DNA of 64,000 nucleotides from Peribolospora baueri (taxonomy: Eukaryota): the NCBI GenBank assembly GCA_029717555.1, contig JAMDHS010000003.1, positions 372,001-436,000 on the forward strand, in the 5' to 3' direction. This document shows positions 1-64,000 of this stretch, piece by piece. The notes under the pieces were generated by a model. The model was not told the DNA's origin. It was given only the letters and a program-made list of their open reading frames with translations, and made no database searches. Numbering within the stretch: the stretch's first letter is position 1; each line of letters opens with the position of its first letter. The translations under genes were made by a program, and so were the position numbers.

Positions 1-52
1 GCGCGATGAGGATGAGGGAGAGAGAGCGTCGTCGGTCGGCAGCTGCGTCTTT

Positions 53-1044
53 CTACGGTTCGGGAACGAAGACGCCGACGAAGCAGTTGTCTATGAGCGA
101 GTCTACGTTGATCCAGGAGTGCGTGAGCACTGCGCGAAAGCGAGCCGTGCGGCGGGAGGAGGAGGAAGAACGACTTGTCAGCACGTTTGCTCTCTCATCC
201 CCGTTGAAACCCCAAGACCGTCGTGGACATACCGGACCGGCTGAGAAGCGAGCGACTCAACTCACTGAACAACCTCGTCCCGTCCCTGCCAGCGACTCGC
301 ATCAGCTCCTTCACACCGCCAGGGTGGAACTTTAGGTAGGGCGCAATGTTGTACACCTTGCCGTGGATGGCCGTCCAGGCGTCCTCTTCCAATTTGTGCT
401 TTGCCAGGTCGGAAGGAGTGATTCGGAGGGGGGTGGTTATGCCGCCCTGAGGTTGAATTAGGGGGTGGGGTGAGCGATGAGAGACGAAGCGAGTTGGAGG
501 GACGGTCGGGAAGAAGGAGAGTGGCGCTGTATGTACGCACCCTCAAATCCGTTCCGGAGCTCTTCAGCCTCGCCCAATCTAGCGGACTGCAACCGGGCTC
601 CAGCGCCACCTTTTGCCTCGCCTTTTTTGGCTTGGCTTGCGTCGAGAGCGGAACTCCCAGATACGCGGAGGAAGATTTGGTCCGGGGGGCAGATAGCAGG
701 CCCGATGACGGCGACAGAGAGGAGGACGAAGCTGGCGGCGGCGGCGGGCGCATGGCGGAGGCGGGTTCGGACCAAGGGCGAGAGGAGGCAGATGCGGAGG
801 CGGAGGCGGGGGTCGTGGAAGTGGAAGTGGAAGTGGAAGTGGGGGAGGCGAGTTGAAGGTTGAGCGTGGCCGCGAGACTGCTCGCCGTCACTGCCGCCGG
901 CCTTGCCGCCGCTGATGGCTTTGATCGCTGAGCGCTGTCCGGCGCTGGAAAAGCTGGCGGAGTGTCGTCATGATCGTCAGTGGGTGTGTCTGGAGGGCTT
1001 TGCTGTGGGGAGGGAGAAGAGATTGAGGTGGAAGGGGGAGACAT
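53..1044 (-). CDS. Cytochrome b5-like heme-binding domain protein (Irc21/CYB5R4 N-terminal-like), 3 exons
   Basis: Spliced translation: S/P-rich N-terminus, RQKVALEPGCSPLDWARL | ITPSDLAKHKLEEDAWTAIHGKVYNIAPYLKFHPGGVKELMRVAGRDGTRLF | LTHSWINVDSLIDNCFVG-stop. Has the HPGG heme motif and GT-AG introns at ~540-449 and ~264-130. Confidence 0.9.
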
Positions 1045-1466
1045 GGTACGGCCAAGAGCGAGGTGGAGGTGAGCAAGACGAACGAACGGAACGGCGCCTT
1101 CCTTCGTCTTTCGTCGCCGACGTTCGTGATCGGCGGCCAGCGCGGACCCGCAGCTGATCACTGCGACGAAGTGCAAGACCAGCCTAGCCAGACGTCGACG
1201 ACGTCAGCCACTTGAGCTACGACCACGATCATCGTCTGCTTGCCTACTTGCTCGCCTGCCTCCGTCTGTCCCCCACTCGACCGCCCCTCTGCCGCCGCCG
1301 CTGCCTTTGCTTATCCACGTCGCAACCAGCGTCCCTCGCACCGAACACTAACGTCCACCACCTTCGCGTTCGACAACACACATCCGCGACTCCTACTCTA
1401 CGCCCCTGTGCGTAGGTACGTCCATACACCTGGCCGCCGGCGGTCCGGACTCCGACCCTTCCAGCC

Positions 1467-3961
1467 ATGTCGCCCTTTCACGGACTCCACCATGCCTTTC
1501 ACAAGTGGTTCAAGGAGGTGAGCCGCCGCTCCGCCCGTCTTTTTCCACCTCCCTCCCCTTTCGCCTTTCCAATCGGCTCCAGCGCATACCTGGCTCGTCT
1601 GACCGTCGACCCGTCCCGAACATCCCACTGTCGTTTCCTCCACCCCTTCTTCAGACCGATGACACGGGTCTCCCCGCCCTGCCGCACAAACTGGCCCACA
1701 AATACCGCGTGTTGGAGGCCACGCTCGGCCAGGGCTCCTTCGCGGTGGTCAAGCCGGTGGTCTTGAAAGAGACGGGCGAGGAGAGGGCGCTCAAGGTGAT
1801 CGCTAAAAAGCCTCTCAAGGAGAGCAATGAGAAGATGCTCAAGGAGGAGATACGCATCCTCGAGAGAGTTCACCATCCGAACGTCATTAGGATGTACGAC
1901 GTCGGAGAGACCAAGGAGGCTGGTGAGCGCTGTCGCCTTGCTTCCCCCTCCGCACTCGTTCTCATCCCGTACTTTCCCTCTACAGTGTTCATCATAACTG
2001 ATATCTGCAGAGGAGGCGAGCTCTTTGACCGCCTGGTCGAGAAGACGCACTACAACGAGATCGACGCCCGACGGATCATGCGGCAAATCTTCAGTGGCGT
2101 CGACTATTTGCATCGACAGGGGATCATCCATAGGGACCTGAAGGTGAGCCTTTTGGAGCTTCGAGGTTGGGACGGCGGAAGGAGAGGATGGGGTCGGACG
2201 AGGGAGTCCCACGGTCCCTCTAGAGCGTCGGTCATCACGAACACCTCCCTCCTCCCTTTTTCTTCTTCCTCCCGCTTTTCCTCCCTCGCCCCTTTCCGCC
2301 ATTCTCACAGCCTGAGAACATTCTTCTCCGACACGAGTCGGACGACTCTGAGATTGTCATCTCCGACTTTGGCCTCTCCAGGATCCTCCCCGACGACGGG
2401 CTTTTGAGCACCGCTTGCGGAAGTCCTCAGTATGGTGAGCTTTGTCCTTTGGACTGGCGTAGAGCGTAGAGGGCCGTGACATCGAGGCTAAGGTGGAGGG
2501 TGGAGCGGAGCGATGACTGACGTCATGTTTCATGTTTCTCCGATCCCGCTGCCTTCCCTTCCTTTTCCCTCCGCTCTTCCCCCTTCCAGTCTCCCCCGAA
2601 GTGCTCCTTGGACACGGCTACGGCCCGGCCGTGGACACGTGGTCCGCCGGCGTGATCGCGTACTGCTTGCTGGGCGGATAGTGAGTTCCCGACGCTGGGC
2701 TGAACGATGGGTGGTTCGGTCCGTACTGCGTGTCGGCCGTCCAAGGCGCTAATTTGAATCGACGGCTCGGTTTCCTACTCGGCGTCAGCTCCCCCTTCTA
2801 GTGAGTCTTTCCTTTCATCACTCCTTCGGCTTCGCCCTTCCGTCGCCCTCATCTATTTTTTCTCGCCCTTTCCTTGCAGCGGAGAAGACCAGCCGACACT
2901 ATTCCAGAACATCGTGGATATGAAATACGAATTTGAGGAAGAGGTGCGTGTCGCGGGCCCGTGGCATGCGTCGGTTCAGGACGTGGAAAAGCATGTCACC
3001 TCATGTCTTGCCTCCCTTCCTTTCCCACGCGTGCAGTACTGGTCGGACATCTCTGAGGAGGCCAAGGGTGTGTTTTTTCTTCCCTCCTCATTCGTCCCGT
3101 GTCGAAGAAGGAGACGGAGACGTGGGCCGCGGCCGTGCACAGTCTTCCCGAGTCCGCAAATCGGATCTTTTCGACGCTAACGAATGCCTCCCCTTGCGCC
3201 TCCCCTCCTGTCTCCCTTTTGCAACAGACTTCATCTCCCGCTGCCTCTCCCCGGCCAACGTGCGCATGTCGCCCGAGGAAGCGCTGAACCACCCTTGGCT
3301 GCACGAAGAGAAGGTGCACTCTCCGGACGCCCCAAAGGGCACCTCGCTGACGGGGGCGAGGATGGAGAGGATGAAGGGCGGCAAAGAAAAGTTGAAGGGT
3401 ACGGTCGATGTCGTCGAGGTGAGTGGGGGTTCAGCAGGGAACTTGGTGGGGGCGGATCGTTCTTGGCTCGGCTTGGCTCGTCTGCTCTGCTTTTCGCTGC
3501 TCTACGTCGGTTCGGTGCTGATGCGGTACGATCCCCGTCTTCGCCTCCCTTCTCGTCCCCATCAGTCCATCCACTACCTCCAACGCCTCGCGTCCCTCCG
3601 AGCACGCCATGGCGCCCAACCGGAACGACTGAAGCGTCTCAAAGCGCTTGCGGTCATGCTAGGCCGCGGCGGGGCGCCTGTGCCCGCAGCGGATGGGCAG
3701 CCGACGCTTGTGCCCCCGGGATGGGAGAAGGACGGCGACGAGGCGAAGGTGGAACATCGGGAAGGAGAGAATGGGGGCGAGGAGGCCGCGGAGGGGGAGA
3801 AGGAGAAGGAGAAACTGGGCGTTGCGATGCCTGGAGGGGCGGCGGTCAGTACGGAGACCATCATGGCTGGCCTTGGCCATCTCAAGGTCAGCGACGAGAA
3901 GGATGCGGGCGTCGAGGGGGAGCAGCGAGACGGCGAGCATACATCGCGTGTGTCAGCTTGA
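1467..3961 (+). CDS. Ca2+/calmodulin-dependent (CAMK1/CMK-like) Ser/Thr protein kinase, multi-exon
   Basis: Kinase motifs joined across GT-AG introns: LGQGSFAVVK, ALKVIAKK, GGELFDRL, IIHRDLK|PEN, ISDFGLS, TACGSPQY, VDTWSAGVI, YWSDISEEAK, EALNHPWL. The start at 1467 (MSPFHG...WFKE|TDDTG) fits the splice phase. Confidence 0.9.
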
Positions 3962-4511
3962 AAGAGGGCGGAGGGCGGCTTGGTTTGGTTTGGTTTGCTT
4001 TAGTTTGGTTCGGTTTGATTTTACGCACTGCTCTTCTTGTCAGCTTTCGTTCTCGGTCGGTCCGCAAGGACGTTCCTTCCTTCCCGGGCGGCGTGCCGTG
4101 TGCCGCATACACATACCGTAGACGCATATATAGACGATTCACGAGACCCGTTAATGCCGCCTCTTTCACCTCTCCCTCCTCCGTGCCTTTTTCCATCCTT
4201 CTCCCATTTTACCATCTCGCCTCGGACAAGTCTTTCTTTCTTTCCTCCACTACTCTCACCGAGCCGTCGAGCTCTATCCCACGATCCCCACGACCGGCGC
4301 ACCCTCTCCTCTATCTCTCCGTCCCATGTTTACCGTCGTCTTCCTGTACCTCTTTCTCTCTCTACTCCTTCATATGCCTCTTCCGCCGTATTGGATCACC
4401 ACCTCGCCCAAGCCGACGGAGGATCGTGCGTGATGCGATGCGATACGATAGGGACAGACTGGAAGCGAGCAAGTCCCGCTCGAACCATTGACAACGCATC
4501 CACGCTCCGCC

Positions 4512-4548
4512 TTTTTTTTTTTTTTTTTTTTTTTTTCGTTTTTTTTTT
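4512..4548. repeat. Poly(T) tract between the convergent kinase and COX5 3' ends
   Basis: About 25 consecutive T, then CG and a further T run. Confidence 0.9.
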
Positions 4549-5195
4549 GTTACGCCGCCTAGACTCGGTCCCTGCCGCGCACAGGTCCGTATGGAAGCGT
4601 TGGGGGGAACGAGGACGAGGACGTGCGCATCAAGTCCATCCCTGTCCGGTCCGTCCGCCCACACGTCCCCAGCTCGCGCTCGACCAAAGCCCCCGCCTCG
4701 AAGCTCACCTCCGCTCCGCTCGCGACCTTTTCGACTGTGTTCGGTCTCCGACGGCCGCACTTCTATCCACGTCAACCGTCAGTGACCACCGGGCGAAGGA
4801 AGAAGGAAGCAAAGCCCGATCACCATTTTTTTTTCCCGTTCGTCGCGGCCTTCGTCCCCCGATCGTCCGTCCGCTTGCCAAATCAGGTCGGCGGACCGAG
4901 ACGCGGACGCTGAGCGTCTTCCCAACCTTCCCGCAAACCAGCATCGATCCCATCACATCATATCGAATGCGGAAGCGATCGGCTCTTCCCCACAAAAAGA
5001 AAGAGACGAAAGAGGAGCGACGGGACCGCGGATGACTTGCTTTTGGTTGCAGCAATGTACGTACGTGTCGTATTATGCAGACGAGCGAGCGAGCAGGCGA
5101 GCCACAGGCCGCATGGCCGGAAGGAGGGAAGAGGCGGAAAGGGAGTGGGGACGGAGATAAAAAGGAGAGAAGAGAGAAAGACGAGGATGATATGT

Positions 5196-6230
5196 CTAAG
5201 CGTTGAAACCCGAGCCCTTGTAGCCTTCCGAGGCAATGCCTATTGTGAGGGGGGAGATGGAGAAACGAGTGAGTGCACGTCGTCCGTGAAATTATCGAGC
5301 AAGACTCCAAGGCCAGCGTCGTCCGGATCGCACTAGACGACTCCAACGGCGATCGCCGTCCGCTGCCAACCACTTGGCTGAGGGGATCGGGTTGGAAAAC
5401 GAGGGATGGCTCACCGCTGATGGGGTCCATCTTCTGCTCCCGGGCCATCTCGTTGGAGGCCTCCTGCCACTCGGAAGTCATCGTCTTGGGCTTCTCCTGA
5501 GCTGTGACATGGGAAGAGAAGAAGAGAATCAAAACGACTATTCGACGTGACGGTGCCAGACAGAAGCAAATCGGTCGCAAGGGCGAATGCCGACTGCCCT
5601 GCACGACCGATAAGGGCGAGGAAAGATGGAAGGCGGCCAAAATACACACCGAAGCTCCTGATGGTGAGGAAGAGCGCGGCGGTAGTGGCGAGGCAGGCTG
5701 CGACGCCGAAAGCCGTCTTCACGCCGGTGCCCGGACCGACGTGGGGCGCACGAGGACCGTGGGGTCCGAAGGAGACAAAATAAGCTAGGGAGACGAGGGT
5801 ATGGAAATGCGCCTAGATCAGTCAAGCCCTCCATGCAAGGAACTTTGCCAATAGACATGAATTGGAGTTGACGGCGGAGCCCATCCTTGCGGGCTGTCGA
5901 AAAGTTGGTGGAAAGGGAGAGAGAGAACTCACCAGCCCTCTTCTCCTCGGAGGAGAGCTCCTTCCAGTCCTTCTTCTGAAGCTCTTCGAGGGTCTTGAAA
6001 ACGTTGTACTGCTCCTCGGTGGAAAGGTTCTTCCACTGCGCCTCGATGTTGCTGATCAGATGTCTCGTCTCAGCAGGCGAGGCTGTGGGTGAGGAGGAAG
6101 GGGCGGAAGACGGAGGTGCGGCGGCGGCGGTGGAGGCGAGGCGCACCGAGGGAACGGCGAAGGCGCGGGCGCTCGTCGCGGGGATAGCGCGCGGCAGTGC
6201 AGTGCGAAGGGCGGCCGCGCGGACGAACAT
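5196..6230 (-). CDS. COX5: Cytochrome c oxidase subunit IV family (fungal Cox5), 4 exons
   Basis: Arg/Ala-rich mitochondrial presequence, then ISNIEAQW...ELQKKDWKELSSEEKRA|AYFVSFGPHGPR, one TM helix, PKTMTSEWQEASNE...KMDPISG|IASEGYKGSGF. Confidence 0.95.
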
Positions 6231-6929
6231 GGTGGAGGAGTGTGGATGAGTAGGAGAGCACAGACAACGGGCGGTCGGTGTTGTGGAAGAGGAAGATCGG
6301 ATGGAGGGCGGGACGATGATGATGAGGTGAGGTTAGAAGATGCGGCCGGCTTGGGATCGCCGGCCGGACGGAAGGGCAAGAGGGAGGCGGGAAGGTGAGC
6401 GGTTAAGCCGTGGGAACTTGCAACCCTACTCTCTTTCCGATCCACGCCGGCGGTCCAATAAGCGCGCGATTATTGCCGCGGCGGCGGGGCACGTGATCGG
6501 TGTCCAGCGCGCTCAGATCACTTCGACCGTCCTTGAGGACCTGCACCACCGGTCGAAGCCGTTCGACACCTGAGCGAGGAGGCCCGTGCGAGTTGCTCAT
6601 GCTTGGCTCCTTCCTTCCGAAGCAAGCGCGTCGTGTCGCGTCACGTCGAGATGGACGCCAATGAGCTCATTTTTCTTTAACATGGGAGGGTGGGGAGCCA
6701 TACTCCCTGCTCTCCTTAATCCACCTCCACCACCTTCGCCGCTTTAGTAACCCTTACCCCACGCTCTTTTCGGATACCTTTCTCTCATCTTGACCTCTTT
6801 GCATTCTCTTTTACCGCCCTTTTGGTTGCGCTGAATACGCTCTTCTACACCCTCCCCCCCTATTTCACCTTGTCTACCTTCCCATCTCCTTCCTTTAGAC
6901 ACTCTTCGATCTAAGGTCTCTTTGTCGAT

Positions 6930-8987
6930 ATGAAGTCGAAGGTGAGGAGGTTAAGGCCTTCTCGTCTTTCGATGTATACCTTGGGGCGAGTCTAGCGCAA
7001 CGCAACGCTGACCAGCTTCTGCGCTCCTCCGACATGTCTAGGCTTTCGTCCTCGTCCTCGCCCTGGTCGTGTTCGCCTTCCAGTCGGCATCTGGCATAAT
7101 CGGCGCGGACGGGCGCTCGCTCGTCGGCCGTCGTACCAAAGACTTGAGCCTTTTTCCGGAACTTCCTGTTTCGGATGAACAGACCGCGTCGTTCGACCTC
7201 ACCAAGGGAAGCGCGGACGCAGGCGGAGACCGTCTTGGTGGCGTTGTGGACGTCCCTGGTTTTGGCCCCACTCGGATGATCAAGGCGGTCAAGCAGAAAA
7301 CTGGCTTCAGCACCGGACCGAAGGGACCGTTGCTGAAAGGATCGTACACTGGCGAGCCCCAAGAGCATTTACCAAACTCTGGTTACGCCAGCGGAGGCTT
7401 CGCACACATCTCTCCTCCACCTCCTCGCGGAGTCCAGGCGATGCGCAACGAGGACGGTTTGGGGGGCCCAATTCGCCGCGTTTACGGAGTGTACGATGGC
7501 ACTGCTACCAATCAGCATCCCCATCCGACCGCATATATTCTGTCCGCACCTCGCTCCGACCGCAACCCTTCGTCTCTGGAGGAAGACGTGGCAGACAGGG
7601 ACTTGATGATACTGCCCCATTCCGAGTCGGGTATCCACCGACTGTCACCTCCTCCCCGTCCTGTGCAGTCGATCGTCAATGAAGATGGCTTCGCCGACTC
7701 GTTACACCACGTTGCGGGGAGCTACGATGGGTTCGCCCTGGCAGTCCCACCTCGGTCCGTCAAACAAGCTCCACCTTCCATTGCAGCCCCAGTCTCTCCT
7801 CCTCTCGAGGACCCGCTTCATCCCTCCGATCAAATTCCTCTCGCGCTCGAAGAGCCCGAGCCGAGAACGGTTGGGGAAGCGGACGCCGCGGCGGCTCGTC
7901 AGATGGCCGAGCGCAGTCCTGGTTCTCGTGATGCCAACTGGCAGACGTCTCCCACAGCACCCCTCGACGAGGTGTTCGAGGACACCAAGGGCATCCTCAC
8001 CTCCACCGCGCCCAATTTTGCCACTGCAGCGATCCCTGACGACGCTTTTCACGCCGACGAGGATGGCACTGATAGCAACAAGGTCTTCGTCCCTTCGCCT
8101 CCAGCGCTAGGCAAAACCGTTGTCCGCCCGCCCGCGTTGCGTCCAGTCGACCCATACTCAGCTCTGCAACCGCAGGAGCACGGGCAGGAAGGGCAGACAT
8201 CCATCATCAAGCAGCACTGGGAGGATCCTTGGACCGGCTCGTCAGATGACAGCAGGGTCGAGATGCGCAAGAGGGAGAACGAGATATTTGTTGCCCCTAC
8301 ATCTGAGATTGTCGGAACGGGACCGGAGGCGTACGTCGGCACCGCCACTGGACATGACTCCAGAGATGCGTCTGTGTGGACACAGATCCAGCCCCAGCCA
8401 GAGCCTCGTCAACTCGCCACAGGGCCTATCAGTCTCGTCGCTCCAGCAGTTCAAACCATCGATGCGGCTGAGAAGCTTGCTAATAGCGGTACCCTTCCCA
8501 TCCCTGGACTCCAGGCTCGCGACGATACGCCGCCTGCACCCCTTGTAGCTGAACCGTACGATCTCGTCGTTACGCTCAGTCCCGACGAATATCTGGTTCG
8601 CCCGTCTGGTGGTGTGGACGATCAAGGCGGATTTGGAGTGCAGAGACAGCTATTTCAGCACCCGGATTCGACGCTGGACCTGCGCCAGGTCAAGGGCGTT
8701 TTGGACGGGATTGAACCCGAGTCCATTACGGATATTGTGAAGGAGGCGACGGGCGCTGCTGTGGATGATCAAGGGTGAGTTCCGCTCTCGCTCTGGATTG
8801 CCTGCGCTGTATCCATCGTCTTGCACCGATAAAACTCTCTAGCAGCGCTCTCACTCCCCCAACGCTCACTTTCAGGGCTCTTCTTCCCCTTCCATCGATG
8901 CAAAGCAGCGGAAAGTGGCGTATAGGCGACGGAGACATCCTTTCTTTCGATATGGGCAAGGACCTCGACGGGCGTTTGGACTTTTAG
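6930..8987 (+). CDS. Orphan secreted Pro/acidic-rich protein with an internal 32-aa repeat, 3 exons
   Basis: A 12-nt first exon (ATG AAG TCG AAG, 6930-6941) and an intron 6942-7041 (GT..GCTGAC..TAG) complete the signal peptide MKSKAFVLVLALVVFAFQSASG, in frame with the 569-aa ORF. A final intron 8775-8875 leads to the stop at 8987. No family recognised. Confidence 0.75.
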
Positions 8988-9847
8988 GCAAGATTAGGTA
9001 GATAGCAGGACCGGCGTGCCGTCACCGTGTGATTTGCGACTCCCACCGGCCAAAGGCCGGGAGCTTCCACAAATGTCAACGTACTTTTGACATTATTGTT
9101 TTGGGATTTGAAATGCTCTCTCACACTTTTTGAAAGCGTTGCTACAAAATTTTGAAAATTTGAGAATCTAAAGACGCAAGTTTGGCTTCTTATTATTACT
9201 AACTAGAGGCGTACAGCCATTATCCAGCAGATGGTAGCTTCGCGCCATTGCCCGATCGGACAGGCGCAAATACCAATTATCTCAATCAACGGTTCCTCTT
9301 GTACTTAGTTGAATTGCTATTACGACGACCCTCCATCAGTAGGGTAAAACTAACCTGGGCCTGCCCAGCAGCTTCGGGCGATGTCGAGGGCGAGGAGGAC
9401 GCCCACAAGCTCCGCCCTGTAGACCTCCGTCCGCCACCGTCACATCCACCCAGTGAACACGGACTCGCGTAGTCACGAATGTTGCCGCAGTAGCTAAGTG
9501 CTGGTCGTCGCTCGAGCAATCGGCCGTTCTGCTCGTGCACCACCATCACCATCTACGTCTAGAGGCGAGGCGAAAGGTTGAGCGTCCACTCAGCGGTCAC
9601 GGACAATTGGACGGGATCCCGGCGGTGTCGTAGAGAAGCCGAGGGCTGCACTTTTGCGCGTCGGCGCTCGTCCGCGCAAAGGCACGCCAGCCATAAGCAA
9701 GCCAAGTGAGCAAAGGAAGACGGACAGGCGCCCTACTGGGATCGCTGTATCTCCATCGACCTCCTTATCCTTGCCTGCGTGCCATCGGGCCATCCCTCCA
9801 ATCACCCGCACGTCCTTCCGTCTCGAAGTATTAGAGCGAGCGTCGCC

Positions 9848-10789
9848 ATGGTTGCGGATCAGAAACTCGTCGAGGTGTCCGTACAGGCGGCAGAGGTATT
9901 CGTTAGCAGTGAGCAACTCACCTTTCGTTCTCGTCTTGCGAGACGGACAGGCCCAGAGCTGGACGTGGATCGCGTGACGGTACGGTCGCGCTCACCTCGT
10001 CTTGGGCTTTCTTTTTTTGTCTTTCATCCTGGGCTTGTTTTGAACCCTCTCGCTCCATCGTCATCAGAATACTACGCTGCATACGACTCGCCTCAACGTG
10101 CACAGGTGAGCGTCTCTACGCTGCCCCCAGCCGTGTTTTTTTGTTCCACTTATTCCACTGAACACCCACCCTCTTTCTTTCATCCAATTTTTGGCCGGCA
10201 GCTCCTCCCCAACCTCTACCGTCCCACGTCCGCCGTCGTCTGGAACGGCAACCCCATCGCTGGTATCCCGCAGTTAACTGCGTTCTTGGAGAGCATGCCG
10301 GCGACGAAACACGAAGTGCAGACGTTCGATGTACATCCGCTACCTGGTACGTCCCCACCGTGTGCATTCGTTTCTTGTTTCTCTTGCAACCATGACCCCC
10401 GCTGAGCGACATCATTGCTCGTCCTGCTTTGCATCATCCTTCTTTCTGGGCCCATCTCAGCCGCTTCTGGAGCATCAACGACTCCACCCTCGCTTATGCT
10501 CTCCGTCTCAGGTGTCGTCACCCACCTCACACCGCATATCTCAAAAGCTTATACCGTCGCAGCGGCTGCGGCGTCCGCCCCGTCTGGGGAAGGCAGGAGG
10601 GGAGGCGGTGGAGGAGGAAGAACAGCGGCGGAGCGGTTGGAGAAGGAGGTCCCGGAAAACGCCTTGCCGCGGACGTTTCAGCAGAGTTTCGTCCTCATCC
10701 CCGCCGAGCAGCAGGTCGGGCAGGGCGCCGGTTCTGGAGCGGCGACGCAATATTGGGTGCAGGCGGATACAATGAGGTTTGTAGGGTGA
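9848..10789 (+). CDS. NXT1: NTF2-related export protein (NXT1/p15-like), 4 exons
   Basis: AAEVFVS|KYYAAYDS..RAQ|LLPNLYRPTSAVVWNGNPI...MPATKHEVQTFDVHPL|...LMLSVSGVVTH...PRTFQQSFVLIP...YWVQADTMRFVG. Confidence 0.88.
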
Positions 10790-11765
10790 GCGACGGAAGG
10801 AGGCGAGGGGAGGTCGTCCTCCCTCCGATTCTGGGAATCGTACGAATACACATCTCGGAACCATCGCTGGATTTAAGCGCCCATTACACACCACAGATTT
10901 TCTTCGTCCTTTCATTAGCACATCTTCAGTCCAAGTTGGTCGGGTAGGCGAGAGGATGATAGATTGCCGGACAGCACCGAAGAGCTTCGAGGCGCGAAAG
11001 AGAACGGTCGTCGTTAACGTTATGAAAACCTGTGCAGGTTCGGATGAGGTGGATCTTCACCCCTCTCCAGTCTTGCACAACTGCCCTATCATTTGTAGAA
11101 CTTTATGCGGTCGAAGTAAAGGATGCTGTGATCATCCCTTGAGGTGTCGTAAAGGTGGTGAGCAGGGTCTACTGATGGGAGTCGTCCTCGAGCTGCCGAC
11201 CCCGTTCTATGTATGGACTTGTTGAACTAGATCAAGTAGGGGATCATCAACTGGGGGGGACCAGCCAGTCCATGGTATCAACAACCAAGTTTCCCGGACC
11301 ACCCGCTGTCTTTCACTGGCTGATATGGGCTTAGGTGCTTCTCCAAGGACATCCAATCCGACGTCGTCCCTCACCCATATCCTCAAAGCCAGCCCCCCTT
11401 CCTCATCTGGCTGCTCTGTTGTGGCCCGACGATCCCGTCCCGAACAATCTCGGCCGTCCTCGTCTTTCGACTACCTCTCGAAGCGGCTCACTGATAGAGG
11501 CCGAAGGGACGCTGTTTACACGACGCTCTCTAGACATCCATCACTACGAGCCTTTTCATGCATTCGACAGTAGCTGTTTAGACGAGTCATACACATGGAA
11601 CGAGTGACGAAAAGAAGCGCAGACTAGTGTGACGATATGGAGAAGCATAGCAAGGTGGTACGTGGCTCAAGATGGATGACGGATGAGGAACACCGACGGA
11701 TGGGCGATGCACCTCACCTCCTTTTCCTCCTCCGCCCCCTCTGCTTAAGTCGCCAGCGTCATCGC

Positions 11766-13277
11766 CTACTCGCTCTCCTCATCGCTCTCCGCCTGGTCCA
11801 ACCACTCCAAGAACGGACCAGCGCTCTTCCGAACCTTCTTGCTGACCGATTTGTCGACGTACTTGCCACTCACGTGCGTGCCCCACTGTTTGGCCACCTC
11901 CTCGTCCAGCACATCCACCTGATAGAACGCCATGAGCAACTTGGGCACGCCAGTTGGCATGAGTGAGGGATAGGCCTCGCCCACGAGACGCTCGAGACCG
12001 CCGAGAAGCGCCTTCTGGTGCTTCTCCGAAGTGACCATCTGATGAAAAAAGAATCACATGTGATCAATATAAAGACAGTTAGGCATCGACGTCACGGCGT
12101 CCTTTGTGTCCCTCAAAACTAGATCGACTACTCACCTTCTGAAGAACAGCTCCATACTTGGGCACCTCCTTCACAGCTTCCTCGGTGAAAAGGCCCTGGA
12201 CGAGCACCTGCACGGCGCGGTGCTTCTTATCGATGCCGAGCTCCTGCGCCTTCTTGTACACTTCGGCCGACGTGGGAGCGCCGTCTCCGGCGCCCTTAAC
12301 CTTGTGCGCCTCGAGCCACTCTCCGAACTCTTCGTACGGTCCTCCTGCGCCCTCTTCATCATCGTCGCCGAGGACGAGTGCGGACTGCACGCCACCCTCG
12401 AGTGCTTTGACGCGAGCCTTGACGGCTGCCTCGGAGGTGTCCACGCTCCAGTCCTCGTCGCCGCCGTTCTCCTTGGCACGCTGCTCAGCCGTAGGGATCT
12501 CGGCCACCTCGGAGCGTATGCGCTGCGTCAGCTCGTCGTCGCTGCCCGCTTCGTCGGCACCGTCGGCATCACCAGCGCTGGGTCCATCAGCGGCGCCGGG
12601 TGTGTGGTGGCCCTTCTTACCGCCCTTGCCCTTCTTCTTAGGCGGCGGGTTCTTCAAGATGAAAGTGACGAGCTTGTGCCGCATGTCGACGATGGTGCGC
12701 TGGCCGCACGCCTTGCAGTCGCGGATCACGTCGTCCGTTTTGGTCAGAATGAGCTCCGTCTCCGGGTTCTTGCAGCTACCGCACAGCACGAACTTGTCAA
12801 TGAACGTGTCGAGCAGCTCGCGAAGGCGCGTGGCGTCGTGAGCACCATTGACGATGTAACGCTCGTTCTTCTCATCGAACGTCGTCTGGGCGCCCAGCTC
12901 GCAGCCGAAGAATTTGGTGGGGTCTGAGACGAGCCGGGTAAAGTGTGAAAGGAACCGGTTAGGATACTGGCAATAAAGACACGAACGAGCGAACGTGACG
13001 TCGATCATAGCGTATACTCACACGACGGAGGCCGGCTGAGCGACCTGGCAATGTCCGCCATGTTGGGAATGACGGTTTTGATTCCATTGCCTTTGCCCTC
13101 GATCTTGGTCTGCAAGAGGGGCATCCTAGAAGCGTGTACCGCAAGCAGAAACGGAAAGATGTCAGTAGGCGTTAAGTACAACCACTCCAAGCAAAAAAGA
13201 TAAATAAGAGATGATGCCCACCGATAGCGGTAGAACGCATCGGAGATGTCCCTGCGAATGTTAACGACTTGAGCCAT
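11766..13277 (-). CDS. TIF5: Eukaryotic translation initiation factor 5, 4 exons
   Basis: [37 protein letters not shown]...[18 protein letters not shown]...[12 protein letters not shown]...CKACG zinc ribbon. The C-terminal W2 domain ends [19 protein letters not shown] context GCCACCATGG. Confidence 0.97.
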
Positions 13278-13288
13278 GGTGGCGGTGT

Positions 13289-13516
13289 TCAACGGCGGAG
13301 TAGTAAAGAGAAGCTACTTTCGGGGACGAAAGCACTACAAGCGCTCTTGCTCGTGACGGACGGAATGATGGCGGCCTTCCCTAGAAAAGAAGAGAAGAGG
13401 GCGGGCTGACCGGTGGAGGGCACCTCGGGGGCGAAAGGCGGCTTTGCGCGACGGGACGAAGGAGAGAGACGCGGCAGTACAGGATGGTGCTTGGAGCCGT
13501 AGAGGTGATTGGACAT
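13289..13516 (-). promoter_or_regulatory. Poor-context upstream ORF (75 codons) in the eIF5 5' leader
   Basis: It is the only minus-strand ATG between the main start and ~13860. Context is TTC-ATG-T, and the stop TGA lies 11 nt before the main AUG. Confidence 0.75.
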
Positions 13517-13770
13517 GAAACGGCTTCTCGACGACCTCAGTGGCGACGATGTGTGTGAAATGGGGAGGAGCACGGCGTGGAGATGAATGAGACAGCAGTG
13601 CTGATGGGGGTCGACCGTGAGTCGAGGTGGACCCGAGTTAGAACACGTTTGCGAACAGGCTGGACTTGGGGCGCGCGAGAAGGATTGAAAGTGCTCGCGG
13701 GCAGTTGCGCGCGTAGAAGCGAGCTGAAAAGATGCGAGAGGTGGCAAAGGAGGAAGATGAGGAGGAAGGG

Positions 13771-14001
13771 CGGTGGTGGTGGTGGTGGTGGTGGAGGCGA
13801 TGGTGGCTGACCGTTACACGTCGCTGTTCAAATTTCACAAGGCCGGGAGAACTTGCCGCAGCATCGGAAAGGACCGCAGGTGGGCTTGTGATTCATAGAC
13901 TCGTGGAACAAACAGGCGGTGATTCCAAAGCACAAGAAGGGTGGGAGCAAGTACAAGCGAAGCGAGACAATGAGTGTGGAGAGAGAGAGAGAGAGAGAGA
14001 G
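13771..14001. repeat. (GGT)n tract at ~13771-13795 and (GA)n tract at ~13978-14001
   Basis: Directly visible simple repeats. Confidence 0.85.
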
Positions 14002-14016
14002 AACACCAGAGCGCCC

Positions 14017-17000
14017 TCATGTAGGCCTTCGTGGCCCCCCGACCCAGACCTCCGCAACGACCTCCCACTCCCTCACCGGCCTCGCTTCGTCGAAGTTCAC
14101 GCCCGCCCCCTTCACCTCCGCCTCACCACCCGTCGTCGTCTTCGCCACTTCAGAAGAACCTTCCACACCCTCCTCCCCGCCCTCGTCAAAGGTCTGAGTC
14201 ATATGATCACCATCCACCTCGTCCTCCCATCCGAGGAGCAAGACCCTCACCCCACCAACCCTCAGGAGCCCCTTCTCGAGAGGCAGATACTCCGCACTGA
14301 ACACCACCTCCGCCTCCGCCTCTTCTCCCCCATCCGCCTCAACGACCGATTCCCTGGCTTCGGATTTGGCTTCGATAGCATCCGGATGGGGCCAGCGCTT
14401 GGCAGAGAGCCTCAAGGGAGGGAGGAACACGACGCTGGGCCCTAGCGGAAGGAGCTCATCTGTCGACGAAGGTACGAGGCGTGCAGTCGTTGAGGGGTAG
14501 TGGTGGAAGAAAGGTGGGGGTAACGTGGGTGGATGAGAACGGCGTGGAGGAAGGCCAGAGTTCAACGGACCCACGCTTTCGCGCGGGGGTGACTCAAAGG
14601 CCGTTTTCAACGGGTGAGCCTCGTCTGTTGCGGATTGAGGAGACATGGGCCCCAGACCTTTCGGAGGCAAAGATGGAGGGGGAGGAGTGGACGCTCCATC
14701 GCGCGCGCGTTCCAGACTGGCACGAGAGGTGGGGGAGAGCGACACCATGCCATGGAGTGCCGCCGTGGTAGGCGGAGTAGCGAAGGCAACGCCTGAGGGC
14801 GAGGCAAGCCCCACAGGTGGGAGATTTGGCGGCCGGGAACCCAATGGCTTTTGAGGCAAGCTGCGCGCAGTGGATGAGGAGTTGATCGACGACGGCGTAG
14901 ATACCGCTATGGCACTGGCCAGACCGGCTTGGACGCGGTGCTGGCTGCGCGTGCTCACGCTCCTCCTTAGACCATACCCAGTTGGCGCCGCACCCACCGA
15001 CCCAGAGACACCAGGGCCGTCGATGGAAGATGTGAAAGAAGAGACGCCGGTGCGCGTGGAGCCGATCGAAGCCATAGATGCCTTCCGCGAGAGGACGGAT
15101 GTGACGGACGCCTTCCGCGTCAGAGCAATAGAGGGTGACGACACCAACTCGGTTCCTGTCCTGCTGTCCCTGCCGGTTGCTTGCGAGCCGGGCGTGTAGG
15201 CCGAATCGGAAGCAAAGTCGTCTGGGGGGCGGTGAGAGACTTGTTGGATCGCCAGCCGGAGCCAGCGGACTCGCTTGCGCTCCTTATTCTTCGAAGGCAG
15301 GGATGCCGTCCCAGATGACGCAGCTGCCTCTGAGTCTCCAATCACATATCCCTCCTTGCCTTTGTCGTCATCGCCGAGATTCAGCATGCTGAGATCTCGC
15401 ACCCACAGAGCATAGTTGATCTTGAAAGGTTCCTCTACTTTCGTGCTGCCATGCGGTACGGACGGCGTCATGAGTTCTACCTCTAGGATGGGAGGGGGCA
15501 AGGCCATGTCTGAGGCCGCACCAACGAATGATCTCGACGCATCAATGGCAGGCGGGGTGGCAGGTCTGCCTCTGCCAGCCAAGCTGGCCACCCTGTTAGG
15601 CGCGGGCGGCTCTCTCGGCTGGTAAGGCAAGTTGTGATGATACACAGGCCTCGGCTGCTCAGGTTGCCCGAGAGAGACGATCAGAGGAGGAACGATGGTC
15701 TTCCGCCTCATCAGCTGGCTCGTCTGTAATCGACCGAGCTCGCCCATCGAAGTACGCCAGACGATGTCAAGCCTGCCGAGGGGAAGCGACACCGTAGTTG
15801 GAAGAGGCGCTGAGCGAGCGCCTTGGCCTGAAACATTGGTCGGTATCGCTTGCAAAGGAGGAGGAGGATGGAGAGGTTGTGACGATTTGGGCGTCAGAAT
15901 GAAGAGGTACTGTCGGATGTCTTCGGGCCCAAGTAGCTCCATCGTGCCGCTCCACAGCTCGATCGCCTCAGGAAACTCCGTCTTGTCCCCTCTCCCGGAA
16001 TTCTCTGCTGCTTGTCCCTCCATGCCCAAAGCTTTCCACTCCCAGCCCTCAGCGGGCTCGAACTCGAAACCTTCGAACCATTGGGGCTTGAGCCCCACGT
16101 TCTGCACTTGCACCTCCAGAAGCACCCTTTCGCGATCTTTCGGGTCGGAAGAAAATAGAGAAGTGGGCGATCGAGGTGGGTGCACCTTCGACTTGACGGA
16201 GAGTGGGCAAACTGGCACGTTGAACTTGTAGAACCTGCGCGAGGGGCCCATACGAGAGGTGGAAACAGCGTTAGAAGGCGGTCCGGAATCGGGCAAGCAG
16301 ATCAATCAACGCGCTAGGCGAGCACAATGTGCCTAGACCACTTACTTTCGGAAGCTCCTTTCTACGCCCCCCTTCGTCTCCCCGTACGGATCAGTAGTGC
16401 GATAGGAGACGGTGCAAATTAAGACATGCATGCCAAGCTCCTTGATCTCATGTGATACGGTCGTTTCCATGGTTCCATTCGGTCCAAGTACTACCTTCTC
16501 TCCGCCCGTTGCCGCATCTATATCGGAAGAAATAGGCGAGGATGAAGAGGGTGCTGACACTTGGGCGAGGAGCACCTTGGTTGTGTTCGTCTGCATCTCA
16601 ATCCGCAGCGTCGCGGCATTCACCGATTCTTGGGTCTCGTTGTTCACGCAGAGATAACTGGAGAAGGTCTCTCCAAGGTCTGTGGCAAACGTTTGTGCAC
16701 TACTGGGTCAGAATAATCGGACAGCTGCTGGATCGATGGAGATGGCGCAGACTATACGCCTACGCAAATTTGAACAGACTACTAAATCACGCTAGGAAGA
16801 ATTCACTCACTGATGGTGCCAAAGGAGCTGGGAAGGACGAGCATCTCGCTGATCCCAAAGTCCCTCAGCGTACTCGGACCCACTCTTCGGTCCGCTGGCC
16901 CCCTCTCGGCCTCCGCAAAGCTCTCGTTCTCGTTCACCAGCGGATCCTCCTTCGCAGCGTCGGTCAGGGCCGCTCCAAATTCCCCAACCTTCGTCCCGCC

Positions 17001-17225
17001 CCACGTCCCCGGAGACACACTCGCGGGCTGATGTTCGAAGAAGGGGCGATCGACAGCAGCGAGGGAAGGCCGGCTGATGCGCATCACCTTGAGCGAGAGC
17101 GCGTGTGGCTCCCGCGAAGACGGCGAGGAGGCCGTCGAAGGGGTTCCGGGACGGTCTACCGCTGGGGCAACCGACCCTGGCGGATGGTGCGGCCCGACCG
17201 GCGGGGGTGCGTAGGCTGCCGCCAT
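14017..17225 (-). CDS. TRAPP complex subunit 13-like (DUF974) protein, 3 exons, with a long Ser/Pro-rich insertion
   Basis: HALSLKVMRISRPSL; MLVLPSSFGTI|NLGETFSSYLCVNN; HEIKELGMHVLICTVSY...RSFRK|FYKFNV..PLSVKSKV; LLEVQVQN; DIRQYLFIL; LGRLDIVWRTSMGELGRLQTSQL. Confidence 0.9.
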
Positions 17226-17334
17226 TTGGGAGATGGCGAGGCGGACGATGGTGAGCGATAGACTGACTTAACTGATAGATTGATTATGCCCGCATGGAGG
17301 TTGCCGCAGACGAGACAGGTATGACACGTTTCGA

Positions 17335-17346
17335 GATCACGTGATC
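17335..17346. promoter_or_regulatory. Perfect palindrome GATCACGTGATC (extended E-box) in a bidirectional promoter
   Basis: 12-bp palindrome with a CACGTG core, lying between the divergent starts at 17225 and 17511. Confidence 0.55.
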
Positions 17347-17510
17347 AGATTCAACCTCGTACCCGTCACCGCCAGGGCCCTCCTCTGTCCCGCCATGCCC
17401 GCTCCCTCCCCGTTACCCCCAACATCTCCATCACAGCCTCGTTTGGCCCGGACGTGGACGTCGAATGGTAAGGGCGAATAAAGAAAATACCATATTTCTT
17501 GCAGCCCACC

Positions 17511-20500
17511 ATGTCCCACGACCACCTTGGCTCCCCGGACCCTGGCGCGGAGGCTTCTTCACCAAACTCCCACTTTCCTCCGCCCCCGAACTACTTCGCC
17601 TCGGCCGCCTCCTCGTCCCTCCTTCCGGCGCCTTCGGAGATCTACCTCGATGTAGTTCCCCGGAGCAATTCGGCCTCCTTTCAGGAGGGCTTCCTTGGTG
17701 TGGACGGCTGTGAGGCGTATGTCAAGGGCGAGGTGCTCATCAAGCTGCCAGCGTCAACGGAGAACCCCTCGGTCGGGCAATGGCATAAAGTGTGAGTTGG
17801 CCGTCTTGCTGCCAATGGTTCTAGTCGAGTCGACCGTCGTGCACGTTTGACGCCGCCTCAATCTACCCGTTATCCTCTCTTCAGGACGATCGAGCTTAAG
17901 GCGGTCGAATCGGTCAACGCAGATCCGCCTCTATATCCGTCTCCTGAGGCCATCGAGCTTTTCTCTACCGAGCAGACTCTCTGGTCGTCCGCCGCACCTT
18001 CCACATCTAGCGTCGCCCAGTCCCTGCCATCTATGCTACCATTCTCCATCCCTCTGACGGCTGACCTGCCCCACTGCATTCATCTCGCCTCGTCCCGGCT
18101 CGAGTATGTGCTCGAGGCTAGGATTCACTCCGCTCAGCCAGAGATTGATGGCAACGTCGTCAAGCGCACTCCCGTCCACCTCTCAAGGCACTCGAAGCCA
18201 GGTCCGCTCGTTCCACCACCTGCGCCGCCTTTACCCAGCACGTCGGCCCTCACCGCTCCTGCATCAGAAGCCCGTCGATCCCCGTCCTTCTGCCCCAGTC
18301 TCGAGCCCCGTACCTGGACATTGAGTTCGCCTTTCCCGGTACACATCCAGCTGTCTCGGACACTGTATCGTCGAGCAGAGTCGCTGGAGATCCGGGTGCG
18401 CATTCCGCCACCTGATCCCACCTTGGTCACGGACAAAGGCGTTTCATTGAGGAACGTGACGGCCGATCTGGTTCGGTTGATCGAAGTGCGTCGGAGCCAT
18501 GGCACGCCCATGATACCGGAGGCCAAATCCATGAACGAGAAGGCTATTGTAGCAGGGAAGATGGCAGCCTATGATGCCGCGCCGTCGCACGAGATGGCGC
18601 CCTGGCTCCATTCTCATGTTCCCGAGGCCGGGGAGCCCAGTACGTCCCATCTTCCCCCTTCGCCTCCGGCTTCGACGACCCCTACCCATCCACCTCCCCC
18701 GTCTTTGGATAGCCTCCATCGGTCTTCTTCCCCGCCACCGTTTTCTGCTGCCATATCCACCGATCATTTCACTCACCCGGAGCAGCCCCCGCCCCCGCCT
18801 GACGAGTATGAGCATCAGACTCGAGCTCTTCACGCATATCATCCAATAACTCCGCCTCCGGAAGAGCGCATAAGTAAGACCGTACTGGCTCACAGTGGCA
18901 AGAGCTGTCGCTTCCATTCTAGCAGGTCCGTCCTCCTCCGCCTGTCACTCCATCCACCGTTTCCTGCTAACAGCCTCAGCATGGATGCCGCTTCAACTGA
19001 TGAGAACGGTCAAGGCGAGCACAATGAGTCTGGTGCTTCAGGGACTACAGCCACCGGTTCCAAGTCTAAAGCGGCCCTCATACAGGAGGAAGCCAAGACA
19101 ACCACTCACCCCCTTGACCCTTCCACCTCTCTGGAAGGCGGTTGCTCGAGCGTCACGCAGTCGACCATCCTGCACGATGTTCGCTTCGAAGTCCGCATTC
19201 GTGTTGTTGCACGCGGCGGGGCCGGAGAGAGGCTCGATCAAGAAGTCTCAACCGAAGTGTGCATTCTCCCCGCAGCGGCGCCGAGCTGGGCCGTCTCTAA
19301 TGCGGACGACCGGACGGCGGGGGAAGAAGAGAGTGCGGAGGGGAGAGAGGAGAGGCAGGCGCGAGAGGCAGATGCGATGTTCGGGTGGGGCTCAGACGAG
19401 GAATATGATGGCTACGACGATGCGATTTTTGGGGCAGTCGACACTTCTTCTCTCTCGTCTTCCCCTGGAAGCACCGACATCGGGCCCTCATCTCGCTTTG
19501 CTGCTTCGGCTGAAAACGAGGTGGTGAGGGCGAGCGCGCTTGCGTGCGATCCGCCTCCCTCAATGACCGAGTCCGTGCACGATTTTCGGGTGCATGTGGA
19601 CGTTTTACCAAACGACCGTCCGCCTCCACCCCCGCACGAAGACGGCGGTGATCTCCGCCGACAGCAGCAGCAGCAGGCCTATTCGCGTATCCATCCAGTG
19701 ACCCGTTACGAGGATGTCCATGACCCGCCGCCGCCATTGCTCGATGACGAAGAGGAGGAGCTTCCTCCACAGCTACAGCCGTTTGAGTTCGGAAGGGATG
19801 TGCTCGGTCGGAGGGTCGAGTTTGCGCATGCTCAAGAGGCTCAACGACCTCCGGCGGTCCCTGTCTCTCACGCGTCGCTGCCTCTTCCAGCTGTGCATGT
19901 GCACGAACAAGAGGACGACTTTCCGCCGCCGCCGCCTCCTCCCATATCGGCAATGAGAGGCACAGTCTGGGGAGACCCGTCGGTCGCAGGAAGCGAGACA
20001 CCACCCCCACCGCCCGAGGAGCACGACTTCTTGCCTCCTCCCCCTGACGACATGGCGCATGGACCAAGCTCGCCTATGCTACTGCCACAGTTCTCGGATT
20101 TAGCCTCGACCACTGCTGGAGCCGGGGCACTACCTCCTCGACGACACTCTCATAGCTTGGCGAGCGAGCCTCGTCGTTCGCATTCTGTGATCTACCCGAT
20201 AGGTCCATCAGCACGTCTTCTAGGCGGCGAACACGCCCGTCCTTCTTTCTCCGACGAAGGATCCTTCGGCGTCGTACCTCCGACACGCATCTCCTCCGTT
20301 CCTGACTTTGTCAACTCGTTCCCACAGCCTCTGCCCCAGCACGACGGTAACCAGGGTCGCGATCACGTCCATGACTTGCACCATCACCATTCATACCACT
20401 CCTTGGACGACGACTCGTCTTCCCCGCCTCCATACCGCATGGTAGGCGAGGGTATCGGGGCAGGTGTGCCGTCTCCTAACGGCGGCGTCGGCGGACGGCC

Positions 20501-20651
20501 GCCCGCATACGGAGGCGCGGGCGGAGGACCGCCGGGGTACACGTACATGGCTGATGCCGATGCGAATGGGGAGGCGCAAATTGACGGCGCTCGGCGACAC
20601 GGACACGAGTACGGGTACGGGTATGGAAGGCAGTTGAGCAGGGACGTGTAG
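17511..20651 (+). CDS. Alpha-arrestin-like protein with PPxY motifs (probable Rsp5/Nedd4 adaptor), 2 exons
   Basis: Arrestin-N-like strands (SFQEGFLG...YVKGEVLIK|TIELKAVE...LPFSIPLTADLPHCIHL...LEYVLEARI), a C-domain with LSRTLYRRAESLEIRVRIP, and a disordered tail carrying PPPY, PPAY and PPGY. Confidence 0.7.
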
Positions 20652-21314
20652 CGCTCCCGTCCTCTCTTTCGTTTGTCAGTGCCTCGCTGTGGTACAGATG
20701 TTTGCATGGTGACGAGTTTTATCGTATTCCTCCCTGTGGCGGACGTGCGGACTCGGATGCGTGCATGCATTTCTGTTCTTTTCTTGTCTCCGTTCTCCCC
20801 TCTCTTTTTCAGTGCAATGTACTGCCTCACCTCAGCTGCGTCCGGTTGTGATAACGAGATCCAAATATGAAGGAACTGTAGCGCAAAGTGCGGAAAGGGG
20901 ATAAAAAGGAGCCCAACGCAGACGGGACATGCGGTTACTCACACCGAAATCGAGTCACACAGATCGCAAAGGCACCACCAACCGGCCCCTTGCAACTACA
21001 GTACTGTACGGCCACCAACAAACTGATAATAAATAATAAGATATTATATTACATATAATGTATGAAAAAATGAAAATTAATATGAATAAGTTCAGAAATT
21101 TTATTAATAATGCTATAGCGATAGCGCTTTTTTCCTTCTAAGATGTTCCAGAATTCAAGTATGAATGGGAAATTTCTAGTTAATTCTTTTAATAAGGACT
21201 CGTTTTTAAATGTTCAATTATGAATTCACAATTAGTACAAAAGGACTTTTGTGAGCAAGTCCATGGTGTACCCATTGTTAAATGGTTCCTGCAAAAGGAA
21301 ACTTAACCCTAACC

Positions 21315-23828
21315 CTAAGAGAGCCGCTTCCCGGCTTCCCACCCAGCCTTGTCGAGAGCTTCGTCCACGACGGCGCACATGGCGAGCACCTTTTCCTCCT
21401 CGAGCCTCTTGCCTACCACCTGCACGCTCACTGGGCCACCTGCGTAGGCTTGCGCGTCGTCGCAGACAAGAATGACAAGTGCTTCGTCGACAAAGGCATG
21501 AGGGACGGATAACACTGGACGGAGGCGTGTCGGCGAAATGGACGAGGACCGGCGCCAACAACGGAACGGAACGGCCGCTGGACAGCACCGGCCGGCGGTC
21601 CCGAGAGAAGAGGCGAGGAAACACTCTGGCAGGGAGGTACTCACACTGCTTCCAAACCTGCTCGTCGACCGCATTTAACGGCTGGTATGACTCGTCGCGC
21701 TCGTCGAAGGCCGGATCGGCGCGCAGGACGGGCACGGTGCCAGCCGAGTAGTCGAGCACGTTCCATACGCCCGTGTAGGCTACGTTTTGGGACTTGTCGC
21801 TGTGGACGAACAGAGGGAGGAAAAAGGAGAAAAGAAACGACAACATGTTGGCCCGCGAGGCGGAGGGACGAGAAGGGAACGACGGGCGCCCTCACCGCAA
21901 CATGGCGGGAAAGGGAGAGGTGGGACAAATGATAGCGTCCATTACGCTGCCAGCACCGCCCTCCCTGTGCGCGGTGGCCATCCAAAGGTCGAGATATTCT
22001 TTCGCCCACTTGTTTCTTTCCGCCTGCACCTGCCACATATCGTGAGTGCTCCGATCAGCCTCGGGCTTGCTCGAAGCATCCCGGTAGTCCGCCAATCCCT
22101 TCGGCCAATCCTCGCCCGAAGCGCTGATGAGATCTTGAATGGACCTTCCGCCGTCGGCGAGGAACATGCGCTGGAGCAAAGATGCGCTGCGGGCGTGTTG
22201 GTAGGGCTTCCACTCAAACACTTCGTGCCCGGCGTCTCGCAGCGCCTGGATCGTGACGTCAACGGCGCGTTCGACGGCCGGTTGGGATGAACGAGGCCGT
22301 CGTGGCAAAAGAAGCGGAAAGTGAGCTTCTATGGGAGGGAAATGGAGCGCCACGGGATGGGAAGCGCTTTCGGGTTCCGGAGCTACGGCTCGGCTCCAAC
22401 GACCGTTGAGGCGAAGAGGGTCAGAGAGGCGAGCGAGCGAGCGAGCGGGCCGTTCACCGAGTTGACCGCTTCTTGTCGCGCCATTCCTGCACACGCGCGG
22501 CAGAAAATACAAATACCGCTGGTGAACAACTCGAGGTGACGGGCCGAGCCTGATCACGAAGGCAAAATAGCGGACGGCACGCGACCCCCGCTCACCTGAC
22601 CAGGCGCCGTAAGTGGGGAACCGACCGAAGCTGGGTCGAAGTGAATACAAGTCGCAACAGGTGGCCGGGATACGGATCGATCCTCCGATATGCACACCGA
22701 GGGGCGAACCTGCAATATAGGACGAGAGACAGCCGAGGAAAGAGAATACAACGACAGATGAAATTCGGTAAGTACGATACGTGGAACCGTTCATTCACCC
22801 TTCAAAGCCAGCAACGCCGCCTCCCCGCCCGAGCTCCCTCCGGGGGATAAGATGCGAGAGTAAGGATTGAGAGTTCGACCGCAGACGTTGTTGTACGTCT
22901 CGCCTATCATCATGGCCGTGGGAACATTGCTGTTAAAAAGAACAGGGACTCCGGTCAGTCTGCCTCGCCTTCCTTCTTGACGTTTCCAGGCCACCATTGC
23001 CTACATCCCACGCCATGAGCTGGTCGCAGACTGAAAGCAAGCTCGACCACTCACGTCTTGCAGTACAACACCGCGCCCGCCTCGCGCAAGATGGAGATGA
23101 GCACGCTGTCCTCTTCTACCGGCTTGTTCGCCCAGCAGATGAAGCCTAGCGTTGAATCCAGACCTACAGACGATTGTGAATGACGAGCAGTCGGAAGGGA
23201 GGGAACTCCCTAAGGTCAATCAGCTAGCTAGGCGCGTCGCCGAGTCGTACAAGCAGACAGGCCCATGTCGCACTCGTCGCGCTCACCCTTGATCAAAAAA
23301 TTGTCCTTGATGCTGATAGGAAGCCCGTGTAGAGGGCCCACAGGCTTCCCGCCGTTGGAGGCGAAGATGTCGTCCAGCTCCTGGGCGCGCTTGAGGGCTT
23401 GGGCAAAATGAATTTCTGTCAGGCAGTCGACCTATCGGATACTAAGGAACGAAGGAGTCACAGTTAGTGTGTAACCGCGTGATTCGTTCTGACTCTCCAA
23501 AAATGCGGCCGAGCCGGAAGCTGGTGCGTCTACACCCACTAATTGCTGAGCGATGGCAGCCCGTTTACAAAAGGCCTCAGTGGCCTTCACAGCCTTCCAC
23601 CGTCCAGCGTGTACCCTCCCCAAGATCGTCCTAGCGTCAGAACCGGTAATTTCAATATCCAACTCGTCCAATATCCCGCATTTCTCACAGCTGTAACGTC
23701 TAGGTCTTGAGATGTTTTATCCGGGGAGGGTGAATGGAGATAAGTGGATTGAAGACGCCAGGCGGGAGGGATGAGGGCGTCTCGAGCGGCGCGCTTGGAA
23801 GAGGCGGTCTGCTGCCACGCAGAGGCAT
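21315..23828 (-). pseudogene. Amidase-signature family (AmdS/FAAH-like) pseudogene
   Basis: Recognisable motifs: WQQTASSKRAARDALIP, EAFCKRAAIAQQL, GPLHGLPISIKDNF, GRTLNPY..LSPGGSSGGEAALLA, IGGSIRIPA, YTGVWNVLDY, GPVSVQVVGKRLEEEKVL. It carries frameshifts, in-frame stops, a signature deletion and a lost splice acceptor (see findings). Confidence 0.9.
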
Positions 23829-24093
23829 CGGAAAAGGAGGAGGGCAGGTCGGTGAAGGAGGCGGTCCGGCGGGGAAGTGACGATGGAGTGAAAGAGGTAT
23901 GGTCGGTGGAAGGCAAGCGTGTTTCGCTTACCCCGCACTGCTGTTTGGTCCCGGGCGACGCTCGTACCTATCTATGTGGAGCCGAGGCGATTTTACAAGC
24001 TGGCACACCGTGTACAGTAACGATCAAATGCAACCCCTGCACGTTGGCCGATCGAAGGATGGCGGACGATGGCGACTGCGCCAAAGCCGAAGA

Positions 24094-24125
24094 GGGGGTT
24101 CTTGCTGAAGGGGGTTCTTGCTGAA
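24094..24125. repeat. 16-bp perfect tandem duplication (GGGGGTTCTTGCTGAA x2) in the amidase/transporter divergent promoter
   Basis: Directly visible. Confidence 0.85.
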
Positions 24126-24554
24126 GCTGGCTCTCGCGCTTCTATGCTTCCATGCTTCATGTTTGATCAGATATGATTCCGCACGATTGACCGCGCCGGA
24201 CGCGATGAGCCGCCTTCATTCTCGATCGTGGCCATCGCATGCGACAGGACAGCCTCCTTGAAAAGCCTACCGCCGGGTAAGCCAACGGCGACGTCTCCAA
24301 CGCCGCGAAAATATCGTGGTCGTCGTCGTCGTCACCGACTATCGTGACTTTTTCTGCGTCATCGAAGTCGTCCCTGACGGCCCGTGCGGCCCGCGGAATA
24401 CGATCCCGGCTAAGAGCCCGCCGAAGTCGCCGGTCGCCGCAGCCGATCAGCGTCCTCTGAGCCGGTCCTACGCTTTCATTACAGCCATACATCTCCACGT
24501 CGCTCGTCTCTCTTGACGCCGACGCCAAGCGGGACGAGGGCGAAGGGAAGGACT

Positions 24555-27500
24555 ATGACTTGGCTCACCAATGCTCTCATGGTCATATGGGGTAAGAGGC
24601 CGGACACCAAGGCGGAGGCCAAGTTACTCTTCAAGATCGATTGGTGAGCTAGCGCTGCTTATCCTCTGCCTTTCGTCGACCCTTTGCGCGGCTGTCCGAC
24701 GGTGGGCGTTGCTACCTGGCGTGATCCATGACTGCAGTCCCCCTACGAACTGGTCGAGATAAGCGTGGGTCAGGAGGTGGGGGAGGGGGTCTGACTTGTT
24801 CTCGCTCTATTCCATGCTCCTCGGACTCGGCTTGCCCAGGTTCGTCCTGTCGTTTACTTGCTTGAGTGAGTTGATTAGCACACAGAACGATCATCAGATC
24901 TTCGGTTTCTCACCTATCTATGCCCTTCACCTGTATCCACATTTACTTTATGCTTTGACTGTTGCCAGACTATTGGTCCAACTATCTCAACCGGTCCAAC
25001 TTGGCAAACGCTTACGTGTGCATCCTCGACTCGGGTGACGCATAGGGCCAATGGTCTACCGCTGATGTCCTAAACCAAATTCTTCTCTCCCGCCGTAATT
25101 TATTCTCACTCCATTGGCAGGTATCGGGAATGAAGGAAGATCTGCACTTGTAAGCAGTTCTCTCATCTCCAGGGAGAGCAACAATCTTTGGCCTGCTCTG
25201 GCTGCGCTCACAGGCCTGTGTTTTCATCTTTCACGGTTACTCTTTTGCAGCCAAGGAAATCAGTACAATGTTCGTCAATCGTGGCTCATGTCCTTCCACG
25301 AAGTTCGGCTGAGTCGTATCCAGGCGTCCTCACTTAACACTTCTTTCTTTCCTTGCATCGACGACTACGATGGTTACAGGACGCGATCACGATTTTCACC
25401 ATCGGGTGCGTCCTAAAATGAAGCTGTTGCTATTCTCCAACTGACTTCTCCCTGACAAAGTTCTCTATACGCTTTTCATCCCGGCTCCTCATCTTGTCAC
25501 GTCCATTCCAGGTACATTATTGGTCTCGTCCCGAACAACCTGATGCTTCAAGTGGTCCCGTACGTAACCGCCCTCTAGCAGCCATATGTTTCGGCGTCCG
25601 GAGGAAACCATAGGGTTCCCCCTAACCAGCCCGCCTCATTCCTCCTTGTACGTTCCAGACCACGCATATGGCTACCCTTCACAGCCCTCCTTTGGGGGGT
25701 GCTCTCGGCTTGCATCTCTAAAAGTGGGTTTCTACCGTGATGAGCATGCGAAGCTATTCGTCATGAAATCCCGCTTCCTGTTCCTTTGGACGTGGGTCCG
25801 TTGACTTACCTGCCATGGTAATCTGACATGTGTCCTTGCCCGTCTTTTCTGTCAGTCCACACCGTTCCGCAACTCTTCGCGATCCGCTTTCTTCAAGCAT
25901 TGGCCGAGTCTTCCACTTTTTCGGGGAGCCAGTGAGCTGATAATTCGCAGCGCGGTCAACAAATTTGGAGCCTCACCGTGTCCCTTTTCGTGGCCGTTTG
26001 GTCCTCCTTCCTCCGTGGGTCGCCTATGTGCGGACAGCTACATCTTGGGAAGTTGGGTGAGCATGATCGCTTCTCACTACGCCTTAGTGTACAAGTGTCG
26101 CAGCTGCTCATATCTCTCCTCTCCCGTTGCCGCATTTCTGGAACTCCACAGTACAAAGATGACGAGCTTGGCAAGCGCTCAGGTATTTTCGCCTCATCGG
26201 CTCAGATGGGTACGTTCGTCTTCCTAGCTGCTTCTGGCGTCTCCTGTCTTAGCGCGACACGGCGCGACGGACTATTGAACAACTGCCAGTATTTCGGCCT
26301 GCCACCCTTCGTCGTTCCCAGGGTCGCTTTTCAGTGGGATCATGCAGGCTTCCATTCACCAGACGCTCAATGGTGCCCGAGGACTCGCGGGGTGGAGGTA
26401 AGCTGGCGACTTTGACCGGCCATGGCGCTCATCACGAGCAGGGGACGGTCGTTCGCTGAAAGGATGTTTTGTTTTGCTTACGGACAGATGGGTACGTCAT
26501 TCCTCTCGCCCAGAAACGCTTACGACGTACCGACTGACACTTTCTCATGACTTATAGCTTTTTATATTTGATGGAGTAATCGCCATCTTCATAGCGATAT
26601 ACGGGTGCGTGTGTTGTCTTCGCGCTCGGTAGCCGTTTCGGCCCCCTCCATCCTTGTAAAACTTCTCGTCGCTTCCTTTTGTCTCTCTTGGTAGATTCAT
26701 ATTTTTCCCTGACACGCCCGCTAAGACCCGGGCGGCGTATTTCAGCGAAGAGGTTAGCAGATCTCGTGTCGACTCGACACATATGGACCTTGTGCCGGAG
26801 TCGGACGGTACAATTGATCTTCTCATCTCGCCTTCTGTGCGCTGGCCAAAGGAGCGTCGATTGGCGGTCGAGCGACTGCCGCCAAGACCGCAAACTACCA
26901 TGTCCTGGTCCCTGATCAGAAGGACTCTTAAGAGTTGGCAATGGTGAGTCTCGTACCATCTTCACATATATTTACTTGAAAGCTTTCTCGCGGTCATAAC
27001 TCCTACTCGCTTCTTGTGCTCTGGGACGTCGTAGGTACGGTTTCTCGGCCCTCTTCGCGGTATCGAGCATGCTCGAAGCGATCGGTTTCATCGGTGCGTG
27101 ATGTTGATCACTCGAATACAGGGTTGACTGCCCCCCTCCCAGCTCCCTCGAAAGAAGAGTATTTCAGGTCAAAGCCTTGACTTGCCTTTCCACTCTATGC
27201 CACAGGCATCTTCCAACTCTGGCTAAGCGCAGAGAAAGCGAGTAGACGGAGACAGGGTCTCCCAAAGCTCGGAGGTTCGGCGACTTCTTCACGCGCCTGC
27301 TCACCGTGGATCGTTTTTTTCCGGCGTACTCTTCCACAGTATCCGGTTGCAAAGGTCAACTATTACGCCGACGGCCTGGTCGCCGTGGCCATCTTTGTCA
27401 CTTTAGTCTGCGTAAGTACACCAATTTGTCAAGCGGCTTCCTCCGCATTCGATATAGCCCCGCCGACGCTCACAAGTACACCTCTTTTCATTTTCCCGTG

Positions 27501-28321
27501 TCTGTAAAACGTCATCCATATATTTCATATATTTTCACTACGCTTAGGCGACTTTGACCGATTACACCCAGAAGCGATGGACGGTCAACATTTTTATGGC
27601 TGTCGCAATGCTGTTCTCGAGCATCACTCTGCTCGTGTACGATGGTGTGCCTCGATGGTTGAAGTTCGCCGCATACTGCGTCGCTGGTGAGCATATAGCT
27701 CGTCTAGTTGTTGTTTTGCGAAAGGGAACGACGTTTTGGACAGGGCCATTCATTCACACCGTCGCGCCTTCATGTCTACGCTCACGGTCAGGCTCCGGCT
27801 ACGCCGGTCAAGCGACCAATTTTGCCTGGGCAAACCAGTCCTGCTCAGACGACGACCAGGTCCGCGCCGTTGTACTCGCCAGCATGAACGTGTGGAGCAA
27901 TGTTCTGGCTGCTTGGTGGAGCAACGCGTGGTGTGAGTGATGCCACGGCTCGCAGGGGGTCTGCGTTCTCGAGCCGCTAAGCTCCCCTTTTCTATTTACT
28001 TCCTTCCCCCTTCTTGACATACTCTGACAATCAGACCCTGTCACGGACGCTCCTCGGTGGCGCAAAGGAATGATCGTCCTCATCGTCATGTCCGTGCTGA
28101 CAGTGCTGGTCTCACAGACGGTCCTCTACTTCGACCGGCGTCACCAACGTACTAAGGCTGCCTTCAGTACGAAAGTGGAGAGGCGGACGAATGGCACCGG
28201 TGAAGAGACGGAGGACGGAGTGGAAGGCGGAGGTGGTATTGACCGTGGCTTAGTACGAGGCGAGGATAACGAGACGCCTGCTCTGGAGGGAAAGGAGAAG
28301 AGTCCAATAGGGGAAGCTTAG
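24555..28321 (+). CDS. MFS transporter, allantoate/pantothenate (DAL5/FEN2/Liz1-like) family, about 22 exons
   Basis: Spliced reading is open throughout: KLLFKIDW|FVLSFTCL|NYWSNYLNRSNLANAY|VSGMKEDL; PRIWLP; IRFLQALAESSTFSGSH|YILGSW|YKDDELGKRSGIF; GLAGWR|W|LFIFDG; FFPDTP; FAWANQSC.DDDQVRAVVLASMN; PVTDAPRWRKG. Confidence 0.92.
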
Positions 28322-28621
28322 ATCTGCTAAGAGCGTATACGCTCCACCCAGTCACCTCTTCCGCCTTCGCTTTCTTTGTATGAACACATCCCCGCTACTT
28401 TTTTTCTCGCCTGCGTTTGGTCTTGCTCTTTCTCATTCGCCTTTTGGCTTGTGGATTGTCGAGCAGGATACTTATGGAACTTGGCCGTAAGCGAAGAGAT
28501 TGGACTGTGACACTGTCGGGTGCATGCAGCCATACGGTACAGGAAGTACTGTTTCTTCAGTAGCACTTTGTAGGTTCTTGTACGTACGGCGCCAGAATGA
28601 GAACCGGCATCCTCGTCGGGG

Positions 28622-31353
28622 TCACAATGCGTTCAACACCGCCTGGACGGCCTCTTCTCCCGCCCTCAAGCCGTCCCGGAAGTACTGCAAAGCTTAAACA
28701 CAAGGTGGAAATATCCGTCAGCGGCTTCTGACGTACGCGCCTTAGTCTAACAGCTTCAGGAGACACCTCACCTTCGCGTACCTTTCCTCCTCCCCTTCAA
28801 ACAGGAAGCCATCCGCCTTGAGAACAGTCAAGGAGTCGTGGATCCAACGATGAACGAAGCCGAGCTGGCGTGTGATTAGGAAAGAGGGGGAGGCGATCGG
28901 ACGATCTGAGATGAGCCTTTCACACAAACGGTTCACCTTCCTTCGTATGCCGTACTTAAACGTCACATAAACCACACACCTTGCTAAACCCGAACCGTGC
29001 AAAGCCCAGAGCTGTGTCAAACCCATCAGCGAAGCCGAGTTCGGTGACCATTGCCTCGCTCACTCCGTCGGTACTCCAGTCGTCGCGCCGCTCTTTCTCG
29101 CGAGCGAAACGGAGCTTTCTCTTGGGCACTCTACCGCTGCGATCCGTGCGGACCATCGGGCGCCTGAGTGACGATGACGAGCTCTTGCTCGTCTCGAATC
29201 TACGCGACGGCTTCGAAAAATCCTTGCCGTGAGCAGACGAAGGACGCTCCTTGCCTTTATAGTCTTGTTGAGCCGCACTGTACAAGTGCCCGAGAACACG
29301 GAGCTTGTGTTTCCCGCCCTGTAACAAGGCAGGCCTCCCTCGCGAAACGGCATACACGGTATCCGGCGAAGGAATGGCTTCGGTTTCGGAAGCAAGCTCA
29401 GCCAGTGAAGACGAATTTCCACCGACGAGTCTGGCAAGATTATGGTAGTGGAAGAAGGTAGAGCGGAGGACTTTGCCCACGGCCGCTTTGAAGCACCACC
29501 TGAACGGAATCAAAGACGATGGGGTGGTTCATAAGAGAGTCGAGGCGGTTAGCACGTCGTCCAGGTTTTGAAGCGAGCGAAACGTCTCACCCTTCGTCGC
29601 AGGTCGCTTTATGATACGACCAGAATGACCAAGCCGCTGCCAGTTCGTCAAAAAGCTCCATCTGAGTGGACATACGAGCCGGAATGTCAGCAGGTAAACG
29701 CTCTGCCAAGTTGGAAAACGCTAGACGATGGAAGGACGTATATTATTACCTCTGCTTTGCAGAATTCCTTCCTGGCCTTCTCCTGGTTGGAAACCTTGGC
29801 AAGGGAGCTTGGGCTAAGTGCGCACGACCATTCCTGACAAGTAGCATGGGAAGGCGTGGTGAGCATCGGTTATATGCAATGTCGAGGGGGCATGTGAAGC
29901 GATCAACAAAGCTCACCAAGATGGCAAAATCCCCTCTTGTACCTGTGGAGAGTTCCTCCAGAAACTTGGCCGAACTACCACCGCGACCAAGGTCCTGGGT
30001 GTGTTTTCTGGCCGATTCGGAAGTATCGCTCTCCGTATAGGTGAAGTAAGCGTGATAGTCCTACAAGTGCAAGAGGATGAGAGGAAACGTTTTAACGATG
30101 GAATGAGATTAAGAGACATAGGCTCTTGGAAGGCGCAGGAGGGGCACTGACCTCCACCACAAAGTCGGACCTGCCACTCAGGTAGGAGGGGAACGTTGAG
30201 TTGAAGCCATCACTGGTATAGAAGGGCAAGGTCGCCGCATACAAGCTCGCCTCACGCATCTTGGGCAGAGCGACATCGTAGTAATCGAGCAAGGCCGTTC
30301 GGTATCGAGGCTCGTTGATCAGCTGCAAAGGATTTTGGTATAAAAAGGCTTGGCGAGGTCATTGTTGTGTCACATCATGTTCACGGAGAAGAAATTGCAG
30401 AAACGCACCTCGATGCCAACGACATTGTTCACCTCGGCAAACCGCTTAACCAGCCATACCAAGGCGGCTGTCTGCTTCGCCTCTTCGGCAGGCCGATAGA
30501 AGTGCACTTGGCTACTGGAGACGCCACTGATAGGCCCGCCATTGGCAGATCCATAGGACCCATGCATGCTGCGTGGAGAGCAGTGTACACCATTCAGAGC
30601 AAAAACTAGATGTGTGCGACGACACGCACCGCGAAAGTACCTACTCGACCACAACCCCGATCCCGTACTTGACGGCGAACCCAATGGTACGAAGGATGCG
30701 CGGCCAAGCACCCTCGTAGACGCTCGCATACTGGGCAAACGGCGTCCCATCCGTCCAATTGCGTCCTGGGAGGTGCCAATAGCCAATGGGCAGGCGGACT
30801 TGGTTGATCCCGATCGAGGAAAGATAGGCAAAATCGCTCTCGTTGATCCAAGTGTCCCAGTGACGCTCCATCAACGGCTTGGACGCCTGAACTCCGTAGC
30901 CCTGAAGGATGTCATGTTCTGAGCTCGCTGGAGCGACAGCACACTTGAACAGGTCGGGTTCCATCCAAGCCTCCGCAACGAACCTGACCATAGTGCGATG
31001 AGAGGTGCGGGGAGGTGATCAAGCAATCAGTACTGGTCATCTTGGAATAAATCATTCTTCATCAGCTCGACTCACCACCCGCCAAGGTTGACCCCTCTCT
31101 GACGTCTGTACCGATACAGGGACGCCTTCTCCAGATCAAACGGCTCGAACGTCCAATTACTGCTGGCCACGTTCACTTCATAGGGGGGCACGTCGCACGA
31201 CGTGGAGGACAGCGGTCGTTCCAGGCCCGCTACCGGAGCAGGCGCGACAGCTTGGAGGGCGGGGCTCTCTGGCGCTGGTTTGACGGTCGCGAGGCCAATC
31301 GAGAGAGCAGAGGCGATGGAATTGAAAGACGACGTGCCGAAAGGGAGCTTCAT
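28622..31353 (-). CDS. Glycoside hydrolase family 5 (exo-1,3-beta-glucanase-like) with a C-terminal tail, multi-exon
   Basis: RQRGVNLGGW|FVAEAWM; ERHWDTWINESDF; GINQVRLPIGYW; VVD|MHGSYGSANG; GIE|LINEP (acid/base Glu); DYHAYF; EWSCAL (nucleophile Glu); WSFWSY; tail GFADGFDTA...SK|LGFVHRWI...YFRDGLRAGE. Confidence 0.9.
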
Positions 31354-32498
31354 TTCTTCAAGCAATGGCCCGGGCCGCCTGCAGTTCGGTCCTTTGGAAG
31401 GAGCGTACCCAGGAGAAGCGTTTATGCTTCTAGAGATGTGAAAGAGATAGGAGCTATTAAAGTGGCGAGAGATCAACTCTCGCGATGAGTGCGTCCTGCC
31501 AGAGCCAGCTCAGGCGATTGAGAATGTCAAGCTCTGCACGGAAGAGACACGGCCAGCGAAAGAAGAAAAATGAGTGAAGGAGCGTGAGCAAGCGAAACAA
31601 GCAAAGGGAACGATGGCAAGAGCGGGCGACGAGGTTTTTAGGCCCTTGGCCTAGGAGTGTTCAGCGGGCCCGGCTGGCTGAGGAGGCATGCCTCGTAAGC
31701 TCTTGGCGACAGCAAATTCTGGAGAAGGTGTAGAATATACAGAAACCAACATGCCGTTGCTGCCGAGCAAGATCAGGTCGACGCTGGAATGCACTGGGCT
31801 CATCCATCGGGCCATACATATCATAGTGGTGCTGGTCCCGTCCATCGCGCGACCGCGCTGTGCCTGATCGACGCGACCGCGACGGAACACGCCTTAGATA
31901 AGCGCCGCAGGGTTCACACGCAGCCAAAGCGGCTCACAAGAAATGTGCGAGACGAGGCAGGGAACAGCATGACATTGACGACGGAGAAAACGGGTAGAGA
32001 AGGTGGCAGGAAAAAACGGAACGACGGCGCGAGAGTGAGAGAGGAAAAGGGAGGAGAGAGTACCGGATGGCGTTGTTGGTGAACTACAGCGAACAAGTTG
32101 GAGTTGCAGGGTTCCGACGACAAACGACGAGGACAAACACGCACGAGCCGACGAGTGAATGGACGAGATAAGACGGAAGGAGATAAATGAGATAAAGGAA
32201 GAAGGAAAGGGCCAAAGGGAGGGCGACAATTTTGGAGAAGAAAGAAAGGGTGAGCGAGAAAAGAACGAGAAGCGGGGAAGAACGGACAAAAGACAGCAAG
32301 GGTATGTCTACGAATCGGAAGAGCAAGTCGGGGATGATACCGATGATGGTGAAGGAGTAGGGGTGAAGGGGGTGGTGGAGGGGAGAAAGACCATGGAGAC
32401 TATAGACAACGGTGAACGGAGCATGGCGAAGAAGATAAAATGCTGACGTGGACGACGGGGGGGTATCGTCGTTCAAATTGGAAAAGCGTACCCGGCGA

Positions 32499-35400
32499 CT
32501 AGATCGTGAGCTGGTTCCTGACGTGCTGTACCAGGCGCTCGATCTCGGCTGGTCCCCTCATCATCGTGTCCGCCAGACGCGGGTCGCGAAGCGCAATGAT
32601 GAGTGTTTGGAGCAGACCCCACGGGTGCGGGCGGACGGCGAGGATCCGTTCGAGAAGGACCCTAGTGAACTGCTCGTGGATGATGGGGTAGTCGGTCTCG
32701 CCGAAGAGGTAGAGCATAAGACAGCTGAAATAGTGCGTGTGCGCGTTAGGGTAGCGTAGCTGGTTCGTGATCGCGCTGAGGAAGAGATAACGACCTGTGA
32801 ATGAGATAGTAGTGTTAGTGCGTGAGCGATCAGGCCAAAGAAATGACGGCTTTATAAGCCAAGTCTAAACGAGTGAGGACTCACCCTCCGGATCGAGATC
32901 TACTAGCAACTGCTGCATAATGTCGACAGCCGAATCCTGGGCACTGAAGGGGATCAAGCCGTTCGAAGGGGTCGACGGCCGCGCGCGCTCAATCGCCGCG
33001 TTGCCGACGTACACCACCAAGGCGTTGATGAGGGGAATGTTGAATTTGGTCTCGCCTTTGGCGATGTCCGAGTCCCGCACCGACGGACTCAAAACCCTAT
33101 CCCTGAGCGTCGAGAGGAAGACCTGCGGGCCGCGATTCAGGAGGTACTGGTCGAGCGAAGCCTTGAACTCGGCAGGCTGGAGAGCGGAGACGTAGTCCGA
33201 TAGGATCGTGGGGGATTCGTTCATCTCCACAACGTACTCCGGCTTGAGCTGCGACAAGAAAGGGTCCGGGAGGCGGCGATCACGAGGAAATGCGCTGAGG
33301 ACGAGGTTGCGAAGCTGAATGCACGAGGTGGGCACTAGGTCGCAAAGGCTGTGGTGATAGGCCGAGAGGAACTCGGGGAAATCATGCAGGAGCACGAGTA
33401 AGATGCGAAGGGCACCCTTGTACAAGCTCCGTGAGGTTTCGCGCAGTTCGGCTGTGCGGAGGAAAGGCGCCAAGAACTTGAAGAGCGAAGACAGCGGGCG
33501 GTGGAAAGGCGCCCAACCCTCGCAATTATCAGCCAAGAGGAGCTTGGGCATGAACAGGCGGTGGGAGATGAGAGCCATCCAGGAGAAGGTGAAGCCTGGG
33601 AAGAAAGAAGGCTGGAGCGTGTTGAGGGTGTTGCTGATGGCGACGAGGCAGTGGAAGTAGGCTGAGTGGAGGTTGCCCTCGATGAGATGAAGGTCGTGAA
33701 GGAGGCTCGAGAAGAAGCGGAAGAAGGGCTTTTGCTGGAAGTTGGTTCCGAGCTCCTCGTGCGACTGGGCCAAGACCAAGACGACAATGGAGAGGATTTT
33801 GGTAAGGTAGTGCACCTTGGCCTGCTCATTGTTCACTCCGGTAGGGTCGGCGTGATACTTGATCATGAGGACCACCAACTTGGAGAAGGCGTCGATGGGC
33901 GAAAATATGCCAGTAGCGAGGGTGCCCCCGGTGGCCTTCTGCTTAATGTAGCTGTCCACGCCGACTTCGGTGCAAACGCGAAAGAAGAGCGAAGAAATTT
34001 CTTCTCCCTTGAGGATGCCCTGCTCTTGCAACTGTGTAACGAAGCTGATGAACGACTTCTCCGAAGACGGCGAGTGCTGGAACAGGCGGACCCATTCGGC
34101 AAAGCAGTAAGCCAGCTGCTCGCGCAATTCCGCATTCGCCTGAGCGTGCTTGTCAATGGGAGTGGCAGATAACTGAAGCTCGTCGAGGAGCTGGTCGGCC
34201 GCCTCGGTGCTCTTGCCGCGCTGCACAGCTCGAACGATAGCCTCAATAGAGTTGGCCAACTGGGCGCGGGTGGCGCACGCGGGCTCGCGGAGGCATTCAA
34301 GCGCCAGCTTCGCCGTGAAGTCGATCACGCTCGGGCGCATGTCGCGGGCGATGAACTTGGCGAGCTGAACGTCCTGCTCCACGATGTTGATCAAGCCAGC
34401 CCGAATGAGGGCGACGGTAACCTGTACGTTGAACTTGCGCTCGTCCTCGGCGTAGATAAGCCAAGCAGTCACCTCCTTGGCCACCTTGACCGAGACCTCG
34501 CAGAGGCGCTCGAGGAGAATGACGTACACCTCACGTGCCAACGCCGACTCGGACTTGTACAACAGCTGCACGACCTTCTGCGAGAACGCCAGGGCCGTTT
34601 CATCCCTACTCACGCTCTGGGCAGCGATAAGCGGCACTTGACGCAAGACAAGGCGAATGTCGTGATTCTCGGGAACAGCCATGAGTGTTGCTGTAGTCGA
34701 CTGTGACAGAAGCTTCTCCAGCTCGGCAATGTACTGGTGGAATTTTTCCAGACTCTGCTGAGCAGTCATTAACCCCGGCGTACCCGTCACCGACCCGTCC
34801 AAGCCAACCTCGCCGGGCACAGGCGACGAAGGCGTGAACGATCCAGTCAGATCGGCGCGGCCAGCAATCCCGGAGTAGCCAAAGGATGAAGGCGTTGCAC
34901 GCTGTTCAGCAACGGCAGCAGCGCCAGCTCCACCAGGAGGAGAAGCCTGACTGGGAAGCTTGCCAAAGTCCTCATAGACACGGAGCTGTTGGGAATGCAA
35001 GCCGTTGGGCTTAAGACGGAGCAGGTCGGGCAAGTTGGCGCCATAGTGCGAGGCCGAGAGTGCGGCACTATCCCAGTAGAAGCCGTTGGAGCGGCTGCGA
35101 TGTTCGCGGCGGCTGGCGTATGCATCTTGAAGACCGTGGTCGACCTCCGGTATAGCCTTCTCCATCGCCGCTTTCTCGATCACGGAGCACGCCAAGTCGA
35201 TATTGTCGCCCATGATGAACAAAAGTGCCTGTTCGGGTACGTTTTGCTGCGAGAGATGAAAGGAGAACCGCCAATTTCGACAGTCAGAAGCAGTAACATC
35301 TCACTGTAACAAGTGGGCAGGCGACTCACTTCAGTGAAACCGTTCTGAACGAGTAAAGACTTGACGTGGCTGAGCATGCTTATCCTCAGGGGCTCCTTGC

Positions 35401-38400
35401 ATGTCACCATCGCCAAGCTGCCCGCAAGGTTCTGGGCCATGTGATGGGCCGCCTTGCGCATCTTCTCCTCGTTACCCTCCATGGCGAAGTCCTTGAGAAC
35501 GAGCTCCCGCGTCGATATAGAGGCGATGGTCACCGAGCGCTCCACGACCGGCGCAATGATCTGTCGTATGAATGAACCGTCGTCCGCTTTCAGAGTCCAT
35601 ATACCAGAACCACACAAAACCTCTCGATTAAAACTCACCTCGCGGATGGCCGACGCGATGGCCGCATGGACAAGCCTCTTGAGAGTGGGGTTGTTGGCGA
35701 ACATCGTCAGACCAGGGTTGAAGGTAATGTAGTTGGCCAGGTTGGCCAAAACGCTGGTGAGCGAGTCGCCATACGGAACAGCGGCGGCGCCAGCGCCCGT
35801 CTGTCCGCCCACGCCGGAAAACGGCAAGGTGGTTGCAGCACCGGCCCCGGCGGATACCGCCCCAGCAGCGCCAGTCGTCGTCGTCGGACCCATGGCCCCA
35901 ACGCCGGCCGTCCCTTGAGCCTGACCGGCGTACTCAGCCTGAGCGCCGGTCATTGACAAACGCTCCAACTCATGCACCAACTCGGGTCTGCCGTCCGGCG
36001 CTGCCGATCCGGCGGGCGGCAGCAGTCCAACGGGTGGCCTCGAGCGAAGGATCATCGTGGGTCTGATGTCCTCTAAGGTCACATTGAGGGCCTTGCAGAG
36101 CACCTCAATTTCAAACTTGAGGTTCAGCTTCAGCTCGGCAAACTGATAAAGCTCGACGAGAAGGCGAATGACGCCCATGAGCCAAGGATTCGGAGGCTGG
36201 AAAACGCTACTCTTGGCACTATGCTCCAACACCTTGCACACGAACGGGATGGCGACGATGAGTCGGCCGCGGTCGTAGCCCTGGATGAGGAGATCCTTGA
36301 AGGCAATGTTTTTGTGCAGGATCGGCTTGTTCCTCGCGAGCGTCAGACCACCAAGCCAGCTGCCCAAGTTCTTGAGCAACGTGCGCTCCGTCGTACTCTG
36401 CACCGTCTTCTCCGAGTTGAGCAACACCTTCACCTTGGCAAGAGTCTCATTAAGGATGTGTTTGAGGAGTGGCGCCTTGTCGAGTAAGTCTAGCAGCTGC
36501 ATGTACAGCGCGTGATTGTTGGGCTCGATGCTCACGCGCTGCAAGACGAGGTAGTTGGAAAACCAGCGACAGTGCTCGTCGCGGAGCCACTCTTTGAGGT
36601 CGTCCGTCTTGTCACGCACATTCGACGGAGCGAGGTTATTGATGATGAACAGAATTTTGTCTGACACGTCCTCGTCCGGCATCTCTGCCGGGTCCAGTTC
36701 GGCCTCGTACGCCGGGTCGAGATTGACGGCGGTGAAGACAGGCCGCTGGGCCGGGTCATCTGCTTGCTCAACGCCTGCAAGCAACTCCTGCCCCGTCGCC
36801 TGTCCGCCTCCCTCCGTTCCGACGCCGTTGGCGCCCTGAGCCAACGAAGCGCGTACCACGTTGGCAATCTCCGGATGCGTTTGGAGAAGATGGGGGATGG
36901 CCAATAGCGCCTGAGCCAACTGCGGCCACTCAGGCAACCGGCCTTGGAAGCGTAGGAGCGCCTGTACGCCGAACCGGAACATGTTGCTCTCGGGCGGCGT
37001 ACGAAGGGCGTCCAATACGTAGCGAATGGCGATGCCGAGGGGAATGTAGTCAACAAGCTGGTACTGGATGATGCTGCCAAAGAGGATGCCGGTCATGGCA
37101 AGCTCCTTGGGCGGGTAGTACATCTCAAACCAGCGATACTCGTCGAAGAGGGTGTGGAGCATGCAAGCGAACACTTCGTGGTCCCTCGGGTCCTCCGAGG
37201 CCTTGGTGTTCTGAAGGAGGCAGATCACGTCGTCGATGCTGATCTTTTCCTCATACATGCGCTGATAATAGCCGTCCACCTCGCTGTGCACCTCAGCCGA
37301 GAAGCTAACAACGCTCAGACCGGGCTCTTGGTCGGCAGAGTTCGGTGCCAGGTTCATGAGGCGTGGGTGAAGTTGCAAGCAGAGATTGCGAATCTGCTTG
37401 AAGGTCTCAATCTCCTCGGCACTCAGTGCCTCTCCGTTGGCTCGAATGACCCGCAAGAAGATTGCCACCGTCTGGGCGGTAAGGGGCATGTTGTTCTGCT
37501 CAGCTTGCGGATCCTGCTTGGCGAGATCGGCACGCGCTTTGAAGTCGAGGAACTCGAGCGTGGCACGTACAAAGGCGGTACCGTGCTTGTTGAACATGTC
37601 TTGGAGCCATTTGTCGAGGTTGAGGTACTCCCTGCGACTCGCCAGCGCCGCAATGTCCAGGGCGAACTCAAACGGTCTGACGTCAAGAACCCGGTCGAGA
37701 ATCTTCAAGTCCTGGGCTACGTCCAAGAGCCGCGTGACGTTCATGGCGTTCTCGGCATAGAAGTCGCGGAAGGTTTGGATGAGAAAGGCCTCATCCACCT
37801 GCCAGATCCGCATGAAGACGAGCTGGTGCGAAGGGTGACCGGCGAAGAACATGGAGAGCAATCTGGACGCGAGTTCGGAATGGATGACGTTCCAAGGCTT
37901 GGGAACTTGCACCAGGCCCATCAACACCAGCTCGGCGCTCGCTTTGACGGCCTTGTCCAGAAGCTCGGTCACGATCAGCTTGATGTCGTTCGCCGACGTG
38001 GCGGCTGCCTGCGCGAGTGTCGCGATGAGGTCGAGCGAGTTCCAAGGGCTACCTTGGACGCCAGCCGCGAGGGCCTTGATGGTCGGACTGGCGTTGCCCA
38101 TGTCGTCCACGGTGACGATACGTCTGCCGGGAAGGTTGACGAAATTGAAAACCTCGGGCGGGAGCGTCAGCAAGGCATCGATGAATCGAAGTTGCCGAAT
38201 CTGGATATCCCAATGTCCCCACAACCCTGCCACTGCCGGAGTCGGATCGCCCTCGCGCGAAGCGGTGGCGAGTGTGACCGCAAACGCTTCCAAGGCAAGG
38301 TCGTCCATGGGCAATGACCTGTCCGGACTTCCAAAGGCCCTGACCACCTCCGACCACGCCACAGGGGCCTGGAAGCTGCTCAGAGCCTGTACCAGCGTAC

Positions 38401-39938
38401 CAAAGTCGCACACCGCGCCGCCGCCCACCACCTCCGCGGGAACCTCGAAAAGAGCCGAGAGCATGTCCACCACAGCACCAGCGTCTGGCGGCGTGGCATC
38501 GGTGTAACCGAAGCGCGCGAGCAGAGATCGGACGACGTCCACGTTCGAGGACGCCTGCGGGCCGACTTCGACAAGAAACTGAACGAAAGTCTTGGCTGGG
38601 TTGATCCTGTGAGGTGATAGAGGAAGACAAAATGATTCAGCATCAGGGAAGAGGCGAAGTGAAGGGGAGCAACAGAAAGCGGTAGCACTCACCTAACGCT
38701 CGGCAAAGCCTGCTGCAAAATCTGCGCAAACTGCTCGTGTCCTGTCCTTTGTACCACCGCGTTCACCAATGCCCTCCGCTGGGCGGGATCCAGCACCTGT
38801 TGAGGCATGCCAGACGTGGCTATGAGATTATTGCCATTGTCATTGGACGTGTCGGAGAGCAGATTCGACAGGATCTTGGCGAGCTGTGCCGGTGTTAGGT
38901 CGACGTCCCCGCCTTGTCCTCCGGGCTGGACATCAAGGGAGAGCGACGCCGAAGGAATTCGTAAGGCGTCGAGCGCCGCTTCCAGTTCCGAAACTATCAT
39001 GCTGGCCGCCTGCGGGTAGAGCGCCTCTCTTCTGTGCGAGGAAGAGACGAGCGCGCTCGCAAGGATGACCCTCTCGAGGGGAGAGAGGCCTATCTTTTCG
39101 ACAAAACGTTGGAGAACAAAGGTGCGGAAGACCTCGCCTTCGCCCCTATCGACGGCTTCGCGGAAGCGCTCGGCGAGAAAAGGATCCCGGGCGATTCGCG
39201 GGACCTCGGAGAGGAGGAGACGTACGGAAAGGACAGCCGCGTCGGGTTTGACGACTTTCTTGCGGGGAGAGGAGGGAGCGGAGAGCTGAGGAGCGGAGGC
39301 GATGAGGAGTCGTCGGATGAAGTGAAGGTAGGTTTCCGTTCCGTGTTGATCGCAGAGCTGCAAAAAGGGGTATCGGTCGAGGTCGCGAGAACACATCAGC
39401 GACGACCGGGTCGTCGGAGAGACCAGGGAGAGAAGAAAAACGGAGAACGTACAGATCTGATCTCAAGTTGATTTCGTTCAAAGTTCTCCTCCGTCAGGAT
39501 GGAGAGCAGAAAGACGATCTGTGATGTGCGAAATAGACGGAATGAGCGAATGGTCCATCATGCGCTCACCCGTCCCCATCCAGTCTCAAACAGTCTCGCT
39601 CGGCTGTGGTATGTCTTGCGCTTGAAAGCTGGACCAATACCATAGAAACTTTCGGGAAGAAAATAAAAGCTCACCTGGGCTTTGACTATGGTCAACAAAC
39701 TGCTCGAGTCCTTTCCACTCCCGACACTGCTACTACTGCCACTACCGCCGCCGCCGCCGCCGGATCCGGAAAAGCCGGCTCCGCTACCAGCCGCCGCCGT
39801 GGCTGTCGCCGTCGTGGCTGACCTTGCCGTCTCTGCAGCTGCCGCCGCGGCGCTGCGTCCTGGTGGGGACGTGGACGTGTTCGCCGCGCCCGATCCGCCG
39901 GGTGCGCCAGATACCGCTGCTGCCGCCGTCGTGTCCGT
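32499..39938 (-). CDS. NOT1: CCR4-NOT scaffold subunit Not1, about 7 exons, apparent non-AUG (ACG) start
   Basis: IVKAQ|IVFLLSILTEENF; ALASRREYLNLDKWL; CMLHTLFDEYRWF..YPPKEL; DKILFIINNL; RVSIEPNNH; LLKNLGSWLG; FQPPNPWL; LKLNLKFEIEVLCK; APVVERSV; LVLLHDFPEFL; RPHPWGLL. The 5' coordinate is inferred. Confidence 0.95.
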
Positions 39939-40884
39939 GGCGACGCCTTGGTGGGGAAGCCCGAAGGCTCAAAGGGAGAGAAAAGGGAGAAGGGAGCGAG
40001 GCAAGAACGTGTAGGGGGCGTTACAGATGCCACGCGAGGGAATGAGCGGTCAAGGAGTGGGGGAAGGCGGGGGGGCGGGATTGGGGGCGCGCCGATGGTG
40101 CGAGTCGAGGACGCCGAGGAGGACGTCGATGTTGAAGTGGCGGAGGACGATAATGATAGTTAGGAAGAGGGAAGGAGGGAAGACGAGGGTGAGGGAGGGG
40201 GGAAGGAGGACGAGGTGGGTGGAGGGGGGACGAGGAGGGATGATGGCGATGGAGGATGGATGGAGATGGATGGATGGATGGCAACGGCTGACTGCTCGCT
40301 GAGAACTGACGAGTCGTGTCTGTTGAGGGATACACGCCGCAGCACGACAAGGCAGCTACCGCAGCGGCTCTCATCGTCCCACGCTCTTGTGACTGCACAC
40401 AGGCGCGATCGCGTGGCCGGCGATGAATGCGCCTTTCCAAGTCGCCATGTGTGGTCGGTCAGATGTCGAGATCACATTTTCACTCCCCGTTGTAGCCATA
40501 TATGTGATACGATAGCTTGTTGGATCGTTAGTTGGGACGATACGCGAAACGTGATGTACACGGAAGCGCCCGGCAAGAAAAGGAACAATGGACGACGGCG
40601 CGAACCAGAGGCGGCAGGACGAACGAACGACGGACGGAGAAGGAACGTATGAAAAGTGAAATGCAGCCCCAGTCCGCATGTTGAAGGTCCAAAAACGAGA
40701 CTGGAAAGCTGGAAAGGCGAGGCAAATGACGGAGCTGAGACAGAACTCGACGAGAGATTGAGGAGAGAAAGGACGGTCGAAATGCTAGTGAAGGGGAGTG
40801 CAACGGCAGCTCTGTTGGATTTCGGAGGTGCAAATGCGACGTGACCGAAGGAAAAATCAACGCACGGCCGGCGACGTTGTCATA

Positions 40885-42762
40885 TTAGGCCGGTGCCTTT
40901 GGACCGAGGCCCTCTATGATTTGCAAGACATATTGCTTCTCATCCACGAATTGCTCATCTGGAGGAGACGAGACATGCAGGTAAAAGATAAGAGGTCGTA
41001 AGTACGAGAGGGGGGACGCGTCGTCATTTTATAAAAGAGCATTGAACGACACACACCCTCCTTGTCGTTGTGGAAGCCTTGCAAGAAGGTGATGAGACGG
41101 TCCCGGTTCCTTCGGAGAATGTTTTCAATGACTGGCGGCTTCTTCGGGTTGGCGACAAAGACCTGCGCGTGTCCATGAAGGCGAGCAAGCGTCAGACCGG
41201 ACCTGTACTAAGATAAGATCACCTAAAAGCGTTGCACCTTGCGAGGTTTGTGGTCGCCCTGGACAACTCACCTTAAAGACGTGAAACGCTTCGAACTGGA
41301 TGTTCTTGCTCTTGTCTCTCAGGAGGTTCATCATGAGCTTGAGGTTGTCCTCGGAGGAGATGTACCGGGTCATGACGTTAAAATTTGTCCGGTCGAGCAG
41401 GATCTCGCCCAACAGCTTCAGCGATTGCCGTTTCGTCACATAATTGGGCGAGTTAAGCAGGCCGGTGTATGCTTCGAAGAACTGTGCGCGCCACGAAAGA
41501 CGTCCGATACAACGTGAGATCGGTTCTCAGAAGACCGTGTAGACGCCCTCGCTCGTTCGGTACGCCATACAAGCTTACCTTATCGTAGTTCGCTTCCAAA
41601 TACTCCGCCACCATCGACTTGTGCCGTGTCAATGTTTCCTAAAAACGGGCGAATGAGAATGTCAGCCACCTTGAAACGCCAATTACGTCAGATAAGACGC
41701 ACCTTGAAGTTGGCAAACGCGTCGCATGAGATGCCAAACGTAGTCTTCTCGATGTAGTCCGGGAAGGTATAGAACCTGGGATATCGCAGAAGATATGCGT
41801 GAGTGCTTAAGCAAGCGGACGGTGTGGCGATGAGGTGCAAACAGAGAGACTCACTTGTCGGAATGGAGCAAAATCTTCGCAAGCGCCTCGTGTCGCAACA
41901 TTTCCCGCAAGATCATGCCCGTGTTGAGCGCGACATCTGGGTTCTCGTATCTGTTGATTACCGCGGCACGATCGATCAGCGCACCGTGGGTCAGCGATAA
42001 ACAAAACACATCCCATGGAGCGCTCACCCTCTCAACGCGGCAAACAGCACCTCGTGCTTCGTGGTCAAGTACTCCACCGTCGGCCATCGCGTGCCGATCT
42101 GGCGTCGGAGCAAGTTGTTGAAAATCTGGGACACGTCTTTCTTTGCCTGAAGTTGCCATCATCGTTCGCCGTTTCGCACAGAATAGGATCAGATATGGAC
42201 ATGAACGGATGCCCAAATTTCAGAGGGATGGATGGAAGTGCTCCCACCTCGAACTCGAATCTCCAGATGTTGAGCACAAGCAACTGCAGTATGTCGTTCG
42301 CGTACACCTCTTGCGCCAACTGAGCGACCTGATCCGCTTGAGGCTCGGTCTCTGAAGAGCGCGGAGAAGGGTGGGACACGAAAGGAAGAGGTTAGCGAGG
42401 GCGTGGAACAGAGACCAGGTCTCTCTAGAAGAGGTTCGGCGGCGATCGGTAACTCGCCTCCGTCGCCGTACAGGATCGCCTTTATCTGGAACAGATTCTT
42501 GGACACATCTTCGCTCGCCTGAGAATGAGAAAAGAGGGGAGGACAAGAAACTATGAGTCGCCCGCTTCTGCGAGACGCCATTGGCGGCTCACGCCGGGAA
42601 ACGGGGTGGTCGCCAGTGGACGAGCGACAGACGTGCGGACGGACGGACCTTGCGCCTGGCTTCGCTGCCCGACTGGCCGGAGTCGAGCTTGTGAATGGCC
42701 TCGCGGACGCTCCGGACAAGTTCCGGGGGGGTCTTTTGCTTCGACTTGAAGATGAAGTTCAT
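40885..42762 (-). CDS. HYM1: MO25/Hym1 scaffold protein, multi-exon
   Basis: [124 protein letters not shown]. Confidence 0.96.
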
Positions 42763-43028
42763 CCTCGACGATGGCGACGGAGGTCTTGGGGTGGGTGGGT
42801 GAGAAGAAGGACGCCGTCTCTGCCGTTATGTCTGTCTCGCTCCTCCGGAGGCTTCAGGGGTCGTCATCTCGTCCGCGCTCGGGTCATGGGGGCGGTGGAG
42901 GCTTTGCTGCGGCACCGGCACGTGGCTCACGCGGCGCAACGCGCCCATCCGCCGTCGGGGACGGCCAAGTGAACGACGGAACAGAAGCGGCCGGGTGGAC
43001 GCCGGCCATTCCCAAGCTCCTCCATCTC

Positions 43029-43864
43029 ATGGACCCACGACGGGACCCTCTGGCAAGCCTCAGCGCTTGTGTGGCGTCCGCTCAGCAATGCTGTCAAACG
43101 GTGAGCAAGCGAGCGAGCGAGGAGCCCTTTGGTATGGCCGCCGCCGCACGGAAAGAGCAATCAACGTCTCGCCTGACCCATGTCTCTCCGATTCGTGTCG
43201 TTCTCCCCGCCAGCTCGATTCCGCCATCAGCGTCCTGTCTGCAGGTGTCAATGACTTTCCCCGTCTGCGAACAGTCCTCGCCAGCCAACGAGTAAGGCTC
43301 CATCCGTCATCCTTTGCGCTCTCCCGCACCGCCAACTGACCCATACCTTCCGTGTTTCTGTCGAACAGGTCTTTGAACTCGTGACCGAGTCCGAGTTGCG
43401 CACGGCGAGGGACCATGTGGCCGGCGAGATCGAGCCGCAACTTGAGAACCTCATCTCTAGAGCAGAAGAAGCGCTGGTGAAGGACGAGAGGAAGGTGAAG
43501 GAGTTAAGGAACAAGGTGAGCTGGTGTCTTCGTCTCAATGGGTTTCGTATCTCGCCGCTGCCTCCCGGAGTGGGGGAAGGCTAGGCCGTGTCACGGCAAG
43601 AGACTCCATCCGATCGATTTTACTCACTCACCATTTCTCTCGCTCCGTTTCCCCCCTCCCAAGGCGACCCTCCAATCCAATCGACTCGCCCAACTCCGAA
43701 AGCTGGCACCGGTTGCCTCGATCGGCTCCTCTTCTCAGTCAGCCAAGGTGAAGAAGGCGTCCGTTGCCGAGCAGCGCAAGCTCAAGGCGTTGCAAGTCAA
43801 ACGGGAGAGGCTGCAGCGGAGCGTCGCCGCGTTGGAGGCCGAGGTTGCGAGGCGGGAGGCTTGA
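43029..43864 (+). CDS. SPC19: DASH/Dam1 kinetochore complex subunit Spc19, 4 exons
   Basis: LASLSACVAS..C|LDSAISVL..GVNDFPRLRTVLASQR|VFELVTESELRTARDHVAGEIEPQLENLISRAE...RKLKALQVKRERLQRSVAALE. Confidence 0.88.
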
Positions 43865-44723
43865 GCGCTTTGGTCCTTATCTCGCGCCTTCCTCATCTAT
43901 CTCTTTTTTCCATTCGCGTGTGCCTCTGGTATTCATCGCCTCGTCGAACTCGCGTGACGTTTTAGCTGTAATTGTACCTGCGTATGAGTGTACTGGTCGA
44001 ACATCAGCGTTCTTCCGCGCGCAAGTTAGACAAGACAAGCGCCGCGTGGACCGCCTTTCTGTAGCCGCCTTGTGATCTCCGTCACCGTCAGTTGGCCCGC
44101 GGGAGTGCGAATATCGGAGAGGGAGACGACAAAGAGCGATTCTTCTTCTTGTCCGAGGTGGGATTTGTCGCAAGTGGGGGGATGGAAAAGTGGGCTCAAA
44201 CCTCCTCTGCTCGTCTTGCCCAGGTCGGTTGCGGACAGGCACAGCGAGCGCCGTCGGCACATAGTCGAGCATTCCCGTTCGAAGCCGACGGACGCTTGCG
44301 ACATGGAACTCTTCAGTCCTGTCCCAATGCCGTCACCGTCTCCGCCGACCATCGTCTCGGGCTTCCTTTCCGGCCTCTGCTGAATGTCTTGCGTTCTTCG
44401 AGTCATACGTTTGAGAGGAGTGCACGGGCCATTCGAGTGGGTGCTTACAAATGTGCGCCCCCTCCATCTCGATAGATGTCGCCTCGACTTTGGTCGCGGC
44501 CCTCACTCAACTCTGTCTGTACAGCCCCACATTCCGGTGAGCGAAACCTCGAAGAACGTCGACGTTCTCATTTTGTACTCACGAGCCACCGTCTAGGTCG
44601 TTTTTTCTGCTTGATTCAGGTCATCTCGTGATCGAGTGAGTGGAGGGAGGCAGCCGAACCGATCTTTCTCGCCTTATCGGAACTAGAGCGTCCTGCCGAG
44701 CACGAGCTTACCAGCCAGCTCCC

Positions 44724-45329
44724 ATGTCGGAGACACGGCCGCCAAACTTTCACCTCCGCCCGCTCGGCGCACCCGGCGACCTGGGCTGGATCGTGAGGGA
44801 ACACGGCCTGCTGTACCGGTCGGATGAATACGGGTGGAACATACGCGTAGAGGCGGCCGCCGCCCGCGCCGTCGTCGAATGGGCGGAGCTTCCGGACACC
44901 GAGCGCGGGGGCTGGGTGTTCGAGCGCGAGGAATCGGACGGCACGAAAACGATCGTGGGGAGCGTGATGGGCATGTCTGTATCCCCTACCAAGCCGGATG
45001 ATGATGCGACGGCAGCGGCAAAGGACGAGGACGAGGTCGAGGTTGAGAACGAAGACGAGGTCGAGGACGACAACAAGGACGTGGCCTTTCTGCGCTTGAT
45101 GATCGTGCACCGCTCCGCCCGCGGACGTGGCCTCGGCCGGAGATTGCTCGCCGAGTGCGTCGCCTGGGCCCGTGCCAAAGGGTTCCGCTCGCTCCGCCTG
45201 CCTACGAACAGCATGCTCACGACGGCAGCCAAGATGTACACCGCCGCCGGCTTCCGCGTCATCGAAGAGCGCACGGGTACGCTCTTCGGGCCCGAGGTCA
45301 AGTTTCAGCTGTACGAGATGAACCTGTGA
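44724..45329 (+). CDS. Intronless GNAT N-acetyltransferase resembling the GNAT domain of bacterial MarR-GNAT proteins
   Basis: PGDLGWIVREHGLLY..EYGWN..VEA; AFLRLMIVHRSARGRGLGRRLLAECVAWARAKGF (acetyl-CoA motif A); TNSMLTTAAKMYTAAGF...LFG. Confidence 0.88.
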   Translation: MSETRPPNFHLRPLGAPGDLGWIVREHGLLYRSDEYGWNIRVEAAAARAVVEWAELPDTERGGWVFEREESDGTKTIVGSVMGMSVSPTKPDDDATAAAKDEDEVEVENEDEVEDDNKDVAFLRLMIVHRSARGRGLGRRLLAECVAWARAKGFRSLRLPTNSMLTTAAKMYTAAGFRVIEERTGTLFGPEVKFQLYEMNL

Positions 45330-45933
45330 CAAGGTCGCTCAGGAATCGCTTGAAAGAGGCAAAGGAGGACATCACTGGGCGAGGAACCGTAGGCGACTTA
45401 GGTGGAAGACTGGTGGCATTCGATATCCCTGCAGAAAAAATCATCCTTGTCATTAAAGGTCATCCAAAGATCGTCAAGAGGGCGGAGGAAGCGAATCCGG
45501 GAACGATAACAAAGGAAAAACAGGGCGTGCAGATGTGACGAAGCGTACAAGACGGACGACAGGACAGGACAGAATAGAATGAGAGGCAACGGGATGGTGG
45601 CGAGAAGAGATTGAACGATATGCGCTGACGAGCGGGCTCGAAGGGTAAACGGAGAACGGCCTTCGACGTGAAGCGTGCAACAAAAGGGAATAATCGACTC
45701 CGAGCGGGGTGAGGAAAGGATAAGAAAGGACATCGTTTATAACGATCCTAGTGGACCGACCATGCGGGTCGGGATTGAGCGAACCCGGCGGTCAGAAAAG
45801 TACGAGGCAAGAAGGAGCGAGTACGATGGGAAAGGGAAGACGCAGGGGTTGCCCAGGTGGCGGATGCCAACGGGAGACCTCAAAGGGGAGAGGAAGTGTC
45901 GAGGGGAAACAAGAATCGAAAAGGCCCTCGTGA

Positions 45934-48900
45934 TCACATGCCCCACCGGCTCCTAAGGCCTTCAAACCACCGTCCATATAGCATATCCGCGATCGGGTTC
46001 CTCGAAGGCTCTGCAGAGGACGAGCTACCGGCGTCTTCGCTCCCGAGGTCGGCGTTTCCGTTCCTTCGCTCCTTCGACGCCAGTTTTTGGCGGAAAGTCA
46101 TTGAGAGGTTTTCTCGAACGCCTTCGCTCCTGTTGGCGGGGCCGGAGTGACAGGGTACGTACGGAAAGAGTCAGCGGAAAGACAGCGAAAACAAAGCTTT
46201 GCAAGACGACTGACGCGTTGATGCTCAGGAGTAGATCCACGATCGTGTCGTACGCCAGCTTGGGATTGACTTCGCTGAGATCGGAAAAACCCTTGGAGAT
46301 CATCTCCAGCGACTCGATCTCCTTCGCTGAAAGTTCATTCTGCGAAGATTGCTGTATCATGGATCGGCCGATAGTCATAGTCAGCACAAGCATCCCTTGT
46401 GGCCGACGGGGTGAACATGAGCCCCAACGGCACTTACCCGTTGCATGACGGGCACGACGACGTCCCTGACCACGTCCCTGCCCGCCTTTTCCTCCTCCAT
46501 TCTCCTCCTCTCATCCGCACTCTTCTTTCGCTCCTTCTTGAGCTTGTTTCGCTCGCTCGAGTTCCCGTTCGAGCCTTTGCTCGAAGCGGATGACTCGCCC
46601 GTCGCGCTGCTCCGTCCATCCATCGCACCAGGGATCGACAAGTCGTCGCCGAGAGCGCTGTTTGCCAATGAAGCGCGTCGGCGAACGGAGCCGACGAACT
46701 CCGCGGATACTCGTTGAGAGCCAGCCGAGTCGAGCCGACGGATCGGGCGCACGGTATCCATCCTGTGTCCAACGAAAAGGAAACACATCGCCGTCAGCTC
46801 ACGTTCGTAGGAGACCACGCGAAAGTTTCGGGGAGATTGAAACCGAGCTCGTCAAGCTCACCCCGTGCCCACGTCCCCTTCCTTGACCACGGTTCCGTTG
46901 AGGTCGTTCCGTTGCTTCCAGCTACTCCTCTTCATGCTGCCCGTCATACTCCCAGTGTCACTCAAAGCGCTAGGCGGGCGCAAGGAATCCACGCTTGGCT
47001 TGTTAGCCGCCGAACCGTTCTCCCCACTCGGGGATCCCGGCCCTTGTCTGCTCGCGCCCGAGGGTGACGAAGGAGTCGGAGTGCCGGCACCGGACCGAGA
47101 GTCGCTCGATTCGCTACCCTCATCCGCCGCGTCGTCGTTCACGGCCTGTCGACGGTCTGGCCGGCTTCCCTCGAGGTCGTTGATCGGATCCGCCACCTTA
47201 AGAAGCTCGTCCGCCGGCCGATGACCTCGAACGGTCCCGTAACCCTCGAGGTCTTCCGCGTCCAGCGGGGCTCCCCTTGCCTCCCCCTCTTCCTCCTCCT
47301 CATCGGATTCTTCCTCCCAAATCTCGTTTTCACCCATGTTGTACAACCGGCTCGGGCGCGAACGGGTGGTGCCACCGACGTATCCCTCCTCATCGCCGAT
47401 GTCCCCAATCTCTCCCTCGTTCAAACTGCTGCGCATCGTGTCCCACTGCCATTCGCTGACCACCGTCCCGTCGGCGCGCACCGTACCGCCGGCATCGAGC
47501 TCTGGCTCTCCCGCGCCGTCCAAGTGATCACGCGCGATCTGCCCGCCCCTGTTCGGACCGCGCGCCTTCCAGTCCTGGTGTCGCTCGATGAGCTCGGTAA
47601 GTTGGCTCGTCTTCCTGGCAGACTTGACGAAACGGTGATTGAGAAGTTCACGCGTCGTCGGGCGCTGCTTGGGATCCTTGATCAAGCACAGGTCGACAAA
47701 GTCCTTGAACGCGCTGGAGAAGTTACCGTCAAGCGTTGGCGACTTGGCCTTGGGGATGAGGAAGAGGACGCGCATTGGGTGATACTCGGCCAACGGGGGC
47801 TCGCCCTTGGCCATCTCAATGGCCGTGATACCGAGCGACCATAGGTCCGCCTTTGCGTCATAACCGGCCTGACGGATAACTTCAGGAGCCATCCAAAACG
47901 GCGTGCCCACAAATGTGTTTCGACGAGACTTGTTGGTGGATAGTTGAGCAGCAACGCCGAAATCGGCTGAGTGCGCAAAAAAGCGATGAGTGACGAAGAA
48001 AAGAGGACGCGATCATGAGCCAACAGTTCGCCACGGGACCGAACGGGGAGGAAAAATCAGCTCACCAAGCTTGACCTTTCCGGCCGCGGAAAGAAGAACG
48101 TTGGCGGCTAGAGAATGACGACAACCAAAGTCAGACGATTCCCACAGTGGTCAGACTCCCTCGACCCACGAAAGATCGAACCCGTTCGTGTGCGTCCGTC
48201 TTTACCGCTCACCCTTTATGTCCCGATGAATCTTCCCCTCGCTGTGGAGATAGTCAAGGCCGAGGAGGAGCTCGCGACAAATGATAGCGATGTGCGCCTC
48301 GCTGAACGGACCTGCTTTGAGCAGGTCGAGGCACGAACCCCCAGCAAGGTATTCCATCACTGCAAAGGTTCGGAGGCGGCAGGCATACGTCATCATAAAT
48401 AAAGTTCGACAGAGGCCCGGAGCTGTCGATCGCCGGAGATGGACTTACCGATCCAGAGCTTGTACCCCCTTACAAAGCTACCATAGTACCTGGTGACATA
48501 CTCCGAGTCGCACTGGGCGAGGTGTGCGATCTCGAGCTGGATCTCGGAAATGTCGTCGTCCGAGTCCTCGAGGTCAATCTGCTTGATGGCGACGATCTGC
48601 TTGGTCTCCTTGTGGATGCTTTTAGTGGGAAAAAATGCAGTGTATGCGTGAGCCAAGACCCGGAGGAAAGGCGTTGTGCAAGGATCGGTGCCTACTGTCC
48701 ACTCGGTGGCCCGGCTAGCTGAACCTCGCGATCATCCGCTACAACCGTATCCGACAGCAGACGTTTTCACTGATAAGAGAGACTCACGCCTTGTACACGA
48801 CACCGAAGCTCCCCGTGCCCAGTTTCTCCAACAGAGTGTACTGCGCCGCGAGCTCATCGCCGTCTGCGGGACCGGCATAGGTGAAGGCATCGAAGGCGGT

Positions 48901-49008
48901 GACGGGGCTGGAAGGAGACTTCTTCGGGACTCCGGCGGCGACTCCGGTCAAGCCATTGGTTTGCACTTGAGGTGGAATTGGGGAGGTAGGAGAACGGGGG
49001 CCGGGCAT
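45934..49008 (-). CDS. STE20-family GCK (YSK/MST/Sid1-like) Ser/Thr kinase, multi-exon
   Basis: [102 protein letters not shown]-terminus [18 protein letters not shown]. The start is the first in-frame ATG; the frame stays open about 50 codons further upstream. Confidence 0.93.
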
Positions 49009-50665
49009 GCCAGAGGAAGTTACAGGAGAGCTGGGCGTCTCGAAACTCTGTTCGCTGGCGCCGGCGGGGGGGGACAGGGAGGGTGAAGGGGAGGGCGAGG
49101 AAGAAGCCTGAGTGTGCTCAGTGGAGTTGATGCTGGACGAGGAGCGGCGAGACGGCAAACGGGGAGAAAGGCGAGGCGAAAGGGGTGCAATGATGTTGGG
49201 CTAAGGTGATGAGGAGGAAAGGAGAAGGTGGAGTGGGTTGCAAAGGTACACACGAGCGTGACGGTGAAGCAGGCGGGCTACGATCAGTACGACCGTCTAT
49301 CGATCACAAGGGACGGCCAGCGTGTGCTGTACGCACCATGACAATGCGGCGAGCGCGTAAGAGAGTCAACCTCCACCGGTCGCGCTGAGTGAAAGGCTAA
49401 AGCGGGACCGTAGATAGGGCGCCGATCTCTCGGGGCTGGCGGGTAAGCGGGGTTAAGGACTATCGAAGCGCGGGAGCGGAGGCGAGCATGCGAGGAGTGA
49501 ATGCGTGCCGCGACAAAGAGGTGGGGAGAGAGAGAGACGAGATGAAAAGTCGTACGGGTCGTGAATCGGACTAAAAGGCCGGGTCGGTGAGGGTGGGGGT
49601 AATGGTGATGGTGGTGGGGTTAGTGGTCTCTCCCTGAGGTCCAGTCTCGTCGACAGGGAGCTGGCGAGCGGCGGCGAAACGGGGCGAGGGTGTAAAGGAG
49701 GGTGAAGGCGACGGGGAGGTTGGGGGTCGCGATGGACGAGGGGAGAGGATGAGGAGAAGGAGAAGGAGAAGGAGGACGGGAATGTGGAGAGGAAGAGGGA
49801 GGAAAGGAAAAGAGAGCGGTGACGAGGGGCGTGCCGAGCGCGCGACGGCCCGTCTGGTCTGGCCTGTGGCCGACTGCGGTGGCGAGCGAGAGGGACGAGG
49901 ACGAGCGGCGTATTTACTTTACTGTCCTTAGTTACGTCACATTACTCTCAGGGCTCCCTTTCTTGCCCGGGCGAGCCGAATCACAATCACGCGGGCGCAG
50001 CCGACGTCGTCCTCCGTCAGCGTCGTTCAGGGACGAGGGAACCGGAGGGGACGCCGGAGGACGAGAGCGGAGCAGAGAAGAGAGGGAGGCTCTAAAAAAA
50101 CAAAGGTACGCAGACGCAGACGCCGCCTCGGGCAGCAACGACGAGCAAGGCTTCCTCCGTCTCTCCTCTCCCTCAGTGTCTCTTGATCACCTCGCCCGCT
50201 CAGGGGCTCGGCTCGGAGCGGCGCTTCGCGCTAGATGGTAAGGGCGCGCATTTCTTCCGCGTCGAGGTCGTCATCCTCGAGACGGGTCGATCGCTGCCCT
50301 CCGAAGGGAACGGACGAGCGAACGAACGGACCAGGACACTCCCTCCTAAGTCTCTCGCCCCGCATTTCCACTCGCAAACGACGACGAGACGTCGCCGGGC
50401 TACGTGCCGTCCTCGGCCTTCTCCCAGCGCTCGCCCGTGTCGAGCGGGACGGGCGCGCAAAGACGGAAAAAAAACAAGTGCATCCTATATTTTCCTCGAC
50501 CTATCCTTCGCGCCAGGACGTGCACGTAAGCTTTGGTACATGCCCGTCTCGTCGCTATCAAATCGAAGCGCCAGAGGTCAAGTTTCCAACCCAGTTCAAG
50601 AGCAATTCAAGAGCAAAACCAAGAGCATCAGACCACGGAAAGGGTAAACATTGAACCAGTCACAT

Positions 50666-53532
50666 CTAAAGCTTTGCTTTAGCCGCTTTCTCGTCCTTGG
50701 CCATCTGGTCGCGGAGGACGCGTCGGAGGATCTTGCCGCTGGAAGACTGTGACACGGCAAGGGTATAAATGAGCATCTCGTCCATGAACCCTAACCCCCT
50801 TCTAACATTTCTCCCCATCCCCCCCACCGCCCGCTTCGCTTGCTCGCTCACCTTCGGAATGCTCTCAATCGCCACCACACCGCCCCTCAACTTCTTGTGA
50901 TTCGCCGCCCGTTCCGCCACAAACGCGGACACGCTCTTCGCCAGCGCCTCTCGCTTGGCCACGCTCGCATATGCGGCCAGCCCGCCGCGCGGAACGACGT
51001 ACGCGCGTGGCAGCTCGGTCGCCTGCGACGCATCGTACACGCCCATCACGGCAACGTCGGCCACGTCCGGGTGCGTCAGCACGAGCGCTTCCAGCTCCGC
51101 CGGAGCCACTGTAAGGGTGGGGAAGAGCGAATCCCCATGCGGCAGCGTCAGTCAGTTCGGCCTCCTTCGGCATGCCTCAAACAAGGGCGACGACGGGTTG
51201 GAGGAGAAGGAGGAAATTATACCTTGAACGCCCTTGTACTTGATGAGTTCCTTCTTCCTGTCTACGATGTAGTAGAGATCGTTCTTGATGACGGCGATGT
51301 CGCCCGTGTGGAAGAACCTGTCCTTGTCGATGGATTCCGCCGTCGCTGTCGGATTGTTCAGGTAGGCCCTGGAAAGGAACCGAAGTGATGGTCGCCAGAC
51401 AAAAGGACGAAGAAGCGAGGAGATCGAAATAGGCACGAGAGGACATCGCCGTCGCTGTCAGTGATCGCCGTCTGGAATGCAAACCTAATCTGATGCACTG
51501 TGGAAGAAGACGGGACTGACTTCATGACGCTTGGTCCGCGTAGCCAGAGCTCGCCGGGATGGCCGGGAGCAGCGTCTGTGCCTAGAAGGGTTAATGGACG
51601 AGCAAAAAAAATAACCAGGGAGGCCCACCAGCAACAATGTCGCGTCAGTCTCACTCCCGAGCACCTGGTGGTAGCTTGGTGCATCTCAGACAGCTGCTCA
51701 CCGTCGTCCTGAACGAGCCTAGCCTCCAAGCCCGGGAAGAGATACCCGATGCTGCCGGGTTGGAAGTCCTCTGTGGGCATGTAATGCGTCGCTGAAATGG
51801 ACAAAAGGCGGCAATCGTACAAACTCTGTCAGCTCGTCACCGCAAATAGATAGATTGGGCAAGCCGCCGGGAGACGTTGCAACCGTTTCCAGTACACTCA
51901 CTAGGTCTAAAGTAGCGACCGACATACGGTAGTGGCGGAACAGACGGATGCATTGTCAGAGTTCGCTTGCTCGAACGTCCCGCGGAGGTAATCGATTCTC
52001 GAAAACGGCGCCCAGCAAACTCACGACGTCTCCGTCAATCCATACCCTTGCACGGGCAGGACTTCGATGCGCTCTTTGACTTCGTACGCTAGCTCCCCGC
52101 TGAAAGGCGCAGCCTACAGAGAACAGGGGAGGCGGGCTCAAGTCTTAGTCCATGAACGATTCGGTGGGACGTTGCCGGACATGTGCGCTGTGACCGATCG
52201 CTTGGGACTCACCCCGACAATGAGGAGGCGGAGCGAAGTAAGATCGTACTTGGCCACACGAGGGTCCTTGGCCAGCAAGACGCAGATGGGAGGAACGACG
52301 ATGGAGATCTGCACGTGCACGTGAGAGGGAGTTCAGAACGTAAGTTTGGCATCTGAGTCGGTATGAGGGAGATGATAATGGGCGAGAGCAGCAAAGGAGC
52401 TCACGGTGGCCTTGTGCTTCTGTATCGCTTTGCAGTACTCTTCCAGGTCGAACTTGGGTAGGACGACAGTGGTAAATCCGAAGAGGATGGCCAAGTGCAC
52501 AATCTTTGTGAGTGCAAAGATGTGATAGCTGAAGGCGAAAGCGGTGAGGGAGGGCGATCTGATGCGTCAGAGAATTCTTCGTGCAGCTGACTAGAGTTCT
52601 GAAGACGACTACTCACAAGGGGAGCGCAACAACGGTGCGATCCTTGTCGGTCCAGCGGTCCCTCTTGAAGCCGTGCCACATCATGCTCAACACGGAAGTC
52701 TGCATGAACGAAAGCATTCATCCATCATTCGGTGAGTGGGGGTCAGTGATCTTTCCGTTCTACAAAAGCTCGACACTTGAAAAACTCACAAGGTTTCGAT
52801 GCGTCAGCTCCACGCCCTTGGGCCTCCCGCTCGTCCCGCTGGAATAGGAAAGGAACAGCGTCTCGTCCTCGGGATTGTCGACCGGATGAGGCTCCAACTT
52901 CTTCCCTCCTGCAAGCTGGATGATCGTCCTTACGTTCTTGTCCTTGCCACTGCCGCTGGGATCGAGGACCCAGACCTTGTCCTTGATATCCTTCTCTGTC
53001 CAGCCGGCCTTCCTCAACGCTTGCACGGCCGTATTAAGCAGGCCGGGATGGGCGAAGAGGACCTGGGTACCGCTGTCGGCGAGTTGAAAAGCGAGCTCGT
53101 CGGCGGTGTAGGCGGCGTTGCAAGGGGAGATGCGCAGACCGGCGCACTCGGCGCCGTTGACAATGAGTGGGTAGTCGATGGAGTTGGGAGAGAAGATGGC
53201 GATGACGGTGCGAGGAGCGAGGCCGAGATTGTGCCGCAGAGCGTAGGCGAGCTGGTGGACGCTCTCGCGAAGACCTCCGCGACTGCATACATGGACATGG
53301 ACGAGGAAAAAGGACCGAGAGAAGACAAAGTTACACTTCACGGGATGTCGATACGCTTACTAGGAGAACAGCTCCCCAACGACCCCACGACTCACGTCCA
53401 TCCCTGGCCCTCTGGAGAGACGAAAAGAAGCTTGCTATCGTCGACGCCATAAGGGTTCGACCAGAGGTAGTTGAAGAGGCTGCCAGGCACCCGTTCCGGA
53501 GTCGGGTAAGGCGACTTGTAGATCCTGACCAT
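50666..53532 (-). CDS. Peroxisomal 4-coumarate:CoA ligase-like acyl-CoA synthetase (ANL family), multi-exon
   Basis: YSSGTSGRPKGVELTHRN (AMP-binding P-loop); GAAPFSG; GELWLRGPSVMK; FFHTGDIA; IVDRKKELIKYKG.Q|VAPAELEALVL; PK|SSSGKILRR; C-terminal AKL (PTS1). Confidence 0.93.
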
Positions 53533-54301
53533 GTCTATTCTATGGATGTGCTGAAGACGATGGCAGATGAGACAATGTGGGGCAGCGGCTGGTCGAGGGG
53601 TCGCTTGTCGGATGGTGATGAAGTAATGACTGCTCGAGCGTACTCGAGTGCTCTACTGAGTGTCGTTGGGGATGGGATCTTTAAGTGGGGAAGGGCAGTT
53701 GCTTTGGGCGTGAAAAGGCGGGCGGGCTGAATGTTTTTCTCCACTCACTGTCCGGCTCATATGGAGGGGCCCCGACCCCGGTCTCCGGCTGCACCTCTTC
53801 CGGCCTCCGCTTCGGCAAGTGCCGGCCTCCGATCGCTTCATTCGAAGGGGGTGGCGGACGCTCGTCGCGGCTCCTTCTGACGCCCTAAGTAACAAACAAA
53901 GCTGTAGGGATGTGGCCTGTCTGACTTCGAATTGCGAGGCACATGTACATATCCAAATTCCACTCACTACCACGCAGCGGGAGCATGGCATACGGCACAG
54001 ACCTAGCCGATGCCGGGAGGGGAGCGGAGGGCGCCCGCCAAAGCATCGTGGCGAAGGAAGGAGTTTGTCGTCATCTCATCTATCTCCTTTGCTTCTTTTA
54101 AATGTACGGCCTCGATCCCAGACAGCTGGTACGAGTCTTTCAGCATGCGCTTCTCCGTCAGATTCCACGCACTGGGGTGCTCTGGAGACAGGATGGTGGC
54201 CGAGCATGGAGGGAGGAAGGGGGGTTCAAGTCGATGATGATATGGATGCAAAAGGCAAAACCACCTTGGAAGAGCGAGATGATTATCTATCTGTGAGACG
54301 G

Positions 54302-55156
54302 CTACGACGAAGAAGACGCTTCCTTTGACTCCTCCCGAACCCTCTCCCTTTCCAAAGCCCTCCTGATCGTTCTCAACCAGCGCTCCGGAAGCTGCATGAG
54401 CCCGAAGTCCTTGGTCACCACCCTGTACGTGTCCACCCGCTCATACGTCTCTGGCATGATCTTGCTAGAAACGAAGTTTACCGAGGCGAGGATGTCTTCG
54501 GGCTCCGGCACCCGGTTAGGCATTTGGGGTGCGCGTTCGTCTAAGAATGGAATGAGCGAGGAGAAGGAGAAAAGGAAAGAGTCGCAGGACCGCAAGTCAG
54601 CGAAAGAGAGCCTTCGGATACGAAGCATCCTGGCCATCCGGCCAGCCAGCTCACCGTGGATGTGCGTCCACCCGCTCTCCCTCATCTGCGCTTCCGCCTC
54701 CAGAAATTCGTCCTCGGGCACACACTCCTCTTTTATTGCCTGATGCAACACGTCGAAGAACCGCTTGTTCGGCACCGCCCTCTCCACGTCCGTTCCAACC
54801 TCCGGCTCTCCGGCCCCATCGTTGTTGGAGCCCCCCGTGGGCCTCAACCACCCTATGAGCGCGGCAGAGTCAGCTCGCACGGGAGGATCGTGGAGCAGCG
54901 AGATACCCCATGAAGCCTCAGACTGGGAGAGAGGGTTCGGAGCGGGATAGAGATGGTAGTGGATTCCTGATGGGTGGGCGGCGTCTCGGACCGAACGTTT
55001 CGCAGCGAGGAGTATCGACGACGCGTGCAGATGGCGCAGGCAGAAAGAAGCTGACGTCTTCGTCGTCGCCGTTCGCGGGCAAGCAAAAGGAGCTCTCGAG
55101 AGCGTCGCCTTTGTGCCCAGAAGAATTGAACGAGGTAAGAGCGGTGCGAGCGACAT
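54302..55156 (-). CDS. Hypothetical protein with a predicted mitochondrial presequence, 2 exons
   Basis: Arg/Ser/Leu-rich N-terminus (MSLAPLLPRSILLG...LRHLHAS). The in-frame intron ~54651-54542 joins SGWTHIH|DERAPQMPNRVPEPEDILASV...YERVDTYRVVTKDFGLMQL. Confidence 0.75.
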   Translation of the reverse strand: MSLAPLLPRSILLGTKATLSRAPFACPRTATTKTSASFCLRHLHASSILLAAKRSVRDAAHPSGIHYHLYPAPNPLSQSEASWGISLLHDPPVRADSAALIGWLRPTGGSNNDGAGEPEVGTDVERAVPNKRFFDVLHQAIKEECVPEDEFLEAEAQMRESGWTHIHGELAGRMARMLRIRRLSFADLRSCDSFLFSFSSLIPFLDERAPQMPNRVPEPEDILASVNFVSSKIMPETYERVDTYRVVTKDFGLMQLPERWLRTIRRALERERVREESKEASSSS

Positions 55157-55453
55157 TCGGCGGGGTGATGAAAGGAGGTGATCGCTCGAAGAAAAGAGGT
55201 CGGCGTCTGCGAGCGATCGGTCACCGCGAGCCGGCCGGTTGCCACTTGGGAGAAGCGAGCGCGTCGGAGGAACGGACGGATCAACTTTTAGGCTCGACCC
55301 TTTCTTCCAAGCATCGAGTACAAACAGAGGCTGTAAGTAGACTTGACGTCCAGCGGCCATGGCCTCACTGAACGAATTTGGATATAAACAGGGTTATCGC
55401 TCCTCGGGTCCTGGAGCGACGAGAAGACGTTCGCATTGCAATTAGAGACAGTG

Positions 55454-56659
55454 CTATGATCTCCCCTCATCCGGTGTCTTTTCTGCGCCGTCACCGTCCT
55501 TCTCCAACCACTCCCTCACGCCCTTCTTCTCCACCATGTGCACAAGCCCACCGGTTCCTTCCCGTATCCGCCCCGCCTGCGCCTTCGGGTGATACAGTCG
55601 TAAGATCCATCCGCATATGGAGCGGATGTCGGCCAGCGACGCGTCGAACAGCTCGTACCAGGGCTGCGGCTCCAGCGGAAGCGAGATCGGCGGATCGCAT
55701 GTTAGACAAGATAGGTAAACGGCCGCTGTCGCAATGGTCGTCGGCGGGTAGAGACAGTAGACGGGTGTCAGGAGGCTGTAGAAAAATTAAGTCAGAGATG
55801 GATTAGCGGTCCTGTCTCGAAAGGCACCCCAGACGGACCCATGGCCTCGAAGATCGAAACGCACGCGTCGTTCAAGTATCCCCACGCCTTCTGAGGGACC
55901 TCGTCGTGATCCGCAAGCTCCAATACCTGCAAATAGTTGACCATGGTCGCGTACGGCAAGTTGACCTGGACGTTGAAGCCGAGCCGCTTGAGGATCTGCA
56001 TCTCCGCGATTACGAGGTCATCCTTGGCGTCATAGAAGGCGGCGTCGAAGTAGCCCATGGGGTTATAGTGGAAGGGAGGAGCGCTAGCGTCCGACGAAGG
56101 GTCCGTGGACGAAGAGGAAGGAAGCTGGGTGGGATGCTTGGAGGAGTGCTGAGCTCGGCGGATCAGGTAGTCGTACGCGTTCACCAAGTCGCGTAACCGA
56201 ATGGGACACTCCTCGAGTTTCGAGGCGAGAAAGAGGGCGCCCATTCCGATATCCTGTTAACGTGACGATGCGAGCCCGGTCGGCTGTGCACGCTCCAAAT
56301 AACGGCCAGTCTTCTGAAGGATAACGTGGTCACTCACCCGAATGCTGAATTGCTTCAGCGAAGTGACGAACCAAAAGCGCTGAAAGAGCACCTGCGCGGT
56401 GGCCATCGCAACCTGTGGCCTAAAACGGGCACGACGGGAAGGAGACGCAGAAGGGACAAAGGAACCATCAGGTCTCATAACGCACGATCTCTTCGCGGAC
56501 GGCCTAGCGAACTCACAGCTTAAGAGCCATGCCGGCCTGCTGGATTAACTGGCAGCCATACGCGCGGAGGTCCTCCTCGAGCTCCCTCGAGATGCCGTCT
56601 TCTCCAGAAGGCGTCCAGGCGACCTGCTCTGCCGAGGCGAGGGGGTTGAGCAGGGACAT
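55454..56659 (-). CDS. Cyclin L-like protein, 4 exons
   Basis: TPSGEDGISRELEEDLRAYGCQLIQQAGMALKL|PQVAMATAQVLFQRFW; GALFLASKLEECP; AEMQILKRLGFNVQV.LPY; AWGYLNDA|LQTPVYCLY. Confidence 0.9.
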
Positions 56660-56858
56660 CGGGCGGCCCGGTCGAAGCCGAGATAGGCTCTCGATCGAGG
56701 AGGGGAGGTGGATGGCGTCACGTTGAACGGACCTGCCAGCTTGGAAGAGAAGTGATCGGCGCGCTGCTGCGGTCGCTCCTCGCAGCTCCCTCCCAGCCTT
56801 CGAACGTCCAAGCCGATCCAGGAGAGGAAAGGAAAGAGGCCAAGTCGAGCGAGCGAGA

Positions 56859-58002
56859 ATGTTCGTCGTCTTCATTTCCTTGACCCTCGCCCTGTTGGCG
56901 CTGGCGCACGTCCTGTCTTGCCTTGCTCCGGCCGCGCCGGCGACGTCTCCGCTCTGCGGGACGACGGCGAAAGGCAGACGAAAGCGTCGGGTGCTTCTCC
57001 TCACGGCACACCCCGACGACGAGTGCATGTTCTTCGCTCCCCTGGTCCTGCACCTCACGGGTCGCAACGATCAAGTCTGGGCCGTGTGTCTTTCCACTGG
57101 TGAGCATGGCTGCGAGGAGGAGCAAGATGACGTTCCAAGGGCTCCGTTTGTCTCTGGCAGCCGTGCGGTGGGCCGCATCCCTTCGTTCTCACCGAGGCCC
57201 GCTTGCACGTTCACTCCGCCCTCTCCTTCCGTCTCCTGCAGGCGACGCGGAAAAGCTCGGCTCCGTGCGGAGAGTCGAGCTGGAGAAGAGCTACCAAGTC
57301 CTGGGAGTGCCGAGAGAGCGCGTCACCTGCATTGACCATCCGTGAGCGAGCGTCTGCTTTTGTCGTCGTGATACCGCGCCAGCTCGGCCGCTCGTCTCAT
57401 TCGCCCCTGGGCGTGTGTGCTCACACATCGAAGGGCATTGCAAGATGGAATGACCACGGACTGGGACATAACTGTTATTGCCGAGGCCGTGGGCGAATTG
57501 CTTCGACGAGAGCGCATCGACACGGTGAGCCGAGTCGCTCTTCGAAGCGATGCGGGAAGATTCGAGGAGACGGCTCTAAGTACCGACCACCTCGCATCCT
57601 CCCGTCTGCCGTGCGTCTTGACAGCTAGTGACCTTTGACCATCGAGGAGTTTCCTCTCACCCGAACCACATAGCTTGCCGGCGGGCCGCAAACTTGCTTC
57701 GGAAGGTCTCGGCCAACGAAAGGACGGACGACGGCGCCTGTGCCGGCCTAGACGTCTTCGAGCTTGTCAGTCTGCCCTTGTCGAGCAAGTACCTCGGCCT
57801 TCCCGGTCCTCTCGTCCTGCACCTCCTTCACCTCCTTGGCGTCGGCAGTGCCTCTTCGTTTACCTTGCTCTCATCCCCCGCTTCGTATCTACGCGCCTTA
57901 AGCGCGATGCGCCAACATTGGACTCAGCTCGTCTGGTTTCGCTGGCTATTCGTCTGCTTCTCTAGCTACATGTGGGGCGTAGTGTTGGTACAGGTCCACT
58001 GA
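56859..58002 (+). CDS. GPI12: GlcNAc-PI de-N-acetylase (PIG-L), 4 exons
   Basis: N-terminal TM segment; VLLLTAHPDDECMFFAP; CLSTG|DAEKLGSVRRVEL; LQDG; TFDHRGVSSHPNH; AMRQHWTQLVWFRWLF..FSSYMW. Confidence 0.93.
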
Positions 58003-58406
58003 GGGCCACCGGCGTCCTCATCTCTCCTCTCGTAGTCAGCGATGGGCGCTGATCCTGATTCGTGGGTCCCGTCCCTGGATCTGTTTTCTGGCATGTACCT
58101 CTGGACGGGCAATGGTGCCCTATGCTGGATGCTCATCCGTGAGAAGTAGAAACGTCGCGTCGCGTCGTGTCGTTACCGCATGACCGAGAGAGAGGCCGCG
58201 CTCAGGGGGCCCTGGACTGGATGGCCATGGGCTATATATTCGGTCAATCTCGCTTTTTTCTTTCTCCTCTCCTACTTCCAGCATCTTCGTCTCTCTCCTT
58301 CCGCACCCTCTTCTTGCACTGCTCCGTGGTTCCTCCCATCCCACTCTGCCCTGCTCTATCTTCCTTTCTAACTTTCACGTTCTACTTCCAGCCCTCACCG
58401 TTTTTC

Positions 58407-61241
58407 ATGCTTCCTCCTCTTTGGCCACCCCCAGTCCTGAACCCTTCGCTGACAACCAACGCGGCCGCCTGCCCTTCCACTTCACAGCCGACTATGCCCC
58501 GGGCGGCCTCTCCCAACCCCATGCGCGACCTTACCTGCGCTCTCGGCACCGGCAACGCCCTCTTCTTCGCCCCCACGCTACATAAATACGTCGTTGAATC
58601 GCCTCAAGGCAAGGTCTCTGCAGGCAATCAGTCGCACGTTGACGGCGGGCATTCCGCTTCTCGGTCGTCGCCTTCGAAGATTCTCAAAGCGGACCATAAC
58701 TCTCTTCAACCTCCCTCCATCGGTCACTCGGCCCATCCCTTCGATTCTCGCGACCCCTTTTTTGAGGTGGAAACCGTGTCGACGACTGGACAAATAACAG
58801 ACGTCATTGCCAAGGTAGGCTTGCGCCATATGTCAAACCCTTAACGACGTCGCCGTAGTATCGTCGACACATGCTGAGAGTGCTTCGCTTGACTTCAGCT
58901 CAAGGCCGACATACAAGCTCGCGACATGGACAACATGCACCTTTCTGAGCAGACCCGCCAGCTCACGTCTCAGGTCGTCATGCTCTGCGATAGGCTCTCC
59001 GTCCTCGAACGCGAGCGAGCTCTCACCACCGCGGCGGGTTGTGGACGACCCATTCAGCCTGATTCGTCCGTTTTCGCAGGTCAATACGTTCTAGGCACTG
59101 GCGCGCTTTGCGCACCTTCCGAAGCATCCTTGGAAAGCCCCCCGAGCTCCTCCTCGCGCGACCGGCTTGTGTCAACGTCCTCCGAGCCGTTTGGGCTGTG
59201 GCGCCGAGGCCGTTCTTCGTCCGATTCGACGTTAGTGCCCCCTTTTGACCAAATTTCTGGCGCATACACTCACGACAACCGCGGCATTCTAAGGCCTTTG
59301 CAGCCTGCTCGTATGAATTCGAGTCTCGACGTCGGGAGGGCCCGTACTGGTGCGCTCGAGGTGAACTATCGCGACCTTCTTCGCCCGGAGGCGAACCCCG
59401 ACTATAAGGTGAGTGAGCGGTCAAGACGCCTACCCTTCTCCGACCATCTGACGACCTAACGCTACACACTTCCTTTACCTCTTCCTCGCGTCTCAGCTCA
59501 TCGTCGACGAGATTGTCAAGACGCCTCATCCTGTCTCGCAGCCGTCCATCTTTCTACAACAGAAGCTCCAATGCGTGACGAAGGACCAGGTCGCCCTCAT
59601 CATTGAAGCTCTCCTCCCCCACGTCCTCCACCTCAGCCAGGATCGCTACGCCAACTTCCTCATTCAGCGTGCCATGAGTCACGATTCGAGAATCGGTTGG
59701 GCTCTGATGTGAGTAAAACGGGGTGAGGGAAGCGAACGGAGCCGCAGGAGCTCACGTCGATCTCGTATCGCATCAGCGGTAACTTTGAGACTCTTGCGTG
59801 CGACCCGTTCGGGTGCCACGTAGTTCAGAAGGCGAGTTTCCTCCCTCGGTGCGCCGTCGGTCGCTCGTCCTCTTCTCATTGTTATCGTTCCTTGCGCATA
59901 TAACAGATGCTTTCCTGCGAGGAAAGCTTGAAGGTGCGTGTATGCGCTCAGAACGGCTGCGCACAGGCAACTCATATGCCGACCCTCTCTACACACGCAG
60001 ACGGCGGTGATCAACGAGATGCTCCGCGGAGACGTGCGCTCTACGCTGACGCACAGGGTTAGTCACCCAATCTTCACGTCCTTGCTCGTTGTACTCATTT
60101 CGTCTTCTCCATGCTTTCCCAGCACGCCTCGCACGTCTGGCAAAAGGCTCTGGGCGCCGGCTGGGAAACCCCAGGTTTCGTGAAATACGTGATCGATGGC
60201 ATCAATGCAGTAATGAAAGGCATTTGGTGAGTCGCCGAGCGCTCGTCCACTTGTTTGTTTGACCTACGCGTGACGCTGGCTCGCCTTTCTACCAGGGTGG
60301 ATGCGGCCTGTCACGAGGTGGGGAGTCTGGTCGTGCAGTGCATTTTTGAATCTGCCGAAGGCAACAAGCGCCCTGCGATGGAGGAGGTCCTTCGCGGCGT
60401 CTGTACTTGCGCAGCCAATCAGTGGGGCGTCTGGGTGGTGCAGGTGAGCCATCCTCGTTCTGGCCGGCTCCGTCTGTTCCCAATGACGTGTGACCTCCCG
60501 CCTACAGCACATTCTCGAACACGGCGATCAAGGCGAAGACGTTCAGAGAGCCCTTAGAGGGCTACTGGCCGACGCAGTCGGCTTGTCCTTGAACGCCCAT
60601 GGTGATCTGTCGTGGCCGCCTCCAATTTTGTACGATGCTCGCGCACGATCTTCTGACTTTGGTTTTCTCGCGTTTGGACAGGCCATAAAGCGATCATGTC
60701 TGCCATTAAATTGCACAATTCGAATTTTCTTGACGCTTTCGTGAATGTCCTGACCAGTCCTGGAGCGTGCGGGTGAGAGTTTCGGGTCTATCCTTCGGAC
60801 CGCCATCTGTTTTCGTCCACGCGAGAAGGTTACCTCACCCTACGTTTCTGCAGTCGTCGTCCTCCTGTGATCGATCTCGCGGTGGCGCCGCACGGGATCC
60901 AGATTATCACCCAGCTCATGACGGAGAACGGCGTGGAGACCGAATCGCGTGAGAAGGTAGCCGCACGCAAAAAGAGCATCATGAACGCCGTCAGCAGGCA
61001 CTCTGTCAGCCTTAAGGGCTCCAAAGCCGGGTGTAAGTACGAATGGGGACGGAAACGAGTGTGCGAGTTGTTCTGACCACCCGGCTTCCTCCACCCTTCG
61101 GATCGTCAGCTCGCGTATTCGCTCTCTGTGGTGAGCGGCACTCGCATGCGTTCGTCCCCCTCGTGGCATTGCTGCTCAATACTCGTTTCGTGTTCCTTTG
61201 CTCCTTTGGCAGAACGAGCGAGAGCTTGGAACGGATACTAA
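58407..61241 (+). CDS. Divergent Pumilio/PUF-repeat RNA-binding protein (Mcp2/Mpf1-like) with an N-terminal coiled coil, multi-exon
   Basis: NYRDLL...DYK|LIVDEIV...SIFLQQKL; DRYANFLIQRA; LACDPFGCHVVQK; HASHVWQK; HEVGSLVVQCIFE; NQWGVWVVQ|HILEHG; SLKGSKAG|SRVFALC|ERARAWNGY-stop. The start could instead be 58494. Confidence 0.85.
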
Positions 61242-62435
61242 GTCGTGATTTGCATGGCGCGAGCGGAGAACAAATATGTCATTCGAGCGCTGCGGCTTTT
61301 CCCTCTGCTTTGTTTCATAGCATTCATTCTTACTGTCGTCGACCTCGGGCGCGCTTGTGCTATCGGACTCGATTCTTACCCTGCGCCACATATTTTTACG
61401 AGCGCCCCGAAAGTTGGGCCAGTGCGCTGCTACTGAGAAATCCAACCGTCTTATGTTTCCTCGTCCGGAGAGAAGATGGTGGAGGCGCCGGTGGTGGCAA
61501 GGTGGAGCGCCCGCGGAAGAAAGGACGGGGTGAAGACGGCGGGGTCCTGCGTCGTTGAGAGAAGCGAGGGCGGAGATGTAGATGTATGTATGTATGTGGC
61601 TCGTGGGGGCAGAGGTGGGCAGGCCGAGGCGGGATGAAGTTCCACTGGTTTTCAGTTCAGTGCCGGACGGAGGCAAGTGGCGGCGAGGTGGTTGGCGGAG
61701 GGGGACGAGGATTGGAGGAGGTCGAGTGAGGGTACGTCATGTCATCCATTCATTGGTCGAGTTGCCGGCGGGCGAGGCGGACGACGAAGATAAACGAAAC
61801 CGGGTAGGGGGGCTGCGTCGGACGGCGGGACGGGGAGGACGGAGGTTTCGGGGACGAAACATGTGCGATCTCATCTCAGCGTTGGTGCCGGATGCAGGAC
61901 AGAGAGAGGTCGGTAGACGAAAAGGGAGTGCGGTCGGTCGGTCGAGCGTGACAAGGGAGGGAGCGAAGAACAGGGCGAGTGAACGTAACTCGGCGTCCGA
62001 GCTCGCATGCGGCGGTGTGTGTGGGTCGGGGCATTCGTTCCACGTCACTCACTAGGCCTTGGCAAGTCCTTGGTTAGGCGCAGATACGGACGGGATCGCC
62101 TCGCCTTGTCGAATCGCAGCCATCCCAGTCGGTTTCACATACACATCCCCGTCCTCCATTTGCTCTCCCGCTGTCGCACTCGCACCACAGATACACTCGT
62201 CCGACCCGCGCGGGGCCTCCGGACCGGATGCGCCGTCGATCCGATCCGATTGATTCCCTCCGCCGGCCTTGCTCCAACCGGCGGAGGATAACGACGACGG
62301 GACGGCCGATGCTCACCCGCCCGTATGGGAGGCGGCAGGCCGCGGGGGAAGGCGGACAGACGTCGGTGGGCGTACGGCAGGTCGCACAAAACGGCGTTCT
62401 TGCCGTTTTCGTCTGTTCATGCGCTCTTATGGGCG

Positions 62436-62512
62436 TACATACATACATACATACACACGCAATCACACAATCACAACCACACACAAGCGCACATACTCAC
62501 ACATACACACAC
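62436..62512. repeat. (CATA)n and imperfect (CA)n microsatellite region
   Basis: Directly visible. Confidence 0.75.
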
Positions 62513-62828
62513 AACTATAATCCACTTGCAAGAGAGGCTGGAGGAGAGAGAACGAGAGACCCCGCCGGTTCGGGGTACCCGTACGGGCACGGCCGGCGAC
62601 CGTCGAGTCGAGCCGAGCCGTGTCCCGCATCCTTCCCTCGCTCGCCTCGCCTCGCCCGACGTACTCACTTACATATTTGCATCGTATCCGGGGGCGGCAG
62701 CGTGACGACGGCTTCTCTGACGGACGACCGCTGATCCAGCTCCCGTTGCTAGAGCCGGCCTAGCTCGTATCGTGATTGTCACGCGGGCCAGCGCCCTCGG
62801 ACATGGCGAGCGGTGGAGGAATAAAATT

Positions 62829-62836
62829 TATATAAA
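62829..62836 (+). promoter_or_regulatory. TATA box upstream of the carboxypeptidase
   Basis: TATATAAA about 230 nt before the ATG, followed by a CT-rich leader. Confidence 0.6.
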
Positions 62837-63060
62837 CCCACGACCGCTGGCGACACATACGACGAGTCTGCCTCCCTCCCATCGACCCTCCCTTCTTCCT
62901 CCCCCGCCCCTCCTTCCTTTCTTCCCTCCCTTCTCCCTGACCCTCCTCTCCGGACGGACAGGTCCCTTCTTCCTCCACCCACCCATCTTTACCTCTCTCC
63001 CTTCCCTTGCCCCTCTTCTCTCCAACCCTCCTTACCTTCTCTTTTCTCCACCCGCTCGCC

Positions 63061-64000
63061 ATGCCCTCCCGCTCCACCGCCAGCCGGCGTAGCCTCGCCT
63101 CGCTCGCCCTGCTCGCGGGCACTGCTTGGCTCGCTTCCTCCCTCGCTTCGCCGTTCGCCCTCGCCGCCCCCGCTTCGGACTCCGTTCCTGTCGGCAAGAG
63201 TCCCCGTGACAGCGCCGCCTTCGTCTCCAAGCTCCGCAGGGAGAAATATGGCGATCAGCTCGCCAGCGCCAGCGCCCGACGCGCTGCCGCCGGAAAGATC
63301 GGCACTCCTGCCGCTCATAACGTCGCTCAACCCGTCACCGCCAAGACCGACTCGACGGCGCCCGCGAAGAGCTACATCACCTTCTCCAACCCCAAGGGTG
63401 AGTAAGGCCCGTCCTTCGAGCCCCTTCGAGGCACCAGGGCTTCCGAGGCTTGCGAGGCACTGTTCAGGGCGAGATGTCGGCCGGCGGCAGGGGCGGGTTC
63501 GATCATGCGCATGGCACCCGCCCCCCCTTCCCCCCGCGGCCGATCAGGACGGTAGGGCACGGCACGGCAAGGCACGGCGGACGGACGAACGGAGGTGCTG
63601 ACGCTCAACTTCTTTTTGCTTTCCTCTTCTTCTTCTTCTTCCATCAGCTGCCGGTGAGTGCCCATCCGATGGGCCCGGCCCGTCTTTCGTCACGACGCTG
63701 CTCAAAGCGGCGGTATCACGCTCACGCTCACGCGACACCTTCCCCTTCCCTTTCTCGCAGAGTTCCACGTCAACACCACCCTCCCCAGCGTCAACTTCAC
63801 CGTCTCTGAGTCTTGGGCCGGAAACCTGCCCATCTCCAGCAAAACCAACGAGTCACGCGAGCTTTTCTTCTGGTTTTGGCCCTCCGAGAACCCCGCCGGC
63901 CAGGATGACGTGATCATCTGGCTCAACGGCGGCCCCGGCTGCAGCTCCCTCGAGGGCTTCTTGGAGGAGAACGGACCGAGTGAGCGGCTTGTTCTCTCCC
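63061..64000 (+). CDS. Secreted serine carboxypeptidase, S10 family (5' part; continues beyond the window)
   Basis: Signal peptide; [32 protein letters not shown]...LFFWFWPS...[22 protein letters not shown]. Confidence 0.93.

Follow-up and report, generated by a model that had tools for sequence, protein, structure and literature searches.

In the window (the whole 64-kb stretch of DNA analysed here), the minus strand carries a NOT1 gene whose leader and first coding exon hold no ATG in any frame, and we put the chances at about even that full-length Not1 is translated from a near-cognate codon, most likely the ACG at 39938-39936. This ACG is favored because it is the first such codon in the NOT1 frame that a scanning ribosome would reach and has a purine at -3 and a G at +4. 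The initiator tRNA would read the near-cognate codon to begin full-length Not1 on an mRNA starting, as we infer, within the CT-rich, ATG-free leader downstream of 40372, and later in-frame ACG codons in the same context (39929, 39830, 39812, and 39800) may contribute to initiation. For ribosomes passing the weak ACG, the in-frame AUG at 39000, reached after 687 nt of spliced mRNA, would be the first AUG of any frame, so that a short Not1 without the N-terminal domain (N-domain) may come from the same mRNA. The preliminary description of this DNA proposed that NOT1 starts at ACG rather than AUG; the sequence is indeed best read as having a near-cognate start at ACG 39938 or close to it, but the exact codon is not fixed, because exon 1 contains 13 further in-frame near-cognate codons (14 in all).

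The NOT1 gene and its exons

The features of the locus, in the order of transcription, are as follows:
40372..40374, minus strand: nearest upstream ATG, in another frame; opens a 117-codon Pro/Ser/His-rich ORF ending at TAA 40023-40021
39939..40371, minus strand: ATG-free, pyrimidine-rich leader of 433 nt, within which transcription probably starts
39969..39971, minus strand: in-frame TGA closing the NOT1 frame upstream
39936..39938, minus strand: candidate start codon ACG in GTCGCC-ACG-G, the first in-frame near-cognate codon after the TGA
39675..39938, minus strand: predicted coding part of exon 1, 88 codons; Ala/Gly/Ser/Thr-rich extension, then conserved ..LLTIVKAQ
39519..39674, minus strand: intron 1, GTGAGC...CAG, 156 nt
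39453..39518, minus strand: exon 2, 22 codons, 80% identity with an Agaricomycete Not1
39358..39452, minus strand: intron 2, GTACGT...CAG, 95 nt
38693..39357, minus strand: exon 3, body of the Not1 N-terminal domain
38998..39000, minus strand: in-frame AUG in GCCAGC-ATG-A, preceded by no other AUG in the spliced mRNA; possible start of a short isoform
38607..38692, minus strand: intron 3, GTGAGT...CAG, 86 nt
32577..38606, minus strand: remaining NOT1 coding exons, HEAT to Not1 domains (Pfam); 3' limit approximate
near 35329-35256 and probably another near 32865, minus strand: later NOT1 introns

From its Pfam domains and its homologues, the gene is identified as NOT1, which encodes the scaffold of the CCR4-NOT deadenylase. 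Downstream of the N-domain, the product matches PF16418, PF16417, PF16415, PF12842, PF25097/PF23590, and PF04054, all above the curated cut-offs and in the domain order of Not1/Cdc39/CNOT1 (CNOT1 HEAT, TTP-binding, CAF1-binding, DUF3819, connector/ARM, and C-terminal Not1), and a protein search returned 232 full-length Not1 homologues at E <= 1e-30. The status of NOT1 as an essential gene is known from other organisms. Over more than 2000 codons, the gene shows no frameshift and a single in-frame stop, at the site of a probable further intron.

No Pfam model matched the N-domain encoded by exons 1-3, and the domain is nevertheless present in conserved form (..IVKAQIVFLLS.. and the helices that follow), exon 2 being 80% and exon 3 45-56% identical to basidiomycete Not1 N-termini. 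Compared with an Agaricomycete Not1, identity amounts to 80% in exon 2, 45% in exon 3, and 49-51% in the rest of the protein; as judged from these values, the N-domain is conserved to the same degree as the remainder of Not1. In animals, this part of Not1 is described, in an excerpt of the cited report, as the docking site of NOT10/NOT11 (PMC3594282). The spliced NOT1 frame contains no stop over the 229 codons from the ACG to AUG 39000, and its introns have canonical ends.

Homologues and relatives

Nearly all full-length Not1 homologues (130 of 132) begin with Met, which lies 9-74 residues (median 11) before the conserved motif in 101 of them, and a metagenome locus with 54% identity (L001) has a plain ATG 34 codons before TIVKAQ; the NOT1 of the window is thus a true exception. 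The best identity to Not1 homologues was 57-59% (49-56% in the N-domain), and no relative closer than 59% was found by word-index protein searches, an exhaustive HMMER search with exon 3, or a metagenome scan. The 17 complete NOT1 gene models of Tilletia carry 12 different N-termini; conservation among them begins at Thr-Thr (TTAD), and they share no conserved Met. In six clusters from Ustilaginomycotina, including Sporisorium, Violaceomyces, and Ceraceosorus, short Not1 forms without the N-domain are annotated, with a Met just before the same conserved helix that AUG 39000 would precede.

The ATG-free leader and the candidate start codon

As described previously, the minus strand has no ATG in any frame between 39675 and 40371; a list of all ATGs from 41000 to 39400 contains none from 40371 to 39644, the flanking ones being 40374-40372 upstream and 39643-39641, inside intron 1, downstream. 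At 731 nt, this gap exceeds all others among the 1716 intervals between successive ATGs on the two strands of the window (median 48 nt). Dinucleotide-preserving shuffles of 40371-39644 (n = 2000) contained 3.1 ATGs on average, and 2.1% contained none; the gap is unusual without being extreme, and only modestly unlikely by chance. The TGA reported to close the NOT1 frame upstream exists, but its coordinates are 39971-39969, one base away from those first given (about 39968-39970). ATG 40374 was rejected as an unspliced start, since it lies in a different frame and its ORF stops at TAA 40023-40021. An intron from GTAACG (40024) to GAG (39968), which would remove this TAA, was also rejected because it lands in the wrong frame.

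The ACG at 39938-39936 lies in GTCGCC-ACG-G, 87 codons before the exon 1 Gln (CAG 39677-39675), exactly as the preliminary description had it. Six more in-frame near-cognate codons of exon 1, including the four later ACG codons named above, share its context of a purine at -3 (G in the case of ACG 39938) and a G at +4. Two of the 14 near-cognate codons, AAG 39713 and ATA 39689, lie near the position of Met in most orthologues. The same GCC/ACC-NNN-G context had been ascribed to the AUGs of both eIF5 and the COX gene; it holds for eIF5 (GCCACC-ATG-G), but the COX gene (CCACC-ATG-T) lacks the G at +4. No unusually stable structure was predicted downstream of the ACG (minimum free energy -46.7 kcal/mol, with shuffles averaging -49.0; z = +0.64; 149 of 200 shuffles folded at least as well), and a start-boosting downstream hairpin is thus unsupported. 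C-to-U editing of ACG to AUG was set aside, as we know of no such editing of start codons in fungal nuclear genes.

Coding signal at the border of leader and exon 1

Three-base periodicity in the NOT1 frame is strong over 39938-39699 (chi-square 52.9, P 1e-9; 26.3 in a 240-nt stretch of exon 3) and begins near 39950, just ahead of the ACG. At about 39960-39950, purine content rises from 0.11-0.19 to 0.5-0.6, and C becomes rare at codon position 1 (0.08 or less). The CT-rich leader directly abuts the ACG, and eIF5 and the COX gene of the same window likewise have CT-rich tracts right before their ATGs. All three frames are largely open across the exon 1 extension, and codon-usage log-odds there run against the NOT1 frame (about -0.1 to -0.6, versus about 0 in another frame); as a means of locating the coding start, this measure proved uninformative or contrary in the low-complexity extension.

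The AUG at 39000 and a possible short form

A start at the next in-frame AUG, placed here at 39000-38998, would remove the whole conserved N-domain, in line with the earlier remark that initiation there would delete conserved sequence. The absence of any earlier AUG from the spliced mRNA, whatever the frame, had been overlooked. Between the ACG and AUG 39000 lie 229 codons (687 nt after splicing) without an ATG in any frame, whereas each of 1527 windows of that length in exons 4-5 contains at least one. Under synonymous resampling of the 687-nt stretch, however, the probability of no out-of-frame ATG was 0.50-0.54; the lack of such ATGs is therefore no evidence of selection against them, being expected from the protein sequence. 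The stretch is a layout permissive for two isoforms by leaky scanning (“DualNCC”), and not proof of selection. Absence of Met from the N-domain is likewise no special feature, since two Agaricomycete orthologues (P0009 and P0016), inspected by eye, also lack an internal Met in their first 170 residues.

Alternative explanations

The pyrimidine stretch before 39968/39947 might instead be an intron tail, with one or two unrecognised upstream exons supplying a normal AUG that is spliced onto exon 1. The previous statement that in-frame splicing from ATG 40374 is impossible goes too far in arithmetical terms: among single-intron models, to which the enumeration was confined, 283 GT..AG combinations from five upstream ATGs (40679, 40499, 40448, and 40374 among them) give an open in-frame product, and several of these end at AG 39969-39968 or 39948-39947, after a long pyrimidine tract. 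The switch in composition near 39950 would suit a UTR-CDS border and an intron-exon border equally well, and spliced upstream mini-exons have also been invoked for NOT1 by the annotators of Tilletia. What stands of the statement is that no solution pairs a donor of the NOT1 type with an acceptor that is CAG or follows a pyrimidine tract. In the four introns identified in NOT1, the donors are GTGAGC, GTACGT, GTGAGT, and GTGAGT, all with CAG acceptors, whereas the donors in frame with the pyrimidine-tract acceptors are GTCAGT, GTCAGC, GTCCTC, GTCTTC, GTCACA, GTGAAA, GTATCA, GTATCG, GTGTAC, and GTTCGT, and the solutions at those acceptors need GAG or AAG and introns of 145-678 nt, compared with 86-156 nt for the known ones. 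Donors of canonical appearance at 40400 and 40382 are in the wrong frame there; between 40600 and 39675 no GTRNGT donor occurs, and the sole GTRNGY (40400) is in frame only with GAG/AAG acceptors inside the periodic region. A CT-rich tract, moreover, is what stands directly before the ATGs of eIF5 and the COX gene as well, and we consider a spliced upstream start unlikely. Similarly improbable, in our estimate, is that the codon is, or recently was, ATG, and that the C at 39937 reflects either a mistake in the assembly or a mutational loss of the start codon in the sequenced strain, tolerated through the weak ACG and the short protein from AUG 39000. A single T-to-C change would convert a textbook start (GCC-ATG-G after a CT-rich leader) into the observed sequence, and there is little statistical sign that the gene has long been adapted to a weak start. 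The assembly, however, looks accurate, given that NOT1 runs for more than 2000 codons without a frameshift and the other genes checked are intact, and a single error at exactly base 39937 would be rare a priori. A very recent mutation would not account for the preference for ACG among the Thr codons of the extension (9 of 11 in exon 1, versus 37% elsewhere in the gene; binomial P 0.003).

Two further explanations concern where else translation might begin, and to each we assign only a slight probability. If the short protein from AUG 39000 were the only product, the N-domain exons, silenced only recently, would persist as a relic and act as a spliced 5' leader; this AUG is the first of the spliced mRNA and has an A at -3, and the short Not1 annotated in Ustilago-type smuts may hint at such a state. 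Yet the N-domain equals the rest of the protein in conservation, 229 codons are free of stops and frameshifts, and three introns are intact; a relic would have to be very young. The resulting leader of 1120 nt would also be far longer than the presumed leader stretches read before the ATGs of eIF5 and the COX gene. Alternatively, a non-AUG start might lie near the motif (AAG 39713, TTG 39698/39695, or ATA 39689), the Ala/Gly/Ser/Thr-rich stretch being an untranslated leader rich in trinucleotide repeats. The median distance of 11 residues between Met and motif in the 101 homologues favors such a position, as does the setting of AAG 39713, which precedes ATA 39689, the Ile codon at the head of IVKAQ, by 8 codons and is followed by DSSS, resembling the MD.SS start of Agaricomycete Not1. 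Both AAG 39713 and ATA 39689 have a purine at -3 and a G at +4, and the codon-usage scores of the extension are not coding-like. On the other hand, scanning ribosomes would encounter nine in-frame ACG codons before reaching the motif, periodicity in the NOT1 frame sets in near 39950 and not at 39713, and AAG and AUA are among the weakest near-cognate codons.

Implications

Not1 holds the CCR4-NOT deadenylase together, and its dosage and domain make-up bear on mRNA decay throughout the cell. If the weak ACG were the sole route to full-length Not1, gene finders would truncate or mis-splice the gene, and the chaotic Tilletia models suggest that this already happens in relatives. A broader interpretation, possible in our view but doubtful, is that this lineage has a Not1 without an AUG for its full-length form, in which a long form with the docking domain would arise from the ACG and a short form without it from AUG 39000, their ratio being set by start-codon stringency, and that the layout may extend across the smut subphylum. 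A hidden layout of this breadth would account both for the internal-looking Met from which Ustilago-type Not1 is annotated and for the 12 different N-termini of the 17 complete Tilletia models. Were the ACG the sole route to full-length Not1, the ratio of full-length to truncated Not1 would depend on the fidelity of start selection, linking the control of initiation to that of mRNA decay. The preliminary description suggested that the abundance of Not1 may depend on eIF1/eIF5 stringency; this is a consequence of the general model for near-cognate initiation and is speculative here. Searches of the open-access full-text literature found no report of non-AUG initiation in NOT1, CNOT1, or CDC39.

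Comparison with known systems

Human EIF4G2/DAP5 is translated only from a non-AUG codon (GUG), and its start is proven and conserved across vertebrates. NOT1 would resemble it in yielding a complete protein without any AUG start, and differs in being represented by a single genome and by sequence alone.

Three fungal systems, taken here as excerpts of the cited reports describe them, are comparable in other respects. In the basidiomycete Cryptococcus, LeuRS starts at an ACG in gccACGAUU and uses a downstream AUG for a second isoform, an arrangement termed “DualNCC” (PMC7049704). NOT1 shares with it the basidiomycete host, the gcc-ACG context, and a near-cognate start upstream of an in-frame AUG, as expected for leaky scanning. 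The LeuRS extension, however, is a short mitochondrial targeting signal that has been ribosome-profiled, whereas that of NOT1, read from the DNA only, would comprise 229 codons with a conserved folded domain of a cytoplasmic scaffold. In Neurospora crassa cpc-1, an N-terminal extension is translated from conserved near-cognate codons, with an ACG kept in 98 of 100 species (PMC5487733). Common to cpc-1 and NOT1 are conserved in-frame coding sequence upstream of the first AUG, the lack of an available AUG in it, and several candidate near-cognate codons. In cpc-1, the AUG product is the main and complete one and the extension is an extra, whereas the AUG product of NOT1 would lose a conserved domain; conservation of the codon across species has been demonstrated for cpc-1, while the NOT1 ACG is known from one genome. 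The peroxisomal isoform of Pgd1 has been experimentally shown to start at a non-AUG site, AGG AUU, in Ustilago maydis (PMC7214817), which belongs to the subphylum that the NOT1 of the window comes nearest to. This isoform differs in its codons, in its short targeting-signal extension, and in being a minor product. Near-cognate initiation and leaky scanning are thus already known, basidiomycetes included; what is new is the gene concerned and the size of the part that would depend on them.

NOT1 gene structure

The NOT1/CDC39 gene lies on the minus strand, from about 39940 to 32500. Its 1092-residue exon (35330-38605) encodes three CNOT1 domains (HEAT, TTP-binding, CAF1-binding) together with DUF3819, and the following exon has Pfam matches to DUF3819, to the connector/ARM repeat, and to the Not1 domain; as a query, the large exon matched 232 full-length Not1 proteins (E <= 1e-30). 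Sequence reading and tblastn with two homologues gave the 5' structure tabulated below.

Features of the NOT1 5' part (sequence reading and tblastn)
39675, minus strand, 3' end of exon 1 (CAG/GTGAGC)
39674-39519, minus strand, intron 1
39518-39453, minus strand, exon 2
39452-39358, minus strand, intron 2
39357-38693, minus strand, exon 3
38692-38607, minus strand, intron 3

The four NOT1 introns use the donors GTGAGC, GTACGT, GTGAGT, and GTGAGT with CAG acceptors, and the spliced product reads through without a stop, matching basidiomycete Not1 N-termini from ..LLTIVKAQ onward. Near the other end of the gene, the C-terminal tblastn match (32577-32868, minus strand) contains one in-frame stop, and therefore a further small intron is probable near 32865. 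The adjacent upstream gene, also on the minus strand, is Mo25-like (40885-41526 and beyond; Pfam PF08569); with its stop at about 40887-40885, some 950 nt remain to accommodate its 3' end and the NOT1 promoter and leader.

The ATG-free 5' region

The preliminary description placed the apparent NOT1 start at an ACG in a region devoid of ATG, and the sequence observation itself is confirmed: no minus-strand ATG occurs in any frame between 40374-40372 and 39643-39641, the latter within intron 1. The NOT1 frame is closed upstream by TGA at 39971-39969, a small correction to the earlier position. Past that stop, ACG 39938-39936 (GTCGCC-ACG-G) is the first near-cognate codon in frame; it lies 87 codons ahead of the codon that ends exon 1. 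The ATG-free gap spans 731 nt, more than any other of the 1716 such gaps on both strands of the window, and 2.1% of 2000 dinucleotide-preserving shuffles likewise contained no ATG, which makes the gap unusual, not overwhelming.

Counted from 40371, the spliced mRNA runs for 1120 nt without ATG in any frame; its first ATG (39000-38998) is in frame, 687 nt past the ACG, and has A at -3. None of the 1527 windows of equal length in exons 4-5 was ATG-free (minimum three ATGs). Selection for this layout was tested for and not seen, with about half of synonymous resamplings also free of out-of-frame ATGs, and two Agaricomycete orthologues (P0009, P0016), read by eye, lack internal Met over the first 170 residues. 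The layout is to be regarded as permissive rather than diagnostic.

Coding evidence and the start codon

Identity to Botryobasidium Not1 reaches 80% in exon 2 and 45% in exon 3, with 49-51% in the rest of the protein, and an exhaustive search with exon 3 gave 85 protein matches (E <= 0.001), with top identities of 49-56%. The 229 codons from the ACG to the first AUG contain no stop and no frameshift, and all three 5' introns have canonical ends. Met is first in 130 of 132 full-length Not1 homologues, and in 101 of them the conserved motif lies 9-74 residues beyond it (median 11); L001, a metagenome locus with 54% identity, carries an ordinary ATG 34 codons ahead of TIVKAQ. No relative closer than 57-59% identity was found in any collection searched. 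On this evidence, translation very probably begins ahead of the first AUG, and the NOT1 studied here is a genuine exception.

Shortly before the ACG, between 39960 and 39950, the composition shifts sharply: the purine fraction goes from 0.11-0.19 to 0.5-0.6, and that of C at the first codon position in the NOT1 frame drops from about 0.5 to at most 0.08. From 39950 to 39699, three-base periodicity in this frame is strong (chi-square 52.9, P 1e-9; 26.3 in a 240-nt exon 3 stretch and 16.1 in the adjoining leader). ACG accounts for 9 of the 11 Thr codons of exon 1, compared with 37% elsewhere in NOT1 (P 0.003). The pyrimidine-rich tract abutting the ACG resembles those abutting the eIF5 (13277, minus strand; GCCACC-ATG-G) and COX (6230, minus strand; CCACC-ATG-T) start codons. 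Both of these leaders are CT-rich and directly abut CCACC-ATG, which suggests, on the basis of two genes, a strong Kozak-like consensus in the P. baueri genome. The Ala/Gly/Ser/Thr-rich extension is largely open in all three frames, and codon-usage log-odds gave its NOT1 frame no advantage; no unusually stable structure was found after the ACG (z = +0.64). Coding-like codon usage in the NOT1 frame appears upstream of two in-frame stops, at 40170-40110 (minus strand; mean log-odds +0.8 to +1.1), in a short stretch that contains repeated GTCCTC units, and is probably a repeat effect.

Since exon 1 contains 14 in-frame near-cognate codons, seven of them with a purine at -3 and G at +4, ACG 39938 is a best guess for the start codon, not a determination. 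A near-cognate start at or near it, which hinges on one base (39937) in this single genome, has, in our estimate, about an even chance of being correct.

Alternative explanations

The preliminary description found no in-frame splicing for the distant ATG 40374 through the donor/acceptor pairs tried. As a general rule for upstream ATGs this fails arithmetically, 283 single-intron GT..AG solutions being available to a missed upstream exon that would supply the start; once splice-site quality is counted, the claim stands. GTRNGT donors are absent between 40600 and 39675, and the only GTRNGY donor (40400), like GTGGGA at 40382, joins in frame solely to the GAG/AAG acceptors 39830 and 39710, which fall within the periodic region. 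Acceptors past the pyrimidine tract (39968, 39947) are reached in frame only by donors such as GTCAGT, GTCCTC, and GTGAAA. We regard such an exon as unlikely. Two upstream ATGs have reading frames of their own: the ORF from ATG 40448 (minus strand; A at -3, G at +4) has 25 codons and a TGA that overlaps ATG 40374 (ATGA), and the ORF from the latter, rich in Pro, Ser, and His, runs for 117 codons to TAA 40023-40021. Both would be NOT1 upstream ORFs if the transcript started upstream of 40448.

An incorrect or recently mutated base at 39937, the C of the ACG, carries a similarly small probability. A non-AUG start close to the conserved motif is rather improbable. In its favour, AAG 39713 and ATA 39689, near the Met position of most orthologues, are among the seven codons in favourable context; against it, the periodicity is already strong from 39950. 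Equally improbable is production of the short form only, from AUG 39000, which would leave the conserved sequence ahead of it untranslated; annotated proteins of smut relatives bear on this reading.

NOT1 N-termini in smut relatives

Annotated Not1 N-termini (P0001, P0003-P0006, P0008, P0012, P0056) were aligned with the Thecaphora frezii model (P0002). In Sporisorium, Violaceomyces, Ceraceosorus, and three more relatives, annotated Not1 begins with MxNG.. and lacks the N-terminal domain, its Met lying just ahead of the helix found after Met 39000 in P. baueri; in the T. frezii model, MVNG is internal and preceded by such a domain. These short proteins could be genuine, or they could reflect truncated annotation of genes whose N-terminal domain lacks a usable ATG. 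The 18 Tilletia models (P0007, P0010, P0011, P0013, P0213-P0226; four clusters, 17 complete) show 12 different N-termini, of which two are short forms (MAGTAT..) and several are invented spliced mini-exons (MWN.., MLFSLP..). Conservation between Tilletia species starts at TTAD, downstream of a dinucleotide-repeat-like THTHTHT stretch, and a conserved Met is absent. These protein models hint at, but do not prove, an unconventional NOT1 5' end across the subphylum.

Comparison with known near-cognate starts

Near-cognate initiation by Met-tRNAi, combined with leaky scanning, is well established. A search confined to the open-access literature found no report of a non-AUG start of NOT1; an AUG-less NOT1, if real, would be notable to specialists. 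Regulation of NOT1 through eIF1/eIF5 stringency is speculation.

Among fungal examples, two come from basidiomycetes: Cryptococcus LeuRS uses an ACG start in gccACGAUU (PMC7049704), and U. maydis Pgd1 starts at AGG AUU (PMC7214817). The Neurospora CPC1 extension starts at conserved ACG, CUG, and AUU codons (PMC5487733). The NOT1 layout described here is that of known two-isoform genes with near-cognate and AUG starts, such as LeuRS (PMC7049704). In LeuRS, Pgd1, and CPC1, the AUG alone already gives the complete protein, to which the near-cognate start adds a short signal or an optional extension; in P. baueri NOT1, by contrast, the weak start would be needed for a conserved domain of a central scaffold.
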